This document shows, in pieces, positions 1 to 64,000 of a stretch of 64,000 nt of DNA. The DNA is taken from contig CBDBDQ010000005.1 in NCBI GenBank assembly GCA_965203905.1, positions 4,608,001 to 4,672,000 of the forward strand. Direction: 5' to 3'. The translations under genes and the position numbers were made by a program. Positions within the stretch are counted from its first letter, which is position 1. Every line of letters starts with the position of its first letter. A model generated the notes under the pieces. It searched no databases. It saw only the letters and a program-made list of their open reading frames with translations, and had not been told where the DNA came from. Origin of the DNA: Spirochaetia bacterium (GTDB lineage: Bacteria > Spirochaetota > Spirochaetia > SZUA-6 > Bin103).

Positions 1-420
1 GTAGCGCGCGGTATCGCGCGCCGGCCAGCCGCCGCGGCGCTGCAGGCCCTGCGGCAGGTCCCAGTGGTACAGGGTCGGGAGCGGGGTGATGCCATGCTCC
101 AGCAGCGCGTCGGTCAGGGAGTCGTAGAAGTCGAGCCCGGGGCGGTTCACCGCTCCGTGACCGCGTGGGTAGATGCGCGGCCAGGCGATCGAGAAGCGGT
201 AGGCGCCTAAGCCGAGGCGCGCCATCAGCGCCACGTCCTCGCGGTAGCGGTGGTAGTGGTCGCAGGCGACCGCGGGAGTGGCGCCGGCGGCCACCCGACC
301 GGGACGGCGCGCGAAGCGGTCCCAGATCGAGTCGCCGCGTCCGTCTTCGCCGCCGCCGCCTTCGATCTGGCAGGCGGAGGTGGCGGCACCCCACAGGAAG
401 TCGTCCGGAAACGGCGTCAC
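1..420 (-). CDS. GH1 beta-glucosidase, N-terminal part (runs off the left window edge)
   Basis: Manual translation from GTG 420: [21 protein letters not shown]…SIWDRF…[12 protein letters not shown]…[10 protein letters not shown]…TLYHWDLPQ, the classic GH1 motifs. Not in the ORF track because it has no stop in the window. Confidence 0.93.
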
Positions 421-440
421 GGCCGTGGCCCCGGCGTCCG

Positions 441-1406
441 CTACTGCTCGCTGGGGACGATCAGGATGCGGCCGTCCTCTTCCACCAGCTTCACGCGGCC
501 GCCGATGCGGTAGGCGTCGCGCATGTCGTCGGGGATCTGCAGGCGCCCGGCGGAATCCAGCAGGGTGAAGTGTTCGTGGCTGGCGTCGTCCGTGCCCGCC
601 GCCGCGTCTTCATCCTCACCGTCGCTCGCCGCGTCGGCGCCGGCGGCTGCTGCCGATCCCGCGCGCAGCGCTGCAACCGCTTCCGCGGTGCCCTGCTCGG
701 TGTAGGTCACCGCGACCCGCCGCACCGACTCGGTGCTGGTCTTGCCATCGCGTATCTGCACGTAGCGGTCGAGGGCGCGCGCCATCGAGGTGTCGTGGGT
801 CACGATCACCACCGTGACCCCCAGTTCGTTGCGCACCGTGTCGAACACCTCCAGGAGGCGAATCGTGTTCTCGGTGTCGAGCGAGCCGGTGGGCTCGTCG
901 GCCAGCAGCACGGTGGGCTCGTTGGCCAGGCCGATGGCGATGGCGACCCGCTGCTGCTCGCCGCCGGACATGGTCACCGGGCGGTGGTGCAGCCGATGGC
1001 CGAGGCCTACCAGCTCCAGCAGCCGCACCGCGCGCCGGTGGTCGAAGCGTCCCGCCAGGATCATCGGCAGCTGCACGTTCTCCACCGCGGTGAGGTAGGG
1101 GATCAGGTTGCGGCTCACATTCTGCCACACGAAGCCGACGCTGCGGCGCCGGTAGCGCAGCCGCTGGCGCTCGGAGATGCGGATCAGGTCGATGCCGTCC
1201 ACCACCGCCTTGCCCGCCGACGGTACGTCCAGCCCGCCGAGCACGTTCATGAGGGTGGTCTTGCCGCTGCCGCTGGGCCCGATGATGCCCATCACCTCGC
1301 CGCGCCGGATGGTGAGATCCAGGCCCTGCAGCGCCACCACCTCCACGTCCTCGATCTTGTAGATCTTGACCAGGCCCTCGCAGCGGATGAACTCGTCCGT
1401 CGCCAC
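441..1406 (-). CDS. ABC transporter ATP-binding protein (LolD/MacB-type) with C-terminal AbrB-like extension
   Basis: Walker A GPSGSGKT, signature [20 protein letters not shown]-terminal [11 protein letters not shown]…[14 protein letters not shown] resembles the AbrB/SpoVT fold. Confidence 0.9.
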
Positions 1407-1412
1407 GGGCTG

Positions 1413-4400
1413 CTAACTCTCCTCTCCCAGGCGCAGGGCGCTGGCCAGCCGGGCGCGCACCAGGAACAGCGCCAGCGCGACCACCGCGAACAGGAACGCG
1501 GCACCGACGATCACCACCATCCGGGTCAGATCGGTCAGGTCGGTCACGATCAGGAAGGGCGGCACCGGCTGCACCTCGCTGGTGCGGTCGCGCAGAAACG
1601 GCAGGAACAGCGTGGTGGCGACGTTGCCGGCGGCGATGCCGATCACCAGGCCAATCCCTACCGTCAGGATCTGCTCCAGGGCCACCACGCCGACGGTCTG
1701 AACCAGGGACAGGCCGTTGGCGCGCAGCGCGCCGAACTGTATCAGCCGCTGGCGGGTGGTGTAGATGGTGTACACCACGAACGCCAGCACCGCCACCAAC
1801 GCCGCCGCCAGGAAGCCGATGGTAAGGATGCCGAAGAAGCCGCGCCGGTAGGGCTCGCGGTGCAGCTCGCGCAGGATCTGCTCGGTGTCCAGCACCTGCC
1901 ACGGCCACACCCCGACCGACGGCAGCCGCTCCAGGATCCGGGGGATGAACTCAGGCGCCGAGACCGTGTACCAGGAGTCGTAGGGCTCCAACGCGATGAA
2001 GTCCTGCACGTGGTCGAGATTGAGGATCACGAACGACCGCGACTCCGGGTTGAGCGACGGCCAGTAGGGCACGGTGCCCACGACGTACGCCTCGATCGGC
2101 TGGTTGTTGTAGTTGATGGTGATGCGGTCGCCCGGCTCCAGCTTGCCGCGGCGCTTCAACTCCGAGCTGACCAGGGCACCTTCGCGATGCTTTCCGAGCT
2201 GAACCAGGTAATCGTAGAAGTGGGGATCGAACAGGTCGTTGCGGTACCACGCGACGCGCGCGAACTCGTGCGGCACGATCGCCATCATGGTCACCGAGCC
2301 GGCGTGCAGGGAGGCGTTGCGCGCCTCGGCGCGGCGCATCAGTACCCGCGCCGCGCCGGTCACTCCCTCGATTTCGAGACGCTTGAAGAAGGGCGGCTCG
2401 GTCTCGGCCGGGTTGCGCGGCTGATCCGGACCGGTGGGCAGCGTCGGCCCGCCCCCGGGGCCCGCCGCAAACTGCTCCGGCGGCTCCCAGGCCTCCCGCA
2501 CCACCAGGTCGGCTCCGTGCTGATAGCGGATCCGGTCCTCGAAGTTGACCAGCAGGGTACGCGCCGTCGAACCGTTGTAGATGCCCATGGCGACGGTGAG
2601 GAGCAGCAGCACCAGCAGCGACACGTACTGGCCGCCGCTGCGGCTGAGGCGCCGGAAGGTGAGCTGCAGCACGATGCCGCGGAAGCGGTTGCTGAGCCAG
2701 CCGAGGCCGGCCATCGCCAGCGGGTAGAGGCGCAGGAACAGCAACCCGCCGCCGATGAAGAACGCCACCGGCACCAGGAACAGGATCGGATCGGCTACCA
2801 CCGTAGCGTCGCCGGTGAGCCGTACCTGCTGCCAGCGCAGCGCGCTGTAACCGTAGAAGGCGAGGCCGAGCAGGATCACGTCGAGGAAGTAGCGGTGCCA
2901 GAATGAGCGCCGCATCCCGCGTGCCTGCACCTGGCGCAGGGTCACGATGGAGAAGCGCGAGCTGGCGATCACCGGGGCGATCGCCGCCGCCACCGCGACC
3001 ACCGTAGCCAGCAGCGCAAAGCGCTGCGACTGCTCGGTGACCACCAGCGGGAGCTGCTCGGCCTGGCTCTCGGCTTCCGCGGTGAACTCCAGAAAGCCCT
3101 GCGCGCTGGCCACCACGCGGCCGATGTGGAGGCCCAGGTGGGGGCCGATCAGCGCGGCGATGGCGGCCAGCAGGATCCACTCCAGGGTGAAGCTTGCCAG
3201 CACCTGCACGCGGCCGGCCCCGCGGCTGTGCAGCACCGAAATCTCTCCCACGCGGCGTTCCACCGCCAGGGCGGCAATCAGCATGACGTAGACCAGGATC
3301 ATGCCGATGGTGGGAGCCGCCAGCGAGAACAGGTACAGAGACACCTCGTCCAGGATGGTCTTGAAGTGCTGGAAGAACTCCAGTGGTGCCAGCCAGTAGG
3401 CGGTGTAGGTGCCCTGGGAGTTGGATGGGACCAGCTCCGCCGCACGTGCCTCGATCGCCTGCAGATCGGAGATCAGGCCGCCTACCTGATCGATTCGCAC
3501 CAGGCGGTCGTCGAACACCCACTGCAGGTCGAAGGTGGAGGTGCGCAGTCCCGCGCTCTGCATGTCGCGGAACGCCTCGGGAAGCATGAACAGCCGCCCC
3601 GGCAGCGGCGGATAGATCCACTCGCGGGTGGTGACCGAGGACTTGTCGGGGGTGCCGTCGCCGTCCTCGTCGATGGTCAGCTCCGGGCGGAACATCCCCA
3701 CCACTTCGATCGGCGTCACGGCGAAGCGCTGCTGCCGGAACTGTTCGACCCGGAGACTGGCAAACTCCTCGTCCGGAAGGAGCTGGTAGGCCCACACGTA
3801 GCGGCCGCCCACCACCAGCTCCAGGTCGTCGAGGGTCTTTTCGTCGGCCACCACCTCCACCACGCCGTCGGCGCGTGGCGCATACCAGCGGCCCACGCGT
3901 ATCTCCGAGTAGTCGACCAGGTTGCTCAGGAACGAGAGTTCGGCGCGGGTGGCACGTCCTGCCGGATCGGCGGCCTCGTTCAGGAGCACGAAGTCGCTGC
4001 CGAAGCTGCCGTAGAAGGAGGTGGCGAGGGCCGGGTGACCGATGCGCCCGCGCAGCTCGCCGTCGAGGTAGCGCTGCAGGCGTTCGAGGCGCTCGTAGGT
4101 GACCGGCTCGCGGCGCCGGCTGTTGCGGTGCGCCACGATGACCGCGAAGGGCGGCCGAAAGTCATCATCCGCGTGCCAGTGCTCGATGAAGCTGCGCTGC
4201 AGGCCGCCGGCGGTGTAGATGGGGACGGCGGCGGCGAGGCCGGCAACCAGCACCAGCCCGGCCAGCAGGGCTCCCAGCAGGCGCCAGTTGCGCGCCATCC
4301 GCTGCAGCGTGATCCACAGGACGGTGAGCGGATACAGGACTATGGCGGCCGGGGCCAGCCCGCGTTCGCGCCGAGACCCGACGCGTCCGTAGCTGAGCAC

Positions 4401-4514
4401 CGGTGTGGCGTCGGCGCCGTCACCCACGGGTTCGGGGCTCGCCGGCTCGGCAGCGCCCGCCGGTGGCGCGGAGCCGGGCGGGCTGATGCCGCCGGTGGCG
4501 GCGCTGCCGCTCAC
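1413..4514 (-). CDS. FtsX-like ABC transporter permease (two FtsX repeats)
   Basis: 1033 aa, multiple TM segments, two FtsX-type motifs (RRVGEISVLHSRGA; RQRLIQFGALRANGLS), in an operon with ATPases and a membrane-fusion protein. Confidence 0.88.
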   Translation of the reverse strand: MSGSAATGGISPPGSAPPAGAAEPASPEPVGDGADATPVLSYGRVGSRRERGLAPAAIVLYPLTVLWITLQRMARNWRLLGALLAGLVLVAGLAAAVPIYTAGGLQRSFIEHWHADDDFRPPFAVIVAHRNSRRREPVTYERLERLQRYLDGELRGRIGHPALATSFYGSFGSDFVLLNEAADPAGRATRAELSFLSNLVDYSEIRVGRWYAPRADGVVEVVADEKTLDDLELVVGGRYVWAYQLLPDEEFASLRVEQFRQQRFAVTPIEVVGMFRPELTIDEDGDGTPDKSSVTTREWIYPPLPGRLFMLPEAFRDMQSAGLRTSTFDLQWVFDDRLVRIDQVGGLISDLQAIEARAAELVPSNSQGTYTAYWLAPLEFFQHFKTILDEVSLYLFSLAAPTIGMILVYVMLIAALAVERRVGEISVLHSRGAGRVQVLASFTLEWILLAAIAALIGPHLGLHIGRVVASAQGFLEFTAEAESQAEQLPLVVTEQSQRFALLATVVAVAAAIAPVIASSRFSIVTLRQVQARGMRRSFWHRYFLDVILLGLAFYGYSALRWQQVRLTGDATVVADPILFLVPVAFFIGGGLLFLRLYPLAMAGLGWLSNRFRGIVLQLTFRRLSRSGGQYVSLLVLLLLTVAMGIYNGSTARTLLVNFEDRIRYQHGADLVVREAWEPPEQFAAGPGGGPTLPTGPDQPRNPAETEPPFFKRLEIEGVTGAARVLMRRAEARNASLHAGSVTMMAIVPHEFARVAWYRNDLFDPHFYDYLVQLGKHREGALVSSELKRRGKLEPGDRITINYNNQPIEAYVVGTVPYWPSLNPESRSFVILNLDHVQDFIALEPYDSWYTVSAPEFIPRILERLPSVGVWPWQVLDTEQILRELHREPYRRGFFGILTIGFLAAALVAVLAFVVYTIYTTRQRLIQFGALRANGLSLVQTVGVVALEQILTVGIGLVIGIAAGNVATTLFLPFLRDRTSEVQPVPPFLIVTDLTDLTRMVVIVGAAFLFAVVALALFLVRARLASALRLGEES

Positions 4515-5566
4515 TTGCCGATCACCAGTTGACCCGCCTCCAGCCCACTCAGAATCTCCACCTGGGTGTCCGTGCGGACCCCCACCTGGACGTCGACTTC
4601 ACGCCGCTGCTCACCTTCGAGCAACCTGACGTAGGTGCGCTCGCGAAACTCGCGCAGCCCGGCGGCCGGGATCACCAGAGTCTGCGGCCGGCTCTCGATC
4701 ACCACGCGGGCGGTGAGACGGGCCTGAGCACGCATCTCGATGTCGGTTTCCTCCAGGGCGAGGTGGACGATGTACTCGTCGCGGCGCAGGGTGGGGTCGG
4801 TGGCCTGGTTGCGGCTGGTGACGGCGGTCACCGCGCCCGGCTCCCAGGAGCCGCGGGTCACCTCCACCAGCGCCGGCTGGCCGGCCACGATGCGCTCGAA
4901 CTCGTCGATATTGACCCGCATCTGCAGTTCCAGCTCGGTCGGGTCGGACACCTCGATGATGGTCTTGTACTCCTGGACCAGTTCCCCCACCTTGCCGCGC
5001 ACGGTTTTCACATAGCCGGTATAGGGGGCCCGGATCACGTAGGCGCCGACGCGGTCGCGCAGATAGTCGGTGCGGATTTCCTGCTTGGAGAGCTCCAGTT
5101 GGTTGACGACGCGCTCGGTGCGGGTGACGTTGCCGGCGCTCAGGGCCTCGTGGCGCAGGCGGGCAATCTCGAGGTCGATCTCGGCCAGGCGCAGTTCCTG
5201 CTCCAGGTCGGAACTCTCCAGTCGTGCCAGCACCTGGCCTTCGCCCACCTCGTCGCGCACGCCCACGTTGAGCTCCGTGAGACGCCCCGGCTCCCGAAAG
5301 TACAGTTCCACCTCGCGGGTGGGGGTGACCACCGCGGTGCCGCGCACCTCGACCGCGAGGTCGATGCGCTCCACCTCGTAGGTGACCGCGCGCGAGCGCA
5401 GCGGGATCGACGGCAGTTCGCGCAAGCCCTCCTGTTCATCCTCGGGAAGGGCACTGCAGGAGGCAAGCAGGGCGGCCAACAGCAGCAACGCGACCGCGCG
5501 TAGCGCGGCCGCTAGCCGCCACGCGCCGGTCGCGCGCCCGCCGCGGCTGCACCGAAACCGCGTCAC
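4511..5566 (-). CDS. Efflux RND/ABC periplasmic adaptor (membrane fusion lipoprotein)
   Basis: Lipobox LLASC, lipoyl-like halves (VGVRDEVGEGQVLARL; IRAPYTGYV), C-terminal VQVGVRTDTQVEILSGLEAGQLV. Confidence 0.88.
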   Translation of the reverse strand: MTRFRCSRGGRATGAWRLAAALRAVALLLLAALLASCSALPEDEQEGLRELPSIPLRSRAVTYEVERIDLAVEVRGTAVVTPTREVELYFREPGRLTELNVGVRDEVGEGQVLARLESSDLEQELRLAEIDLEIARLRHEALSAGNVTRTERVVNQLELSKQEIRTDYLRDRVGAYVIRAPYTGYVKTVRGKVGELVQEYKTIIEVSDPTELELQMRVNIDEFERIVAGQPALVEVTRGSWEPGAVTAVTSRNQATDPTLRRDEYIVHLALEETDIEMRAQARLTARVVIESRPQTLVIPAAGLREFRERTYVRLLEGEQRREVDVQVGVRTDTQVEILSGLEAGQLVIGK

Positions 5567-6252
5567 GCCGCACTCCGTTCGGTGCTGAGCATGCCGTCGC
5601 GCATGCCGTACACCTCGTCGGCGAAGTCGGCGGCGGTGGGGTCGTGGCTGGTCACGCAGACCGCGATGTTGCGCTCCCGCGCCATGGTGCGCAGCAGCGC
5701 CAGCACGCCCTGTCCGGTTGCCTGATCCAGCTCTCCGGTAGGCTCGTCCGCCAGCAGCAGTTCCGGCTCCTTGACCAGTGCGCGGGCGATGGCCACGCGC
5801 TGCTGCTCGCCGCCGCTGAGCTCGTAGATGCGGTGATGGGCGCGCGGCGCGAGTCCCACCAGGTCGAGATAGTGCAGCGCGCGCTCACCGGCGACGCGTG
5901 GGTTGGCCCCGGCGATACGCAACGGCACGTCGACGTTCTCCGCCGCCGTGAGTCCGGGAATCAGCGCAAACGCCTGGAAGATGAACGCCGCCTTGGTGCG
6001 GCGCCAGCGGGTCATCTCGCGTTCCGAGAAGTGGTGCAGGTCGCGCTCCAGGTAGAACACGACGCCGGAGGTGGGCCGGTCCAGCCCGCCGATCAGGTTG
6101 AGCAGGGTGGTCTTGCCCGAGCCCGACTTGCCGCGGATCAGGGCGAAGTGGCCGGGGGTCAACTCCATGTTGACCGCGCGCACGGCCTGCACCCGTTCCT
6201 GGCCGAGCACGAACTCGCGCGAGACGTTGGAGGTACGAATCAGAGGTGGCAT
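5563..6252 (-). CDS. ABC transporter ATP-binding protein (LolD-type)
   Basis: GKSGSGKT, LSGGEQQR, LLADEPT, SHD. Start placed at ATG 6252 (MPPLIRTS). Confidence 0.9.
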   Translation of the reverse strand: MPPLIRTSNVSREFVLGQERVQAVRAVNMELTPGHFALIRGKSGSGKTTLLNLIGGLDRPTSGVVFYLERDLHHFSEREMTRWRRTKAAFIFQAFALIPGLTAAENVDVPLRIAGANPRVAGERALHYLDLVGLAPRAHHRIYELSGGEQQRVAIARALVKEPELLLADEPTGELDQATGQGVLALLRTMARERNIAVCVTSHDPTAADFADEVYGMRDGMLSTERSAA

Positions 6253-6262
6253 ACGAGTCGGA

Positions 6263-6721
6263 TCAGGATCGCGACGCCGAGGGGCGCCGTCGCAGCACAA
6301 TAGCAGCAACCACGGCGGCACCGCCAGCGACCAGCGGCACCAGGGTGTATGCGTCGATGCCGAAGGTGGGCACACCCACGGGTATGATCGCCACCAGCAC
6401 GCGGGTGAAGCCGATCCACATCAGCTGCAGCCCGAACACCAGGGCGAAGCGCGCCCCGAGCTGGCCATAGTCGCGGCTGCGCTCGTAGCCCGCCTGAATC
6501 ACGATGATCAGCACGATGACCGCCAGGCCCATGAAGAACATGCCCACCATGTCGCCGGTGCGCAGCAGCGCCGACACCCGGAACGCGCTCATGTCACGAT
6601 CCGTGGCCAGGAAGTAGAAGAACGCGAACAGCGTCTTGTACAGGTCGCGCGTGGCGACGAAAACCAGCAGGAACAGGCCGAAGTTGAACAGGGTGAGAAC
6701 GTATCCCAGGACACGGCGCAT
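6263..6721 (-). CDS. Hypothetical 4-TM membrane protein heading the exporter operon
   Basis: 152 aa with four hydrophobic segments, GGGAGAG upstream of ATG, co-oriented with the ABC genes. Confidence 0.75.
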   Translation of the reverse strand: MRRVLGYVLTLFNFGLFLLVFVATRDLYKTLFAFFYFLATDRDMSAFRVSALLRTGDMVGMFFMGLAVIVLIIVIQAGYERSRDYGQLGARFALVFGLQLMWIGFTRVLVAIIPVGVPTFGIDAYTLVPLVAGGAAVVAAIVLRRRPSASRS

Positions 6722-6866
6722 GCTCTCCCATTAATGTATGATCCGCGCCCCGGAATACAACCCCGAGGTCCCGGGTAGACGAATTCGGGCGCGATCGAAT
6801 GAGCCTGAGCGGCGCCGGGGCCGGCTCGAACTTGCTCGCCACACCGATTTCAGGTACACAGCGACC

Positions 6867-7655
6867 ATGACGCAGCGAGAGTCGTTTCTGTTCGACCTGT
6901 GGGGATACGTCGTGATCGAGGGGGTGCTGGGGGCCGACGAGCTGCAGCGTGCCAACGCCGCCGTCGACCACTACGCGGAGCTGATACAAAACCGTGAGCC
7001 GGGTCTCGCCGGGGGCTCCACCGTGTTGGCCCGGGAGGCGGGACGCGGCGAGTTTGTTGAGAATCCACTCACCTTCGAGCGTCCCTGGTGCGAGCCGTTT
7101 CGTGCCATGCTTGCCCATCCGCGCAGCATCGACATCTTCAATGAGATTCTTGGCCCCGGGTATCGTCTCGACCACGGCCCCGGCTTCATCCGCATGACCC
7201 GGGGTACCGAGGGCCACCAGTTGCACGGCAGCATGACCTTCGATGCCAGCCAGTATCACCATTTCATCGACGGGCGCGTGCAGTGCGGCCTGTGCGTCGC
7301 CGCCTGGCAACTCACCGAGGTGCGCGCCGGCGACGGCGGCTTTGCCTGCATCCCCGGCAGCCACAAGGCGAACTACCGCCCGCCGTACGAAGTGCTCCGT
7401 CTGGAGGAGAATTGGGGCTGCGTGCACCAGGTGGTGGCCCCGGCTGGGTCGCTGGTGATCTTCAACGAGGCCCTGGTCCACGGCACACTGCCGTGGCAGC
7501 CGGCGGACCGGGAACGACGCTCGGTCCTGTTCAAGTACTCCCCCGGCTTCATCGCCTGGGGCTCGCCGCAGGAGATACCGATTGCCGATCCCACACCGGA
7601 GGAGACGGCGCTCTACGACTTCCCGCGGCGCACCGACCGCACCGAGCTGGGTTAA
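6867..7655 (+). CDS. Phytanoyl-CoA dioxygenase (PhyH) family Fe(II)/2OG dioxygenase
   Basis: FDLWGYVVIEGVL, IPGSHK, AGSLVIFNEALVHGT, RRSVLFKY. Start ATG 6867. Confidence 0.85.
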   Translation: MTQRESFLFDLWGYVVIEGVLGADELQRANAAVDHYAELIQNREPGLAGGSTVLAREAGRGEFVENPLTFERPWCEPFRAMLAHPRSIDIFNEILGPGYRLDHGPGFIRMTRGTEGHQLHGSMTFDASQYHHFIDGRVQCGLCVAAWQLTEVRAGDGGFACIPGSHKANYRPPYEVLRLEENWGCVHQVVAPAGSLVIFNEALVHGTLPWQPADRERRSVLFKYSPGFIAWGSPQEIPIADPTPEETALYDFPRRTDRTELG

Positions 7656-8236
7656 ACCGGTCCCAGCAGCTCTTCGGTACTGACGACGAGATCCGGGAAT
7701 GCGTCCGGCGAGAGGGATTCTCCTCTTGCTGACGCCAGCGACTCGCCGTACCCGGAAGGGGTCGGACCGCGCAGCACCAGGACGCGCTCGCCGTTGACAT
7801 CCACGATCCACAGCTCGCGCACGCCGCGCCGGGCATAGACTGCGGCCTTCTCGTCCCGGTCGAAGCGCAACGAGGTGTCAGCCACTTCGACGACCAGCAG
7901 CGCCTCATACTGGGATGGATGCCCGGCGGCGTAGAAGTCGTCCCGCGGCGTCAGCAGTTGCAGGTCCGGCTGCGGCTCGGTGATCGGCGCCAGCCGCAAC
8001 GGGCCCTGCACCCTGACAATGGCACGGTCGGCTACACGCGTCACGAACAGTCGGTTGAGGCGGTCGACCACCGCCTGGTGCCTGCTGCCGATGGGCGACA
8101 TCTGAATGACCTCTCCTTCGATCAGTTCGACGCGGTCATCCTCGCCGATGATGCCGGCGCGAGCCATGGCGTAATAGTCGTCGACCGTGAACAGTTTCTT
8201 CTTCACTGCCGTCAACATCCGTCGCTCCGTACTCAC
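7652..8236 (-). CDS. Uma2 family PD-(D/E)XK endonuclease
   Basis: FTVDDYYAM…RVELIEGEV, PQPDL, LVVEVADTSLRFDRDEKAAVYARRGVRELWIVD. Confidence 0.92.
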   Translation of the reverse strand: MSTERRMLTAVKKKLFTVDDYYAMARAGIIGEDDRVELIEGEVIQMSPIGSRHQAVVDRLNRLFVTRVADRAIVRVQGPLRLAPITEPQPDLQLLTPRDDFYAAGHPSQYEALLVVEVADTSLRFDRDEKAAVYARRGVRELWIVDVNGERVLVLRGPTPSGYGESLASARGESLSPDAFPDLVVSTEELLGPV

Positions 8237-8252
8237 ACGCTATATCGGCAGG

Positions 8253-8298
8253 CGGTATCGCGTCCAATGCTACCGACACACACGCCTCAGGAGTAGGG
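8253..8298. repeat. Direct repeat copy A (oppC 3' end plus promoter-like tract)
   Basis: 43/46 nt identical to 15501-15546: 27-nt exact block CGGTATCGCGTCCAATGCTACCGACAC and 12-nt exact block TCAGGAGTAGGG. Confidence 0.9.
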
Positions 8299-8398
8299 AT
8301 CGGATCGAATCCAGGAAGCTTGTGCTCCGGGTCCGCGCTCACGCCCTGTCTTAGTTAGGGCGCTTGCGCGCCCGCGGGCGGCGAATTGACCTGAAGCG

Positions 8399-8835
8399 AT
8401 GCGGATCGCCAATCCGATGTACGACGCCGCCTTCAAGTACCTGATGGACGACCAGGCAGCGGCGCGGCTGCTGGTCGGGGCGGTGCTGGGCGAGGAAGTG
8501 GTGCTGCCGCAGGAGCACGCGGCGCGGTCGTCGCCAGCGGCACCGGCCGCTGCGGGCGATCTACATCCTGGGGGAGTGCCTGCCGCGCACGGCGACGACG
8601 GTGCTGCGGGTGGCGCGGGAGTACGTGGGCGGGGTGAGCGGGGAGCGGCTGAGCGAGCGGGAAGAGTTCGTGGAGGCGTTGAGCCACGATTGCTCGGTGG
8701 TGCAGGTGCCGCTGCTGGCGTCGCGGCGGAGGACGGACCTGGAGCGGCTGCTGAGTGTGTTCGACCAGGAGTTGCGGGTGCCGGGTGACCGGCACGTGCT
8801 GGAGGTGGACGAGCGGGAGATACCGGAGGAGATAT
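8399..8835 (+). pseudogene. Degenerate Rpn/PD-(D/E)XK transposase-like nuclease gene
   Basis: MRIANPMYDAAFKYLMDD…LLVGAVLGEEVV, then a frame change to RPLRAIYILGECLP…EFVEALSHDCSVVQVP…LERLLSVFDQ. Short, frameshifted and apparently truncated at the 3' end. Confidence 0.65.
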
Positions 8836-9170
8836 CGACCCGGACCTATTATCGCGATTTCATGAAGACTCCCGGTTACGGCGGTCGGTCACCGCGCGGG
8901 GGCGCCACACCCGATCCCGAGGTGGTCCGATGTGGCGCTCGTCACTGGGTCCGCCGACTTCCGTGATCGACGAACAACTCAACCTCGTTCGGCCATAGCC
9001 CAACTCAATGGACACTCACTATACGGATCGAAGGTGCGCGATGTTACCGAAGCCCTCTCGTGCTCGGCCACTGGAACGCTATATTCCGTTGCAACCGAAG
9101 TACCGCCTCGGTCTATCCATGGGGTTGTGGTAAACCCACCGTGATGGTTCTAGGTCTGAAATGTGTACCA

Positions 9171-10082
9171 CTAAGAAAGTTTGACGAAGAGGTCCCTAAA
9201 TATCGGATTCCTGTGTAGGAATGTAGCGCTCCTCATAAGGTGCCGGGAATGATCCACACTCCAGGTGTGTTGATCGGTTAGGATCGGACTATGTGTAATC
9301 GTACTCGGTACCCAGTCCGAATTAACCAACCAGGCTATAGTAGAAATATCCCATATTTCTTTTGCCCAGGCAAAATGGTCTGCGGAGTAATCACAGAATA
9401 TTCTAAAGAGATAGTCACCAATCCTGCTCTTGCCCTTCAAATAGGCTGCGAGTTCTGGAACGGTTGTAAGCAGGTGTGAGCTCACTCCCAGGCATGGCAC
9501 CTGCACAAGCGGAACACCGCAATCAAAGATCAGGCGAGACGATACGATGTCCTGATCCGAATTGAAGTCGGGCGCCGTCTGGGGCCAATAGATGGGATGA
9601 CCAGCGAGCCACACCACGACGATTTTTTTCACAATATCCGGTTCGATCAGAATCGCTGAGGCGACGTTGGTTATGGCTCCAATTGCCACCACATACAGAG
9701 GCTCATCAGTCGGTTGCATCGCCCTAGCGACGAGATCCAAAGCAGCTTCACTTTTATATGGTTTATCCAAATTCTGTAAGAAGCCCTCCGATCCCTTGAA
9801 TGCGAATTGCTCAATGGAGATGTCCAATCGCTCTAACAGTCTAACTATCTCCGCATAGCTCTTGTCCATCCCGTCAGCGGGACCTGATGATCTACTATTG
9901 AGAAAAGGAGCAGCATAAATCGCCTCGACACTCAGGTGGTCGGTGGATCGCAGTGCATAAGCGACAGCAAATTGATCATCGATTTCGTTATAAGTGTCTG
10001 TATCCAGCACTGTCCTGACTTTGCTCGTAGGCGGCAACAATCTATCGAGTCGGTATTCATCGCTCAATTCAGGAAATCTCAT
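9171..10082 (-). CDS. Nucleoside hydrolase (IUNH family)
   Basis: N-terminal VLDTDTYNEIDDQFA motif, VAIGAITNVA, IWDISTIAW. Confidence 0.9.
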   Translation of the reverse strand: MRFPELSDEYRLDRLLPPTSKVRTVLDTDTYNEIDDQFAVAYALRSTDHLSVEAIYAAPFLNSRSSGPADGMDKSYAEIVRLLERLDISIEQFAFKGSEGFLQNLDKPYKSEAALDLVARAMQPTDEPLYVVAIGAITNVASAILIEPDIVKKIVVVWLAGHPIYWPQTAPDFNSDQDIVSSRLIFDCGVPLVQVPCLGVSSHLLTTVPELAAYLKGKSRIGDYLFRIFCDYSADHFAWAKEIWDISTIAWLVNSDWVPSTITHSPILTDQHTWSVDHSRHLMRSATFLHRNPIFRDLFVKLS

Positions 10083-10150
10083 GACACCTCCAAAGTGTAC
10101 AAAGTTGTACGATCATTTCCACCTCCTACGATATCGTGCGTATCAGTGTT

Positions 10151-11011
10151 TCAGGCTTTCAAACCACTGGTCGTGATACCTCTTACAAAATATCTTTGAA
10201 GAGGGAAAATCATGAATAGAGGAACAATCGCAGTAATAAAGCTTGCAACAGCGATGCGGTTCCAAAAGACTTCATGCTCTGATCTGGTAAGATACGCAAT
10301 GCTAACCTGCATCATTCTTAAGCTCTCTGTTTTGGCTGCTAGCAAAGGCCAGAAAAACGACTGCCACTGGGACAAGAACAATAACATTCCCGCGATAATG
10401 GCAGCGGGAGCAGATATTGGAACAAATACATTCCAGTAAATGCGGACCCAGCTGGAACCATCAACCAACGCGGCGTCTACAAGATCTTGAGGTATCCCCA
10501 AATAGAACTGCCGAAACAAGAATATACATAGACCGTTCGCGACTAAAGGAAGCACCAGCGCCATTATCGTATTGAGCCAGCCAAGCGCTTGAATAGTTAA
10601 GAAAAGTGGTACGACAACCGCCTCGAATGGAATCAGAAAAGACATTATGACCATAATAAATAATAGTCTCTTGGCGGGAAAATCGAATCTGGCGAAGCTA
10701 AATCCGGCCATCGAATTAACCAGGATTCCTGCAGCGATTGTAGCGACCGCGACAAGTATGGTTATGAAGATCGACTGTGCGAAGCCACCCTTAAATAGTG
10801 TAATCAAGGGCTCAACGGTAAACGGGGAGGGCACGAACGCCTTTATCGAAAAAGGTGATAGATCGGCAAAAACTCTATCCATCGGCTTGAATCCGGTCGG
10901 GATGATCCAAAAAAAAGGAAGTGTGATGAATACAGCGAATAGCGACATCAGAATGAGTCTGCTCAAATATACTACGCTGGTTCTTAATTTTCTGTCGAGA
11001 TCCGTGTTCAT
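10151..11011 (-). CDS. Carbohydrate ABC transporter permease (MalG-like)
   Basis: AGFSFARFDFP, EAA-loop IPQDLVDAALVDGS, C-terminal LQRYFVRGITTSGLK. Confidence 0.92.
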   Translation of the reverse strand: MNTDLDRKLRTSVVYLSRLILMSLFAVFITLPFFWIIPTGFKPMDRVFADLSPFSIKAFVPSPFTVEPLITLFKGGFAQSIFITILVAVATIAAGILVNSMAGFSFARFDFPAKRLLFIMVIMSFLIPFEAVVVPLFLTIQALGWLNTIMALVLPLVANGLCIFLFRQFYLGIPQDLVDAALVDGSSWVRIYWNVFVPISAPAAIIAGMLLFLSQWQSFFWPLLAAKTESLRMMQVSIAYLTRSEHEVFWNRIAVASFITAIVPLFMIFPLQRYFVRGITTSGLKA

Positions 11012-11923
11012 TTACTTCTCAAGGGTTCTTTGCTCGATGAGAATGATCACCAGCAGTACCATAAAAAGGATACATGTAAGAGTAAGCGATCGGGGAAAGT
11101 CCAAATGAATAAATGCACTTGCATATGTCTCGTACATGAGGGTGTTCGTCGAGATCTGGGGGCCGCCCCTGGTGAGTACGTAAATCGGAGAAAACAATAA
11201 GAAATTCGCTGATGTGTCAGCAATCACGATGAACAATAACACTCTTCTTAGCAACGGTAGCGTAATGTACCAAAATGTGTTCCAGGCGTTGCTACCATCA
11301 ATGCGAGCCGCCTCGTAAATCGTACTTGGTATGTCCTTCAGACCGGCCAAGAAAAACAGCATCCAATAAGAAATTCCATACCAAGACGCGATCAGAATTA
11401 TGGAGAAGAGCGCTTGTTTTGGTGATGTCAAGAATGGTTGTGGTGGAACTCCGATCAACTTCAACATGCTATTGATAAGGCCTTGATTCGGAGCCATCAA
11501 CAATCCCCATGTGGATGATGCGATCGTTATCGACATTCCTATAGGAAGCAGGTAGAGTATCCTGAAAAGCCTGTTGGTAAGTCCACTCTTCTGTATCAAC
11601 AGAGCTACAATCAATGAAAAAGCAATTTGAAATGGGTTTATGATAAAATTGAAGACAAATGTAACTCTCAAAGAGATCCAAAAGACGGGATCATGAAGCA
11701 GATCTAGATAGTTTTGGAGACCGACGAACGTAGACTGTCCCGCGCGCGAATAATCCAACCGAAACAGGCTTCCCGTAAACGTATTTATGACAGGAACGAT
11801 TCGAAAAAGTATGAGACCCGTAATTGCCGGAACCAAAAAAAGGTACGCAGCAACAGTACGACGCATACTGGCGAGAGCGAAAAACCCTCGTCCAGTATGC
11901 TTCTTGGGTATGACCAAACGCAA
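11012..11923 (-). CDS. Carbohydrate ABC transporter permease (MalF-like); true start may be the internal ATG (MRRTVAAY)
   Basis: FVGLQNY, EAA-loop IYEAARIDGS, LTRGGP. Confidence 0.9.
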   Translation of the reverse strand: MRLVIPKKHTGRGFFALASMRRTVAAYLFLVPAITGLILFRIVPVINTFTGSLFRLDYSRAGQSTFVGLQNYLDLLHDPVFWISLRVTFVFNFIINPFQIAFSLIVALLIQKSGLTNRLFRILYLLPIGMSITIASSTWGLLMAPNQGLINSMLKLIGVPPQPFLTSPKQALFSIILIASWYGISYWMLFFLAGLKDIPSTIYEAARIDGSNAWNTFWYITLPLLRRVLLFIVIADTSANFLLFSPIYVLTRGGPQISTNTLMYETYASAFIHLDFPRSLTLTCILFMVLLVIILIEQRTLEK

Positions 11924-11929
11924 CGGAGC

Positions 11930-13267
11930 TTAGCGGTATTTCACAGCTGCCCGTTCCAAGATATCCACATAGAGATCCAAAGTTTCTTTTGGATCCGCAC
12001 CATTGCGAATATCTTCGAATGCCTTGGCGACTTGATCCTCCCACTCGAGATACAAGGGCGTTGTCGGTCTTGGTTCCGCAGAATTAGCAAGCTCATGAAT
12101 CACTATATCACGCCAACTGCTATGGGGAAACTCAGCAAAATAGGGGTCTTCCGCTATTACCTCGGCCATTACCGTATTGGCGGTCATGAGCAGGCCCGTC
12201 GAAAACCAATCTTTCATTATGTCGTCGCTGGTGATATACTTAATAAACTGAACCGCAGCCTCGGGATTGTCACTGTATCGACTAACGCCGAGGTGCCATC
12301 CATTTGTGGCCGTAGCAGGCTTCCCATCTCCAAAATAGGGATGAGGTACTATGTCAAAATCTAATCGCCCTTCTTCTTTGGCCTTCATAAAGGCGCCGAT
12401 ATGCCAAGGGCCTCCAACATAGAAGCCGACGTCACCTGCGGCAAACACGCCTTCGGTCTGTTCTGGACCTATTCCTGGCGGGATTATCCTCAACGTATTG
12501 TTTAGATCATACCACCATTCCATAGCACGAATCCACCCTTCATTGTTGAGATATCCGTCTACATGCAGACCGTCCGGGCTGACTCCAGATCCTGCGCCTG
12601 CGGATTGCGGAATCGCAAGCATCTGATATGGACGACTGATTTGGTCGAACAACAGTCCCCATATTTTTGTTTCTCCAGGTTCGTTTAATAGTTGGATCTT
12701 TTGGGCAATTTCAACTACCTCATCCCAAGTCAATCGCTCATCAACATTGCGGGAAGGAATCGCAATCCCTGCTCTTCTGAAGAGTTCCTTATTTACGTAC
12801 ATGACCTGACTGGAATTCTCGAAAGGATAGGTGAACAGCTCACCATTCCAAGTCGCCATTCGAAGTGTAGCAGGAAAAAAACGTTCTTGTTCTTCTTCTG
12901 TTAAGTTATTACCCACTGGGATAAGGAATCCACGAACGGCATAAGAAGAAGTAAGTGGTGCATCGACGTACAAGACATCGACCTCGGAGCTCTTGGCGTT
13001 CATATATACTTCGATTGCCTGAAACAATTCTCGGAACGGGTGCAGCTCAACTTTCACGCTAATGCCAGTTTGCTCTTCAAACTTTCCAAGAACACTGTAC
13101 CCGTGTTTTTCTTCGAATGTGTCGAAAATACTTTCCACCCAACTACCAGCGATTAGTGTTATTTCGTCAGTGCCAACGGATTCTTGCGTGGCAGTGGCAA
13201 ATAACCTGTCCGCGCCCAGTAGTAATACTGAAACAATAATTCCGATACAAAGGGTCTTTAGTCGCAT
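11930..13267 (-). CDS. Sugar/nucleoside ABC transporter substrate-binding protein (family 1)
   Basis: GGAGG RBS before ATG 13267, signal peptide MRLKTLCIGIIVSVLLL, MYVNKELFRRAGI, TWDEV, GGPW. Confidence 0.9.
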   Translation of the reverse strand: MRLKTLCIGIIVSVLLLGADRLFATATQESVGTDEITLIAGSWVESIFDTFEEKHGYSVLGKFEEQTGISVKVELHPFRELFQAIEVYMNAKSSEVDVLYVDAPLTSSYAVRGFLIPVGNNLTEEEQERFFPATLRMATWNGELFTYPFENSSQVMYVNKELFRRAGIAIPSRNVDERLTWDEVVEIAQKIQLLNEPGETKIWGLLFDQISRPYQMLAIPQSAGAGSGVSPDGLHVDGYLNNEGWIRAMEWWYDLNNTLRIIPPGIGPEQTEGVFAAGDVGFYVGGPWHIGAFMKAKEEGRLDFDIVPHPYFGDGKPATATNGWHLGVSRYSDNPEAAVQFIKYITSDDIMKDWFSTGLLMTANTVMAEVIAEDPYFAEFPHSSWRDIVIHELANSAEPRPTTPLYLEWEDQVAKAFEDIRNGADPKETLDLYVDILERAAVKYR

Positions 13268-13974
13268 TTCTTCCCTCCAATCCTTGTTTAGTAGGAAGTG
13301 GGGCAACACCGGATCCGGTTCCTGGTGTCGGCAGGATTCACCCAGCCGGAGTTGCCAACCAGAGCGGCATTCCGGATGATTTCAGAACGCTACGTGATCA
13401 TTTCCTCCTCCCCAGGCTGGATATGCTATCATTGGGAACTAGCCGGGTGGAGACAGGGTATAGGCGTATCGAGTAGACGTCAACGACGCTGAGCGACGCG
13501 ATCGACTGAGTCATATTTCGGGTAATGAGAAGCAATTAAGAAGATATGGGTGGTTGGTTGGATAGCGCCGTTGGACTCGATGTAGTGGGTTGGGGCCGAT
13601 AGGGATGTGATCTCGCTTTCCGGCCGTCGGACTTGAGGCGTGCTCCCGGGGCGGGGTGAGGTGCCGTGGTATTTCGATGCCTACTTGATCTGCTTCGTTG
13701 CGACGGCGGCGGAAGGCACGTTCGGATTCTTCAGCAAGGGTGCGGCTTGCGACGATTCTCGCGAGCGGGCGTGGCCCACGGTGTCAACTCCGGCGAAGAG
13801 GTCTTCGTCATCGACACCGAAAAGACATGACCGGACGGGCCGATCTGCACCGGGGCCTTGTCGGCCTCGGGTTCCGGCGTGACCCACCGTAGCAAGCCGA
13901 TATGGTCGCCGGGCGTCCTCGCGTACGGTGCCGTGATAGGCGGAGAGCGGCCCGCAGGCAACCCGCGGCACTGC

Positions 13975-15483
13975 CTAACGAGCCATGGGACCGGCCCAGC
14001 TCGCCTCCTCCATGTTGGTCAGGTCTTCCCACGGATACAGCGGCCGCGTCGTCTGCGTGAACTGGAACGGCTTCAGATACGGTGACGAGCAGCCGGGCGC
14101 GGTGCAGAACAGAATGCCCGCCGCAAACGGCTGGTAGTCGTTGCGGAAGCCCTCCGGGCTCTTGGCGAGCACGATCTTGAAGTCCCGTGGATCGACCCCC
14201 GCAGCATGGTAGAGGAGCGGCGAGCTGCCGGGGCCGCTCTTCTCTACCAGCACCACGGTGACCTCGCCCGCGCGGATGCGCGCCATGCGTCCCATGTGGA
14301 CCGGGAAGTTGTGGCCGCCATGGCCGCTCAGCCGGTAAGCCAGCGTGCCCAGCCGCTCCACGTGCGCGCTCACCGCCAGCGGCTCGGAGTACGGATCGCG
14401 CTTGCCGCCGACGCTCAGTTGCACCGTGGCGCCGACGCCGGCCTGGGTGCAGCGGTCAACCGACTCCGGGTCCACGCAGAAAGCCAGCGCCCCCCCGCCG
14501 CCGATCGGCTCGCCGAGCAGCGCCGCCAGCAGGTGCGTGCTGTCGCCGGGCGCTCCGCTGTTGGTGGCGTCGTGGAACTCCGACACCGCCACCGGCCCGC
14601 CGTCGATGGCGCGCGCCGCGGCAACCAGCTCGTCGGGGGTAATGAACCGCTCTTCCTCCGTGTAGCCGCGCGTCGCCCAGCACTCCCGCGCGACCGACTG
14701 CGGATCCAGCGGCGGCTCCACGCCCCAATATGCCTGGTAGAAGGCCCAGCCCAGGTACGGGGCGTCGAGCCACGCCTGCACCGGGTACAGGCCGATCGAG
14801 GCCACGTCTTCCGCCGCTTCGGCCGCCACGATGCGGCGCCACAGCTCGCGCTGGATGCCGCGGTCGGTGGAGCGGCCGTCGCCGTTGTGCACCATCGGCA
14901 TCTTCCAGGCGCTCACCGCCGGCCGCTCGGGAGTGTCCAGCAGGCGCGCCAGCACCGCGGCGGCGCGAGCGCCGGTCAGGTCCTCATCGACGTGCGGATG
15001 GGTGTGATAGCCGACCAGCACATCGGCCGCGCGCACCATGAGCGGCGTCAGGTTGGCGTGCAGATCCAGCGTGGCCACCACCGGCGTGCCCGGCCCGACC
15101 GCCCCGCGGATTGCCTCCAGCACCCGTCCCGACACGTCCGGGTCGTCCACCGCCAATTGCGCGCCGTGCAGGGAGAGCAGCACGCCGTCGACCGCACCGC
15201 CGCGCAACGGCTCGACGGTCATCTCGATCAGCTCGGCCAGCAGGCCGCGAGCGAGCGGGCCGCCCGACCAGGAAACCGCCCGGCACAGGCCGACCCACTC
15301 CACGGGCTGGCCGAGGATCTGCGGCAGCTCGGTGAACCCGGACAGCTCGCCCACGTCCCCGTAGCGCTCGACGATGTCAGCGCCGCGGACCAGACCGTAG
15401 TCCTCGAAGTGGGAGCGCTCGGTGAGCACGGGATTGAAGCTGTTGGTCTCCTGGCGGACCTGCCCTATGGCGATACGTTTCAT
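13975..15483 (-). CDS. M81 family metallopeptidase (MlrC-like)
   Basis: QETNSFNP, LSLHGA, TLDLHAN, GYHTHPHVD. Start ATG 15483. Confidence 0.9.
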   Translation of the reverse strand: MKRIAIGQVRQETNSFNPVLTERSHFEDYGLVRGADIVERYGDVGELSGFTELPQILGQPVEWVGLCRAVSWSGGPLARGLLAELIEMTVEPLRGGAVDGVLLSLHGAQLAVDDPDVSGRVLEAIRGAVGPGTPVVATLDLHANLTPLMVRAADVLVGYHTHPHVDEDLTGARAAAVLARLLDTPERPAVSAWKMPMVHNGDGRSTDRGIQRELWRRIVAAEAAEDVASIGLYPVQAWLDAPYLGWAFYQAYWGVEPPLDPQSVARECWATRGYTEEERFITPDELVAAARAIDGGPVAVSEFHDATNSGAPGDSTHLLAALLGEPIGGGGALAFCVDPESVDRCTQAGVGATVQLSVGGKRDPYSEPLAVSAHVERLGTLAYRLSGHGGHNFPVHMGRMARIRAGEVTVVLVEKSGPGSSPLLYHAAGVDPRDFKIVLAKSPEGFRNDYQPFAAGILFCTAPGCSSPYLKPFQFTQTTRPLYPWEDLTNMEEASWAGPMAR

Positions 15484-15500
15484 CGCTGCTATTTCGCGGA

Positions 15501-15546
15501 CGGTATCGCGTCCAATGCTACCGACACGCAAGCATCAGGAGTAGGG
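15501..15546. repeat. Direct repeat copy B (overlaps the oppC stop codon and the promoter region of the M81 gene)
   Basis: Matches 8253-8298. Contains a minus-strand TAGCAT -10-like hexamer. Confidence 0.9.
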
Positions 15547-16653
15547 GTCTGCCGCGTCGCGCAGGCCGTCGCCGAGGAAGTTGTACAGCAGCACGGTGAG
15601 CACCACGAACAGGCAGGGGATCAACAGCCACGGCTGGCGCGACACCGCCTGGAAGTTCTGCGCGTCCTGCAGCAGCGTTCCCCAGCTCACCGCGGGCGGC
15701 TGGATCCCCAGGCCGAGAAAGCTGAGCGCGGTCTCGCCGAGGATCATGCCGGGGATCGCCAGCGTCAGGGACACGATCACGTAGCTCAGGAACGACGGCA
15801 GCAGGTGGCCGAAGATGATGGCGCGCTCGCTGGCCGCCGCCACCACCGCCGCCATCACGAAATCCTCCTCGCGCAGCGACAGGAAGCGGCCGCGCACCAC
15901 GCGCGCCAGGTGGGTCCACCCCACCAGCGACAGGATCAGGGTGATCGCGAAGTAGGTGGTGAGCACCGACCACTGCCGGGGCACCGCCGCCGCCAGCCCC
16001 ATCCACAGGGGAATGGTAGGGATCGAGGCCAGCAGGTCGACCAGCCGCATCACCACGCGGTCCACCACGCCGCCGAAGTAGCCCGCCACGCCGCCGAGCA
16101 GCACCCCCAGCACGGTGCTGATCAGCACCCCCGCCAGGCCGATCGACAGCGAGATGCGCGCCGCGTGCAGCACCCGCGAGAACAGGTCGCGCCCCAACCG
16201 GTCGGTGCCGAACAGGAACAGGGGAGCGCCCTCGGCGGCGGGCACGAACAGGTGGGTGCGGGTCTTGAAGGTGCCCCAGAAGCGGTATTCCTCGCCTTGC
16301 GCGAGAAAGCGCACCCGGTAGCGCCGCTCGCGGTCCGGCTCGTAGATCTTGCGCATGGTGTGCGGGTGGCGCTCCACGCGCAGGCCGTACACGAATGCAC
16401 CACCGCTGTCGCCGGCGCCGAGCAGGCGGATGCGGTTGGGAGGGGCGCTCAGGTAGTCGGGGAAGCGCGTGCTGACGCCGTAGGGCGCGATGAAGTCGGC
16501 GAACAGCGCTACCAGGTAGATGCACGCCAGGGCGGGGCCGGCCACCAGCGCGAGCCGGTGGCGGCGGAACTTCCACCACATCATCTGCCACTGCGAGGCG
16601 ACGAAGTAGCTCTCGTCGGTGGTGCGGATGCGGGTCCGGGCGCGGGCGGTCAT
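15535..16653 (-). CDS. Peptide/oligosaccharide ABC transporter permease (OppC/DppC-like)
   Basis: ASQWQMMWWKFRRHR, FGTDRLGRDLFSR, ETALSFLGLG, GDGLRDAADPYS. Start ATG 16653 overlaps the oppB stop. Confidence 0.93.
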   Translation of the reverse strand: MTARARTRIRTTDESYFVASQWQMMWWKFRRHRLALVAGPALACIYLVALFADFIAPYGVSTRFPDYLSAPPNRIRLLGAGDSGGAFVYGLRVERHPHTMRKIYEPDRERRYRVRFLAQGEEYRFWGTFKTRTHLFVPAAEGAPLFLFGTDRLGRDLFSRVLHAARISLSIGLAGVLISTVLGVLLGGVAGYFGGVVDRVVMRLVDLLASIPTIPLWMGLAAAVPRQWSVLTTYFAITLILSLVGWTHLARVVRGRFLSLREEDFVMAAVVAAASERAIIFGHLLPSFLSYVIVSLTLAIPGMILGETALSFLGLGIQPPAVSWGTLLQDAQNFQAVSRQPWLLIPCLFVVLTVLLYNFLGDGLRDAADPYS

Positions 16654-17648
16654 GTTTCCAGTTGATCGAACCGGATGCGCGGATCGACCCAGGCCAGCAC
16701 GATGTCGGAGATCAGGTTGCCCACCAGCACCAGCGCCGACAGCACCATGATGAAGCTGCCCGCCAGGTACATGTCCTGCGCCACCAGCGCGCCCAGCAGC
16801 ACCGGTCCGGTGGTGGGCAGGTTGAGTACGATCGAGGTGATGGTGGCCCCGGAGATGATGCTCGGCAGCAGCCAGCCGATGCCGCTGATGATCGGGTTGA
16901 TCGCCAGCCGCACCGGGTACTTGAACAGCAGGTGGCGCTCGCCGACTCCCTTGGCGCGCGCGGTCACCACGTACTGCTTGCGCAACTCGTCGAGCAAGGT
17001 GGCGCGCATGATCCGGATCAGCGCGGCCATTCCCGCCGTGCCCACCACCAGCACCGGCGCCCACAGCCGCTGCAGCAGGTTCCACACCCGCGCCAGGCTC
17101 CACGGCGCGTCCACGAACTCGGAGCCGAACAGACCGGTGATGGCGACGCCGAAGTAGCGGAACGAGATCCACAGCAGCACCAGGGCGAGCAGGAAGTTGG
17201 GGATCGCCAGCCCGGCGAAGCCCCAGAAGGTCCAGAAGTAGTCGAAGAACGAGTACTGGCGCACCGCCGAGAACACCCCGATCGGCACCGCCACCACGTA
17301 GGTGAAGATCAAGGTGGAGATCGCCACCAGCAGGGTCAGCCCGAGGCGCTCGCCGATCACCACCGACACCGGCCGGTCGTGGGCGAACGACCAGCCCAGG
17401 TTGCCGCGGGTGACGATGTTGCGCAGCCAGGTGAAGTAGCGGGCGTACACCGGCTTGTCGAGCCCGTAGAAGGCCGACAGGTTGGCCACCTGCGCCTCGG
17501 TGACGCGGTTGCCCTGCGACTCCAGCGTGAGCACGTAGGAGGTGAGGTAGTCGCCCGGCGGCAACTCGATGATCAGGAAGCTCAGCGCCGAGACCAGCAG
17601 CAGGAGCGGGACGAAGCCCGCTACCCGCCGCGCGATGTAGACCAGCAC
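16650..17648 (-). CDS. Peptide/oligosaccharide ABC transporter permease (OppB/DppB-like)
   Basis: LPPGDY, YGLDKP, YVVTARAKG, DPRIR. Confidence 0.93.
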   Translation of the reverse strand: MLVYIARRVAGFVPLLLLVSALSFLIIELPPGDYLTSYVLTLESQGNRVTEAQVANLSAFYGLDKPVYARYFTWLRNIVTRGNLGWSFAHDRPVSVVIGERLGLTLLVAISTLIFTYVVAVPIGVFSAVRQYSFFDYFWTFWGFAGLAIPNFLLALVLLWISFRYFGVAITGLFGSEFVDAPWSLARVWNLLQRLWAPVLVVGTAGMAALIRIMRATLLDELRKQYVVTARAKGVGERHLLFKYPVRLAINPIISGIGWLLPSIISGATITSIVLNLPTTGPVLLGALVAQDMYLAGSFIMVLSALVLVGNLISDIVLAWVDPRIRFDQLET

Positions 17649-17810
17649 CGGGGTGGCGACGCCCTCAGCCCCGCGCGCGCGGAACGTGCGGCGCCGCCGG
17701 CCCCGGCGAGAGCGTGCCTGTCAATACCGTGTCAACTGACCGAGAATAGCGGCCACCGCGTACCGCCCCATGCCTCGTTTCATGGTGTTCAGTGTCACGG
17801 AGTGACCGTG

Positions 17811-18917
17811 CTAATTCCCGTAGAAGAGCTGCTCGGCGCTGTAGATCACCCACTGTGCCACGCCCTCGGTGAACACGTTGTCGAGCCGGTCGTTGACGAT
17901 CAGCACCGTGCCCGGATTGTAGGTCACGTTGATCTGCGGAATGGTGTCGTAGAAGGTCTGCTGGTAGCGGTCGACGATCTCCTGGTCCCACGGGATCCCG
18001 GGACCGATGCCGATGCCCAGCGCGTACAGCTCCTGGAACCATTCCGGCGGTTCTTCGCCCTCGGCGCCGTCGGAGTGGTACCACTGCCGCCACAACGGGA
18101 TGTGGTGGATCAGGTGGTGCTTGGCGTGGCCGAAGGCGTGCATGGTGGTGGCCTCGTTCCATACCGTGTCGATCTGCAGTTGATTGGCGTTGCGGTGCTC
18201 GAACAGGAGGCCGATCTCCACCACCTTGAGGGTGGTGAAGATGCCCACCGCCTTGTAGTGCTCGGCGACCAGCTCGTTGGCCGGCACCGTGTCCGGCAGG
18301 TGCGCCGCCACCTCCAGGTTGATCTCGAAGCGCTCGCCGTCCGGGCCCAGCCGCCAGCCGTCGTTGTCGCGCTTGTCGAGGCCCACCTCGTCGAGCAGCC
18401 GGTTGGCTTCCTCGGGATTGAACTCGGCCGGTACCCACACCGGCGGCGAGGCGAAGCCGTAGTACACCGCGTCGATGATCTCGTCGCGGTTGATCGCCAG
18501 GTTCAGCGCTTTGCGGAAGCGCAGGTCGCCGGCGAACTGGCGCCACACCGGATCGTCGTAGGCGAAGTTGAAGGCGTGCACCACCGGGTTGTAGGGGACT
18601 CCCGAGCCGAGCGCCCGGTAACCGTTGCCCTCGTTCTCGCGGTACAGGGGCAACGACGAGATCTTGGCCAGCTCGTCGGCCAGGTCCACCTCGCCGGCGA
18701 TGATCTTCAGGTTGGCGCCCTCCGGACCCTCCACCTTGGCGCTGACGATGCGGTCGATGTAGGGGAGCTGGTTGCCGGCCGCGTCCACCTTGAAGTAGTA
18801 GGGGTTGCGCTCGAATATCGTCTGCGTCGGCGTGCTGCTGGTAACCAGCCACGGGTGCAGCACCGGAATGTCGACCACGTCGGGGGTCTTGCCTTCCCAC
18901 GGGGTCAGCATCTTGAC
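17811..18917 (-). pseudogene. 5'-truncated family-5 (OppA-like) solute-binding protein
   Basis: ERNPYYFKVDAAGNQLPYID and FRKALNLAINRDEI match the paralogue at 26280-28241 only from about its residue 260. Signal peptide and N-lobe are missing; the gene is fused directly to repeat-element DNA at ~18914-18918. Confidence 0.85.
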
Positions 18918-19569
18918 ACTCGGCGTCGATCACCACCTTCAGCTCCCAGCGGCCCTCGCCCAGCGCGCGCATGCGATCGGCCGGCGGCGCCAGCTCGGGA
19001 GCCACCCCGGCCAACAACTGCTTCACCTCGCGGGTGCTCTTGCCGCTCGCCTGCTCCACCAGCTCCTGCCGCTGCGCCGCGTCCAGCGCCGGCACCGGTC
19101 GCGCCGGCGCCGCTGCCCCGGCCCCCAAAGCCCCCGCCTCCGGCGCCGGCCCCGTGCCGCCCGGCAGCAGCTTCGGTGCCTCGGGCGGCGAGCCGCAGTC
19201 GGTGGCGGCGGTGGCCGTGCGCTGCAGGAGATCGAAGGTGTTCTGCAACTGCGCCGCCGCGCTCAGGGAGAGCGAGCCGTCCTGCAGCCGCTCGCGTGAC
19301 CCGGCGGTATCGGAGCACAGGCGCATGGCTTTGATACGGCGCCACGCGGCACCCTCGCTGTAGCCCAGCTCGCGCACGGCGTAGTCGAACAGGCTGGAGA
19401 ACCCGAGGCGCAGGTGCAGGTGGCGGGCGTGGATCTCGCGCAGGTGGTCGAGGACGGCGAGCTGCAGCGCCTGCTCGTGCAGGACGAGGGACCTGGTATG
19501 CGCCAGCAGCACCTGGTCGGGGAGCCCGGAGAGCGAGGAGGAGAAGCTGGTAGGGGTCGCGTAAGACAT
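18914..19569 (-). pseudogene. N-terminal ~218 codons of a DUF222-like/HNH endonuclease-family protein, 3'-truncated
   Basis: LSGLPDQVLLAHTRSLVLHEQ…HLREIHARHLHLRLGFSSLFDYAVRELGYSEGAAWRRIKAMRL is near-identical to 62903+. Similarity stops at KVVIDAECQ. Confidence 0.8.
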
Positions 19570-20009
19570 GGCGTAAATATAAGCATGGAAGAGAAATAGC
19601 CTGCTGCGGCAAGGCTCGGACCGGCACCTGGAAGGGCTCAGGCCGGCGCTGGCGGGGTGCTGACGGGCCTGGTGGGCGTGGCGGGATGTTCGCAGGGTCG
19701 GAAGGGCCGGAACGTGCGGTAGCGGGCCGTGACGAGCAGCGCCAAACCCGTCAAGTGCTCAGCGCACTTTTTGGCACCTTTGCAGAATCCTGCACCGCGG
19801 CGTCGAGGTAGAAGCAACCCATCGTAGAGACCGGCGATGCGGGAGGCGGATACCCGCTTATTCCTGGACACCTCGTACAGCGATCTAACCACGCACCCTT
19901 AAGACGGCGATCTGACAGGCGCCGGGGGCAATCACCGCCGCTCGGCCACTACTGCCAGAACATCCCTTGCCCACACGGGATTCAGACGTCGCTGAGCATG
20001 GGATGGCCC
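18914..20009 (-). mobile_element. Repeat element copy 1: conserved non-coding leader (19570-20009) plus truncated DUF222-like/HNH-type gene
   Basis: The reverse complement aligns with 59876-60269 plus 62869-63558. Homology starts at GGGCCATCCCATGCT and ends at …ATCGAC…TGTCA. Mobility is inferred from dispersed multicopy occurrence. Confidence 0.75.
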
Positions 20010-20104
20010 GGGGGGGAACTGGGGCGAGCGGAGAGTAACCAGGCCGCTGCTGAGGCGCTGGCGGCTGGCCGCGAGCGGTGGGGCTCGGCATAATCGACCG
20101 TACC

Positions 20105-20902
20105 ATGCTGACCGACCGACAGCTCCGGCACTACCGCACCTTCGGTTTCGTGGTGCTGCGCAACCTGTTCAGCGCGGACGAGGTGGCGACCCTGCGCGCG
20201 GAGTACGAGGCGGAGCTCGGCCTGGTGTACGCCGACCGGCCCTTCACCGGCGAGACCCGCTACTGGACCACCATGCTGCATCCGCGCACGCCGCTGTTCG
20301 CCGGGCTGTTGGAGGACGAGCGGTTCTGCTCCGTGGCGGAGCAGCTCTACGGGCCCGACGTCATCGGCATCTGCACCGACGCCAACCGCTACGTCGGCGA
20401 CACCCGCTGGCACCCGGACCACGCCGCGGACCCGGACGAGGACTGCTTCGGCGTGAAGTTCGCCTTCTATCTCGACCCGGTGGGAGCGGACACGGGGGCC
20501 CTGCGGTTGATCCCTGGCTCTCACAACCGCGCCTTCCACGAGCAGGTGCGGGACTCGCTGCCGGCCCTGGACCTCTCGGTCGTGGAGGTGCCGGCCTGCG
20601 TGTGCGCCTCCGATCCGGGCGACGTGGTGGCGTTCGACATGCGCTGCTGGCATGCCAGCCACGGCGGCGCCGACGGCCGCCGCATGGCGACCTGCGTCTA
20701 CTACAACAACCCCAAGGGAGAGAAAGAAGAAGCCGCCACGCGCCGCCGCGCCCGCATAGCCCGCGAAACCCCGGACCGGTTCGGCCGCCCCGGACAGCAG
20801 ATGTATCCGGCCGAGTGGCTGGCCAACCCCGACGCCAGTTCACGTCGTGAACGCTGGCTGCGCCGGATGGCCGAGTTCGGCTACTTCGAGCTGTCGGCGT
20901 AG
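20105..20902 (+). CDS. Phytanoyl-CoA dioxygenase (PhyH) family protein
   Basis: FGFVVLRNLF, WHPD (HxD), LRLIPGSH, GDVVAFDMRCWHAS. Confidence 0.9.
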   Translation: MLTDRQLRHYRTFGFVVLRNLFSADEVATLRAEYEAELGLVYADRPFTGETRYWTTMLHPRTPLFAGLLEDERFCSVAEQLYGPDVIGICTDANRYVGDTRWHPDHAADPDEDCFGVKFAFYLDPVGADTGALRLIPGSHNRAFHEQVRDSLPALDLSVVEVPACVCASDPGDVVAFDMRCWHASHGGADGRRMATCVYYNNPKGEKEEAATRRRARIARETPDRFGRPGQQMYPAEWLANPDASSRRERWLRRMAEFGYFELSA

Positions 20903-20997
20903 CGCGCCCGCCGCCGCGCGCGCCCGAACTTATACGGTGGTCCCGGTCGCAACCGTCTCTGTGATGGGTGGCGGTCAGACGCGATGTCGTAGTGCGA

Positions 20998-21315
20998 GTG
21001 ACCCGAAACGACATCGATGCCGTCGCTGCACGCATCGGTGCGGAGTTCCTGCCCGAGAAAGTGATTCTGTTCGGATCTTACGCCTTCGGTACGCCCGCTC
21101 CAGATTCGGATGTCGATCTGCTGGTGATCATGGAGCATCAGGGCAGCGGCATGTCGCAAGCTCTGGAGATCGTCCGCCGCGTCAAATCAAGGATCCCCAT
21201 CGATCTTGTCGTGAGGACTCCGCGGGAGATCCGCCAGCGCTTGGCCTGGAACGATTTTTTCCTCAAGGAAGTGATACGACGGGGGGAAGTGCTCTATGAA
21301 TCCACTCACGCTTGA
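20998..21315 (+). CDS. Minimal nucleotidyltransferase (MNT) antitoxin of an MNT-HEPN pair
   Basis: KVILFGSYAFGTPAPDSDVDLLVI (GSx10DxD), IDLVVRTP, GEVLYE. GTG start at 20998 is uncertain. Confidence 0.88.
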   Translation: MTRNDIDAVAARIGAEFLPEKVILFGSYAFGTPAPDSDVDLLVIMEHQGSGMSQALEIVRRVKSRIPIDLVVRTPREIRQRLAWNDFFLKEVIRRGEVLYESTHA

Positions 21316-21352
21316 GTGGATTCAGAAGGCCGAGGGGCGACTTCGCTGCTGG
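21296..21352 (+). pseudogene. Stub of a HEPN-domain toxin gene
   Basis: Overlaps the MNT 3' end. MNPLTLEWIQKAEG continues as DFAA after a one-base shift, matching the HEPN N-terminal W..KAEGDF pattern, then runs into the convergent gene. Confidence 0.65.
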
Positions 21353-22147
21353 TCAGAAGCCGGCCAGGTTCTCCCGGAGGTAGGCTGCCGCGAGGCGGAT
21401 CTGCTCGACGCGGTCCGGATGCTTGCCCTCGTAGACGATGGAGATGCAGCCATTGTAGCGGGCGGCCTTGATGAGTGCGACGATGCGCTCGTAGTCGAGC
21501 CACTCCTCGGTGCCGCTCTCGATGCGATAGAACTTGGTGCGGATGTAGGAGGCATGGCCGATGGTCTGCTCCATGTAGGCGTAGAAGTCGTGCCGGGGGT
21601 CGGTTTCTCCAATCGGCACCGAGCCCGGCGAGCCCAGCCACTGGCCGGTATCCATGATGAAGTTGAAGTTGTCCCGGTCGACCTCGCGGCGGATGCGCAG
21701 CATCTCCTCGCCCGTCGACGGGTGATTCTGCAGGCCGATGGCCACGCCCTGCGCCGCGGCATAGTCCGCCACCTCCCGGTAGCCGGCGATCATCGGCGGC
21801 CAGGTGTCCTCGCCGTCGCCGTTCTGCTCCGGGACCGAGGAGCAGAACATGCGGATCAGGGGGGAGCCCAGGAACGCGGCCAGGTCGACCGCCCGTTTCG
21901 AGTCGGCGGCATGCTCGCGGCGCTCTTCGGCGGTCCCGTGGAACAGCCCGCTGACGCCGATGTAACCGAGCGGCAGGCCGTAGCGGAGACACAGCAGCTT
22001 GATGGTGGTGAGGTAGGCGGGGTCGGTCGACAGGAACGCCTGCGCGTGAAAGTCGACCACGTCCAGCCGCAGGTCGTAGCAGATCCTGATGAAGTCCTCG
22101 ACGCTGGTGTCGCGGAGACTGAGGAAATTGCAGCCCAGCTTGATCAT
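21353..22147 (-). CDS. Sugar phosphate isomerase/epimerase (AP endonuclease 2 TIM barrel)
   Basis: GSPLIRMF, IGLQNH, MDTGQW, YNGCISIVYEG. GGAG RBS present. Confidence 0.85.
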   Translation of the reverse strand: MIKLGCNFLSLRDTSVEDFIRICYDLRLDVVDFHAQAFLSTDPAYLTTIKLLCLRYGLPLGYIGVSGLFHGTAEERREHAADSKRAVDLAAFLGSPLIRMFCSSVPEQNGDGEDTWPPMIAGYREVADYAAAQGVAIGLQNHPSTGEEMLRIRREVDRDNFNFIMDTGQWLGSPGSVPIGETDPRHDFYAYMEQTIGHASYIRTKFYRIESGTEEWLDYERIVALIKAARYNGCISIVYEGKHPDRVEQIRLAAAYLRENLAGF

Positions 22148-22238
22148 CCGTTACTCCTGTCGGCGCGCATCGCAGCAGCGGCAGGCCCAGTATAGTGGAG
22201 CGGCGCGCGTGCCGTATATGCTGGCGCGGGGAGGCGCG

Positions 22239-23084
22239 GTGATCATCGACAGCCATCTGCACGTCTGGAGCGACGACCCGGTGCGCTATCCGTGGGCGGG
22301 GGAGGGCACCACCGAGGCCGGCACGGTGGAGCTGCTGCTGGAGACCATGGCCAAGCACGGCGTGCACAAGGCGTGCATCGTGCAGCCGATCCACTACCTG
22401 TTCGACAACCGTTACGTCGCCGACTGCCTGGCCCGCTATCCCACGACGTTCTCCGGCATCGCGCTCATGGACCGGCGGGCGCCGGATGCGGTGGAGCAAC
22501 TGGAGCGGCTGGTCGGGGAACACGGCTTCGAGGGGCTGCGCATGCACCTGGGCCGGGCCGACGACCCGGCGGAGTGGGCGGCGCCCGACCAGGACCCGAT
22601 CTGGCGCAAGGCCGAGGAGCTGGGCGCCTGCATGCTGAGCCTGGGTCCCGCGGAGCAGCAGCCGGCGCTGGCGCCGATCGTCGCCCGCCACCCCGGGGTC
22701 AAGGTGATCCTCGATCACCTCGGCGGCGCCCCGGTGCATGAAGAGCCGCCCTTTCCGTTGCTGCGCAAGGTCCTCGACCTGGCGCGCTACCCCAACGTCT
22801 ACGTCAAGTTCACGCCACGGGTGGGAGCCGGCACCGACATCTACCCGTTCCCCGACCAGCACGCGGTATACCAGCGCATCTACGACGCCTTCGGTTTCCA
22901 GCGCCTGATGTGGGGCACCGACTTCCCGCACATCTTCCGCAACATCGGCTATCGCGCGGGCCTGGACCTGTTTCGCCGCCACATGAGGTTTCTCAACGAA
23001 GAGGACAAGCAGTGGCTGTTCGCCAAGACGGCGTTGAGCATCTGGAAGTTCGGCGCCACGGAGGAGGTCGCCGGAGGCCGTTGA
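22239..23084 (+). CDS. Amidohydrolase family protein (LigI/lactonase-like)
   Basis: IIDSHLHVW, ILDHLG, RLMWGTDFP. GGAGG before GTG 22239. Confidence 0.9.
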   Translation: MIIDSHLHVWSDDPVRYPWAGEGTTEAGTVELLLETMAKHGVHKACIVQPIHYLFDNRYVADCLARYPTTFSGIALMDRRAPDAVEQLERLVGEHGFEGLRMHLGRADDPAEWAAPDQDPIWRKAEELGACMLSLGPAEQQPALAPIVARHPGVKVILDHLGGAPVHEEPPFPLLRKVLDLARYPNVYVKFTPRVGAGTDIYPFPDQHAVYQRIYDAFGFQRLMWGTDFPHIFRNIGYRAGLDLFRRHMRFLNEEDKQWLFAKTALSIWKFGATEEVAGGR

Positions 23085-23108
23085 CGTGGCAGGCGGTGGA
23101 GCGCGGAG

Positions 23109-23705
23109 TCAGCCGGATTCGGCCACCGCCTGCTCCACGGCGCGGGTGAAGGCCTCGACTTCCCGCGCCGAGGTCAGCCGCACGAAGCGGACGTGGGACC
23201 AGCGCGGGTCGGTGTGCAGCGCCAGCGTGTGGTTGCGCTTGCGCGCATGCTGGGTGACGAGCCAGGTGAGCAGGGAGTCCTGGCGCCAGATCATGAACTG
23301 GGGCCAGAACCGTTCCTGGTTCGTTCCCCACAACAGCTCCTTGGAACGCCAGCGCTGCCAGGTGCGGCGCAGTATCCGCCAGAGCATCAGCGGCATCGGG
23401 AGGTCGAGCCAGACGACGGCCTCCAGGCGATCCCAGAAGCAACGCTGTGAATGGCTCATGTAGGAACCGGCAACGACCCAGCGCTCGCCGCGCGTCGCGG
23501 CGCGGAAACGGCGGTCGAGCTCCTGCGGATCCCTGTCATGCACGGCGACCCATCCCGGCTCCCAGTTGAGCGCGTCCAGTTCCACGAACGCCGCGTCGAG
23601 CACCTTCGCCAATCGCGCGGCCAGCGTGGTCTTGCCGGATCCGGTATTGCCCAGCACGTGAATGCGGCGACCGATCGGCGACGCCGGCTCGTGTTCGCTC
23701 GTCAT
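23109..23705 (-). CDS. P-loop adenylate-kinase-like protein (FlaR-like)
   Basis: RIHVLGNTGSGKTT, ELDALNWEPGW, VVWLDLP. Start ATG 23705. Confidence 0.85.
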   Translation of the reverse strand: MTSEHEPASPIGRRIHVLGNTGSGKTTLAARLAKVLDAAFVELDALNWEPGWVAVHDRDPQELDRRFRAATRGERWVVAGSYMSHSQRCFWDRLEAVVWLDLPMPLMLWRILRRTWQRWRSKELLWGTNQERFWPQFMIWRQDSLLTWLVTQHARKRNHTLALHTDPRWSHVRFVRLTSAREVEAFTRAVEQAVAESG

Positions 23706-24208
23706 GCCTGCGCGCCGTAGTTCGCCTTGACCAGGGTGGCGAGCTCTGCAACCCGCTCCCGGGAGACGACTGCTTTTCGGACCGTCTCCGCGGCACGTGG
23801 CTGGAGTACCGAGATGTGTGGTGGACCAGGCCCCCAATCACTCGACTGCCGGCGCGGGACGACGTGAATGTGGAAGTGCGGCACCTCTTGCAGACTGGTC
23901 ACGCCGTTGTTCTGGTAAACCGTGATGCCATCTGGATTGAACGTAGTTGTCAGGGCGCTGGCGGCGCTCCGCACCTTGTTCATGACTTCGATGGCTTCAG
24001 CATCGGTCAGATCCAGAATCGTCGGCGCATGCCGGCGAGGAATGATGAGAAGCTGGCCGACTTCGAACTGTCTTGGGTTGATGAACGTGAGCGTAGTGTC
24101 GGTCGCATCGACGATGTGCCTGGTTTCGCGATGCCCGGCGGCCAGTTCACAGAATGGACATGGCACCCGTGTCGGCAACTGGAATGGCGCGATGCTCCGA
24201 CTCATCAT
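23702..24208 (-). CDS. HIT family hydrolase
   Basis: CPFC, LIIPRRH, NNG…QEVPHFHIHVVPR histidine triad. Confidence 0.92.
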   Translation of the reverse strand: MMSRSIAPFQLPTRVPCPFCELAAGHRETRHIVDATDTTLTFINPRQFEVGQLLIIPRRHAPTILDLTDAEAIEVMNKVRSAASALTTTFNPDGITVYQNNGVTSLQEVPHFHIHVVPRRQSSDWGPGPPHISVLQPRAAETVRKAVVSRERVAELATLVKANYGAQA

Positions 24209-24487
24209 ACGGAATCTAATGCGCATTTGATCGCAGGAGAAGTAGGACGGTTGGGTTGGCCGCTCTACTTGACCGACTTGGCCGCGCTTGCCTACCGTGG
24301 ACCAAGCGTACTGGCACACGACGGAGTGGTCGGCGGCACCTGCAAGTGCACGTCTCGAAAGATGGCACCGGTCGCGCTGAAGTTGCGGTCACGCTACGCG
24401 GCGCGTGGAACCGAGACACCGCCCCGAGCGGCTGCCGTGAACCCGGCGTCGCTCGGTATCGGGCTACCAAGCGCCGGCGGGGGGAGA

Positions 24488-26116
24488 GTGACCGTGGATC
24501 CAACTGAGCTACTGATCGGCGACGAAGCACAGTACTTCTTCGACGACGCGATCATCGAAACACTGGTCAGCCTCAAGCGTACGATCCACAGTCCCGAGCG
24601 GCATCCAGGCAACCCCATCATTCAGTCGGACCGGCCGTGGGAGCAGATTACCTACGCTTCCTGCAACGGCGGCCAATTCTGGCGCGACGCGGCTACCGGG
24701 CAGTTTCACTGTCTGTACACCAACTTCAAGTTTGACCGCGATCGCTATGCCCGGCAGGGGGGAAGTATTCACAGTCCTGATGTCGCCGTTATGAGCACGT
24801 TGTACGCCTGCTCCGAGGACGGCCACGTGTGGCAGAAGCCGGCACTGGGGATTCATCGCGAGGGGGGCGAAGACACCAATACCGTACTTGGGAGCGCGGC
24901 AACCGGTGGAGTCTATGACTTGGCGCTGCTCGACGATCCATTCGCGGGTAGGCCCGAGCAGCGCTACAAGGCGCTGTACACGTACGTTTCACCGGCCGGA
25001 CTCGCCGGCCACCCCGCCGTAAGGGCGGCCACCTCGGGCGACGGGATTCACTGGACGACTGTGGACCGACCACTGAACTTCGGAAAGGCGCGTAGCGGGC
25101 TCGGGGACGTGCTGATCCTGAGCTGCGATCCGGACTCGCGTACCTATCTGTGCTTCACCCGCCATGGCAACATGGGGTTCGCCCCGAGAGATGTGCCGGA
25201 AGTCCAGTTGCCGGCACTGGGCACGCCACGATTCGACGTACGGTTGGGAGCCGAGAACCGGCGTGCCCGGCGGCGCATTTTCCTCGCCGAAAGTCACGAC
25301 TTCGTGAATTGGACCGTTCCCCGCGTAGTCCTTGCTCCTATTCCGGAACTGGACAACGTGGATGTCGGTTTCTACGGTATGGCACCGTTCAAAGTCGGTG
25401 GCCAGTGGATTGGGTTTCTCAACGTACTGCACATGGTCGATAACACGATGAACGTCGAGTTGGCGCACAGCAGGGACGGTCGGAACTGGCGCCGGCTGGC
25501 ACCGACGCATTCCTGGCTGGAGTGTGGCTCGGCGGGTAGCTGGGAGCAGTTCATGGTGACGGTTTCGAGCACGCCCATTGATGTAGGCAAGCAAACCTTC
25601 GTGTACTACGGCGGCGCCCGGAACCATCACGATTGGTGGTTCGCCGGCACCCGCGAGAACCGCGACAATCCGCGATTGTGGGATCATGCGCCCGAGGTAG
25701 CGAACATGGACGCCGTGAGCTACGGGCTCGGTCTCGCGAAGATTAGGCAGGGCGGCTTTGTGTCGCTGGGAGCCAACCGCGCACGCGAGGGCTTCCTGGT
25801 CACGCAACCGCTGCTGTCACGCGGCGACCGCCTCGAGATCAACGCTTGTTGCGGTCCTGACGGCTACGTGATCGCCGAAGTAACCGACGTGATGCACAAC
25901 GCGCTCCCGGGACGCCTGCGGACGGAGTGTGACCCGTTTCTTGGTGACTCGGTGGCGCACCAGATCACGTGGCAGGGAGATCCTGACATCCCTATGCCGG
26001 ACGCCACAGGAATGCGCGAAGGTATTGCCTATCGCAGGGTACGTTTCTTTGTCCGCGACGCAGAGTTGTACAGCTTTCGACTTGCCGGAGGCCATGACGG
26101 GCGCCGGCAGCAGTGA
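24488..26116 (+). CDS. Uncharacterised five-bladed beta-propeller glycoside-hydrolase-like protein (GH32/43/130 clan)
   Basis: QYFFDD, NPII…PWE, Asp-box-like SEDGHVW/SGDGIHW/SRDGRNW repeats, YYGG…HHDWW. Paralogue of 29322-30899. Confidence 0.75.
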   Translation: MTVDPTELLIGDEAQYFFDDAIIETLVSLKRTIHSPERHPGNPIIQSDRPWEQITYASCNGGQFWRDAATGQFHCLYTNFKFDRDRYARQGGSIHSPDVAVMSTLYACSEDGHVWQKPALGIHREGGEDTNTVLGSAATGGVYDLALLDDPFAGRPEQRYKALYTYVSPAGLAGHPAVRAATSGDGIHWTTVDRPLNFGKARSGLGDVLILSCDPDSRTYLCFTRHGNMGFAPRDVPEVQLPALGTPRFDVRLGAENRRARRRIFLAESHDFVNWTVPRVVLAPIPELDNVDVGFYGMAPFKVGGQWIGFLNVLHMVDNTMNVELAHSRDGRNWRRLAPTHSWLECGSAGSWEQFMVTVSSTPIDVGKQTFVYYGGARNHHDWWFAGTRENRDNPRLWDHAPEVANMDAVSYGLGLAKIRQGGFVSLGANRAREGFLVTQPLLSRGDRLEINACCGPDGYVIAEVTDVMHNALPGRLRTECDPFLGDSVAHQITWQGDPDIPMPDATGMREGIAYRRVRFFVRDAELYSFRLAGGHDGRRQQ

Positions 26117-26206
26117 CGATTCCCGGGTCCCGGCTTTGCTCGCCTGCTCTCGTCTGGCGGAGACTACGGTGCGCGATCGGCCTGGAGCACCTCATGGAAC
26201 GTCAAT

Positions 26207-26235
26207 TTGACAGGCTGGTAGCAAGCGGTTAGGCT
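26207..26235 (+). promoter_or_regulatory. Sigma70-type promoter of the solute-binding-protein operon
   Basis: TTGACA (26207-12), 17 nt spacer, TAGGCT (26230-35). Overlapped by the palindrome GTCAA-T-TTGAC (26201-11). Confidence 0.65.
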
Positions 26236-26279
26236 GCTGGATTGACCCGACAACATCACCAGGAAACCGGAGGCAACTC

Positions 26280-28241
26280 ATGAGACACGGTATTCGAATC
26301 GTTACAGGCGCTGCAGCGTTCCTGCTGGCAATCGCGGCGTACGCCGGAGGCACCGGTGAGGGGGCCGTGACAACTGACGCCGCCGAGCCCTCGGCAGCTT
26401 CCACGGGGCGCTACCAGGAAGCACCGATGCTGCAGGCACTGGTGCAGGCGGGCGAGCTGCCGCCGGTGGCCGAACGACTGCCGCCGGAGCCGCTGGTGGT
26501 GCAGCCCTATGCCGGGATCGGGAAGTACGGCGGCACGCTCACCACCGGTGACACCAGGCCGGGCGGATTCGGAGTCGACACCCGTCCGCTGTACGAGACG
26601 TTCTTCAAGCAGCACTTTCCGAATTACAGCGACGTCAGTCCCAACCTTGCCACCGGCTTTGCGTTCTCCGGCGGTGCCAGCGCCATTACCGTCACGCTGC
26701 GTGAGGGCGTGCGCTGGTCGGACGGTACGCCGTTCACCGCGGACGACGTCGTGTTCTACTACGAAGCCGAGTTCACCAACGAAACGCTGATGCCAGTAAA
26801 GAAGGCGATGTGGGTCGCGGGCGGTCATCCCATGACCATGGAGAAGGTGGATGATCTCACGTTCCGGATCGGCTGGCCGGTGGCGAACGGCATCGTCCGC
26901 TCCTACCTCGGTGGGTCGCACGCGCGCCAGGGGCTGTTCTACATGCCGCGCCACTATGTCAGCACGTTTCACATCGACTACAACGCCGACGCCAACTCCC
27001 TGGCCAAGGAGGAGGGCTTCGAGACCTGGGACAAGCTGTTCAACTTCAAGAAGCTGCCGCGTAACGGCGGCCCGACGGTCTCCGCCTACGTCCTGGAGGA
27101 GTCCTCGGCCGAGAAAGCCGTCGCGGTGCGCAATCCCTACTACTGGAAGGTGGATACTGCCGGCAACCAGTTGCCCTACATCGACCGCTGGGTGGAGAAG
27201 GAGTTCGCCAACCCGGAAACGCGTACGGTGGCGTTGATCGCCGGCGATCTGGACTTCGGCGCCGGCTTGAACGACTTGGCGAACATGCCGCTCTACCGCC
27301 AGAACGAACAGCAGGGCGGCTATCGTACGCTACTCTATCCCACCGACAAGAACGGCGGGGTGTACGCCCTGAACGAGACCTACAACGGTGAACACGCGGA
27401 AGTGCTGCGGCCGCTGTTCCGCGACCGGCAGTTCCGCCGCGCGCTGTCGCTGGCGATCAACCGCGACGAGGTCAACCAGCTCGTATACCTGGGACTGGCG
27501 CGGCCATCGCAGGCCACCGTGCTGCCGTCGGTCAGCTTCTACGAGCAGCGCTGGGGCGACAACTACGCCGCCTACGACCCCGCTCAGGCGAACGCGATGC
27601 TGGATGAAATCGGGCTGGACCAGCGCGACGGTGACGGGTTCCGTCTGCTTCCGAACGGCGAGCCGCTGTTCCTCCTCATCGAGTCGTGCGATGCCTGCGG
27701 CGTGCCGGTGAAGGTGCACGAGCTGGTCACCCAGTACTGGCGCGAGGTTGGCGTCAAGACCGATCTCAAGATGCTGCAGAAGGCGCGCTACGACCAGCGC
27801 ACCCGCGAAGGGCTGGTGCAGGTGACCGCGCACCAGGCCTCCGGCATGGATGAACCGACGGTGTGGTGGCGCACCATCGCCTCCGGCTACATGTTCGGTT
27901 CGCCGCACCGGCTGCTCACCTACGGGCACGAGTACACCCGCTGGCGCAACAGCAACGGGGCCCAGGGCGAGGCGCCGCCGGAGTCGTTCCAGAAGGTGTT
28001 CGATCTCCTCGAGCAGTGGCGCACCGTCGAGTACGGCTCCGCCGACTACGAGCGGCTGGGTCGCGAGCTGTTCGAGTTGCACTACGAGAATCTGTGGATG
28101 ATCGGAACCGTGCAACAGCCACCGCATCCGATCATCGTTTCCAACAAGCTGCGCAACGTTCCGGTGGACGAGGACGGGATCTGGGCGGTAGGCCCCATCT
28201 GGGTACAGGCGCTGCTCCAGGATCAATGGTACTTCGAATAG
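26280..28241 (+). CDS. Family-5 ABC transporter substrate-binding protein
   Basis: GGAGG RBS, signal peptide, EAPML…GELPPVAERLP, LREGVRWSDGTPFTADDV, RNPYYWKVDTAGNQLPYID. Confidence 0.93.
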   Translation: MRHGIRIVTGAAAFLLAIAAYAGGTGEGAVTTDAAEPSAASTGRYQEAPMLQALVQAGELPPVAERLPPEPLVVQPYAGIGKYGGTLTTGDTRPGGFGVDTRPLYETFFKQHFPNYSDVSPNLATGFAFSGGASAITVTLREGVRWSDGTPFTADDVVFYYEAEFTNETLMPVKKAMWVAGGHPMTMEKVDDLTFRIGWPVANGIVRSYLGGSHARQGLFYMPRHYVSTFHIDYNADANSLAKEEGFETWDKLFNFKKLPRNGGPTVSAYVLEESSAEKAVAVRNPYYWKVDTAGNQLPYIDRWVEKEFANPETRTVALIAGDLDFGAGLNDLANMPLYRQNEQQGGYRTLLYPTDKNGGVYALNETYNGEHAEVLRPLFRDRQFRRALSLAINRDEVNQLVYLGLARPSQATVLPSVSFYEQRWGDNYAAYDPAQANAMLDEIGLDQRDGDGFRLLPNGEPLFLLIESCDACGVPVKVHELVTQYWREVGVKTDLKMLQKARYDQRTREGLVQVTAHQASGMDEPTVWWRTIASGYMFGSPHRLLTYGHEYTRWRNSNGAQGEAPPESFQKVFDLLEQWRTVEYGSADYERLGRELFELHYENLWMIGTVQQPPHPIIVSNKLRNVPVDEDGIWAVGPIWVQALLQDQWYFE

Positions 28242-28281
28242 CGTAGCGGCAATCCCGCCACGTAATGGCGGGCGATTGAGA

Positions 28282-29310
28282 ATGGCACGATTCGAGTTGC
28301 TGGCGGCGAACTACAACGCCGGCGCGATGGCGGTGTACGATGAATTCGGTCGTTGGCTGGCGCGTCGCGATGTCAAGCTGACTCTGCGGCAGTGCGGCAC
28401 GGAACAGGATCTTATCGCCGGCCTGCGGGCGGCGGAGGTGCTGTTGGCGTTTCGCATTCCCGTAACGCGGCGGGCAATCGCGGCGGCGCCGCGGCTGCGG
28501 CTCATCATGGCCTCCGGCAACGGTTTCGATCATATCGACGTTGCCGCCGCAACCGAACATGGGGTGCCCGTCACCTGTGGCCGCAGATACAACGTGGAGG
28601 ATGTGGCCGAGCACGCCATTCTCCTGATGCTCTGGTGCGGGCGCAAGATCGGGATGCTGCAGGCGGGCGTGCGGCGCAGCGCGTGGCCGTGGCCGTGTGG
28701 AGCGCACGTGCAGCCGGTGCGCCGACTGGCCGGTCGCACCCTCGGCATCGTCGGTTTCGGCTTGATCGGACGTGCGGTCGCCGGTCTCGCCCGGGGCCTG
28801 GGGCTCGCCGTGTGCGCCCACGACCCGTACCTGCCGGCTGGCCGGATCGAAGCGGAAGGTGCCGAACCCGAGTCCTTGCCGGCTCTCTTGCGGCGGTCCG
28901 ACTTCGTCTCGCTGCACCTCCGGGCCAACGAGGAGACTACCCGCCTGATCGGCGAGCCGCAGCTCAGGATGATGCAGCGCACGGCTTACGTGATCAACAC
29001 CAGTCGCGGCCAGGTGATCGACGAGCAGGCGCTCATCCGTGCCTTGCGCGAGGGGTGGATCGCCGGTGCCGGCCTGGACGTGCTCGCGAGCGAACCGCCG
29101 CCGGTCGATCACCCGCTGCTGTCGATGGAAAACGTATTGATCACCGGACACGCGGCAGGGTCGACGGTCGAGTCCACCGTGGCATGGCGCGAGGAGTGGC
29201 AGCAGATCGTGTCCGACCATCTCGCGGGGGCACGGCCGATCAACGTCGTGAACCCCGAGGTCAAAGAGATTGCGGCCACCACCGCGCCGCATGGTAAACG
29301 CGGGGTGTGA
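28282..29310 (+). CDS. D-isomer-specific 2-hydroxyacid dehydrogenase (CtBP/SerA-like)
   Basis: GFDHID, GIVGFGLIG, INTSRG, AGLDV…EP, ITGHAAG. Confidence 0.9.
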   Translation: MARFELLAANYNAGAMAVYDEFGRWLARRDVKLTLRQCGTEQDLIAGLRAAEVLLAFRIPVTRRAIAAAPRLRLIMASGNGFDHIDVAAATEHGVPVTCGRRYNVEDVAEHAILLMLWCGRKIGMLQAGVRRSAWPWPCGAHVQPVRRLAGRTLGIVGFGLIGRAVAGLARGLGLAVCAHDPYLPAGRIEAEGAEPESLPALLRRSDFVSLHLRANEETTRLIGEPQLRMMQRTAYVINTSRGQVIDEQALIRALREGWIAGAGLDVLASEPPPVDHPLLSMENVLITGHAAGSTVESTVAWREEWQQIVSDHLAGARPINVVNPEVKEIAATTAPHGKRGV

Positions 29311-29321
29311 GCGCGCTTTCA

Positions 29322-30899
29322 ATGTTCATCGCCTACAACAACCAACGCGTCGACAAGCCGATCGGGAGTTGCCGCCAGCTGTTTTTCGACGATGACGTGA
29401 TCGCCGCGGTCAAGAACGTCACGCGGCGCCAGCACACGCCACGAAAGCACCCCGCGAATCCGCTCGTCGAGCGCGATACGGCGTGGGAGCACACCCCTTT
29501 CTTCCGGACCAGCGCGTTCAACGTGATCCGCGATCGCGGCGCGGGCGTATTCAAGTGCTGGTACGAGGACATGTACGAAATGTTCGGTGGCGGGTTCCAG
29601 TTCGAGACCCCGCAGGGGGTGGGGAAGGTGCACCGCAACCGTATCTGCTACGCCCAATCGGCCGATGGAATCTCCTGGGAAAAGCCAGGCCTGGGGCGCT
29701 ACCTGATCGACGGTCACGACACCAATACCGTGATCTGGGAAGCGGATACGCGCATCGGATCGCCCACGGTGCTGCTGGACCAGCGCGCTGCCGATGCTAC
29801 GCAGCGCTACAAGATGCTCTATCTTCACCAGACCGCGGCAGCGAAGTCGGGACGTCATGGTGCCGGTCTGTGTCTGGCCACTTCGCCCGACGGGATTGAA
29901 TGGGAGCTCAACAAGGAGACCCCGCTGTTCCCCCATTGGGGTGGCGACGTCGAGGTGCTGACCTACGATTCCGTGGACCGGAAGTACCTGCTCTTCGGTC
30001 GCGCCCATGCCAACAAGGGGGGCAGCGTGCATCCCGGGCACGCTCACGCTGCACAGCCGTTTCCGCCGGTCTGGCCCAGCCGACCGGAAGGGATCTGGGG
30101 CACACGGCGCAACCTCTACCGGCTCGAGAGCGACGACCTCGTGCACTGGTCCGATCCCGTGCTGGTGTTCGATCCGGACCAGCGCGACAACCTTGACGAC
30201 AGCCACTACGGATTCGTGCCGTGGCGGGCCGGCGAATTGCAGTTGGGAATACTCAACGTGTTCCACCAGGTGGACAACACGATGGACATGTATCTGTTGT
30301 TCAGCCGCGATGGCCTGGCGTGGCAGCGGCTACCGCAGCATCGGCCGCTGCTGGCGCGAGGTGGAGCCGGCAGCTTCGATGAACACATGATAGAAACGCC
30401 CACGCAGCCAATCGTCGTGGGGGACGAAGTCTGGTTGTACTACGGTGGCCACAGCGTGCACCACGACTGGTGGATATGCGGCCGGCGTGAGGGGCTGGGA
30501 GTCCCCGAAGCGCACGATCCCACGCTCTCGCAAAACGGGCATCACCTGGCTCTGGCGACGCTCCGGCTGGATGGATGGGTGTCGCTGGCGACGGGGTTGC
30601 GGGAGGGCTGGATCGAGACCAAGCCGGTGTCGTCGGCCGGCTCCCATCTGTTCATCAACGGCCGCTGCCGGTCGGGAGGCTACATCGAGGTGGAGGTTAC
30701 CGATCACTGGGACAACCCGTGGCCAGGATTCTCCCGATCCGATTGCGATCGATTCACGGGTGACAGTGTGCGCCACAAGGTCACCTGGGCGGAACGCAGC
30801 CGGATCAGTGAGCTTCCGTTCGCCGTAAAGCTGCGATTCCACATGCGCGACGCCGACCTGTATTCGTTCCAGATCGCCGATACGCCGACACCCGACTAG
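29322..30899 (+). CDS. Uncharacterised five-bladed beta-propeller glycoside-hydrolase-like protein
   Basis: RQLFFDD, SADGISW, SPDGIEW, SRDGLAW, YYGGHSVHHDWW, LRLDGWVSL. Confidence 0.78.
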   Translation: MFIAYNNQRVDKPIGSCRQLFFDDDVIAAVKNVTRRQHTPRKHPANPLVERDTAWEHTPFFRTSAFNVIRDRGAGVFKCWYEDMYEMFGGGFQFETPQGVGKVHRNRICYAQSADGISWEKPGLGRYLIDGHDTNTVIWEADTRIGSPTVLLDQRAADATQRYKMLYLHQTAAAKSGRHGAGLCLATSPDGIEWELNKETPLFPHWGGDVEVLTYDSVDRKYLLFGRAHANKGGSVHPGHAHAAQPFPPVWPSRPEGIWGTRRNLYRLESDDLVHWSDPVLVFDPDQRDNLDDSHYGFVPWRAGELQLGILNVFHQVDNTMDMYLLFSRDGLAWQRLPQHRPLLARGGAGSFDEHMIETPTQPIVVGDEVWLYYGGHSVHHDWWICGRREGLGVPEAHDPTLSQNGHHLALATLRLDGWVSLATGLREGWIETKPVSSAGSHLFINGRCRSGGYIEVEVTDHWDNPWPGFSRSDCDRFTGDSVRHKVTWAERSRISELPFAVKLRFHMRDADLYSFQIADTPTPD

Positions 30900-30988
30900 T
30901 GCGCAAGGCCACTCCGTGCCGCCAGAGACCATGAAAACCGGTGCACTTGGATGGTATGCTGGACAGGTTTCGGACTAGGGCGGACTGA

Positions 30989-31978
30989 ATGCTGAGCTAC
31001 ATCCTGACCAGGGTCGTCTCCATGCTGATCAGCCTGGTGGCCGTGTCGATCATCGCGTTTCTGATCATTCAGCTTCCGCCGGGAGACTTCATCGACTACC
31101 TGGAGACCCGCAGCATCGGCACTGAGCCGCAGTTCGTCTCGGAGGAGGAGGTGGAGGCCCTGCGCGCGCACTACGGCCTGGACCGTCCCATCTACGTCCA
31201 GTACTTGAAGTGGGCCTCGAGAATCGTATTCTACGGCGATTTCGGCATGGCCTTTCTGTGGAATCAGCCGGTGACTCACCTCATCAGGGAGCGCTTGCCC
31301 TTCACCATGATCGTCGCTGTCAGCACGCTGTTGTTCGCGTATGTCGTGGCGATTCCCATCGGCGTCTATTCCGCTACCCATCAGTACTCCATCGGCGACT
31401 ATACCGCCACGGTATTCGGCTTCATCGGACTCGCCATCCCCAACTTCCTGCTGGCTCTTATTCTGATCGTGCTGATGTTCCGTATCTTCGGCATCAATCC
31501 ATCAGGTCTGTTCTCTCCTGAGATGGAGGATGCAGCGTGGTCGCTGGCCAAGGTGGTGGACATGATCAACCACCTCTGGATACCGATGATCGTGATTGGA
31601 ACGGCGGGAACCGCGGCCATCATACGGGTGCTGCGCGGCGTACTGCTGGACGAGCTGGGCAAACAGTACGTGGTCACCGCACGCGCCAAGGGCATGGCTG
31701 AACGGGCCCTGGTGTTCAAGTACCCGGTCCGGGTAGCGCTCAACCCGATTGTCAGCACGATTGGCTGGCGGCTGCCGCAAATCGTTTCGGGCACTACGAT
31801 TACGGCCGTGGTGCTGAATCTGCCGACGCTCGGTCCGATGCTGCTGGTGGCGCTCGAGAGCCAGGACATGTTTCTGGCCGGCGCGATCATCCTGCTGCTG
31901 ACGATCCTGGTGCTGGTCGGAACCTTCGTTTCCGACATCATGCTGGCGGCGCTCGATCCGCGCATTCGGCTGACATGA
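30989..31978 (+). CDS. ABC transporter permease (OppB/DppB-like)
   Basis: LPPGDF, YGLDRP, YVVTARAKG, DPRIR. Confidence 0.93.
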   Translation: MLSYILTRVVSMLISLVAVSIIAFLIIQLPPGDFIDYLETRSIGTEPQFVSEEEVEALRAHYGLDRPIYVQYLKWASRIVFYGDFGMAFLWNQPVTHLIRERLPFTMIVAVSTLLFAYVVAIPIGVYSATHQYSIGDYTATVFGFIGLAIPNFLLALILIVLMFRIFGINPSGLFSPEMEDAAWSLAKVVDMINHLWIPMIVIGTAGTAAIIRVLRGVLLDELGKQYVVTARAKGMAERALVFKYPVRVALNPIVSTIGWRLPQIVSGTTITAVVLNLPTLGPMLLVALESQDMFLAGAIILLLTILVLVGTFVSDIMLAALDPRIRLT

Positions 31979-33090
31979 CGGAGCCGCGTCCTGCGTCTGA
32001 CACGTCTCGCGACGAAAGCGCGTACCTGGCATCCCAGTGGCAGCTCGTGTGGCGGAAGTTCCGCCGCCACCGGCTGGCTCTGGTGGGGGGCACGTTCCTC
32101 GCCGTGCTCTACGCGCTGGCCTTGTTCGGCGACTTCGTGGCTCCCTATCCGATCGCCGAGCGCCACGCCGACCAGGCCAACCATCCGTTGCAGCGGGTGC
32201 GCTTCTTCGATCAGGGCACGCTGCGCCTGCGGCCCTTCGTATACGCGACGACGCCGGGTCTCGACACGGAGACGTTTCTGCGGGCCTATCCCATCCAGAA
32301 GGAGCGGCGCTACCCGTTGCATTTCTTCGTGCGCGGCTGGTCCTACAAGATCCTCGGCCTGATTCCATCGAACCGCCACCTGTTCGGCGTGCAGGAGGGA
32401 CATGTCTACCTGTTCGGGACCGACTCCCTGGGGCGGGACCTGCTCTCTCGTACGGTGCATGCAGCCAGAATCTCGCTGACGATCGGTCTCGCGGGAGTGG
32501 GCATCAGTCTCCTCCTCGGCATCGTGCTGGGCGGGATTTCCGGCTACTACGGCGGGCGCGTCGACCTGTTCATCCAGCGCCTGATCGAGATCCTGCTGTC
32601 AATCCCGACCATTCCGCTGTGGATGGGCCTGAGCGCCGCTCTGCCCGCCGACTGGCCCCCCGCACGGGTCTACTTCGGCGTCGTCGTGATCGTGTCGGTG
32701 ATTGGCTGGACCGGGATCGCACGCATCGTGCGCGGCAGGTTCCTCCAGCTTCGGGAAGAGGACTTCGTGATGGCGGCAAAGGTAACGGGATGCTCCGATT
32801 CGCGGATCATCTTCGCGCACCTGGTGCCGGCGTTCGCCAGTTACATCATCGTGCGCGCGACGCTCGCCGTGCCGGCCATGATTCTCGGTGAGACCGCGCT
32901 CAGCTTTCTCGGGCTGGGGCTGCGCGAGCCGGTGGTGAGCTGGGGTACGCTGCTGCGGGACGCGCAGCACGTGAGGACCATATTCCTGTACCCTTGGCTG
33001 CTGATTCCGGCGTTGTTCGTGGTCGTCACCGTGCTGGCGTTCAACTTTGTCGGTGACGGCCTGCGGGACGCGGCCGATCCTTACAAGTGA
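31975..33090 (+). CDS. ABC transporter permease (OppC/DppC-like)
   Basis: ASQWQLVWRKFRRHR, FGTDSLGRD, ETALSFLGLG, GDGLRDAADPYK. Confidence 0.93.
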   Translation: MTEPRPASDTSRDESAYLASQWQLVWRKFRRHRLALVGGTFLAVLYALALFGDFVAPYPIAERHADQANHPLQRVRFFDQGTLRLRPFVYATTPGLDTETFLRAYPIQKERRYPLHFFVRGWSYKILGLIPSNRHLFGVQEGHVYLFGTDSLGRDLLSRTVHAARISLTIGLAGVGISLLLGIVLGGISGYYGGRVDLFIQRLIEILLSIPTIPLWMGLSAALPADWPPARVYFGVVVIVSVIGWTGIARIVRGRFLQLREEDFVMAAKVTGCSDSRIIFAHLVPAFASYIIVRATLAVPAMILGETALSFLGLGLREPVVSWGTLLRDAQHVRTIFLYPWLLIPALFVVVTVLAFNFVGDGLRDAADPYK

Positions 33091-33131
33091 CCGCCGTGAC
33101 CCGGCTGCGGGATCACACTCGGGAGCGAACG

Positions 33132-33977
33132 ATGATTGTCGATACTCACGTGCACGTGTGGGAGATGCCGCCGGTGGCGCCGGTCGGGCCGACCGCGCCG
33201 AGCTTTACCGCCTTGCCCGCCGCGGCGGCGCCGGTGGAGCTGCTGCTCGACGACATGGACGCCAACGGCGTGGACGCGGCGGTGCTGGTGCAGACGAGCT
33301 GGTCGACCTGGGACAACACCTACGTGGCGCAGGCGGCCGCGGCCGGCAGCCGCCTGTGCTCGATCGGGCTGATCGATCCGTTGGACGCGGGCAACGCGCA
33401 GCGGGTGGCGACGTGGATGGATCGGTTCGCCATGCGCGGGTTCCGCTTCCATCCCGACTACTATCCGCAGGTGGAGGTCCTCACGCTGCCCCACAACGGC
33501 GCGCTGTTCGAGGAGATCGAGGCTCGCACCGGCATCGTGAAGGTGCACAACCGGGCGCCAAACGCACCGCAACTCGATGCCGTGGCCGGTCGCTACCCGG
33601 GCATCACCTGGATCATCGATCACCTGATGTACCCGGAGCCGGCGATGGCCGCGACCGACTGGCGCGACTACGCCCCGGTCCTGGCCCTGGCGCGCCACCC
33701 GAACGTCAGGCTCACGATCTCCGACATCCACAGCCGCTCGGATGCGGCGTTCCCGTATCGTGACATGCACGACGTGGTGCGGCGGGCGATCGACGCGTTC
33801 GGGATCGAGCGCTGCCTGTGGGGTACCGGCTACCCCGGCTACCACCGCGAGCGGCACGGCTGGCCCTCCCTGGCCGACGAGCTGCGCCTGGTGCGGGAAG
33901 GATTCGACTGGCTGACCGCGGGTGAACGCGAATTGCTGCTCGGAGAGAACGCCCGCAGGCTGTTCGGATTCGGCTGA
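33132..33977 (+). CDS. Amidohydrolase family protein
   Basis: IVDTHVHVW, IIDHL, RCLWGTGYP, LLGENARRLF. Confidence 0.88.
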   Translation: MIVDTHVHVWEMPPVAPVGPTAPSFTALPAAAAPVELLLDDMDANGVDAAVLVQTSWSTWDNTYVAQAAAAGSRLCSIGLIDPLDAGNAQRVATWMDRFAMRGFRFHPDYYPQVEVLTLPHNGALFEEIEARTGIVKVHNRAPNAPQLDAVAGRYPGITWIIDHLMYPEPAMAATDWRDYAPVLALARHPNVRLTISDIHSRSDAAFPYRDMHDVVRRAIDAFGIERCLWGTGYPGYHRERHGWPSLADELRLVREGFDWLTAGERELLLGENARRLFGFG

Positions 33978-34015
33978 GCGCACCGCCCCGACGGTGCTTT
34001 GCTGCTGCACTCCGG

Positions 34016-34044
34016 TTGACAGCGCACGGACCGCCGCCCATGCT
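34016..34044 (+). promoter_or_regulatory. Sigma70-type promoter of the GMC oxidoreductase gene
   Basis: TTGACA (34016-21), 17 nt spacer, CATGCT (34039-44). Confidence 0.6.
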
Positions 34045-34056
34045 CGCGGAGAGCCG

Positions 34057-35622
34057 ATGGGCGGGGCGCACTTCGATACGATCATCGTCGGCGCCGGGGC
34101 CGCGGGTGCGGTGCTGGCGGCGCGGCTGTCCGAGGATCCGGCGCGACGGGTGCTGCTGCTCGAGGCCGGTCCCGACTTCCCCGACGGGCGTTTGCCGGAG
34201 GAGATCCGCTACGGCTTCGGCCGCCACCGGGACCTGTGGGCGCTCGCGTTCGGCTACGACACCGCCTACGGCTGGGACTACCGCGCCCGCGCCACCCGCT
34301 ACCAGCCGCGCATGTTCGTGCCGCGCGGCAAGGTGGTGGGCGGCTCCAGCGCCATCAACGCGCAGATCTTCCTGCGCGGGGTGCCGGAGGACTACGACGC
34401 GTGGGCCGCCGCCGGCTGCCCCAAGTGGAGCTTCGCCGAGCTGCTGCCCAGCCTGCGTCGGGTCGAGGCCGATCCCGGCTTCTCCGACTCCTTTCACGGC
34501 GCGTCCGGTCCGATCCCCGTGCGCCGCTTCGGCCGCCGCGAGCTGCAGCCGGAGCAGCGGGCGTTTCTGGAGGCATGTCTCGATGCCGGCTTCGCCGAGT
34601 GCGCCGACCACAACGCTCCCGACTCCACCGGTGTCGGCCCGCTGCCGTTCAACCACACCGCCGCCGGCGTACGCTGGAGCGCCGCCATGGGCTACCTGGA
34701 CCCCGCCCGCGGGCGCCGCAACCTGACCATCCGGCCGTGCCGTCACGCCGAGCGGCTGCTGCTGGAGCGCGGCCGCGCCACCGGCGTCGCGCTACGTGGC
34801 CCGGACGGCCCCGAGGCGGTGCACGGCGCTGAGCTGCTGCTGTGCTGCGGGGCGATCGGGACGCCCCACCTGCTGCTGCGCTCCGGCATCGGGCCCGCCG
34901 ACCACCTGCGGGAGGTGGGCGTGCCGGTGGTGCACGACCGGCCCGGCGTCGGCGCCAACCTGCGCGACCACCCGCAGGCCGCGGTGGTGGTGCGCGCGGC
35001 GGATGGGTTCCGGCAGTCGGGAACGGAACCGCGGCTGCAGATCGGGCTGCGCTATACCGCGGCCGGGTCTTCACTGCGCAATGACATGATCATATTGCTG
35101 ATCGGGTTCGCCACCGCCGAGGGCCACTACCGCGCGGGCCTGGCACCGCTCGGCTTCACCGTGGTGCCCGCGCTGTATCTCGCCGCCGGCGCCGGCAGTG
35201 TTCGCCTGCGTTCGCCGGCAGCCGACTCACCACCGCTGCTGGACTACCACTACCTGGCCGAGGCGAGCGACCGGGAACGGATGCGGGAGTCGATACGCAT
35301 CGCCGCGGATCTGCTGCGGCACCGCAGCTTCCGCCCGCTGGTGGCGCAGCGGATCAGTCCCACCGACGCCGAACTGGGCGCCGACGCTGCCCTCGACGAG
35401 TGGCTGCTGCGGGTCGTGCAGACCAGCCACCACGTATCGTCGACCTGCCGCATGGGCACCTCCGACGACCCGGCGAGCGTCGTGGATCAGGAGGGGAGGG
35501 TGCACGGCGTCGACGGCCTGCGGGTCGCCGACGCCTCCATCATGCCGGACTGCGTGCGCGCCAACACCAACTGCACGTCCATGGCCATCGGCGAGCGGAT
35601 CGCCGAATTCATGCGTCGCTGA
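34057..35622 (+). CDS. GMC family oxidoreductase (choline dehydrogenase/MftG-like)
   Basis: IVGAGAAG, LLLEAG, RGKVVGGSSAIN, VGANLRDHP, HVSSTCRMG, LRVADASIMP…ANTN. Confidence 0.93.
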   Translation: MGGAHFDTIIVGAGAAGAVLAARLSEDPARRVLLLEAGPDFPDGRLPEEIRYGFGRHRDLWALAFGYDTAYGWDYRARATRYQPRMFVPRGKVVGGSSAINAQIFLRGVPEDYDAWAAAGCPKWSFAELLPSLRRVEADPGFSDSFHGASGPIPVRRFGRRELQPEQRAFLEACLDAGFAECADHNAPDSTGVGPLPFNHTAAGVRWSAAMGYLDPARGRRNLTIRPCRHAERLLLERGRATGVALRGPDGPEAVHGAELLLCCGAIGTPHLLLRSGIGPADHLREVGVPVVHDRPGVGANLRDHPQAAVVVRAADGFRQSGTEPRLQIGLRYTAAGSSLRNDMIILLIGFATAEGHYRAGLAPLGFTVVPALYLAAGAGSVRLRSPAADSPPLLDYHYLAEASDRERMRESIRIAADLLRHRSFRPLVAQRISPTDAELGADAALDEWLLRVVQTSHHVSSTCRMGTSDDPASVVDQEGRVHGVDGLRVADASIMPDCVRANTNCTSMAIGERIAEFMRR

Positions 35623-35626
35623 GTGG

Positions 35627-36217
35627 GTGCGGCTTCTCGTCAGCGTGCCGCTGGTCCTGCTGCTGGCCGCATGCGCCACCTCCGCGGATCCGCCGCACGA
35701 CTCGGCGGCGCATGCGCCATGCGTCGCCCAACGGGGGCCGTTGCGGGCTGACGCTACCCTGGAGGGGGCGGCGGGCAGCTATCTGCTGACGCTGGTCGCT
35801 CCCACCGCAAACGGTGGCCAGGTCAGCGTCTCCGGGGCTCTCCACCTGGAGCCGAACCAGCCGGCCCTGCGCGTGTTTGGCGAGGGCGTGAGCACGCCCC
35901 TGTACGGCTGGGTGGAGATCGAGCTGCAGGCGGTGGGAGCCGTGGAGGTCGGCGCTGCGGGATCGCGCGATCCGCTGCGCCCGGGCGTGCTGGTGCTGGA
36001 ACAGCGGCGGGACGCCGCGGTGGCACCGCAGATCACGCTGCGCCTGGGATCCCTCGCCAACCTGCGCACCGAGCGCGGCGCCTTCGACGGCGGCTACCTC
36101 GCGCTGCACGTGGAGCACCTGGAGCCGGACAGCTTTGGCGGCGGCTGGGTGAGCGGCATTCACGCAACCCGCGTCGCGGGGCACTTCTGTGCGACGCGGG
36201 TTGCCCAACGTACCTGA
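35627..36217 (+). CDS. Hypothetical lipoprotein
   Basis: GTG start 4 nt after the GMC stop; signal peptide with lipobox LLAAC. Confidence 0.65.
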   Translation: MRLLVSVPLVLLLAACATSADPPHDSAAHAPCVAQRGPLRADATLEGAAGSYLLTLVAPTANGGQVSVSGALHLEPNQPALRVFGEGVSTPLYGWVEIELQAVGAVEVGAAGSRDPLRPGVLVLEQRRDAAVAPQITLRLGSLANLRTERGAFDGGYLALHVEHLEPDSFGGGWVSGIHATRVAGHFCATRVAQRT

Positions 36218-36228
36218 CGGCGCGCCGG

Positions 36229-37863
36229 CTACTCGGCTCCGGTGGTGGGGACGAAGCTTGCCCAGTAGGGCTCCGGGTCCACCCGGGCGTCGATCAGCGT
36301 GGCGGTGTCCGCCTGCAACGCCTGCCGCAGGGCGTTCCGGAACTCGTCCGGATCCGAGACCGTGACGCCCTGCAGCCCGCAGGCGCGCGCTACCTGGGCG
36401 TAGTCCACCGGCTGCAGGTCCAGCGAGTAGGCGGGAAAGCCGCGTGCCCGCTGCCGCGCGCGGATGGTGCCGTAGGCCTGGTCGTTGACGATTACCAGCG
36501 GCACCGCGGCACCGGTACGGGCAAATGCCTCCAGCTCGCCGAGCCGCATGAGGGCGCTGCCGTCACCCCCCAGGCCTACCATCGCGCGCTGGGGGCGCGC
36601 CAGCTTGGCCCCCAGAATGGCGGGCAGCATGAGCCCCATGGTGCGTCCGCCGGCCGAGCCGAAGAAGGTGTCCGGCCGATACACCGGCCACAGGTACTCA
36701 AGCATCAGTACGAAGGCTGCGGATTCGGAGAACAGCATGCCGTCACGGGGCAGCGCGCCGCGGATGCCGTCGATGATGTCCTGCACCGCGAACCGGGCAT
36801 CGCCGGGGCGGGCGAAGCGGTCGCCCGCCCCGGCCTGCAGCCGGTGGATGGCGGCCACCGGAAAGCCATCGTCCACGCGCTCCCTCGCCGCCGCCGCCAG
36901 GGCCGCCAGCGTAGCGCCCAGCGCTCCGTCCACGCGCGCCCGCGGCAACGGCGACAGGGTCTGGTAGGCACGGTCCGCGACCAGCTCCACGGTGGGCAGC
37001 TGCGCCTGCCACGGCGCCTCCGCGGCCAGCGGATCCACGCCTGCCAGGATCACGCCGTCGGCCTCCGCCAGCACCCGGTTGGCGAGCACCGCGGGCGGCG
37101 GCAGACAGGCGAACACCCCGGCGAAGCGGGGATGGTCCTCCGCCAGCACGCCGCGGGCATCGATCGCCACCAGCACCGCCGCACCGATCCGCTCCGCCAG
37201 CCGCTCCAGCTCATCCTGCGCACCGGCGCGCAGCAGGTCGGCGCCGGCTATGATCACCGGCCGCCGCATCGCGGCAACGACGGCCGCCGCGGCGGCCACG
37301 GCCGGCGCATCGGTCGCAGCGGGTGGAGCGCCGGCGGCTTCCGGCGCGGCCGGCGCAGCGGCCCCCGCCTCCGCGCCCCCCAGGTCGCCGGGCAGATCCA
37401 GCAACACCGGGCCCGGACGCCCCGCCGCCGCGCGGTCGAAGGCGGCGTCGATGGTGGTGCCGGCACCCGCCGGCAGCAGTCTCGCCACCTGCTTCGCGGC
37501 CGTTTGGAACAGACCGGGCTGGTCGATCCGCTGCCCCATCTCCGCCGGCAGGAACGCCTCCGGCAGCGCCTCGGTAATGCATACTACCGGCTTGCGTTCG
37601 AAGTAGGCGTTTACCGCACCGCCCACCAGGTTGCCGGCCCCCGGGCCCTTGATCGCCAGGGCCAGACCCGCGCAGCCGCGCAGGTGTCCGTAGTAGGCGG
37701 CCGCGATTGCCGCCGAGGCCTCGTTGGCCGTGGACACGAACTCCACGCCCCGCCGCCGCCCGGCATCGATCAGGTCCATCAGCGCACCGCTGCCCGGTAC
37801 TCCGAAGCAGTGCCGCGCACCGCGCCTCCAGGCCGCCTCGATAAGCGCCTCGGGAATGGTCAT
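36229..37863 (-). CDS. Thiamine-diphosphate-dependent enzyme (acetolactate synthase-like)
   Basis: FGVPGS, ANEASAA, GPGAGN, RPGPVLLDLP, ThDP motif GDGS…NDQAYG. Confidence 0.92.
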   Translation of the reverse strand: MTIPEALIEAAWRRGARHCFGVPGSGALMDLIDAGRRRGVEFVSTANEASAAIAAAYYGHLRGCAGLALAIKGPGAGNLVGGAVNAYFERKPVVCITEALPEAFLPAEMGQRIDQPGLFQTAAKQVARLLPAGAGTTIDAAFDRAAAGRPGPVLLDLPGDLGGAEAGAAAPAAPEAAGAPPAATDAPAVAAAAAVVAAMRRPVIIAGADLLRAGAQDELERLAERIGAAVLVAIDARGVLAEDHPRFAGVFACLPPPAVLANRVLAEADGVILAGVDPLAAEAPWQAQLPTVELVADRAYQTLSPLPRARVDGALGATLAALAAAARERVDDGFPVAAIHRLQAGAGDRFARPGDARFAVQDIIDGIRGALPRDGMLFSESAAFVLMLEYLWPVYRPDTFFGSAGGRTMGLMLPAILGAKLARPQRAMVGLGGDGSALMRLGELEAFARTGAAVPLVIVNDQAYGTIRARQRARGFPAYSLDLQPVDYAQVARACGLQGVTVSDPDEFRNALRQALQADTATLIDARVDPEPYWASFVPTTGAE

Positions 37864-37930
37864 GGCTGTCCTCCGCCGGTGACTGTGCCGCCGTCCCTGT
37901 GCGGCCCCGGGCCGACGGTGCGTCCCGGGA

Positions 37931-38794
37931 TCACCACGTTACGTCCATCATATCGCGGCCCCAGTACAAGGGTCCCGAATACCTGCTCTTCACCTCGGCG
38001 ATCGCCTGGCTGGTCTCTTCGGGTGGATCGAGGCTCGCCGCCTGGTGGTTGATCACCAGACGCCTGGCGCCGGCCGCGGCCGCCATGCGCCCCGCACCCA
38101 GGGTGCCGCTCTCGGAATTCTCGGTGTCGTATTCGCTCAACCGCTCCTCCCGATGGACCGCTTCCATGACGAACAGGTCAGCACCACGCGCCAATGCCAC
38201 CACCGCCTCCGTGGGTGCGGTGTCGCCGCTGAAGGCGACCACGCCTTGTGCGGTCTCGAAGCGGAAGCCGTAGCACGCAAGATAGGGCTGGGCGTGTTTC
38301 ACCTGGCGTGCGATGCAGGTCCAGTCGGGGCCGGTGGCCACCACTCCGTCGGCATATTCGTGTACCTCGACGACCGGCGCCGGGCGCGGGCCGCGTCCGC
38401 CCCGTGAGCGGTAAGCCGCGAGGCTCATCGGGTGGTTGGTGCGCGCCACCACGTCGTACCAGAACACACCCCGTTCGGGGCTCCAGATGCCCTCCGTGAT
38501 GTCGCGAATCGGTGGTGGTCCATACACCTGCAGATCGCCTTCGCCGCCGCTGGCCTGGTCGAACCGCGTCATCAGGAAGCAGGGATAGTCGGAGACGTGG
38601 TCGGAGTGCAGGTGGGTGAAGAACAGGTGGCGGATGGAAATGCACGGAGTACCCATGCGCTGCATCTTGTAGGTCGATGCCGGACCACAGTCGATCATCA
38701 GCCGCTCACCGCAGATCTCCAGTACGAAACAGGTCCCCCACCGGTTCGGGGTGGGAGTGGGCGTGCCGGCGCCGACGATACGCAGACGAGGCAT
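37931..38794 (-). CDS. MBL-fold metallo-hydrolase (RNase Z/arylsulfatase-like)
   Basis: IDCG, FTHLHSDH, FSGDT. Start ATG 38794. Confidence 0.88.
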   Translation of the reverse strand: MPRLRIVGAGTPTPTPNRWGTCFVLEICGERLMIDCGPASTYKMQRMGTPCISIRHLFFTHLHSDHVSDYPCFLMTRFDQASGGEGDLQVYGPPPIRDITEGIWSPERGVFWYDVVARTNHPMSLAAYRSRGGRGPRPAPVVEVHEYADGVVATGPDWTCIARQVKHAQPYLACYGFRFETAQGVVAFSGDTAPTEAVVALARGADLFVMEAVHREERLSEYDTENSESGTLGAGRMAAAAGARRLVINHQAASLDPPEETSQAIAEVKSRYSGPLYWGRDMMDVTW

Positions 38795-38851
38795 GACAGT
38801 GCCGGGAGGGTAGCGTGGCGGCGCATCGGCCACAAGGTGCCAGGGATCAGG

Positions 38852-39586
38852 TCAACGGGTCACTTGAAAGAAGCGATCGTGCACCCCCTGCACCAGTTGC
38901 CGCTCGTCCTCTCCGATGCGGCGCCGCACGCGGTGGGAGCTGTCGGCGAACGAACCGATGCAGGCTGCCAGGTGCTGCGGCGTCATCTGCGTACTGCGGT
39001 CCGGGCTGTCGTAGCCGAAGAACACGTACACGCTGATCGACAGATCCTCGCCGCCCGGACCGCTGATGCGCGGATGCCAGGGGTGGCGGGTGCCGGTGGC
39101 AATCACTTCCCGGTCGTCCAGCAGGCATCTGAACAACACGTGCCGTCCCTCCACCCGATCCACCAGCAGGAAGGTCTGGTCGCGGAAGTAGAGCACCTGC
39201 ACCGGAAACTGGTCCCCCCGCACCGGCAGGATATCGAGCGGCGTGCCCAGCTCCTCGTTGCGCTGCAGCGCCAGCCGGAACTGCTCGTCGGTCTTGCGCG
39301 CGGCCGGATCGCGCCAGGAGTGCAGCAGCCCGCGCAGCGCGCGCCAGTTCATAGGACGGTCGGGATCGGGCGGCGGCTGCGGGTCGCGCAGGAACTCGTC
39401 GAAGCGCCGCACCATGGCGTCGCCCTCGTCGACGTGAACGGCGTAGTCCAGGCGCCGCTCGGCGCGTTGGGCGCGGGTGACGGGGCGCCAGCTGTCCGAC
39501 TCGCACGCGGCCAGCGCCGCCAGGAACACCGCCAGGAGAGCCGCGCCGATGGGCGCCCGCAGTTTGCTGTGGCGTTTCCCGAGCAC
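38852..39586 (-). CDS. Hypothetical lipoprotein (start uncertain)
   Basis: Hydrophobic AALLAVFLAALAAC lipobox followed by ~220 aa of natural-looking globular sequence. The upstream part of the track ORF is shadow of 39725-40507. Confidence 0.6.
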   Translation of the reverse strand: MLGKRHSKLRAPIGAALLAVFLAALAACESDSWRPVTRAQRAERRLDYAVHVDEGDAMVRRFDEFLRDPQPPPDPDRPMNWRALRGLLHSWRDPAARKTDEQFRLALQRNEELGTPLDILPVRGDQFPVQVLYFRDQTFLLVDRVEGRHVLFRCLLDDREVIATGTRHPWHPRISGPGGEDLSISVYVFFGYDSPDRSTQMTPQHLAACIGSFADSSHRVRRRIGEDERQLVQGVHDRFFQVTR

Positions 39587-39724
39587 GAACCAATGGTGCC
39601 AACTTGGCCCACGTCTCGGCAAGTTGGCGGCGAACCTGCCGTTGCAACGGTCCGCGAACGAGACGCTGGGGCGGCAACCCCGGTACACTCGCGCGCGTGA
39701 TGCAGGCTGTCGCGAGGAGGATGC

Positions 39725-40507
39725 ATGGCTGAGCCTCAGGTGGGCGTATGCGGCGCGCATGCCGAGTTGTGCGCGGTAGCGGGGTCGATCGACTTCGCGG
39801 AAGAGGCGGTGCAACGGCTGCTGGTGCCGGAGCAGCCGGAGGCGACGTTCGACCCTCCGCCGCCGGCGGCGCTCGCGACGCTCCCGATTTCCGCGGCCAA
39901 CGGGTTTCTGCCGGGCGACCTGCGTTCCACGGGACCGGCGGTGGACCTGGAGCGGCTGCGGCGCTACGCCGCGGCGGCGTTCCGGCGCGCGCGGCAGGTG
40001 GGGATCGGAATCGTCGTGTATGGCAGCGGCGCCTCGCGCCAGGTCGACGAGGGTTTCGACCGGGCACGTGCCGAGCAGCAGTTCGTGGAAGCCTTGCGCA
40101 CGGTCGGTCCCCCGGCGGCGGAGGCCGGCGTTACCGTGGTCGTGGAACCGCTCAACACCGCCGAGTGCAACCTCATCAACAGTGTGACCGAGGGCGCCGA
40201 GGCGGTGCGCGCCGCCGGACATCCCCACGTCATGCTGCTGGCCGACCTGTACCACATGCTGCGCGAGGACGAGAGCCCGGACGCCATCGAGCGGGCGGGC
40301 GCCCTGATCCGGCACGTGCACGTGGCGGAGAGAGCGGAGCGCACACCGCCGGGGGTCGCCGGCGACGACTTTCGCCCGTTCCTGCGCGCACTGGCCCGCA
40401 TCGGCTATGACGGCGCATTCTCGCTGGAGTGCCGCTGGCGGGATCAGCTCGCGCAGGCCCCGCCGGGGGTCGCGGCGCTGCGCCGCCAACTGGCTTCCAT
40501 CGCCTGA
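39725..40507 (+). CDS. Sugar phosphate isomerase/epimerase (D-tagatose/psicose 3-epimerase-like TIM barrel)
   Basis: GAGGAGG RBS, VVVEPLN, LADLYHM, HVHVAE, GYDGAFSLE. Confidence 0.88.
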   Translation: MAEPQVGVCGAHAELCAVAGSIDFAEEAVQRLLVPEQPEATFDPPPPAALATLPISAANGFLPGDLRSTGPAVDLERLRRYAAAAFRRARQVGIGIVVYGSGASRQVDEGFDRARAEQQFVEALRTVGPPAAEAGVTVVVEPLNTAECNLINSVTEGAEAVRAAGHPHVMLLADLYHMLREDESPDAIERAGALIRHVHVAERAERTPPGVAGDDFRPFLRALARIGYDGAFSLECRWRDQLAQAPPGVAALRRQLASIA

Positions 40508-40614
40508 GCGCTCGCCGGCAGGTCATTCGGCGGGTGGTTCCTCAGTTCTCACGATGGGCGCCGGCCGCGTGCCGCCGTACTTGCTTCCGACCGCGCGTCC
40601 CGGCCCGCCGGGCG

Positions 40615-42300
40615 GTGATCGGCGCGCCGTCACTGCTGGCAGTGGTGGGGCTGGCTCTCGCCACGGCCGGCTGCGACCTGTTCTTCCCTCCGGCGCTGTC
40701 GGTGCGGGTGCGGCCCTCGGAGCTGCTGGCGGATTACGCCGACCGGCCGTTGTGGCAGTGGAGCGTTGACGGGACGGGGAGAGTCGGACGGCTGCAGGTA
40801 TCCCTCGATCACGGCCGTTACCGCGAGCTGCCCCCGGCGGCCCGCTCCTATCGTGCGCCGGCACCGCTGGCGCCGGGGCGGCACGTGCTCACGGTCCGGG
40901 CCCAGGTCGGCGGCCGCACGCTGCGCGCGTCGTCCAGTGCGCGGGTAGCCGCCCTGCCGGCGTTGCCCGGTGGAATTCCGGACGACGCGCGCGGCAGGTG
41001 GTGGCTGGAGCAGATCCGGCTGCCGGAGGTGTGGCGGGCGTACGCCGGGGGCAGGCTGACGCCGCCGCGGCCGGTGATCGTGGCGGTCCTCGACGGCGGC
41101 TACCTGCCACATCCGGACCTGGCCGACGGCCTGGATCCCGGCGCCGGGTACGACTTCGTCAGCGCGGGCCTGCTGACCGACGGCGACGGGGTCGATCCCG
41201 ACGCCTACGCCGAGGGCGCCTGGCACGGTACCGCGGTCGCCGGCATCGTCGCCGCCGGCATCGGCAACGGCTACGTGGCCGGAATGGACTGGTCCGCGGA
41301 ACGCATCATCAGCATCATGCCGGTGCGCGTGATCGACGTCGACGGAACCGGCACCGACTACGACCTGGCGCAAGGGGTGCGCTACGCCGCGGGTCTGGAA
41401 AATGACTCCGGAGAGTTGCCGCCGCGGGCGGCCAAGATCATCAACGTCAGCATCACCGACCCGGAGCACGTCGCCGTCTCCGCGGTGCTGCAGAATGCCT
41501 TCCATGATGCCACCGAGGCGGGCGCGATCGTGGTAGCCGCCGCGGGCAACGAAGCCCCGGCGCAAGTGGCGGTACGGGCTCCCGCCAGCTCCGGCTGCAC
41601 CCTGGCGGTGGCGGCCGCCAACGTCGATCGCGAGCTCGCGGCCTACTCCAACTACGGCCCGCGGCTGGACCTGGTGGCCCCCGGCGGCGACGGCGGGGCC
41701 GCGCTGGAGGTGCTCGCCACCGCCCCGAACGGGTCGTGGTCCACGCGCCGGCAGCGGGGCACCTCGTTCGCCGCCCCGCACCTGTCCGGTGCGCTGGCAC
41801 TCCTGGCGGGCCACGCCCCCGACGTCACCCTGCAGGATGCCCGCGTGCTGCTGGCCGACTCGGCGGCGGACCTGGGACCGGCGGGATGGGACGATCGCTA
41901 CGGTGCCGGGCTGCTCGACGTGTTTGCGCTGCTCGGGGCGTACCCGCCGCGCGCCGAGGTCGCGGTGCCGCCGCTGCCGTGCCTGCCCCCGGCACCTTCG
42001 GCGGCCCTGCGCGGCGCCGCGGCGGCGGATGCGCTGGCGTCCGCCGGGCCACCGGCGTCCGCCGATCCGCGTACCCTGGTGGTGCGCTGGAGCGGTGCTC
42101 GGCTCAGCCGCGCGGCAGGCGCCGCCGCGGCCGCCGCACTGAGCAGCCGCCTCGGGCTGTTGCAGGTAAGCCCCGGCGACGGGGAGTTCAGCCTGGTGCG
42201 CCTGCGCCAGGACCAGGACCTGAGCCAGTTGAAGGCGCGCCTGGAGGCCGATCCGGCGGTGGCGTCGGTGCAGTTCAACCGCCGCTTCCGAGCACCGTGA
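40615..42300 (+). CDS. S8 subtilisin-family serine peptidase, lipoprotein
   Basis: Lipobox ATAGC, catalytic AVLDGG / WHGTAVAG / GTSFAAP, oxyanion AAAGN. Confidence 0.9.
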   Translation: MIGAPSLLAVVGLALATAGCDLFFPPALSVRVRPSELLADYADRPLWQWSVDGTGRVGRLQVSLDHGRYRELPPAARSYRAPAPLAPGRHVLTVRAQVGGRTLRASSSARVAALPALPGGIPDDARGRWWLEQIRLPEVWRAYAGGRLTPPRPVIVAVLDGGYLPHPDLADGLDPGAGYDFVSAGLLTDGDGVDPDAYAEGAWHGTAVAGIVAAGIGNGYVAGMDWSAERIISIMPVRVIDVDGTGTDYDLAQGVRYAAGLENDSGELPPRAAKIINVSITDPEHVAVSAVLQNAFHDATEAGAIVVAAAGNEAPAQVAVRAPASSGCTLAVAAANVDRELAAYSNYGPRLDLVAPGGDGGAALEVLATAPNGSWSTRRQRGTSFAAPHLSGALALLAGHAPDVTLQDARVLLADSAADLGPAGWDDRYGAGLLDVFALLGAYPPRAEVAVPPLPCLPPAPSAALRGAAAADALASAGPPASADPRTLVVRWSGARLSRAAGAAAAAALSSRLGLLQVSPGDGEFSLVRLRQDQDLSQLKARLEADPAVASVQFNRRFRAP

Positions 42301-42319
42301 GCCTGGCCGCCGCCACGCT

Positions 42320-43309
42320 CTACCCGCGGCTGGCGCGCTTGGCGCTGGCCTGCATCGACCGAGACGTCCGCCTGAGCGCTGGCGCACAGTCCGCCAGCGC
42401 GCGCATGGTGGCGTGTACGGTGGGCGTGGCCAGGGAGCCCCAGCGGCACCAGCACAGCAACTCGTCGACGCCGAGCGCGGCCAGACGGCGCAGCCTCCGG
42501 CGCAGCAGGTCCGCACTGCCGATCACGGTGCGTTGGCCGAGGTAGGCCGCCACCTCCTGGTCGGTCGGCGGCGGCTGCTCCACCATGCGATTGCGGTGCT
42601 CCAGCGTCCAGCGGATCGCGGAGCGGACCTGCGCCGGAGTTTCGTCGGCAGCCGCCGCCTCGTCGACTACGCAGATGCTGCGCAGGAGACCGAAGCGGCC
42701 CGGCCCTGCCGTGTCCGGGCTGGCACGGCCTTGGCGATATGCATGGAGGAGTCGCTCCGTCTGCCCTTCGTCGCCGAGGGTGAGCAGCCGGAACCCGCTG
42801 CGGGCCGCCCAGCTTGCGGTCTCGGGGGCGGCGCCGGTGACCGCGACCGGCGGGTGGGGGCGCTGGTGCGGGCGCAACCCCGGGCTGCCGCTCCAGTGGT
42901 CGATGACGGCGGCGACGGCGTCGCGGTGGCGCCGGTGGCGGTCATCGAAGTCGGCGCCCAGGTGGCGATACTCCACCGGCGAGTAGCCGGCGCCGAAGCC
43001 GGCGATCACGCGCCCGTCCGAGAGATGATCCACCGTGGCGATCTCGTCCGCCAGCCGGAGCGGATGATGCAGGGGCGTGACGTTCACCGCGTAGCCGATG
43101 GCGACCCGCTCGGTGCGGGCGGCGATGGCGGCCGCGATCACCGAGGGTGCCGCCGCCAGGCCGTAGGCGGAACCGTGATGCTCGGTTACCCACACGCTGT
43201 CGAACCCCAGGTGCTCGGCCAGCAGGGCGTCTTCCAGCGCATTGGCGAACACCTGTGTCTGCGACACGCCCGCCGGTTGCGGCAGGATGAGAAACAGCCC
43301 GAGGCGCAT
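42320..43309 (-). CDS. LLM-class flavin-dependent oxidoreductase
   Basis: GFDSVWVTEHH, HHPLRLADEIATVDHLSDGR, PHQRPHPP. Confidence 0.9.
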   Translation of the reverse strand: MRLGLFLILPQPAGVSQTQVFANALEDALLAEHLGFDSVWVTEHHGSAYGLAAAPSVIAAAIAARTERVAIGYAVNVTPLHHPLRLADEIATVDHLSDGRVIAGFGAGYSPVEYRHLGADFDDRHRRHRDAVAAVIDHWSGSPGLRPHQRPHPPVAVTGAAPETASWAARSGFRLLTLGDEGQTERLLHAYRQGRASPDTAGPGRFGLLRSICVVDEAAAADETPAQVRSAIRWTLEHRNRMVEQPPPTDQEVAAYLGQRTVIGSADLLRRRLRRLAALGVDELLCWCRWGSLATPTVHATMRALADCAPALRRTSRSMQASAKRASRG

Positions 43310-43395
43310 GCGCAATTCTACACCGTGGCGCGCCGCGTCGGTGCCCGGTGTGTCCCCGGCTGGGCACTTCGGCGCCGGTATGGTAGGGGATAGGC

Positions 43396-44139
43396 GTGAA
43401 ACTGGCAGGCAAAAGAATCATCGTATCGGGCGCGGCTACCGGCATCGGCGCGGCCAGCGCGCGGCTGGTGGCGGCCGAGGGCGCCGCCGTGGCGGCCCTG
43501 GACATCAACGACGAAGACGGAGCGGTTACTGTGGCGGGAATCGTCGCGGGCGGGGGACGGGCCCGCTACTGGCACACGGACGTGCGCCGCGCCGACGAGG
43601 TGGCGGCCGGCGTCGGCGCCGCGATCGAGTGGCTGGGCGGCGGCGTCGACGTGCTGCTGCACCTGGCGGGGGTACTGCAGGGCGCCGCGGTCGACCTCAC
43701 CGAGTTCTCCGACACGGTGTGGGACGAAGTGCTGGACGTGAACCTCAAGGGCTCCTACCTGGTGAGCAAGCAGGTGGCGGCAGCGATGATCGCAGCCGGG
43801 GCGGGGGTGATCGTGCTGTGCAGCTCCGGCGCCGGCGTGATCGGCGGCAGCTCGTCGTTCGCCTACGGCTCCAGCAAGGGCGCCACCCACGGCCTCGGCA
43901 TGGTGCTGGCCCAGCGCCTGGCGCCGCACGGCATCCGGGTGCATGACGTCTGCCCCGGCTCCGTCGACACGCCGCTGAAGGTGGCGCAGTTGCGGGAGGT
44001 ATACCGCCACGACGGCGACCGCGCGCAGTACGAGCATGCGTTGCGGCAGCTCATTCCGCCGGAGGGGATCGCTCCGGTGTTCGCCTTCCTGGCCTCCGAC
44101 GAGGCGCGCTACGTGCGCGGCTCCATCTTCACGCACTGA
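43396..44139 (+). CDS. SDR family oxidoreductase
   Basis: SGAATGIG, VNLKG, YGSSK (YxxxK), CPGSVDT. Confidence 0.92.
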   Translation: MKLAGKRIIVSGAATGIGAASARLVAAEGAAVAALDINDEDGAVTVAGIVAGGGRARYWHTDVRRADEVAAGVGAAIEWLGGGVDVLLHLAGVLQGAAVDLTEFSDTVWDEVLDVNLKGSYLVSKQVAAAMIAAGAGVIVLCSSGAGVIGGSSSFAYGSSKGATHGLGMVLAQRLAPHGIRVHDVCPGSVDTPLKVAQLREVYRHDGDRAQYEHALRQLIPPEGIAPVFAFLASDEARYVRGSIFTH

Positions 44140-44202
44140 GCTTCGAATGCCGCGCCGGCCCGCGGTCGTAACGCGGCGCCCTCCTGGCATAGAGTTGGCG
44201 CC

Positions 44203-45270
44203 ATGCCGACCTTCACCGCGCATCAGCTCGCCGAGACCGTCACTCGTATCTTCAGCGCCGCCGGGACGCCGCCGGCCAAGGCGCGCACCGTTGCCGAGCT
44301 GCTCATCGACGCCAACCTGACCGGCCACGACTCCCACGGCGTGATCCGCGTGCCGCAATATCTCGACAGCATGGCCAAGGGCGATATCGACCCCAACGCC
44401 GGCGTCGAGGTGGTGCGCGAGGGATCCGCGACCGCGCTGCTGGACGGGCACTGGGACTTCGGCCAGGTCACCATGACCCGCGCCGTGGAAGTGGTGCTGG
44501 AAAAAACCCGGGCCCATGGGCTGGGCGCTGTTGCCGTACGGGGCGCGAACCACATCGGCCGTCTCGGCAGCTACGTCGACAGCATTGCGCGGCACGACAT
44601 GATCGCGTTGCTCTACGTCAATGCGGTGGGCATACCGGCGTACCGGATGGCACCGTGGGGCGGCACCGAGTCGCGCCTGGCCACCGACCCGCTGGCCAAG
44701 GGAATCCCCACCTCGTCCGGCGAGCCGATCGTCATGGACATGACCACCACCGTGGTGGCCGAGGGCAAGGTGCGGCTCAAGCGCAACCGCGGCGAAGCGG
44801 CCCCCGACGGCTGGCTGCTGGATGCCGCCGGAACCCCGACCAATGACCCGCGCGTGCTGTACGAAGAACCGCGCGGCAGCATTCAGCCCCTGGGCGGCGT
44901 CACCGCCGGCCACAAGGGCTACGGGCTCAACGTGGCGATCGAGCTGCTGGCCGGGGCGTTGACCGGAAACGGCTGCATCGGGCGTGAGGGCAGCCAGCTC
45001 AGCAACGGCGTGCTGCTGCTGGCACTCAGCATCACCGAGTTCGGTACCCGCGAAGAGTTCCACGCCGAGGCGGACCGCTTCATCGCCTTCGTCAAGTCTT
45101 CGCCGCCGGCCGCGGGCTTCGACGCCGTGCTGATGCCGGGTGAGATCGAAGCCGCCACCCGCCGGCAGCGCCTGCAGGAGGGCATCTTCGTGGAGCCGGA
45201 GACCTGGCGGCAGATCGCCGATCGCAGCACCGAGCTGGGCCTGGAGTTGGCTACGAATCGAGGTCGGTAA
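44203..45270 (+). CDS. Ldh_2 family (malate/L-lactate/ureidoglycolate) dehydrogenase
   Basis: GHDSHG, NHIGRLG, DMTTT, GHKGYGL, MPGEIE. Confidence 0.92.
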   Translation: MPTFTAHQLAETVTRIFSAAGTPPAKARTVAELLIDANLTGHDSHGVIRVPQYLDSMAKGDIDPNAGVEVVREGSATALLDGHWDFGQVTMTRAVEVVLEKTRAHGLGAVAVRGANHIGRLGSYVDSIARHDMIALLYVNAVGIPAYRMAPWGGTESRLATDPLAKGIPTSSGEPIVMDMTTTVVAEGKVRLKRNRGEAAPDGWLLDAAGTPTNDPRVLYEEPRGSIQPLGGVTAGHKGYGLNVAIELLAGALTGNGCIGREGSQLSNGVLLLALSITEFGTREEFHAEADRFIAFVKSSPPAAGFDAVLMPGEIEAATRRQRLQEGIFVEPETWRQIADRSTELGLELATNRGR

Positions 45271-45550
45271 GATAGGGTGTGGGTCGGGCTGCAGTCAGGC
45301 TGGTGAGGCGGGATCGAAGCAAGCCAGAACTCGGTGGCGGTGTCGGCATCGAAGCGCGCCGCAGCAGTGCCCGTTGCTGGTCGACACCCTGCACAACGCC
45401 CTGTGCGCGGCCTTCCCGGAGCCGACACCCTTCTCGGGGCCTCGGGGGATAGTAGGTTGTCAACGCTCAGAACCTCTCGCTACATTGCTCCATGAGCGCG
45501 GGACGCCGACATCCGCCCAGGCCGCGCGCGTCACCGCGGCCGCCTCGGCG

Positions 45551-45579
45551 TTGACGAGTGGCGTGGGGAAGGCCATCCT
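45551..45579 (+). promoter_or_regulatory. Sigma70-type promoter of the SLATT-like gene
   Basis: TTGACG (45551-56), 17 nt spacer, CATCCT (45574-79); GGGAGG RBS follows. Confidence 0.55.
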
Positions 45580-45596
45580 GAATCAGGGAGGCATTC

Positions 45597-46097
45597 ATGG
45601 TTTCTCAGGCGAATAGGCGCCAAGCATGGCTACTGCTGTGGGAAGCAAACCATCTGGTCAGATACTGGACCGGAATCCACCAGAAGATGTCCACACGTCA
45701 CCGCTGGATACTTGGCGGCCAAGCGGTGCTTGCGGCTGGGGCCGGCACCGCTCTCGTGGCGGAGGTGGTCTCCTGGATCGCCGTGGTAGCAAATGTGGGC
45801 GTGGTGGCATTCATGGTCTCGTCTATGGTCAGAGATCATTCTGGCAAGCTCTGGGCGGTCCGGGAGGTGAGGGCGCGCTGCGACAGGGTACAGCGCGAGG
45901 CACGCATGCTCTGGACACGGATCCAGAACGACAGCGTTTCAGATCAGATCGTGGAGGAACGATGGGCCGATTTGCAGCGGGAACTCGACGAAGCTACCGG
46001 GACCATGGCGGACTTGGCGACCAAGGAAGACTTGAACATCCAGGCGGCGCAAGAGGCCACCTCCATTCTCGAGCAGGAATACGCAAGACAGAATTGA
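45597..46097 (+). CDS. Hypothetical 2-TM protein, SLATT-like
   Basis: N-terminal helix, two adjacent hydrophobic segments, helical C-terminus; strong RBS; codon usage less GC-rich than the neighbours. SLATT assignment is by architecture only. Confidence 0.7.
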   Translation: MVSQANRRQAWLLLWEANHLVRYWTGIHQKMSTRHRWILGGQAVLAAGAGTALVAEVVSWIAVVANVGVVAFMVSSMVRDHSGKLWAVREVRARCDRVQREARMLWTRIQNDSVSDQIVEERWADLQRELDEATGTMADLATKEDLNIQAAQEATSILEQEYARQN

Positions 46098-46240
46098 ACA
46101 CGGACTTTACCAAGAGCCTGCCGCGGCGGCCGGCGACCGTACCACTACCGGCGGTCCCCCCGCCTGAGACGCGACCGGCGAATCCTCAGAAGCCGGCCCG
46201 CCCGCCCACCAAGCCGGCTCAAACCGAACGCGACAAATAG
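46094..46240 (+). CDS. Putative 48-aa proline-rich micro-protein
   Basis: TTG overlaps the upstream stop (TTGA); MNTDFTKSLPRRPATVPLPAVPPPETRPANPQKPARPPTKPAQTERDK. Confidence 0.4.
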   Translation: MNTDFTKSLPRRPATVPLPAVPPPETRPANPQKPARPPTKPAQTERDK

Positions 46241-46345
46241 AAACACCCAGGGAACAACAACGCCGCGCCCAGGTAAAGAGAGTGGCTGGCAGCCCCAAAT
46301 TGCGGATGTCCAATTCGACGCTGCCGGCAGCGCGGCGGCTCAGCA

Positions 46346-47644
46346 TCAGCGGTCGGCCCAGGCCGCGCCGTGGGGGTACTCGTAGCGGTCGAGTGAGGCC
46401 GGCTGCATGGTGATGCTGTAGCCGGGCGCCTCCGGCAGCACGTAGCGCGCGTCACGGATCACCACGGGGTCGACGAAGTGCTCGTGCAGGTGGTCGGAGT
46501 ACTCGATCAGCACGCCCTCCAGGCTCGGCGCCACCGCCACGTAGTGGAACGCCGACAGGTGCTGGACGTACTCGCACAGACCGACGCCCCCGGCGTGCGG
46601 GCATACCGGGATGCCGAACTTCGCCGCCAGCAGCAACACCGCCAGCACCTCGTTCACGCCGCCGAGGCGGCAGGCGTCCACCTGGCAGAAGGCCATGCCG
46701 CCCGCCTGCATGAGCTGCTTGAACACCACCCGGTTGGGGCAGTGCTCGCCGGTGGCCACACCGATGGGGGCGATCGCGCGGGCGATGGCGCCGTGACCCA
46801 TGGCGTCGTCGGGAAAGGTCGGCTCCTCGATCCACAGCGGATCGAACTGTGCCAGCGGTGCCATGTGGGCGATCGCCTCCGGTACGTCCCACACCTGGTT
46901 GGCGTCGAACATCAGGTGGCAGTCGCCGCCCAGCGCCTCGCGCATCACCGCGGCGCGGCGCACGTTCTGGGCGTCGTCCGACCCCACCTTCATCTTGAAC
47001 GCGCGCCAGCCGCCCGCGCGGTACTGCCCGCACAGCGCCCGCACCTTCTCCTCGCTGTAGCCCAGCCAGCCGGCGGACGAGGTGTAGGTGGGCAGCCCGA
47101 TGCGGCGCAGCTCGGCGGTGCGCTGCGTCTTGCCGGGAGCGTGCTCGCGCAGCAGTTCCAGCGCCTCCTCGGGCGTGAGGGCATCGGTGAGGTAGCGGAA
47201 GTCGACGCAGGCGACCAGTTGCTCGGGAGTCATCTCCGCCAGCAGCCGCCACAGCGGCTTGCCCTCGTGCTTGGCGTACAGGTCCCACACCGCGTTGACC
47301 AGCGCCGCGGTGGCCAGGTGGATGGCGCCCTTCTCCGGTCCGATCCAGCGCAGCTGGCTGTCGTTGGTCAGGGCCCGCCAGAAGGCGCGCAGATCGGCGC
47401 TGATCTGCTCCAGGGTGCGGCCGACCACGAGGTGCTGCAGGGCGTGTACCGCGGCGATGCAGATCTCGGTGCCGCGCCCCAGGGTGAAGGTGATGCCGTG
47501 GCCTTCCAGTCCCACTTGGTCGGTATACAGGACGACGTAAGCGGCCGAGTAGTCGGGGTCGGTGTGCACCGCGTCCGAGCCGTCCAGGTTGGCGGAGGTG
47601 GGGAAGCGGATGTCGCGGACGGTGAGATGGGTAATGGTTGCCAT
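46346..47644 (-). CDS. L-fuconate dehydratase (enolase superfamily, ENOSF1-like)
   Basis: DIRFPTS…DGSDA…DPDYSAAYV, QLRWIGPEKG, KMKVG, DANQ, WIEEP, ATGEH, CPHAGGVGLCE. Start ATG 47644. Confidence 0.92.
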   Translation of the reverse strand: MATITHLTVRDIRFPTSANLDGSDAVHTDPDYSAAYVVLYTDQVGLEGHGITFTLGRGTEICIAAVHALQHLVVGRTLEQISADLRAFWRALTNDSQLRWIGPEKGAIHLATAALVNAVWDLYAKHEGKPLWRLLAEMTPEQLVACVDFRYLTDALTPEEALELLREHAPGKTQRTAELRRIGLPTYTSSAGWLGYSEEKVRALCGQYRAGGWRAFKMKVGSDDAQNVRRAAVMREALGGDCHLMFDANQVWDVPEAIAHMAPLAQFDPLWIEEPTFPDDAMGHGAIARAIAPIGVATGEHCPNRVVFKQLMQAGGMAFCQVDACRLGGVNEVLAVLLLAAKFGIPVCPHAGGVGLCEYVQHLSAFHYVAVAPSLEGVLIEYSDHLHEHFVDPVVIRDARYVLPEAPGYSITMQPASLDRYEYPHGAAWADR

Positions 47645-48648
47645 TACTGATCCTCGGCAGTGGAGGTGAGCCAGCCGCGTACCCGCGGATGGTCGAGCGC
47701 CTCCGGGTTGAGCACGTGCGCCGGCCGGCGTCCGGCGACGGCGGCGTTCACCTGCTGGAAGGTGGCAGCGTCGAGCCGAGCCGACGACTCGACGGTGATG
47801 CCGGCGCTGTGGTTGGTGGCGATGATGCGCGGATGATCGCGGTGGATCGCACGCGGCCCGTTCACGGGATCGTCGACCACGTAGTAGTACAACTGCTCCT
47901 GCTCCACGGCTCGGTGCACCGCTTCGTCGTCGACCAGATTGCCGCGCGAGGGGTTGATCAGCGACGCGTGCGGCCGCATCAGCTCCAGCAGATCCCGGCC
48001 AACGATGGTGGTGTCGCCGGAGACGTGCAGCGAGACGGTGTCGCACTCGCGGAACAGCACCTCCGGGGACGGCACCGCCTCGGCACCCGACTTCGCGGCG
48101 AGCTGGCCGATGTCGGGACGGATGTCGTACACCAGCAGCCGGCCGGCCGGACCGAGCAGCGGAACCGCCCGCTGGGCCACCTCCTGGCCGATGCGGCCGA
48201 AGCCGTACAGGCCGAGGGTCGAGCCCTGCACGTCGAAGCAGCGCAGCACCCGCGTATCGTCGCGATGCGCGTTGCGGTTGAGCGTGTAGGTGCGTTTCAT
48301 GGTGGCGAACCACTGTGCGATGGTGTACTCGGCCACGCTGTCCATGTGTACGGGGGTGATGGTGATCAGCACGCCGTGGCGCGTGGCCGCCGCGACGTTG
48401 ACCTGATCGAACCCCACCCCCCAGCGCGCCACCACGCGGAGGTCGGCGGCGGCGGCGTAGAAGCTGTCGCGGAACGGCGCCGAGTCGGCGATCACGGCGA
48501 TCACGCCGGGGGCTTCGGCGGCGGTCAGCTCGGCCGGCTGCTCCTCCACCGTGGCCAGGGTGGCCAGTTGTTCCAGCCCGGCGCTGCGCGCGGGCGAGGC
48601 GAACTCCGGGTTGCGGAGCTGGCGGGTCACGTAGATGCGGCTTCCCAT
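47644..48648 (-). CDS. D-isomer-specific 2-hydroxyacid dehydrogenase family protein
   Basis: RWGVGFDQV, GLYGFGRIG, INPSRG, TNHSAG. Confidence 0.88.
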   Translation of the reverse strand: MGSRIYVTRQLRNPEFASPARSAGLEQLATLATVEEQPAELTAAEAPGVIAVIADSAPFRDSFYAAAADLRVVARWGVGFDQVNVAAATRHGVLITITPVHMDSVAEYTIAQWFATMKRTYTLNRNAHRDDTRVLRCFDVQGSTLGLYGFGRIGQEVAQRAVPLLGPAGRLLVYDIRPDIGQLAAKSGAEAVPSPEVLFRECDTVSLHVSGDTTIVGRDLLELMRPHASLINPSRGNLVDDEAVHRAVEQEQLYYYVVDDPVNGPRAIHRDHPRIIATNHSAGITVESSARLDAATFQQVNAAVAGRRPAHVLNPEALDHPRVRGWLTSTAEDQ

Positions 48649-48763
48649 GTCGCCCCTATCATGCCCGGGATCGACCGGGCGCCGCGACCGCCCGCGGCCG
48701 GAACCCGGCCGCTACGCAAGGGCGGGCAACGCGAGCGCGCGGATGCGCCCGCCGCGGCACGCG

Positions 48764-49795
48764 CTACAGCCCCGCTACGGCAGCGGCCTGACCCGTCTCC
48801 AGGCTGCGGTGGACCGCGGCGGTGAACTCCATGTACTGCACACCGTCGGCGAAGCGGGTATGCGACACTTCCTCATGCCCGCGAATGGCGCTGATGAACT
48901 CTTCCTCCACCCGCCAGGCGCCGCCGTCATCCGGCGCGATGGTGACCGGGGCAAGCGCGCTGTCGCCGCGCGCGCCGTAGTGCAGGCCGCCGTCGGCATC
49001 GCGGTGCAGGGTTCCCTCGCTGCCGCAGAGCCACGCTCCGCTGGGCCGCAGACCGGTCACCTGCGACACCTGCATGCGCAACTGGGCACCGCACGCCAAG
49101 TCGCCGAGCAGGTCGATGTGGTCGGGGATCGGGACCGCCCGGCGCACCCCGCCGGCGTCCGGGCGCATCGACACGAAGGTGCGGGCGAACGCGGCCACCC
49201 GCGTGGCCGGCCCGGCCCAGCGCATCATCGCCTCGTACCAGATGCCCAGGGTCATGATGTTGAGGCCGCTCAGCTCGCGCTGGTGGCGCCAATGCAGCGG
49301 CCCCTCGGTGCGAAACGTGCTGCTGTCGATCAACTCCACCGCCAGCAGGTCGCCCAGGCGCCCCTCGGCCAGGTAGCGGCGAATGGTGCCGTCCTCTCCC
49401 AGGGTGTGCGGGGCGGGCACGATCTGGGCCACCAGCTCGGGCCGACCCCGACTCGCCGCCAGCATGGCGCGCGCCTCGCCGGCGTTCATCGCCATGCGCG
49501 CCTCGCACAGCACGTGCTTGCCCGCCGCCAGCGCCGCCAGCGTGATGGGGCAGTGCAGATAGGGCCAGGTGCCGATCACGATGGCGTCGCTATCGTCCGC
49601 CGCCACCAGCTCCGGCCAGCTCTCGTACACCGCGCCGATCCCGAACTGCTGCGCCACGCGCTCGGACGACTCCCGACTGCGGTTGCAGACGCTGCCAAGC
49701 TCAACGTCCGGCTGCTCCAGCAGCCCCGGCAGATGCCGGCTCACCGTGTTGGCGCCGGCGCCCACCACGCCGACCCGTATCGTACTGGTTCCCAT
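48764..49795 (-). CDS. Gfo/Idh/MocA family oxidoreductase
   Basis: RVGVVGAG, AGKHVLCEARMA. Start ATG 49795. Confidence 0.9.
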   Translation of the reverse strand: MGTSTIRVGVVGAGANTVSRHLPGLLEQPDVELGSVCNRSRESSERVAQQFGIGAVYESWPELVAADDSDAIVIGTWPYLHCPITLAALAAGKHVLCEARMAMNAGEARAMLAASRGRPELVAQIVPAPHTLGEDGTIRRYLAEGRLGDLLAVELIDSSTFRTEGPLHWRHQRELSGLNIMTLGIWYEAMMRWAGPATRVAAFARTFVSMRPDAGGVRRAVPIPDHIDLLGDLACGAQLRMQVSQVTGLRPSGAWLCGSEGTLHRDADGGLHYGARGDSALAPVTIAPDDGGAWRVEEEFISAIRGHEEVSHTRFADGVQYMEFTAAVHRSLETGQAAAVAGL

Positions 49796-49909
49796 GGTTG
49801 CCAGCATAAGCCGCGGCGCTCCCCTTACGCCACCCTTCCAGCGGCGACGTGAGTCGCGCATCGTCCCGTGCTACTGTGAAGCGATGACGGTCAGCAGGGC
49901 GGCACGCGC

Positions 49910-50278
49910 GTGAGACGCTCCCGCGGCGGCGACGGTTTCGTCTACTCCAGTGAGCAGGGGCGGCTGTGCCCGCGCTGCGGCAGGGCCGTTGCCGAGTGTG
50001 TCTGTGCCGGCGAGCGGCGGCAGCGGCGGCCCTCCGCCGGCGGCCCGGTACGGGTGAGCCGCCAGACCAAGGGGCGCAAGGGCAAGGGGGTGACCGTGAT
50101 CACCGGTCTTCCGCTGAGCGACGCGGAGCTCGCCGAGTTGGGAGCCGCCCTCAAGCGCCGCTGCGGCTCGGGCGGTACGGTCAAGGCGGGGTGCATAGAG
50201 ATTCAGGGCGACCACCGCGATGTGATCGTGGCCGAGCTTGCGGCGCGGGGCTGGGCGGCCAAGCGCGCGGGAGGCTGA
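49910..50278 (+). CDS. yciH: Translation initiation factor SUI1/eIF1-like protein
   Basis: CPRC…C.C, KGRKGKGVTVITG, LKRRCGSGGTVK, IEIQGDHRD. Confidence 0.93.
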   Translation: MRRSRGGDGFVYSSEQGRLCPRCGRAVAECVCAGERRQRRPSAGGPVRVSRQTKGRKGKGVTVITGLPLSDAELAELGAALKRRCGSGGTVKAGCIEIQGDHRDVIVAELAARGWAAKRAGG

Positions 50279-51718
50279 CTACCGGCTCGGCGGAGAGGGA
50301 GTGAACCAGACGCGGGTGACGGCGCTGAAGCCGCTGGTTCCGGACTTGCGCGCCAGGATGGCGAAACCGGCCGCCACCAGCGCGAGGTAGCACAGCAGCA
50401 CGGCCAGCGCTATGAAGTACAGGTTGGAGTTGCCGGTGGCGTAGGCCAGGGCCGGGAAGCCCATGATCAGGATCAGGGGCAGCACCAGGAAGAAGGTGAG
50501 CGCTGAGGCGTACATGTAATCGGACGCTGCGGGGGTCTTGAACTCCGGGTCGAGGGCGCGCAGCAGCGCCAGTCCGGTGCTCAGGGTGCCGGTGAGGGCT
50601 CCCCAGAACAGGATGACACGCTCGAAGGCATGGTCGTGGGCGAACAGCCGCGAGCTGAGCCAGAGGATGGTCAGCGCGGCCACGCCCGCCACCAACCCCG
50701 CGAACACCACGATCGGCAGCCAGTTGGCGCGCACCAGGGTCAGCGAGATGGCGCCCAGGGCGGCGGCTACCATGAAGTCCACCGCGCTGCCGCTGATGCG
50801 GGTAAGCCCGCGTTGCTCCAGTAGATAGCCGCGTCCCGTGGCGCCCAGCAGGGCCTTGACCAGCAGCGCCACCAGCAGGCCGAACACGAACGTGATCCCC
50901 CAGAGGCCTTCGCCGACCTGCGCCACGGCGCCGCCCATCGGCACCAGCAGCGCGGTGAGGCCGCGCAGCAGCAGGTGGGTGACCAGGTACACCGCGAACA
51001 CCGCGGCCAGCATCAATGACAGGGTATCGATCGCCTCGCTGTGGGTGGTCTGGCGGAGCCCGACCGGCTGCTCGTCACGTGGCGCCAGCAGACCGCTGTG
51101 GGAGCGCCGGGCCTGGATCTGCTGCGGGCTCAGATCGACGTAGCGGCGCCGCAGGCCGAGGTTGATCAGCCACACGCCGCCGAAGCAGGCCACCAGAAAG
51201 CCGATCGCACCGAAGATCAGGCCCAGCCCGCCGGCGCCGGCAAAGCCCTGGTCCTGCCAGCTCAGGCCGATCGAGAACGCCTGTCCCGGTCCCAGCGTGT
51301 AGCCCAGGGTGACCAGGAAGCCGTAACTCGGAAACAGCGCCGGAAGCAGCGGCAACCCGATGAACAGGAAGGTAAGCGCGTAGCCGAGCAGTCCCTGGAT
51401 GGTGAACTGGGAGATGATCACGGTGGCGGTGCCGAGTACCGCCAGCGACTGCCGCCGTCGCCGCGGGGTGGGCCGCAGCGCGATGGCGATGAAGGTGATG
51501 TTGAGCAGGTGGAACACCAGGTTCTCCAGGCCCTGCCGGCCGATCCCCAGGTGCGGCGCGATCCAGTTGTAGAACGGCAGCAGCAACAGCCCGGCGATGA
51601 TGGCGTTGGGGATCAGGTAGGCCTGGAAGAAGCGGACCCTGGCCCGGATCAGTGTCGCCGCGCACAGCGCCAGGGCGATGATCCCCAGGTCGATGAACAG
51701 TGACCACTCGAAGTTCAC
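50279..51718 (-). CDS. Sodium/glutamate symporter (GltS/ESS family)
   Basis: About 12 TM segments, IPNAIIAG, LGPGQA, WGALTGTLSTGLALLRALDPEFKT. Confidence 0.85.
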   Translation of the reverse strand: MNFEWSLFIDLGIIALALCAATLIRARVRFFQAYLIPNAIIAGLLLLPFYNWIAPHLGIGRQGLENLVFHLLNITFIAIALRPTPRRRRQSLAVLGTATVIISQFTIQGLLGYALTFLFIGLPLLPALFPSYGFLVTLGYTLGPGQAFSIGLSWQDQGFAGAGGLGLIFGAIGFLVACFGGVWLINLGLRRRYVDLSPQQIQARRSHSGLLAPRDEQPVGLRQTTHSEAIDTLSLMLAAVFAVYLVTHLLLRGLTALLVPMGGAVAQVGEGLWGITFVFGLLVALLVKALLGATGRGYLLEQRGLTRISGSAVDFMVAAALGAISLTLVRANWLPIVVFAGLVAGVAALTILWLSSRLFAHDHAFERVILFWGALTGTLSTGLALLRALDPEFKTPAASDYMYASALTFFLVLPLILIMGFPALAYATGNSNLYFIALAVLLCYLALVAAGFAILARKSGTSGFSAVTRVWFTPSPPSR

Positions 51719-51765
51719 GCCGGTAAGGGTAGCAGGAACGTGGTCCCGTGGTGGCGGTTACAACT

Positions 51766-51790
51766 GTTACCCCGGCGTGGCCGGGGTAAC
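51766..51790. promoter_or_regulatory. Perfect inverted repeat (hairpin or operator) upstream of the symporter
   Basis: GTTACCCCGGC-GTG-GCCGGGGTAAC, 11-bp stem, no clear U-tract. Confidence 0.45.
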
Positions 51791-51793
51791 CGC

Positions 51794-52024
51794 TCAACTC
51801 GCGTCGCGCTTGGGGCGGCGCCGGGTCTTGGCGGAGCGCGCCTGCCGCAGGCGCTGCGGACCCTGCCTGCGCAGCTTGGCGAAGGACTGGTAGAGGGCCT
51901 CCAGGCGGTCCAGCAGGAGCTGATCCACGATCAGCTCCTGGTCCGCAGCCGCCTCCTCGAGATGGGCGACGTAGTCGCGCACCCTGGTGTTGACGTTGGC
52001 GGCCGGGTGCTCAGCGCCACTCAT
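51794..52024 (-). CDS. Small hypothetical protein
   Basis: 76 aa; ATG overlaps the end of the upstream gene; helical N-half and basic tail. Confidence 0.45.
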   Translation of the reverse strand: MSGAEHPAANVNTRVRDYVAHLEEAAADQELIVDQLLLDRLEALYQSFAKLRRQGPQRLRQARSAKTRRRPKRDAS

Positions 52025-53654
52025 CGATCGACACCGTTTTCTGGTAGCTGTTGCCGAAGATGCGCCAATAGCCGTTGGTCTCGCCGCCCACCACGACCAC
52101 GTGAATGTGGTCGCGCGGGAAGATGGGAATCAGTTCGTCGTCCGCCGCCGCCAGCCAGGTGGCGTAGGGCTCCTCTCCCAGCAGGGCGCGGGGATACACG
52201 TAGTTCTGCACGAGCTGGTAGTCCCAGTACACCTGCGCCTCCATGCGCGCGTTCTCGTAGATCCAGTCGATCAGCTTCTCCTTGGTGTCGAAGCCGCCAC
52301 GGTCCACGAACAGCCGTGCCGCGATCGGGTCCAGCACCAGGGTGGGCGGGCTGTGCGGATTCATGCCGCGCAGCAGGTTGCGTACGTGTTGCTGCCAGTG
52401 CTTCTGGCGCAATCCGAGATGAAACGAGGTGGAGCGGTTGCCGGCGAACAGGCTCACCGCGCTCGCATCGGGGGCGAAGCCGTGCTGGACGTGAAACGGT
52501 TGCCACGGGCTTGCCTCCTCGTTCTCGGCGAAGGTCAGGCTGCCGTAGGCGTAGCCGTTGCCCTGCGAGCCGAGGTAGGTCACCTGGGGCTCGGATCCGC
52601 CCTGCAGGTTCTGCGACAGCAGGCCGTACGCGCGGCCGATAGCGGCGTTGGCATGGTTGTACGGACCCAGGGCCCCGAGGCCACTGTTCATGCCGATCTG
52701 GTCCCGGATCGGGCCGTTCACCACCGCCATCCCGGCGGCCGAGCTGGTGGTGCTGTGGCGCGCCGAGATTCCGCTCGCCGCCAGTGCCAGGATCACCGGA
52801 AAGAACGCCGGCTCCGCACCCGCCATCACGGCGTTCACCGCCACCTTCTCCACGGTGTACTCCCACGCCTCGCGGGTCCCGGTGGGGCGCATGCGGCCGA
52901 CCACCCGGTCCGCTGGCTGGCTGGTGCCGGCCAGCATCGCGGCCACCCGCTCCTCGGTGGGCAGGACGATGGGGAGCTGGTCGGTCCAGCCCTGCTCGCG
53001 AAACTGGCGCTGCAGGCTCTCTTCGCTGGCCGGCTCGACGAAGCGCGGCGTGCTGCGGTCGAACCTGACCTGGGCCGCCTCCTCGGCGGACACCTGCCGG
53101 GTGATCCCCTCGATCACCTCGTTCATGAACGGCCGCCCGGTGATCGCATCCGCGCCGTCCACGTAGGCGCGCAACTCGGCCGGCGACTTGCCCATCACCG
53201 GCTGGCGCACGAAGGCGAAACGCTGCCGCGGCATGCCCTGCTGCTGGCAGGAGGCGCGCACCAGGTGCTCGAACACGTGGGTCTGCAGGGAGGAGGTGGG
53301 AACGCCGTACTCGGTCTCGAGGATGAAGCATTGGCCGGCGACCGCCGGCGCGCAGGTGCTTCAATGCCCCACGCCGACGATCGCGGCGTCCCCCTTGGCG
53401 CGGATCTCGTCGTACAGGTCCGGGTCGCGATCGGTGTACACGCCCGCCTTGCTGCGCAGCTCGGTGTGCACCGCCGGCATGTGCTCGGCGAACCAGTCGC
53501 GCATCTGCTCCATCAGGATGTCGGCGTCGTCGAAGCGGCAGTCCACCAGGTAGACCGTTTTTCCGTCCAGCGTCGCCGGCCGCGGAGCCATGCCCACCGA
53601 CTCGATCCGGGGAGGGTAACCCATCGGGTGGTAAGCTTTTACGTGTCCTGGCAT
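52011..53654 (-). CDS. UGSC-family selenoprotein (UxxC) fused to a large C-terminal domain; Sec at TGA 53361-53363
   Basis: Track ORFs 53361-53666 and 52011-53276 are in frame with no other stop between them: …AAIVGVGH-TGA-STCAPAVAGQC…EYGVP…. GGGAGG RBS before ATG 53654; SECIS-like hairpin follows the TGA. Confidence 0.85.
53324..53363 (-). promoter_or_regulatory. Bacterial SECIS-like stem-loop
   Basis: UGAAGCA…UGCUUCA outer stem (7 bp) and GCCGGC-GGUC-GCCGGC apical hairpin starting 11 nt after the UGA, with a G-containing loop. Confidence 0.75.
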
Positions 53655-53836
53655 AGGCCCTCCCAAGGATCGTTCTCGGCGCCGCGGCGATGGCCGCCAC
53701 CCGCTCTATGTTAGCGAAGTGTGAGCGTCCGTCAAGCAGGCGTCGGATGCATCCGGACAGGACCGGCGGGCAGCGTCCTCCGGGCGCACCCCTTGCGCCC
53801 TTGACGTCCGCTCGGGAGGCTGCGACCTTGTGTGGG

Positions 53837-55093
53837 ATGTCGCAACGTACCGCTCCCCGACCTGCTGCTCCGTCCCGATCCGCTCCCGCCTCCCTCCCTG
53901 CGCCGTGGCTGGCGCTGGCGCTGGTCGCCGCCGGGCTGGCGCTGGCGGTGCTGCTGACGCACAACTACCACCGGCATCTGCTGGCCGGCCAGGTCAGCGG
54001 CTGTTCGATCTCGGAGTACGTGGATTGCGACCGGGTAAGCGAGTCGCCGTTCGCGGCCGTGGCCGGGGTGCCGATTTCGGCGCTGGCGATCGCGGCATAC
54101 GGCGCTCTCGGGATATTGCTGGCGTTGCCGCTGCTAGCCCCGTTTCGGCGCCTCGCCAGTGTCAACCTGGATATCGCCTTGGTCCTGGGAGCGGCGGCTA
54201 CGCTGGTGGCACTCGCCCTGGCGGCGGTGGCGGCGCTGGTGATCCGTGCGCTGTGCATCTACTGTGCGTTGCTGCAGGTGGTCACCATTGCCCTGTTCCT
54301 GGTGCTGCTCTGGTGGCGGCGACAGCAGCGGGCGCACAGCGGCGGCCGGCAGCTGCGCGGTGTGGGGCAGGGCGTCGGTTCCGCGGTTCTGGCTCTGGCG
54401 GCCGGCGCCGTGGTGGCCGGAGTCGCACATCTCGGCTTCGAGTCCAGTGCCCTGGCCGTCGCCGACCGCGCGGTCAGCGCCGCGGCCCTGGCCCAGGTGT
54501 CGCCCTACCTGAGCCGCAACGCCTTCAGCTTCGACATCACCGATTCCCCCGGCGTGGGACCGGCGGACGCTCCGGTGCAGCTCGTGGTGTTCGGCGACTA
54601 CAACTGCTCCCACTGCCGCCACTTCGATCCCGAGGCACTGCAGTTGGCGGACGACTTTCCCGGCGACGTGCGCGTGGTGTTCAAGTTCTTCCCGCTGGAC
54701 GCTACCTGCAACCGCTACATGGGGCCGCAGCAGCGCAGCAGCTCCTGCCTCGCCGCCGCCGCGGCGTACGCCGCGTACCAGCACGACCAGTTCCTGGACT
54801 ATCATCTGCTACTGTTCGAGCACTTCCAGAACCACGCGCCGCAACGCCTGTTGGCCAACGCTGAAGAAGCCGGTATCGAGGACCAGGAGGGGTTTCTCGC
54901 CGCCATCCAGAGCGAGGAGACGCTACGCGTCATCCAGCGCGACATCGACGAGGGTGCCCGCGGCGGGGTGCAGGGCACTCCCACGGTATTCGTCAACGGG
55001 CGCCGGCTGGAGACCGGGCGCCTGCCCGCGGGAGCCACCCGCTACGAGGTGCTGGTGCACGAGATTCGAGCCCTGCTGCGCGCCGCGCTTTAG
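53837..55093 (+). CDS. Vitamin K epoxide reductase (VKOR) fused to a DsbA/thioredoxin domain
   Basis: GCSISEYVDCDRV…S loop, CIYC, then GPADAPVQLVVFGDYNCSHC, FKFFPL, GVQGTPTVFVNG. Confidence 0.9.
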   Translation: MSQRTAPRPAAPSRSAPASLPAPWLALALVAAGLALAVLLTHNYHRHLLAGQVSGCSISEYVDCDRVSESPFAAVAGVPISALAIAAYGALGILLALPLLAPFRRLASVNLDIALVLGAAATLVALALAAVAALVIRALCIYCALLQVVTIALFLVLLWWRRQQRAHSGGRQLRGVGQGVGSAVLALAAGAVVAGVAHLGFESSALAVADRAVSAAALAQVSPYLSRNAFSFDITDSPGVGPADAPVQLVVFGDYNCSHCRHFDPEALQLADDFPGDVRVVFKFFPLDATCNRYMGPQQRSSSCLAAAAAYAAYQHDQFLDYHLLLFEHFQNHAPQRLLANAEEAGIEDQEGFLAAIQSEETLRVIQRDIDEGARGGVQGTPTVFVNGRRLETGRLPAGATRYEVLVHEIRALLRAAL

Positions 55094-55175
55094 GAGTCTG
55101 CAGGCATGCGCCAGAGGGGCCAGGCGCGACGCCGGCAGGCGGCGGGTTCGCGGCCGTAGGCGGTACCGCGCACCG

Positions 55176-55391
55176 GTGCTCGCGATCGACGTCCAGCGCC
55201 TCACCAAGACCTATGTAGTTCCGGAGCGCGAGGCGGGCCTGGCGGCGGCGTTGCGCCCGCAGGTGACGGCACGGCTGCTCGGTGACCTGCCGATCGCCGA
55301 CCTCACGGTGGAGGATCCCCCGATCGAGGACGTGATCGAACAGGTGTTCGCCGGCGCCCTGGACACCGCGCGGCGGACCGCTCCCGATTGA
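55176..55391 (+). pseudogene. ABC-2 ATPase gene with the whole nucleotide-binding core deleted
   Basis: Typical N-terminus IDVQRLTKTYVVPEREAGLAAALR joined in frame to typical C-terminus LPIADLTVEDPPIEDVIEQVF, with no Walker motifs, directly before two ABC-2 permeases. Confidence 0.8.
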
Positions 55392-55397
55392 ACAACC

Positions 55398-56189
55398 ATG
55401 CTGCGCATCTACTGGGTGTACCTGAAGACCGCGCTGGCGATGCAGTTTCAGTACCGCGCGGCGATGGCGATCTGGATGATCAACCGCATCGTCGAGCCCA
55501 CCGTGTTCCTGGTGGTGTGGGTCACCATCGCCAACGCCCGCGGCACCGTGGGCAGCTATGGAGCGGCAGACTTCGCCGCCTACTTCATCATCCTGATGGT
55601 GGTCAATCAGCTCACCTTCACCTGGATCATCTTCGAGTTCGAATGGCGCATTCGCAGCGGTGAGTTCTCGTCGATACTGCTCAGGCCGATCCACCCCATC
55701 CACAGCGACATCGCCGACAATCTGGGCTACAAGCTCCTGACCCTGGTGATCCTCCTGCCGGTGGCGGTGCTGCTGACCGTGCTGTTCCAACCGGCCTTCG
55801 AGCCGCGCCTGGTCTCGCTGGGACTCGCCGCGGTGTCGTTGGTAATTGCCTATTTCCTGCGCATGTTCGTCGACTGGGGGTTCGCGCTGAGCGGTTTCTG
55901 GACCACGCGCACCTCGGCGCTCAACCAGATCTACTTCCTGGTGATGCTGTTCTGCTCCGGACGGCTGGCGCCGCTGGAGCTGCTGCCGCATTGGCTGGAG
56001 CGCGTGTCCTGGTACCTGCCGTTCCGCTGGACCGGGTTCTTCACCGTGGAGTTGGCGTTGAATCGCCTGAGCCCTGCCGAGATCGCGGCCGGCTTCCGCA
56101 TGCAGGCGCTGTGGCTGGTGCTCGGCCTGCTGCTGATGCAGACGGTGTGGCGGCTGGGGGTGCGCAAGTACACGGCGGTGGGCTCGTAG
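55398..56189 (+). CDS. ABC-2 family permease (DUF990-type)
   Basis: QYRA, IRSGEFSSILLRPIHP, SGRLAPLELLP…LPF, C-terminal YTAVGS. Confidence 0.88.
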   Translation: MLRIYWVYLKTALAMQFQYRAAMAIWMINRIVEPTVFLVVWVTIANARGTVGSYGAADFAAYFIILMVVNQLTFTWIIFEFEWRIRSGEFSSILLRPIHPIHSDIADNLGYKLLTLVILLPVAVLLTVLFQPAFEPRLVSLGLAAVSLVIAYFLRMFVDWGFALSGFWTTRTSALNQIYFLVMLFCSGRLAPLELLPHWLERVSWYLPFRWTGFFTVELALNRLSPAEIAAGFRMQALWLVLGLLLMQTVWRLGVRKYTAVGS

Positions 56190-56975
56190 ATGCATCCGCT
56201 GCGGGTGACGTGGACGTTCTTGAAGATCGGGCTGCTGAACGAGTTCGCCTACCGCGCGAACCTCTATCTGCAACTGTTTCAGTCCGGGGTGGCGGTCGTG
56301 GGCGCGGTCGGCGGCCTGGTGGTGGTGTTCAACCACACCGATACCCTGGGCGGGTGGGGCCCCGACGAGGTGCTGGCGGTGCTCGGCGTGTACCTGCTGA
56401 TGGGGGCGGCCATGGGCGGCATCATCGAGCCGAGCATGCAGAAGCTGATGGAGGACGTGCGCCAGGGCACGCTCGACTACACCCTGACCAAGCCGGGCGA
56501 GGCACAGTTTCTGATCAGCGTCTCGGAGATTCGAGTCTGGCGGCTGGTCGACGTGGTGCTCGGACTGGCGGTGCTGGGTGTGGCCATGAGCCGGCGCGGC
56601 GCGACGCTGGGAGTGGGGGACGCGGCCCTGTTTCTGCTGATGCTGCTCGCCGGGGGCGCGATCGTCTACAGCTTCTTCCTGGCCTTGGCAGCGGTGTCGT
56701 TCTGGTTCCTGCGGATCGAGAACATCCTGGTGATCTTCGGAGACGTGTACCAGACGGCGCGCTGGCCGATCGGCATCTACCCGCAGTGGCTGCGTTTCAT
56801 CCTTACCTTCGTGGTGCCGGTGGCGATCGCCGTGACCGTGCCGGCGGAGGCGGTGGTGGGACGCCTCACCGGGACCCGCGTCGCGCTTGCGCTCGGCGTG
56901 GCGCTGTTCGCACTGGCGGCCTCGCGGCTGGTCTGGAGCCGCGGCCTGAAGCGCTACTCCGGCGCCTCCGCCTGA
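56190..56975 (+). CDS. ABC-2 family permease (DUF990-type)
   Basis: AYRAN, VRQGTLDYTLTKP, RWPIGIYP, C-terminal RYSGASA. Confidence 0.88.
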   Translation: MHPLRVTWTFLKIGLLNEFAYRANLYLQLFQSGVAVVGAVGGLVVVFNHTDTLGGWGPDEVLAVLGVYLLMGAAMGGIIEPSMQKLMEDVRQGTLDYTLTKPGEAQFLISVSEIRVWRLVDVVLGLAVLGVAMSRRGATLGVGDAALFLLMLLAGGAIVYSFFLALAAVSFWFLRIENILVIFGDVYQTARWPIGIYPQWLRFILTFVVPVAIAVTVPAEAVVGRLTGTRVALALGVALFALAASRLVWSRGLKRYSGASA

Positions 56976-57037
56976 ACCGATTGAACCGATCGCAAGCGGT
57001 TGCGGCGTCGCTTCTCTCACGCCACAATGCGGGTCCC

Positions 57038-58096
57038 ATGATTGACTTGCGCAGCGACACGGTGACTCATCCCAGCGAGCAGATGCGCCGTGCCATGTAC
57101 GACGCCGAGCTCGGCGACGACGTCTACGGCGATGACCCCACGGTCAACCGCCTGCAGGAACAGTCGGCGGTGCTGCTGGGCAAGGAGGCGGGACTGTTCG
57201 TCGCCTCCGGTACCCAGGGCAACCTGGTGTCGGTGCTGTCGCACGCGGCGCGCGGCGACGAAGTGCTGGTCGGCGACCAGTGCCACGTGTTCAACAACGA
57301 GGCAGGCGGGGCGTCCGTGCTGGGTGGCCTGGTGTTGTACCCCATCGCCACCAACGCGTACGGGGAGTTGGCGCCGGAGCTGATCGCCGCGGCGGTCAAG
57401 CCGCACGACTACCACCGCCCCCGCACCCGCCTGCTGTGCATCGAGAACACCCACAACGCCAGCTCCGGGCGGGCGTTGGACCGCGCCCAGACCGCGACCA
57501 TGGTGGATGCCGCGCGCGCGGCCGGCCTCGCCGTGCACCTGGACGGTGCGCGCCTGTTCAACGCGGCGGTAGCGCTGGGAGTGCCGGCGGCGGAGCTGGC
57601 GGCAGACGTGGATTCGGTCACGTTCTGTCTCTCCAAGGGGCTCGCCTGCCCCGTGGGCAGCGTGGTCTGCGGCAGCCGCGAGTTCATCGCAGAGGCTACC
57701 CGCTGGCGCAAGATGCTGGGCGCCGGCATGCGCCAGGTAGGAGTGCTGGCGGCGGCGGGACTGGTAGCCATGGAGACGATGATCGAGCGGCTGGCCGAAG
57801 ACCACGCCAACGCCGCGGCACTGGCGCGCGGCCTGGCCCGGTTCGAGGCCGTCGAGCTGGATCCCGACCTGATCCAGACCAACATCGTGCGCTTCGGGGT
57901 CCCCTCGGGGAGAGGGGTCGAGATCGCCGCGGAGCTGCACCGCGCCGGCGTGCTGATCAACTCCGGGGCGTCGGAGCTGCGCATGGTCACCCACTACGGG
58001 ATCACGGCTGCGGACATCACCGCCACCATCGAGGCGATGCGCGCCGCGCTCGCCGCCGTGGGCCTGGAGCCGGTCGCGGTGCCGGCGGCCGGCTGA
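57038..58096 (+). CDS. ltaE: Low-specificity L-threonine aldolase
   Basis: MIDLRSDTVT, GDDVYGDDP, SGTQGN, IENTHN, HLDGARLFNA, CLSKGL, GMRQVG. Confidence 0.95.
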   Translation: MIDLRSDTVTHPSEQMRRAMYDAELGDDVYGDDPTVNRLQEQSAVLLGKEAGLFVASGTQGNLVSVLSHAARGDEVLVGDQCHVFNNEAGGASVLGGLVLYPIATNAYGELAPELIAAAVKPHDYHRPRTRLLCIENTHNASSGRALDRAQTATMVDAARAAGLAVHLDGARLFNAAVALGVPAAELAADVDSVTFCLSKGLACPVGSVVCGSREFIAEATRWRKMLGAGMRQVGVLAAAGLVAMETMIERLAEDHANAAALARGLARFEAVELDPDLIQTNIVRFGVPSGRGVEIAAELHRAGVLINSGASELRMVTHYGITAADITATIEAMRAALAAVGLEPVAVPAAG

Positions 58097-58121
58097 GGCT
58101 ACCGGCCGAGCGCCGGGGCGA

Positions 58122-59657
58122 TCAGCCGGCCTCCCACGGCCGGTAGTTGACTCCGAGCAGGTCCAGCAATTGCCGGTGCGCGCGCAGGCGTTCCTCGAAG
58201 CCAGCGGCCGAGCGCCTCACGGCCGGAGTCCAGCCCACTTCGGCCAGTGCCAGGGCGCGCGGGAAGGCCATGTACTCCACCTGCTCTTCGCTCGGGATGT
58301 ACTCGGTCCAGACGTTTCCCTGCACGCCCAGCACGTGGGCCGCGCGGGCGGCATCGATGGCGGGAGGGACAGGCTCGAAGTCGTAGACCTGCCGCAGCGG
58401 CAGGTAGCCACCGATCGCCGGCGGTTCGGCCGCGGTGTCGCGTGACTGGTAGTAGTCGAAGTAACAGTGGGTATTGGGGGACATCACCACGTCGTGGCCG
58501 CTGCTGGCGGCGGCGACCCCGCCGTCGATCCCGCGCCAGCTCATCACCGTAGCGCCCGGTGCCAAGCCGCCTTCCAGTATCTCGTCCCAACCGACCAGAC
58601 GCCGGCCGCGGGCGGCGAGCCACCGTTCGATGCGCCGGATGAACCAGCTCTGCAGCTCGTCCTCGTCGCGCAGCCCCTCGGCGGCGCGGCGCTCCTGGCA
58701 GTGCGGGCACGCGCGCCAGCTTCGCTTGGGGCATTCATCTCCGCCGACGTGGATGAAGCGGCTCGGAAACAGCTCCAGCACCTCGCTCAGCACCTCCTCC
58801 AGGAAGGCGAACGTGGACTCCCGCCCGGCACACAGCACCTCGCTCCTGATCCCCCAACTGGTGCCCACCTCGTAACCGGAGCCGCGGCAGCCGAGCTCCG
58901 GGTAGCTGGCCAGCGCCGCCAGCGCGTGACCGGGCATTTCGATCTCGGGCACCACCGTGATGCCGCGCGCCGCCGCATAGGCTACCACCCGCCGCACCTC
59001 GTCCTGGGTGTAGTGGCCGGCATAGGGCGTGCCGTCCGACTGGTGGCGGTCGTGGGGCAGGGGCGTGGCACTGCGCCGGGAGCCGACCTCGGTCAACCGC
59101 GGCCGGGATCGTATCTCGATCCGCCAGCCCTGGTCGTCGGTCAGGTGCCAATGGAAGGTGTTGAGCTTGTACAGCGCCATCAGGTCGAGCAGGCGCTCGA
59201 TGAAGGTCACCGGAAAGAAGTGTCGCGCCACGTCGAGGTGCAGGCCGCGCCAGGCGAAACGGGGCCGGTCGCGAATGGTCACTGCCGGCAGGCTGGCCGC
59301 CGGCCCGGTGTCGAGGGCGAGCAACTGGCACACCGTCTGCACCCCCCACAGCACGCCGTGCCGGCCGCCCCCGGTGACCGTGGCGCGCTTCGACGTGACC
59401 GTCAGCTCGTAACCCTCGCTGCCGAGATCGGAGCGCGTGCCGTCCACCGCCAGCGCTATCGTATCGGGCCCCGGCGTACCCCGGGTGTCGCCCACCGGAC
59501 GCGGCTCGCCCGCTACCGGCGGCAGCAGCGCCGCAAGCAACTCCGCGGCGGCGTGGCTTTCCGCGTCGGCCAGCACGGCGCTGCGATGGCTGACGCGCAG
59601 GTGCCGGGAGCCCATCGCCAGCTCCGCCGGCCGCGGGATCAGCGCCGGTTCAATCAT
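58122..59657 (-). CDS. Beta-N-acetylhexosaminidase (GH20)
   Basis: PRFAWRGLHLDVARHF, HWHLTDDQGWR, PEIEMPGH, HVGGDE, GWDE, WTEY. Start ATG 59657. Confidence 0.95.
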   Translation of the reverse strand: MIEPALIPRPAELAMGSRHLRVSHRSAVLADAESHAAAELLAALLPPVAGEPRPVGDTRGTPGPDTIALAVDGTRSDLGSEGYELTVTSKRATVTGGGRHGVLWGVQTVCQLLALDTGPAASLPAVTIRDRPRFAWRGLHLDVARHFFPVTFIERLLDLMALYKLNTFHWHLTDDQGWRIEIRSRPRLTEVGSRRSATPLPHDRHQSDGTPYAGHYTQDEVRRVVAYAAARGITVVPEIEMPGHALAALASYPELGCRGSGYEVGTSWGIRSEVLCAGRESTFAFLEEVLSEVLELFPSRFIHVGGDECPKRSWRACPHCQERRAAEGLRDEDELQSWFIRRIERWLAARGRRLVGWDEILEGGLAPGATVMSWRGIDGGVAAASSGHDVVMSPNTHCYFDYYQSRDTAAEPPAIGGYLPLRQVYDFEPVPPAIDAARAAHVLGVQGNVWTEYIPSEEQVEYMAFPRALALAEVGWTPAVRRSAAGFEERLRAHRQLLDLLGVNYRPWEAG

Positions 59658-59875
59658 CGCGCTACTCCGCGCAGCGCGCTGCCTGCGTGCCGCGTAGCGC
59701 GACAGCTCCAGGTCTCCGCCTTCCAATCCATCACGTCGCGCATACTACTCTGCACCGGTCGCCGACGTCCTCACCGTTTGGCCCTGGGGCAAGGACGACA
59801 TGACCTGCTGTCGTGCTCGCTGACACACCGGCTGGTCGCCGAACGCGCGCCCGCGGCGTCCGTAAGCGCCCGTCA

Positions 59876-60269
59876 GGGCCATCCCATGCTGAACGATGTC
59901 TGCATCCCGTGGTGTGGGCGAGCTGCGGTGATGCCCCGGCGCGGCGCCTGCCAGATCGCCGCCTTCTGGGTGTGTGGTTCGTTCGCTGTACGACGTGTCC
60001 AGAAAAGAGGGGGTAGCCGCCACCAGCAACGCGCCGGTCTCCGCCGCTGCCTTGCTGGGCTTGTCGGCGCCGCGGTGCAGGATTCTGCAGAAAAGGTGCA
60101 AAAAAGTGCGCTGAGTACTTGACGGGTTTGGCGCTGCTCGTGACGGCCTCCTGCCGCACGTGCCGGCCCCTCCGACCCTTCGAACATCCCCCCGCGCCCT
60201 CCCAGGCCATCAGCACCCCGCCAGCGCCGGCCTGAGCCCTTCCCGATGCCGGTCCGGGACTCTCCGAGA
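59876..60269 (+). ncRNA. Conserved non-coding leader of repeat element copy 2 (candidate structured RNA; continues at 62869-62902 beyond the IS)
   Basis: Colinear homology to the reverse complement of 19570-20009, no ORF conserved between the copies, several stems kept through G-C/G-U exchange. The repeat itself is certain; the RNA interpretation is inference. Confidence 0.45.
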
Positions 60270-60282
60270 GTAAGTATTCGGT

Positions 60283-61179
60283 CTACAGGTTGGGGGGCGG
60301 ATCAAGAGGAGCGCACAGTCGACGGCGGAAGTCGCGCCTGAGCGGGTAGAGCCAGATGTCTTTGGTGGGCAGCGTGTGCATTCGACGTACGTCGAGTTTG
60401 CCGCGTCCTTGGGTTTGTCCGACGTGGGTCCAGTTGGCGGCGCGGTAGCTGGTACCGGCGAAGCGGTCGGACTGCACGAAGGTCTCCAGCAGCAGCGGTC
60501 GGTACCCATAACGCGCCTGCCAGTCGGCGGGCAGCCGGCGGCTGATGCGCGCCAGCACGGTGGAAGCGAGATTGCACACCTGCACCCAAGGCAGGATCAA
60601 GAAGCGGGCGTTGTTCACCACCAGGTGCAGCCGCGCTTCGCGCTGGGCAACGCTCCAGCCGATGAAGCGGTCGCGAGGAGCCGCCTTCCAGGCGCTGGCG
60701 CCAAAGCCGACCACCGCCAGCACCTGCCGCTGGCAGGTGACCAAGTAGCGCTGCTGCGCACCCGGTAGCGGCGTATAGCCAAGGTAGTGGTAGCGGTCCA
60801 CGTACTCGCGCCATAGGAGCGCTTCGCGCTGATCGGCCAGCGGTCGTACCTGCAGCGCGGGCAGCTCATCGACGCGGGCGCTGATCGGCAGCTCCGGTTC
60901 CGCCTGCGCGGTACGACGGCGGCGCAGCGTGCCGTTGTAGTGACGCCGCCGCGGCGCCGGCAGCCGGATGAGCCCGTCGCGGTGCATGCGCAGCATCGCG
61001 ACGCGACAGCTCATGTCCTTCAGTTGTCCGTTGGCACGCCGCCAGTGCAGCCGTTCGCACACCACCTTCGAGAGGGCGAACCGATGGCGGGTAGGGTCCT
61101 CAGCGATGAGCGCGCGGATCAACTGCAGCTCCTGCTCGCTGAAGGGCCGGCCGCAGTAGCGCACCGCCTCAGGCGGCAC
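60283..61179 (-). CDS. DUF4338 / DruA-family protein (N-terminal HTH-like plus GNAT/Mom-like domain); start GTG 61179 or 61164
   Basis: RYHYLG…RYLV, GFGASAW…RDRFIGW, VVNNARFLILPW…NLAS, DWQARYG…LLETFV, GTSYRAANW…GQTQGRG. Stop codon lies inside the IR. Confidence 0.88.
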   Translation of the reverse strand: MPPEAVRYCGRPFSEQELQLIRALIAEDPTRHRFALSKVVCERLHWRRANGQLKDMSCRVAMLRMHRDGLIRLPAPRRRHYNGTLRRRRTAQAEPELPISARVDELPALQVRPLADQREALLWREYVDRYHYLGYTPLPGAQQRYLVTCQRQVLAVVGFGASAWKAAPRDRFIGWSVAQREARLHLVVNNARFLILPWVQVCNLASTVLARISRRLPADWQARYGYRPLLLETFVQSDRFAGTSYRAANWTHVGQTQGRGKLDVRRMHTLPTKDIWLYPLRRDFRRRLCAPLDPPPNL

Positions 61180-62794
61180 GGTCGTCGACCAGCTTGGCGG
61201 GTGAGCCGCGGGGCAGCAAGCGCGCCTCGGGACGGTGCCAGGGCAGGAACCGCTCGTAGTCTTCAGGCACGCGAGCGCCGGCGACCGCACAGGCGCTCAG
61301 GTACTCGGTCAGCCAAGTACGCGGGTTGATCTGCCATCGTTCGAGGGTGTGGAACAGGCTGAACAGCGCCGCGCTCAACTCACCGCTCCACTGCGCCCCC
61401 GAGCCGTAGTAGTTCTTGCGCCCCACCACCGGGCCGCGCAGCGCACGCTCGGCTTGATTATTGTCCAGCGGCAAGTCGGGATCCTCGACGAACCGCGTCA
61501 GCCCCTGCCAGTGGTTGCGCATGCTGCGCAGCACCTTCGCACACGCTGCCGCCAGCTTCGGCTGCTGCGCCAGTTCGCGCTCTCGTCGCTCTTCCATCGC
61601 CTGCACCACCGCCCGCAACGCCGCATCGGCCGCCGCGTACTGCGCGGGCTCACCACGCACCTCAAGACGCTCGTCGTTCAGGCGATACAGCGTAGCGATG
61701 TCAGCCAGCCACTGCTCGGCCCACTCCTGCTGATCGTCCCGCTCATGGGCTACCGTGATGAAGTCGCGGCGCATGTGCACCCAGCAGAACGACAACTCCA
61801 GCTCGGTATCCTTGGCCAGCCGCTTGTACGAGGAGAAGCGGTCGACGCTCACCACGCCCCCCGTCACGGTCGCAAAATGCTGCTTCGGCACCCGCGCCGA
61901 ACGGGTTGGATCGAGCGTGAATACCACCACCTCGGCACTCCAGAACAGCCACAGACACCAGCGCTGGCAGGTGTCCTCGCTGGCCGCCTCGAACACCTGC
62001 CAGCTGGTCTCGTCAGCATGCCAGTGCTCGCTCGTGCGGCTGCGTTCGATCAGCGCCTCGCGCAGTGGCGCGAACAACGGCGCCAGACGCCGCAGACCGT
62101 CGGTGACGGTGCCTTGGGCAAGATCCAGCCCATGCGTGCGTAGATCCGCGAGCAACCGATGCGTGGGCCGGTACAGCAGATACTTGTCGAGCAGCACCGT
62201 CACCCAGATCGAGATCCCCAGGATGCCGTTCGGGATCAGCCGTGGCGGCGCTGGCGCCGTGAGCACCGCCGCGGCCGCCGTGCACTGGCAGCTGCGGCGG
62301 TAGCGCCGCCGCTTGATCACCCGCCGGTAGGCGCGCACCTCGACTTCCAACTGCTCGGAATCCTCGCTGCCGTGCGAATGATACTCAGCGCCGCAGGCCG
62401 CGCAGCGGCGCCGGTCCGGGGCAACGTCGTGTGCTTCAACCTGTACCGGCAGGTGTGCGTGCCGGCGCCGACCATGGCTTGGCGCCCCGGGTTGCTGACC
62501 GCGGCGCCGCGGTGGCGCGGCGGTTGCCTCAGGAGCGCCGCCACTCCTGGTTCGCTTCTCGCTGCCGCGGCGCCGTGCCCAGCGTTCCCGCAGGCGCTGG
62601 CGCAGTTCCTTGAGCTTGGCCCGTGCCGCTTGCAGTTTCTGTTTCAGCCGTTGCTCGCGCGCTACCGCCTTGCCGTGCATCCTGCGGTAATAGCGCGCCT
62701 GTCGTCGCAGCTCTACTACCTCGCACCGCAACTCGTCCATCTGGCTCTGGCACGCCGCCGTGCAGCCACTCGTTTTCCGCCAGAACCCTCCCAC
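61169..62794 (-). CDS. tnpC: IS66 family DDE transposase
   Basis: Leucine-zipper-like N-terminus, RRRGQQPGAPSHGR, CAACG zinc finger, HADET, VDRFSSY, CWVHMRR, DNNQAERALR…GRKN. True start may be ATG 62740. Confidence 0.93.
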   Translation of the reverse strand: MGGFWRKTSGCTAACQSQMDELRCEVVELRRQARYYRRMHGKAVAREQRLKQKLQAARAKLKELRQRLRERWARRRGSEKRTRSGGAPEATAAPPRRRGQQPGAPSHGRRRHAHLPVQVEAHDVAPDRRRCAACGAEYHSHGSEDSEQLEVEVRAYRRVIKRRRYRRSCQCTAAAAVLTAPAPPRLIPNGILGISIWVTVLLDKYLLYRPTHRLLADLRTHGLDLAQGTVTDGLRRLAPLFAPLREALIERSRTSEHWHADETSWQVFEAASEDTCQRWCLWLFWSAEVVVFTLDPTRSARVPKQHFATVTGGVVSVDRFSSYKRLAKDTELELSFCWVHMRRDFITVAHERDDQQEWAEQWLADIATLYRLNDERLEVRGEPAQYAAADAALRAVVQAMEERRERELAQQPKLAAACAKVLRSMRNHWQGLTRFVEDPDLPLDNNQAERALRGPVVGRKNYYGSGAQWSGELSAALFSLFHTLERWQINPRTWLTEYLSACAVAGARVPEDYERFLPWHRPEARLLPRGSPAKLVDDRAA

Positions 62795-62890
62795 ACCTCA
62801 TTCGTAGCACACCGGTCCGGATGTGTCCAGCGGTCCCACACCGGTAGACCGAATGTTTACCTCCGAGATCTGTCATTTCTCAGCCATGCT

Positions 62891-62896
62891 TATATT
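62891..62896 (+). promoter_or_regulatory. -10 box for a probably leaderless DUF222/HNH-type transcript
   Basis: CCATGCT-TATATT-TACGCC-ATG is identical in both element copies, with no Shine-Dalgarno. Confidence 0.6.
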
Positions 62897-62902
62897 TACG
62901 CC

Positions 62903-64000
62903 ATGGCTACCGCGACCGCTCCCGGCTTCTCCTCCTCGCTCTCCGGGCTCCCCGACCAGGTGCTGCTGGCGCATACCAGGTCGCTCGTCCTGCACGAGCA
63001 GGCACTGCAGCTCGCCGTCCTCGACCACTTGCGCGAGATCCACGCCCGCCACCTCCACCTGCGCCTCGGGTTCTCCAGCCTGTTCGACTACGCCGTGCGC
63101 GAGCTGGGCTATAGCGAGGGTGCCGCCTGGCGCCGTATCAAAGCCATGCGCCTGTGCTCCGATACCGCCGGGACCCGCGAGCGGCTGCAGGACGGCTCGC
63201 TCTCCCTGAGCGCCGCGGCGCAGTTGCAGAACACCTTCGATCTCCTGCAGCGCACGGCGACCACCGCCGCGGACCCCGGCTCGCCACCCGCGGCACCGGA
63301 GCTGCTGCCGCTCGGCACGGGTCCGGCGCCGGAGGCGGGGGCTTCCGGGACCGGGGCAGCGGCGGCAGCGCGACCGCTGCCGGCGCTGGACGCGGCGCAG
63401 CGGCAGGAGCTGGTGGCGCAGGCGAGCGGCAAGAGCACCCGCGAGGTGAAGCAGTTGTTGGCCGGGGTGGCTCCCGAGCTGGCGCGGCCGGCCGATCGCA
63501 TGCGGGCGCTGGGCGAGGGCCGCTGGGAGCTGAAGGTGGTGATCGACTCTGCCTGTCAGTGCGGGATCGAGCAGCTACGAGCACTGCTGTCGCACGTGGA
63601 CCCGCACCTGACGCTGGGACAGCTGGTGGAGCGGCTGGTGCAGGACGGCCCGCAGCGCTACGACCCCGGGCGACCGCCGCGCGGGCGCAGAGGTGGGCAC
63701 CGAGAGGCAAGCGCGGGCCAAGCGCAGGAGCCGACGGCGCAGCAAGGGCCGGCAGGCGGGGCAACTTCGCCGGCGAAGTGGGGCGCGCAAGAGCAACCCG
63801 GAGTGCCACCGACGCCGGAGGGCACGAGCGCCGGTGGCAGGACCCCGGCGCCGGCAGCGCTGTCCGTAGAGGAACCCGCGTGCGGGATTGGCCGTGCCGA
63901 CACCTCGGCGGTGGCAGCGCTGTCCGCGCCGCCGTCGGGGCGCGAGACTTGCGGCGGCAGCACGCCGGTGAGTGCCAAGCCAGCGGCGGCAGCGCCCGGC
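62903..64000 (+). CDS. DUF222-like/HNH endonuclease-family protein, N-terminal 366 codons (runs off the right edge; HNH domain not visible)
   Basis: Open from ATG 62903 to the window end: MATATAPGFSSSLSGLPDQVLL…GFSSLFDYAVRELGYSEGAAWRRIKAMRL…GKSTREVKQLLA…IEQLRALLSH, then a low-complexity linker. This N-terminus is typical of multicopy proteins that end in an HNH domain. Confidence 0.75.
   Translation, partial: MATATAPGFSSSLSGLPDQVLLAHTRSLVLHEQALQLAVLDHLREIHARHLHLRLGFSSLFDYAVRELGYSEGAAWRRIKAMRLCSDTAGTRERLQDGSLSLSAAAQLQNTFDLLQRTATTAADPGSPPAAPELLPLGTGPAPEAGASGTGAAAAARPLPALDAAQRQELVAQASGKSTREVKQLLAGVAPELARPADRMRALGEGRWELKVVIDSACQCGIEQLRALLSHVDPHLTLGQLVERLVQDGPQRYDPGRPPRGRRGGHREASAGQAQEPTAQQGPAGGATSPAKWGAQEQPGVPPTPEGTSAGGRTPAPAALSVEEPACGIGRADTSAVAALSAPPSGRETCGGSTPVSAKPAAAAPG

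Follow-up and report, generated by a model that had tools for sequence, protein, structure and literature searches.

Two copies of a gene for an HNH-type nuclease, each preceded by the same leader, lie in the stretch of Spirochaetia bacterium DNA that we analysed (64,000 nt; hereafter the window). An earlier note had proposed that this leader is a conserved structured RNA, or a structured single-stranded DNA end, used by the nuclease. The locus therefore raises the question of what the leader is, and whether it acts as RNA or as DNA.

Copies, ends and target duplications of the element

Alignment of copy 1 with copy 2 confirmed that the start of the gene and about 400-440 nt upstream of it are common to both, with an abrupt start of homology between unrelated flanks. 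The start points given previously were sharp but misplaced, as the true ends lie 2 nt farther out, at the C of CAGGGCC (20011 on the minus strand and 59874 on the plus strand). Both window copies are real and both are dead (Table 1). The gene fragment joined to broken copy 1 matched PF00496 (E 9.1e-27), with the match starting at profile position 120. The leader of copy 2 had been taken as one uninterrupted stretch; it is broken 34 nt before the ATG by an IS66-family element that carries an IS66 transposase (PF03050, E 9.9e-60) and a DruA-like ORF (PF14236, E 7.1e-48), has inverted repeats GTAAGTATTCGGTCTAC and is flanked on either side by the 8-bp duplication CTCCGAGA. Neither copy encodes the HNH domain, because copy 1 stops at 18913 and the homology of copy 2 to the other copies ends 261 nt past position 64000, upstream of the HNH part; an HNH domain had been expected beyond the window end. 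The variable part of the left arm contains a second ATCCC motif (GAATCCCGTG) and a 24-26-nt indel, as well as sites where a 9-nt duplication or an insert of 66 nt is present in part of the copies (alignments A2 and A3), and the indel patches noted before are genuine polymorphisms among copies.

Table 1. Features of the two element copies and of the adjoining non-element DNA in the window
Feature	Position	Strand	Basis or remark
Copy 1, family-A element, 3'-truncated; element positions 1-1099 of ~2116	18913..20011	-	nhmmer with a model of 16 full copies; alignment with copy 2
Copy 1, left terminal inverted repeat	19988..20011	-	CCGGGCCATCCCATGCTCAGCGAC; consensus CAGGGCCATCCCATGCTGAACGAC
Copy 1, left arm, variable part	19797..19987	-	Alignments A2 and A3
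Copy 1, conserved leader core	19607..19796	-	Match to sequence-only model R1
Copy 1, -10 box TATATT, leaderless promoter	19576..19581	-	6 nt before ATG at 19569-19567
Copy 1, ORF remainder: N-terminal 219 codons (helical N-domains), rest lost	18913..19569	-	
Non-element: C-terminal fragment of a peptide-type solute-binding protein gene (SBP_bac_5), joined to broken copy 1	17811..18911	-	
Copy 2, left portion to IS66 insertion point	59874..60269	+	Inverted repeat 59874-59897, variable part, core 60074-60267
Non-element: IS66-family insertion sequence inside copy 2 leader, 2591 bp	60270..62860	-	
Copy 2, remainder	62861..64000	+	Last 42 nt of leader, -10 box 62891-62896, ATG 62903, ORF past window end

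The earlier note knew of only two copies. We found that the 8-Mb genome contains about 50 loci of a 2.1-kb insertion-sequence-like element, termed family A, and that the leader alone, used as a query, gave 49 matches in its own genome. Both ends were present in 25 of the 50 loci. The ends are imperfect 24-bp inverted repeats (CAGGGCCATCCCATGCTG...); when 24 left and 39 right termini were lined up, the left consensus was CAGGGCCATCCCATGCTGAACGAC and the right terminus, which had previously been left to be defined, ended in ...GTCGCGCAGCGTGGGATAGTCCTG. Read by eye, the two consensus sequences are complementary at about 19 of 24 positions. Target duplications of 9 bp were also identified, with at least 8 of 9 bases alike in 12 of 21 copies compared to 7 of 420 non-self flank pairs. 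The insertion sites were diverse despite a similarity of about 80-85% among the leaders, and no target consensus was evident. The earlier note was upheld in its view that the unit is mobile and selfish, and that it is centred on a gene for an HNH-type nuclease which has a leaderless promoter of its own.

Related elements gave up to 70 protein matches per genome, and more than 1300 homologues were found in public metagenomes. Four subfamilies were distinguished, comprising elements of 1.8-2.2 kb with a single ORF, imperfect 17-26-bp terminal inverted repeats and tens of copies per genome. The left arm ranges overall from 340 to 610 nt (430-440 nt in family A, about 344 in G010, about 455 in G022 and about 607 in family B), and an 8-bp duplication was present in 3 of 4 G022 copies. 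We rejected the reading that the core is the entire left arm in family B and G022, as longer flanks gave further shared sequence and the true inverted repeats. The inverted repeats vary together with the HNH protein subfamily in 4 of 4 subfamilies from three genomes. As each subfamily has its own inverted repeats, 8-9-bp duplications and long left arm, these comparisons suggest that the HNH protein recognises its own ends.

The encoded HNH protein and its leaderless promoter

The element ORF specifies a protein of about 530 aa in which a disordered linker joins helical N-domains to a C-terminal HNH domain. An open frame of at least 500 codons is kept in 36 of 50 loci, and 30 of 31 full-length matches were free of stops. 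Diversity at the three codon positions was 0.050, 0.031 and 0.093 in the N-domain and 0.101, 0.052 and 0.192 in the HNH part. The same measure applied to the leader yielded 0.123, 0.100 and 0.099, with no periodicity. The ORF is under purifying selection at the protein level and is intact in most copies.

The HNH family PF01844 matched family B above the cut-off (E 4.6e-5, 23.9 bits) and family A below it (E 0.0017, 18.9 bits). The element protein contains the C-terminal HNH motif (beta-beta-alpha-metal; D-H ... N ... H with Cys pairs), in which C476, C487, D496, H497 and N511 were invariant in 11 sequences and C516, H519 and H520 nearly so. A fold search returned HNH nucleases only (McrA, Cap5, Gme HNH and Cas9 HNH; best E 0.04), and the same search with the N-terminal domains gave nothing significant (SopB at E 1.3). 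Pfam and NCBIfam searches of the element found HNH alone and no transposase of a known class; a DDE, DEDD, HUH, serine or tyrosine enzyme was not found in the element, and its alternative ORFs and other frames matched no Pfam family.

As the earlier note had stated, the gene has its own -10 box (TATATT), 6 nt before the ATG in both window copies. A box at this distance would place the mRNA start at or adjoining the start codon. Most of the relatives examined share this leaderless promoter: the motif TA[TCA]A[CT]T-N5-7-ATG occurs in 6 of 8 relatives belonging to other genomes, in all 5 family-B loci and in 11 of 12 family-A loci. In family A the sense -10 box is overlapped by an antisense TATAAT, which was discarded, as a by-eye reading of the aligned promoters indicated that it is not kept in other subfamilies.

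The leader as RNA or as DNA

The stems previously listed for the leader do exist, but they are not evidence of structure, as they pair no better than sequence identity dictates. Across 39 copies, compensatory changes were found in 0 of 31 pairs, covariation was 0.040 compared to 0.042 after shuffling, and 91.7% of stem cells were paired compared to 91.8% after shuffling. In the same alignment, 339 'helices' of 4 bp or longer were at least 85% paired in the sense orientation and 537 in the antisense orientation. Across 98 diverged sequences the stems were 40-68% paired, RNAalifold yielded 0 consensus pairs and no sense helix of at least 4 bp was at least 85% paired; alignment A5 was built by sequence alone, and short helices could be blurred in it. 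Folding energy was no better than that of shuffled sequence (MFE z +0.41 sense and -0.04 antisense). Two further hairpins were rejected, GCGGC/GCCGC being 65% paired and TTCCGG/CCGGAA of a second genus 56% paired across subfamilies. Rfam searches gave 0 matches at gathering score for the whole window, HEARO and omega RNAs included, and 0 matches at E<=1 for four element loci from four subfamilies. The leader likewise did not resemble a guide: the longest exact match of a target site averaged 8.24 nt to the leader of the same copy and 8.08 nt to the leaders of other copies, and the variable patches, which the earlier note had suggested comparing with target sites, did not match the flanks of the carrying copy. 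From these data we conclude that the leader very probably contains no conserved structured RNA. No covariation, consensus structure or excess folding energy was found, and a lack of covariation across many copies is the result that the earlier note itself had named as refuting its proposal. The idea of an ncRNA-nuclease pair can be set aside for the window locus.

Within the leader (430-440 nt), a spacer rich in indels separates the left inverted repeat from a core of about 190 nt. Besides an A-tract and an invariant CTTGAC, this core has conserved blocks set at intervals and the palindrome GTCCnGGAC. CTTGAC was rejected as the -35 element of a sigma-70 promoter because it has no -10 partner. 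The motif ATCCC/GGGAT occurs 2.6 times per leader compared to 0.95 in shuffles. Homologous genes are accompanied by the leader only in part: of 24 genomes from the bacterial family, 15 had the core according to sequence-only model R1, but some subfamilies are without this leader sequence, and G009-G012 gave 30-70 protein matches each, yet zero matches to the core model. Within family A, diversity was 0.15-0.18 in the variable part compared to 0.10 in the core. As the core value (0.104) is about equal to that of N-domain third codon positions (0.093), constraint on the core rests on the comparison between subfamilies.

We conclude that the leader is almost certainly the left arm of an insertion-sequence-like element. 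It is rather likely that this non-coding arm acts as cis-acting DNA without encoding a conserved structured RNA, and we give even weight for and against a DNA-level function of the core. Proceeding inwards, the arm comprises the left terminal inverted repeat, whose ATCCC core recurs about 23 nt farther inwards, an indel-tolerant spacer of about 200 nt, the core of about 190 nt with short invariant blocks at fixed spacing (CTTGAC ... GTCCnGGAC) and, innermost, the -10 box 6 nt upstream of the ATG. The termini and the subterminal motif may be bound by the element's own protein, the core could serve as a promoter-proximal control or assembly region, and the palindrome, which lies about 50 nt before the start, would be a likely operator. 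One observation counts against this explanation, namely that the core is kept between subfamilies whose proteins share only about 47-58% identity. Moreover, a long left arm occurs throughout the family, and this would be compatible with an RNA product as well.

An RNA product could arise if the core were transcribed and acted without a conserved fold, either as the long 5' UTR of a second, leadered mRNA started near CTTGAC or as a separate small RNA that would regulate the HNH protein or assist it. We consider this unlikely, although the A-tract and CTTGAC are invariant in 95 of 95 full rows of alignment A5, core length is nearly fixed across subfamilies, long left arms are kept by all four subfamilies, and G010-type relatives carry the same AACTTGAC at the -35 position of the leaderless promoter. 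No -10 hexamer lies 16-18 nt after CTTGAC in any subfamily (TAACGG, TGACGG or AGGTGG is found instead), a consensus promoter scan of the leader returned 0 promoters, and the leader showed no structure, Rfam match or target complementarity. Metatranscriptome contigs from four RNA runs were also inspected. In run X22 they covered the gene and about 200 nt at the 3' end of the leader, core included, and hardly its 5' part; one contig bridges the ATG and extends 138 nt into the leader, so that some transcripts are not leaderless if this contig is RNA. However, the X22 contigs are unstranded, stem from mixed metagenomic communities and may be DNA, and the drop in depth falls where the subfamilies cease to be alike. 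This run was therefore not used for or against transcription, and its uncovered part proves nothing. A structured guide or scaffold RNA of the omega or bridge type, or a structured single-stranded DNA end used by the nuclease, is highly improbable. Although a long non-coding region adjoins an HNH gene in a mobile unit and drawable stems are common to both window copies, every structure test was negative, insertion sites are diverse despite the similarity of the leaders, with no copy-specific match, and the protein has no RuvC or DEDD part and scored 15.2 and 21.8 bits with IscB model NF040563 against a cut-off of 175, over the HNH part only. We see hardly any prospect that the leader is the remnant of a decayed protein-coding gene or that the pair is a simple segmental duplication. 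GC-rich sequence does leave long open frames in some copies, such as the leader-into-ORF frame at C5:88194, but the leader has stops in all six frames and no 3-base periodicity (a single stop-free sense frame was found, in 1 of 39 copies), in keeping with the earlier view that no ORF is conserved in it. ORFs overlapping the leader gave no Pfam match, and segmental duplication is excluded by the fifty loci with target duplications.

A further alternative is that the elements are non-autonomous, with a transposase encoded elsewhere acting in trans, the HNH gene being cargo and the leader partly a relic of the original transposon interior. Several points favour this explanation, which we nevertheless regard as improbable. 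Near-identical inverted repeats (CAGGGCGATCCCATGCT... / ...AGCATGGGATTGTCCTG) enclose a different gene, a YhgA-like/Rpn 'Transposase_31' ORF (PF04754, E 9.8e-16), in a second kind of element of about 1.29 kb; strand transfer is not known among HNH nucleases; and ISAs1-family elements have ends starting with CAGGG and 8-10-bp duplications. On the other hand, the two YhgA-like loci are the only other places in the genome with family-A-type termini, no ISAs1 transposase scored above the cut-off in the genome, and the inverted repeats vary with the HNH protein subfamily. The purifying selection on an ORF that is intact in most copies, and the lack of Pfam families in the alternative ORFs, likewise argue against a trans-acting enzyme. 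Tentatively, we propose instead that the DUF222-like HNH protein may be the transposase, or at least an end-specific mobility enzyme, of inverted-repeat elements making 8-9-bp duplications. If true, the HNH protein would represent a catalytic class different from the transposase types known so far, its binding and control platform would be the long left arm, and the long-unexplained multicopy DUF222-HNH genes would become testable as autonomous transposons.

Comparison with known systems

Literature searches turned up no title or abstract beginning that describes such an element, and an earlier description is possible. Like IscB/omega (HEARO) RNA and OMEGA systems (PMC4810608 and PMC13565253), the element has an HNH domain in a mobile-element protein and a non-coding region upstream of the gene. 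Unlike IscB, its protein is without RuvC, and there was no HEARO or other Rfam match; the predicted model of the protein showed helical N-domains and HNH rather than a RuvC split by HNH with a bridge helix. IscB elements have IS200/IS605-type ends, without inverted repeats or duplications. IS110/IS1111 elements with bridge or seeker RNA (PMC11187229) share the long non-coding region inside the element beside the enzyme gene. In these, a DEDD enzyme and a structured RNA go with site-specific insertion, whereas the present elements have diverse targets, 9-bp duplications and no structure. The Rpn/YhgA-like 'Transposase_31' is also a nuclease gene that used to be annotated as a transposase, and in this genome it lies between family-A inverted repeats; it differs in belonging to another protein family, in its few copies and in being absent inside HNH elements.

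The DUF222-HNH genes (13E12-repeat type) resemble the element gene in their helical N-terminal region, linker, C-terminal HNH and multicopy nature, and the DUF222-like label of the earlier note holds for this layout but not for membership. No element protein matched PF02720 at E<=0.1, and a genome-wide search at E<=1 identified 9 other loci and none of the present ones. A profile-profile comparison with DUF222 by hhalign aligned the HNH part alone, and a language-model look-alike search (Atlas), in which a DUF222 cluster ranked first (0.94), was taken as a lead only. The DUF222 label is a resemblance, not membership. One aligned pair of bona fide DUF222 loci in the same genome had no inverted repeats and no long leader. 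The likeness of the start of the bona fide DUF222 element (GGGTTGACACGG) to the core CTTGAC was treated as chance because this sequence is part of an open frame, and another DUF222 copy has a similar translation there. The present element provides an experimental handle on the movement of HNH-only selfish genes of the DUF222 kind.

Judged by its ends, the closest known system is the ISAs1 family. Membership in that family was rejected, since the best match to NF033564, in a 108-aa frame at another place in the genome, reached 28.3 bits where the cut-off is 70. By generic criteria for insertion sequences, terminal inverted repeats (in four subfamilies) and target-site duplication were found, and a known transposase class was not. 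With classical bacterial insertion sequences the element shares its length, single ORF, terminal inverted repeats, fixed target duplications, tens of copies and the lack of an evident target consensus; it differs in its unusually long non-coding left arm and in that its sole conserved ORF combines helical N-domains with a C-terminal HNH. It is thus an unusual high-copy natural system, in which the hallmarks of a classical transposon, with no recognisable transposase, surround one HNH-nuclease gene.

Copy number, ends and target duplications

Alignment of the two element copies in the window revealed an abrupt common start (CAGGGCC / CCGGGCC) between unrelated flanks, as the earlier note had described. 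The sharing is real, but the number of copies given there, two, was an under-count. The ~440-nt leader, i.e. the non-coding stretch upstream of the ORF, by itself gave 49 matches in its own 7.99-Mb genome, ~40 of them long, at 75–86% identity, and chained BLAST hits of a full copy resolved into 50 loci in this genome (family A). A nucleotide profile of 16 full copies identified 25 loci with both ends. Lining up the termini yielded imperfect inverted repeats, CAGGGCCATCCCATGCTGAACGAC on the left and GTCGCGCAGCGTGGGATAGTCCTG on the right, and the 9 bp flanking both ends were the same sequence, indicative of target duplication. Allowing ±2 nt for end definition, at least 8 of the 9 duplication bases matched in 12 of 21 copies compared to 7 of 420 non-self flank pairs; at zero offset six duplications were perfect and nine reached 8/9. 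No common sequence was seen by eye among the duplicated 9-mers. The element is ~2.1 kb long and consists of a left arm of ~430 nt, an ORF of ~1.6 kb and a right arm of ~100 nt. We conclude that the unit is a high-copy insertion-sequence-like transposable element with an HNH-only gene.

Neither window copy is intact. Copy 1 loses its homology to other copies at 18913, where it is fused to the C-terminal portion of a solute-binding gene of the SBP_bac_5 type (PF00496 match from profile position 120 onwards). It seems that a single deletion removed the 3' half of the element together with the 5' end of the SBP_bac_5 gene. The IS66-family element within copy 2 has 17-bp inverted repeats (GTAAGTATTCGGTCTAC, starting GTAAG), an 8-bp duplication (CTCCGAGA), an IS66 transposase (PF03050) and a DruA-like ORF (PF14236); the DruA-like gene may merit separate study. 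An HNH domain had been expected for copy 2 beyond the window. Instead, homology to other copies gives out 261 nt beyond the end of the window and does not reach the HNH-coding part.

Just outside one element copy, upstream of G000:C5:2122353, lies a ~125-nt repeat that is unrelated to the element and occurs about a dozen times in the genome. Of the sequencing runs that contain parts of the window, mostly as small shares, the majority bear sponge, coral or reef metagenome labels.

Coordinates of element copies and associated features; G000:C5 denotes the window's own genome and contig, all other numbers are window positions unless a locus (L) is named
Feature	Position	Strand	Remark
Copy 1	20011-18913	minus	~440 nt non-coding DNA, then ORF
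Copy 1 ORF start	19569	minus	TATATT box 6 nt upstream
SBP_bac_5 part fused to copy 1	17811-18925		C-terminal two thirds; head of peptide ABC-transporter operon
Chimeric open frame, copy 1 ORF plus SBP_bac_5	17665-19569		634 codons
Copy 2 left end	59874	plus	alignment with copy 1
IS66-family element	60270-62860		2591 bp; splits copy 2 leader 34 nt before ATG
YhgA-like ~1.29-kb element, long copies	L208:501-1790 = G000:C5:5515052-5516341; G000:C5:3261700-3262970		
Family-B examples with internal terminus copy	G000:C5:4836000-4838100, 5227230-5229460		
Bona fide DUF222(-HNH) genes	G000:C5:1180481, 7322239, 764801, 2630590, 4926923, 6710315, 6906958, 7490078, 5311993		

The element protein and its relatives

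Of the 50 family-A loci, 36 retained a frame open for 500 codons or more, and no internal stop interrupted 30 of the 31 full-length matches to the protein in the window's genome. Over the first 235 codons, diversity at the first, second and third codon positions was 0.050/0.031/0.093; the HNH part gave 0.101/0.052/0.192. Both patterns indicate selection on the protein; the middle linker (0.104/0.086/0.104) was devoid of this signature. The other long frames of the element matched no Pfam family.

The gene had been described as DUF222-like with an HNH domain. The only Pfam match was a weak C-terminal HNH (E 0.0017 in family A and 4.6e-5 in family B, a second family in the same genome), and the only NCBIfam match was to the IscB model, confined to its HNH part and scoring 15–22 bits versus a cut-off of 175. 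The DUF222 model matched nine other loci in the genome and none of the element proteins, and profile–profile comparison with the bona fide DUF222 group aligned the HNH alone. A language-model look-alike search with the element protein ranked a DUF222 cluster first (0.94). From these data we conclude that the layout is DUF222-like, as proposed, and that membership is not established. The nine bona fide genes constitute a separate ~1.8-kb repeat family (78–84% alike); in the one pair aligned, homology started near the ORF start and ended near the stop, and no inverted repeats were seen.

In an AlphaFold model built from 11 sequences, confidence was high for a helical domain at residues 20-126 and for the HNH at 460-527, and moderate for a second domain at 165-255; residues 264-456 formed a disordered linker. 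Foldseek searches of the PDB returned HNH nucleases only (best E 0.04) and nothing for the N-domains. An N-domain query gave 1335 matches at E<=1e-5 in a large protein collection; the best 120 of these were all unnamed, and three had a precomputed Pfam domain, namely HNH.

With this protein as the query, matches were obtained in 20 of 23 further genomes from its bacterial family, as many as 70 in one genome, and in none of 17 genomes from seven other families of the order. Family B (~12 loci) is 72–77% identical to family A over the gene and the core, the conserved part of the leader. Its left arm measures ~607 nt and its inverted repeats read GGGTGCATTCCGTCACTGTGG / ...CCACAGAGAAAGAATGCACCC; of the two copies examined, one had a duplication matching at 8/9 and the other at 7/9. 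In relative G010 the left arm measures ~344 nt, with inverted repeats reading GGGCGCACTTCCAAA and a duplication of 8–9 bp; in G022 it measures ~455 nt, the inverted repeats are GGGTCTTCAGGAATGCGTGTGG / ...CACACGAAACCCGGAAGACCC, and three of four copies examined have an 8-bp duplication. This comparison indicates one constant architecture in which the ends differ from one protein subfamily to the next. In each family-B element, ~56 nt of the left terminus also recur internally as a direct copy, immediately behind the ORF stop and ~225 nt away from the right end.

Leader anatomy and the structured-RNA question

In an alignment of 40 copies the leader was composed of four parts: the left inverted repeat, an indel-rich stretch, the core and the promoter. 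A second ATCCC motif lies 23 nt inward of the left inverted repeat, and ATCCC/GGGAT occurred 2.6 times per leader compared to 0.95 in shuffles. The indel-rich stretch (~200 nt, diversity 0.15–0.18) contains a 24–26-nt indel. Seven copies share a 66-nt insert at a single position of the leader, and about a dozen have a 9-nt duplication, GCAGGATTC (alignment columns 312-375 and 386-394 cover the two). Such polymorphisms are carried by copies including L061, L063, L066, L067, L074 and L077; both lengths are multiples of three, yet the region is non-coding. The ~190-nt core has few indels (diversity 0.104) and contains blocks at fixed spacing, among them an invariant CTTGAC and a GTCCnGGAC palindrome ~50 nt upstream of the start.

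Two features proposed in the earlier note were borne out. Stops occurred in all six frames in nearly all leader copies, one copy having one stop-free sense frame, and there was no 3-base periodicity, in keeping with a leader without a conserved ORF. The putative leaderless promoter is well supported because its -10 motif, TA[TCA]A[CT]T-N5-7-ATG, is conserved: it was found in 6 of 8 relatives outside this genome, at all 5 loci of family B and at 11 of the 12 of family A. Several other relatives have a canonical TTGACT -35 at 17 nt.

The five RNA stems proposed from the two copies fared differently. Across 39 family-A copies, compensatory changes were found in 0 of 31 pairs, 91.7% of cells were paired compared to 91.8% after shuffling, and the covariation score was 0.040 versus 0.042, a value that 436 of 500 shuffles equalled or exceeded. 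Most one-sided changes disrupt pairing, and one position of the AAGUGC/GCACUU stem was unpaired in 14 of the 39 copies. An unbiased helix scan of this alignment returned 339 sense and 537 antisense 'helices' at least 85% paired, none standing out by compensatory change; these are simply invariant GC-rich sequence. RNAalifold energies were alike on both strands, and the copy-1 leader folded no better than its own shuffles (z +0.41 sense, -0.04 antisense). Rfam gave no match on the window at gathering score and none at E<=1 on four element loci.

A sequence-only core model (R1) from 22 sequences of several subfamilies found matches in 15 of 24 genomes of the bacterial family; both genera were represented, and genomes other than the window's own had as many as 23 matches each. 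RNAalifold predicted no consensus pair at all from 98 R1-aligned matches. The three proposed stems that lie in the core were paired in 40–68% of cells, as were two further candidate hairpins, which were rejected. Among sense helices of 4 bp or more, none reached 85% paired; six antisense helices did, each with at most one compensatory change per pair. We conclude that the stems arise by chance from sequence identity, and that the ncRNA interpretation of the leader is not supported. Nor do the variable patches look like guides, since the longest exact target-site match averaged 8.24 nt for a copy's own leader and 8.08 nt for other copies' leaders. Four genomes (G009–G012) with 30–70 protein matches each had no R1 match, so homologous genes without this leader sequence exist; long left arms are still present.

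In our best reading the leader is cis-acting DNA, in which the outer part would be an end-recognition region, the middle a tolerant spacer and the inner part a promoter-proximal core of fixed-spacing blocks. As the core is conserved between subfamilies with proteins only ~47–58% identical, it is constrained, and its reader would be a protein or RNA. Contigs from one of four metatranscriptome runs cover the gene and core, one of them bridging the ATG; being unstranded and possibly DNA, these contigs were not counted as evidence. That the core acts as a transcribed but unfolded RNA is unlikely in our estimation.

Mobility of the element

No other element in the genome had family-A termini, with one exception, a ~1.29-kb element with near-identical inverted repeats and, on the opposite strand, a YhgA-like/Rpn ORF (PF04754 'Transposase_31', E 9.8e-16). 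This element has two long copies (88% alike) and three that are partial or more diverged. Its shared ends would fit a possible mobilization of family A in trans. We favor the HNH protein as a putative end-specific mobility factor because the ends co-vary with the protein, the ORFs are intact and selected, and there is no other candidate.

Among the papers listed on DUF222, REP13E12 and HNH transposases with inverted repeats and target duplication, no title or opening part of an abstract described such an element. Affiliation with ISAs1 was rejected, as no ISAs1 transposase reached the cut-off in the window's genome. The family-A ends (CAGGG, 9-bp duplication) are reminiscent of the ISAs1 family. 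A new transposase class is a testable possibility for this unit.
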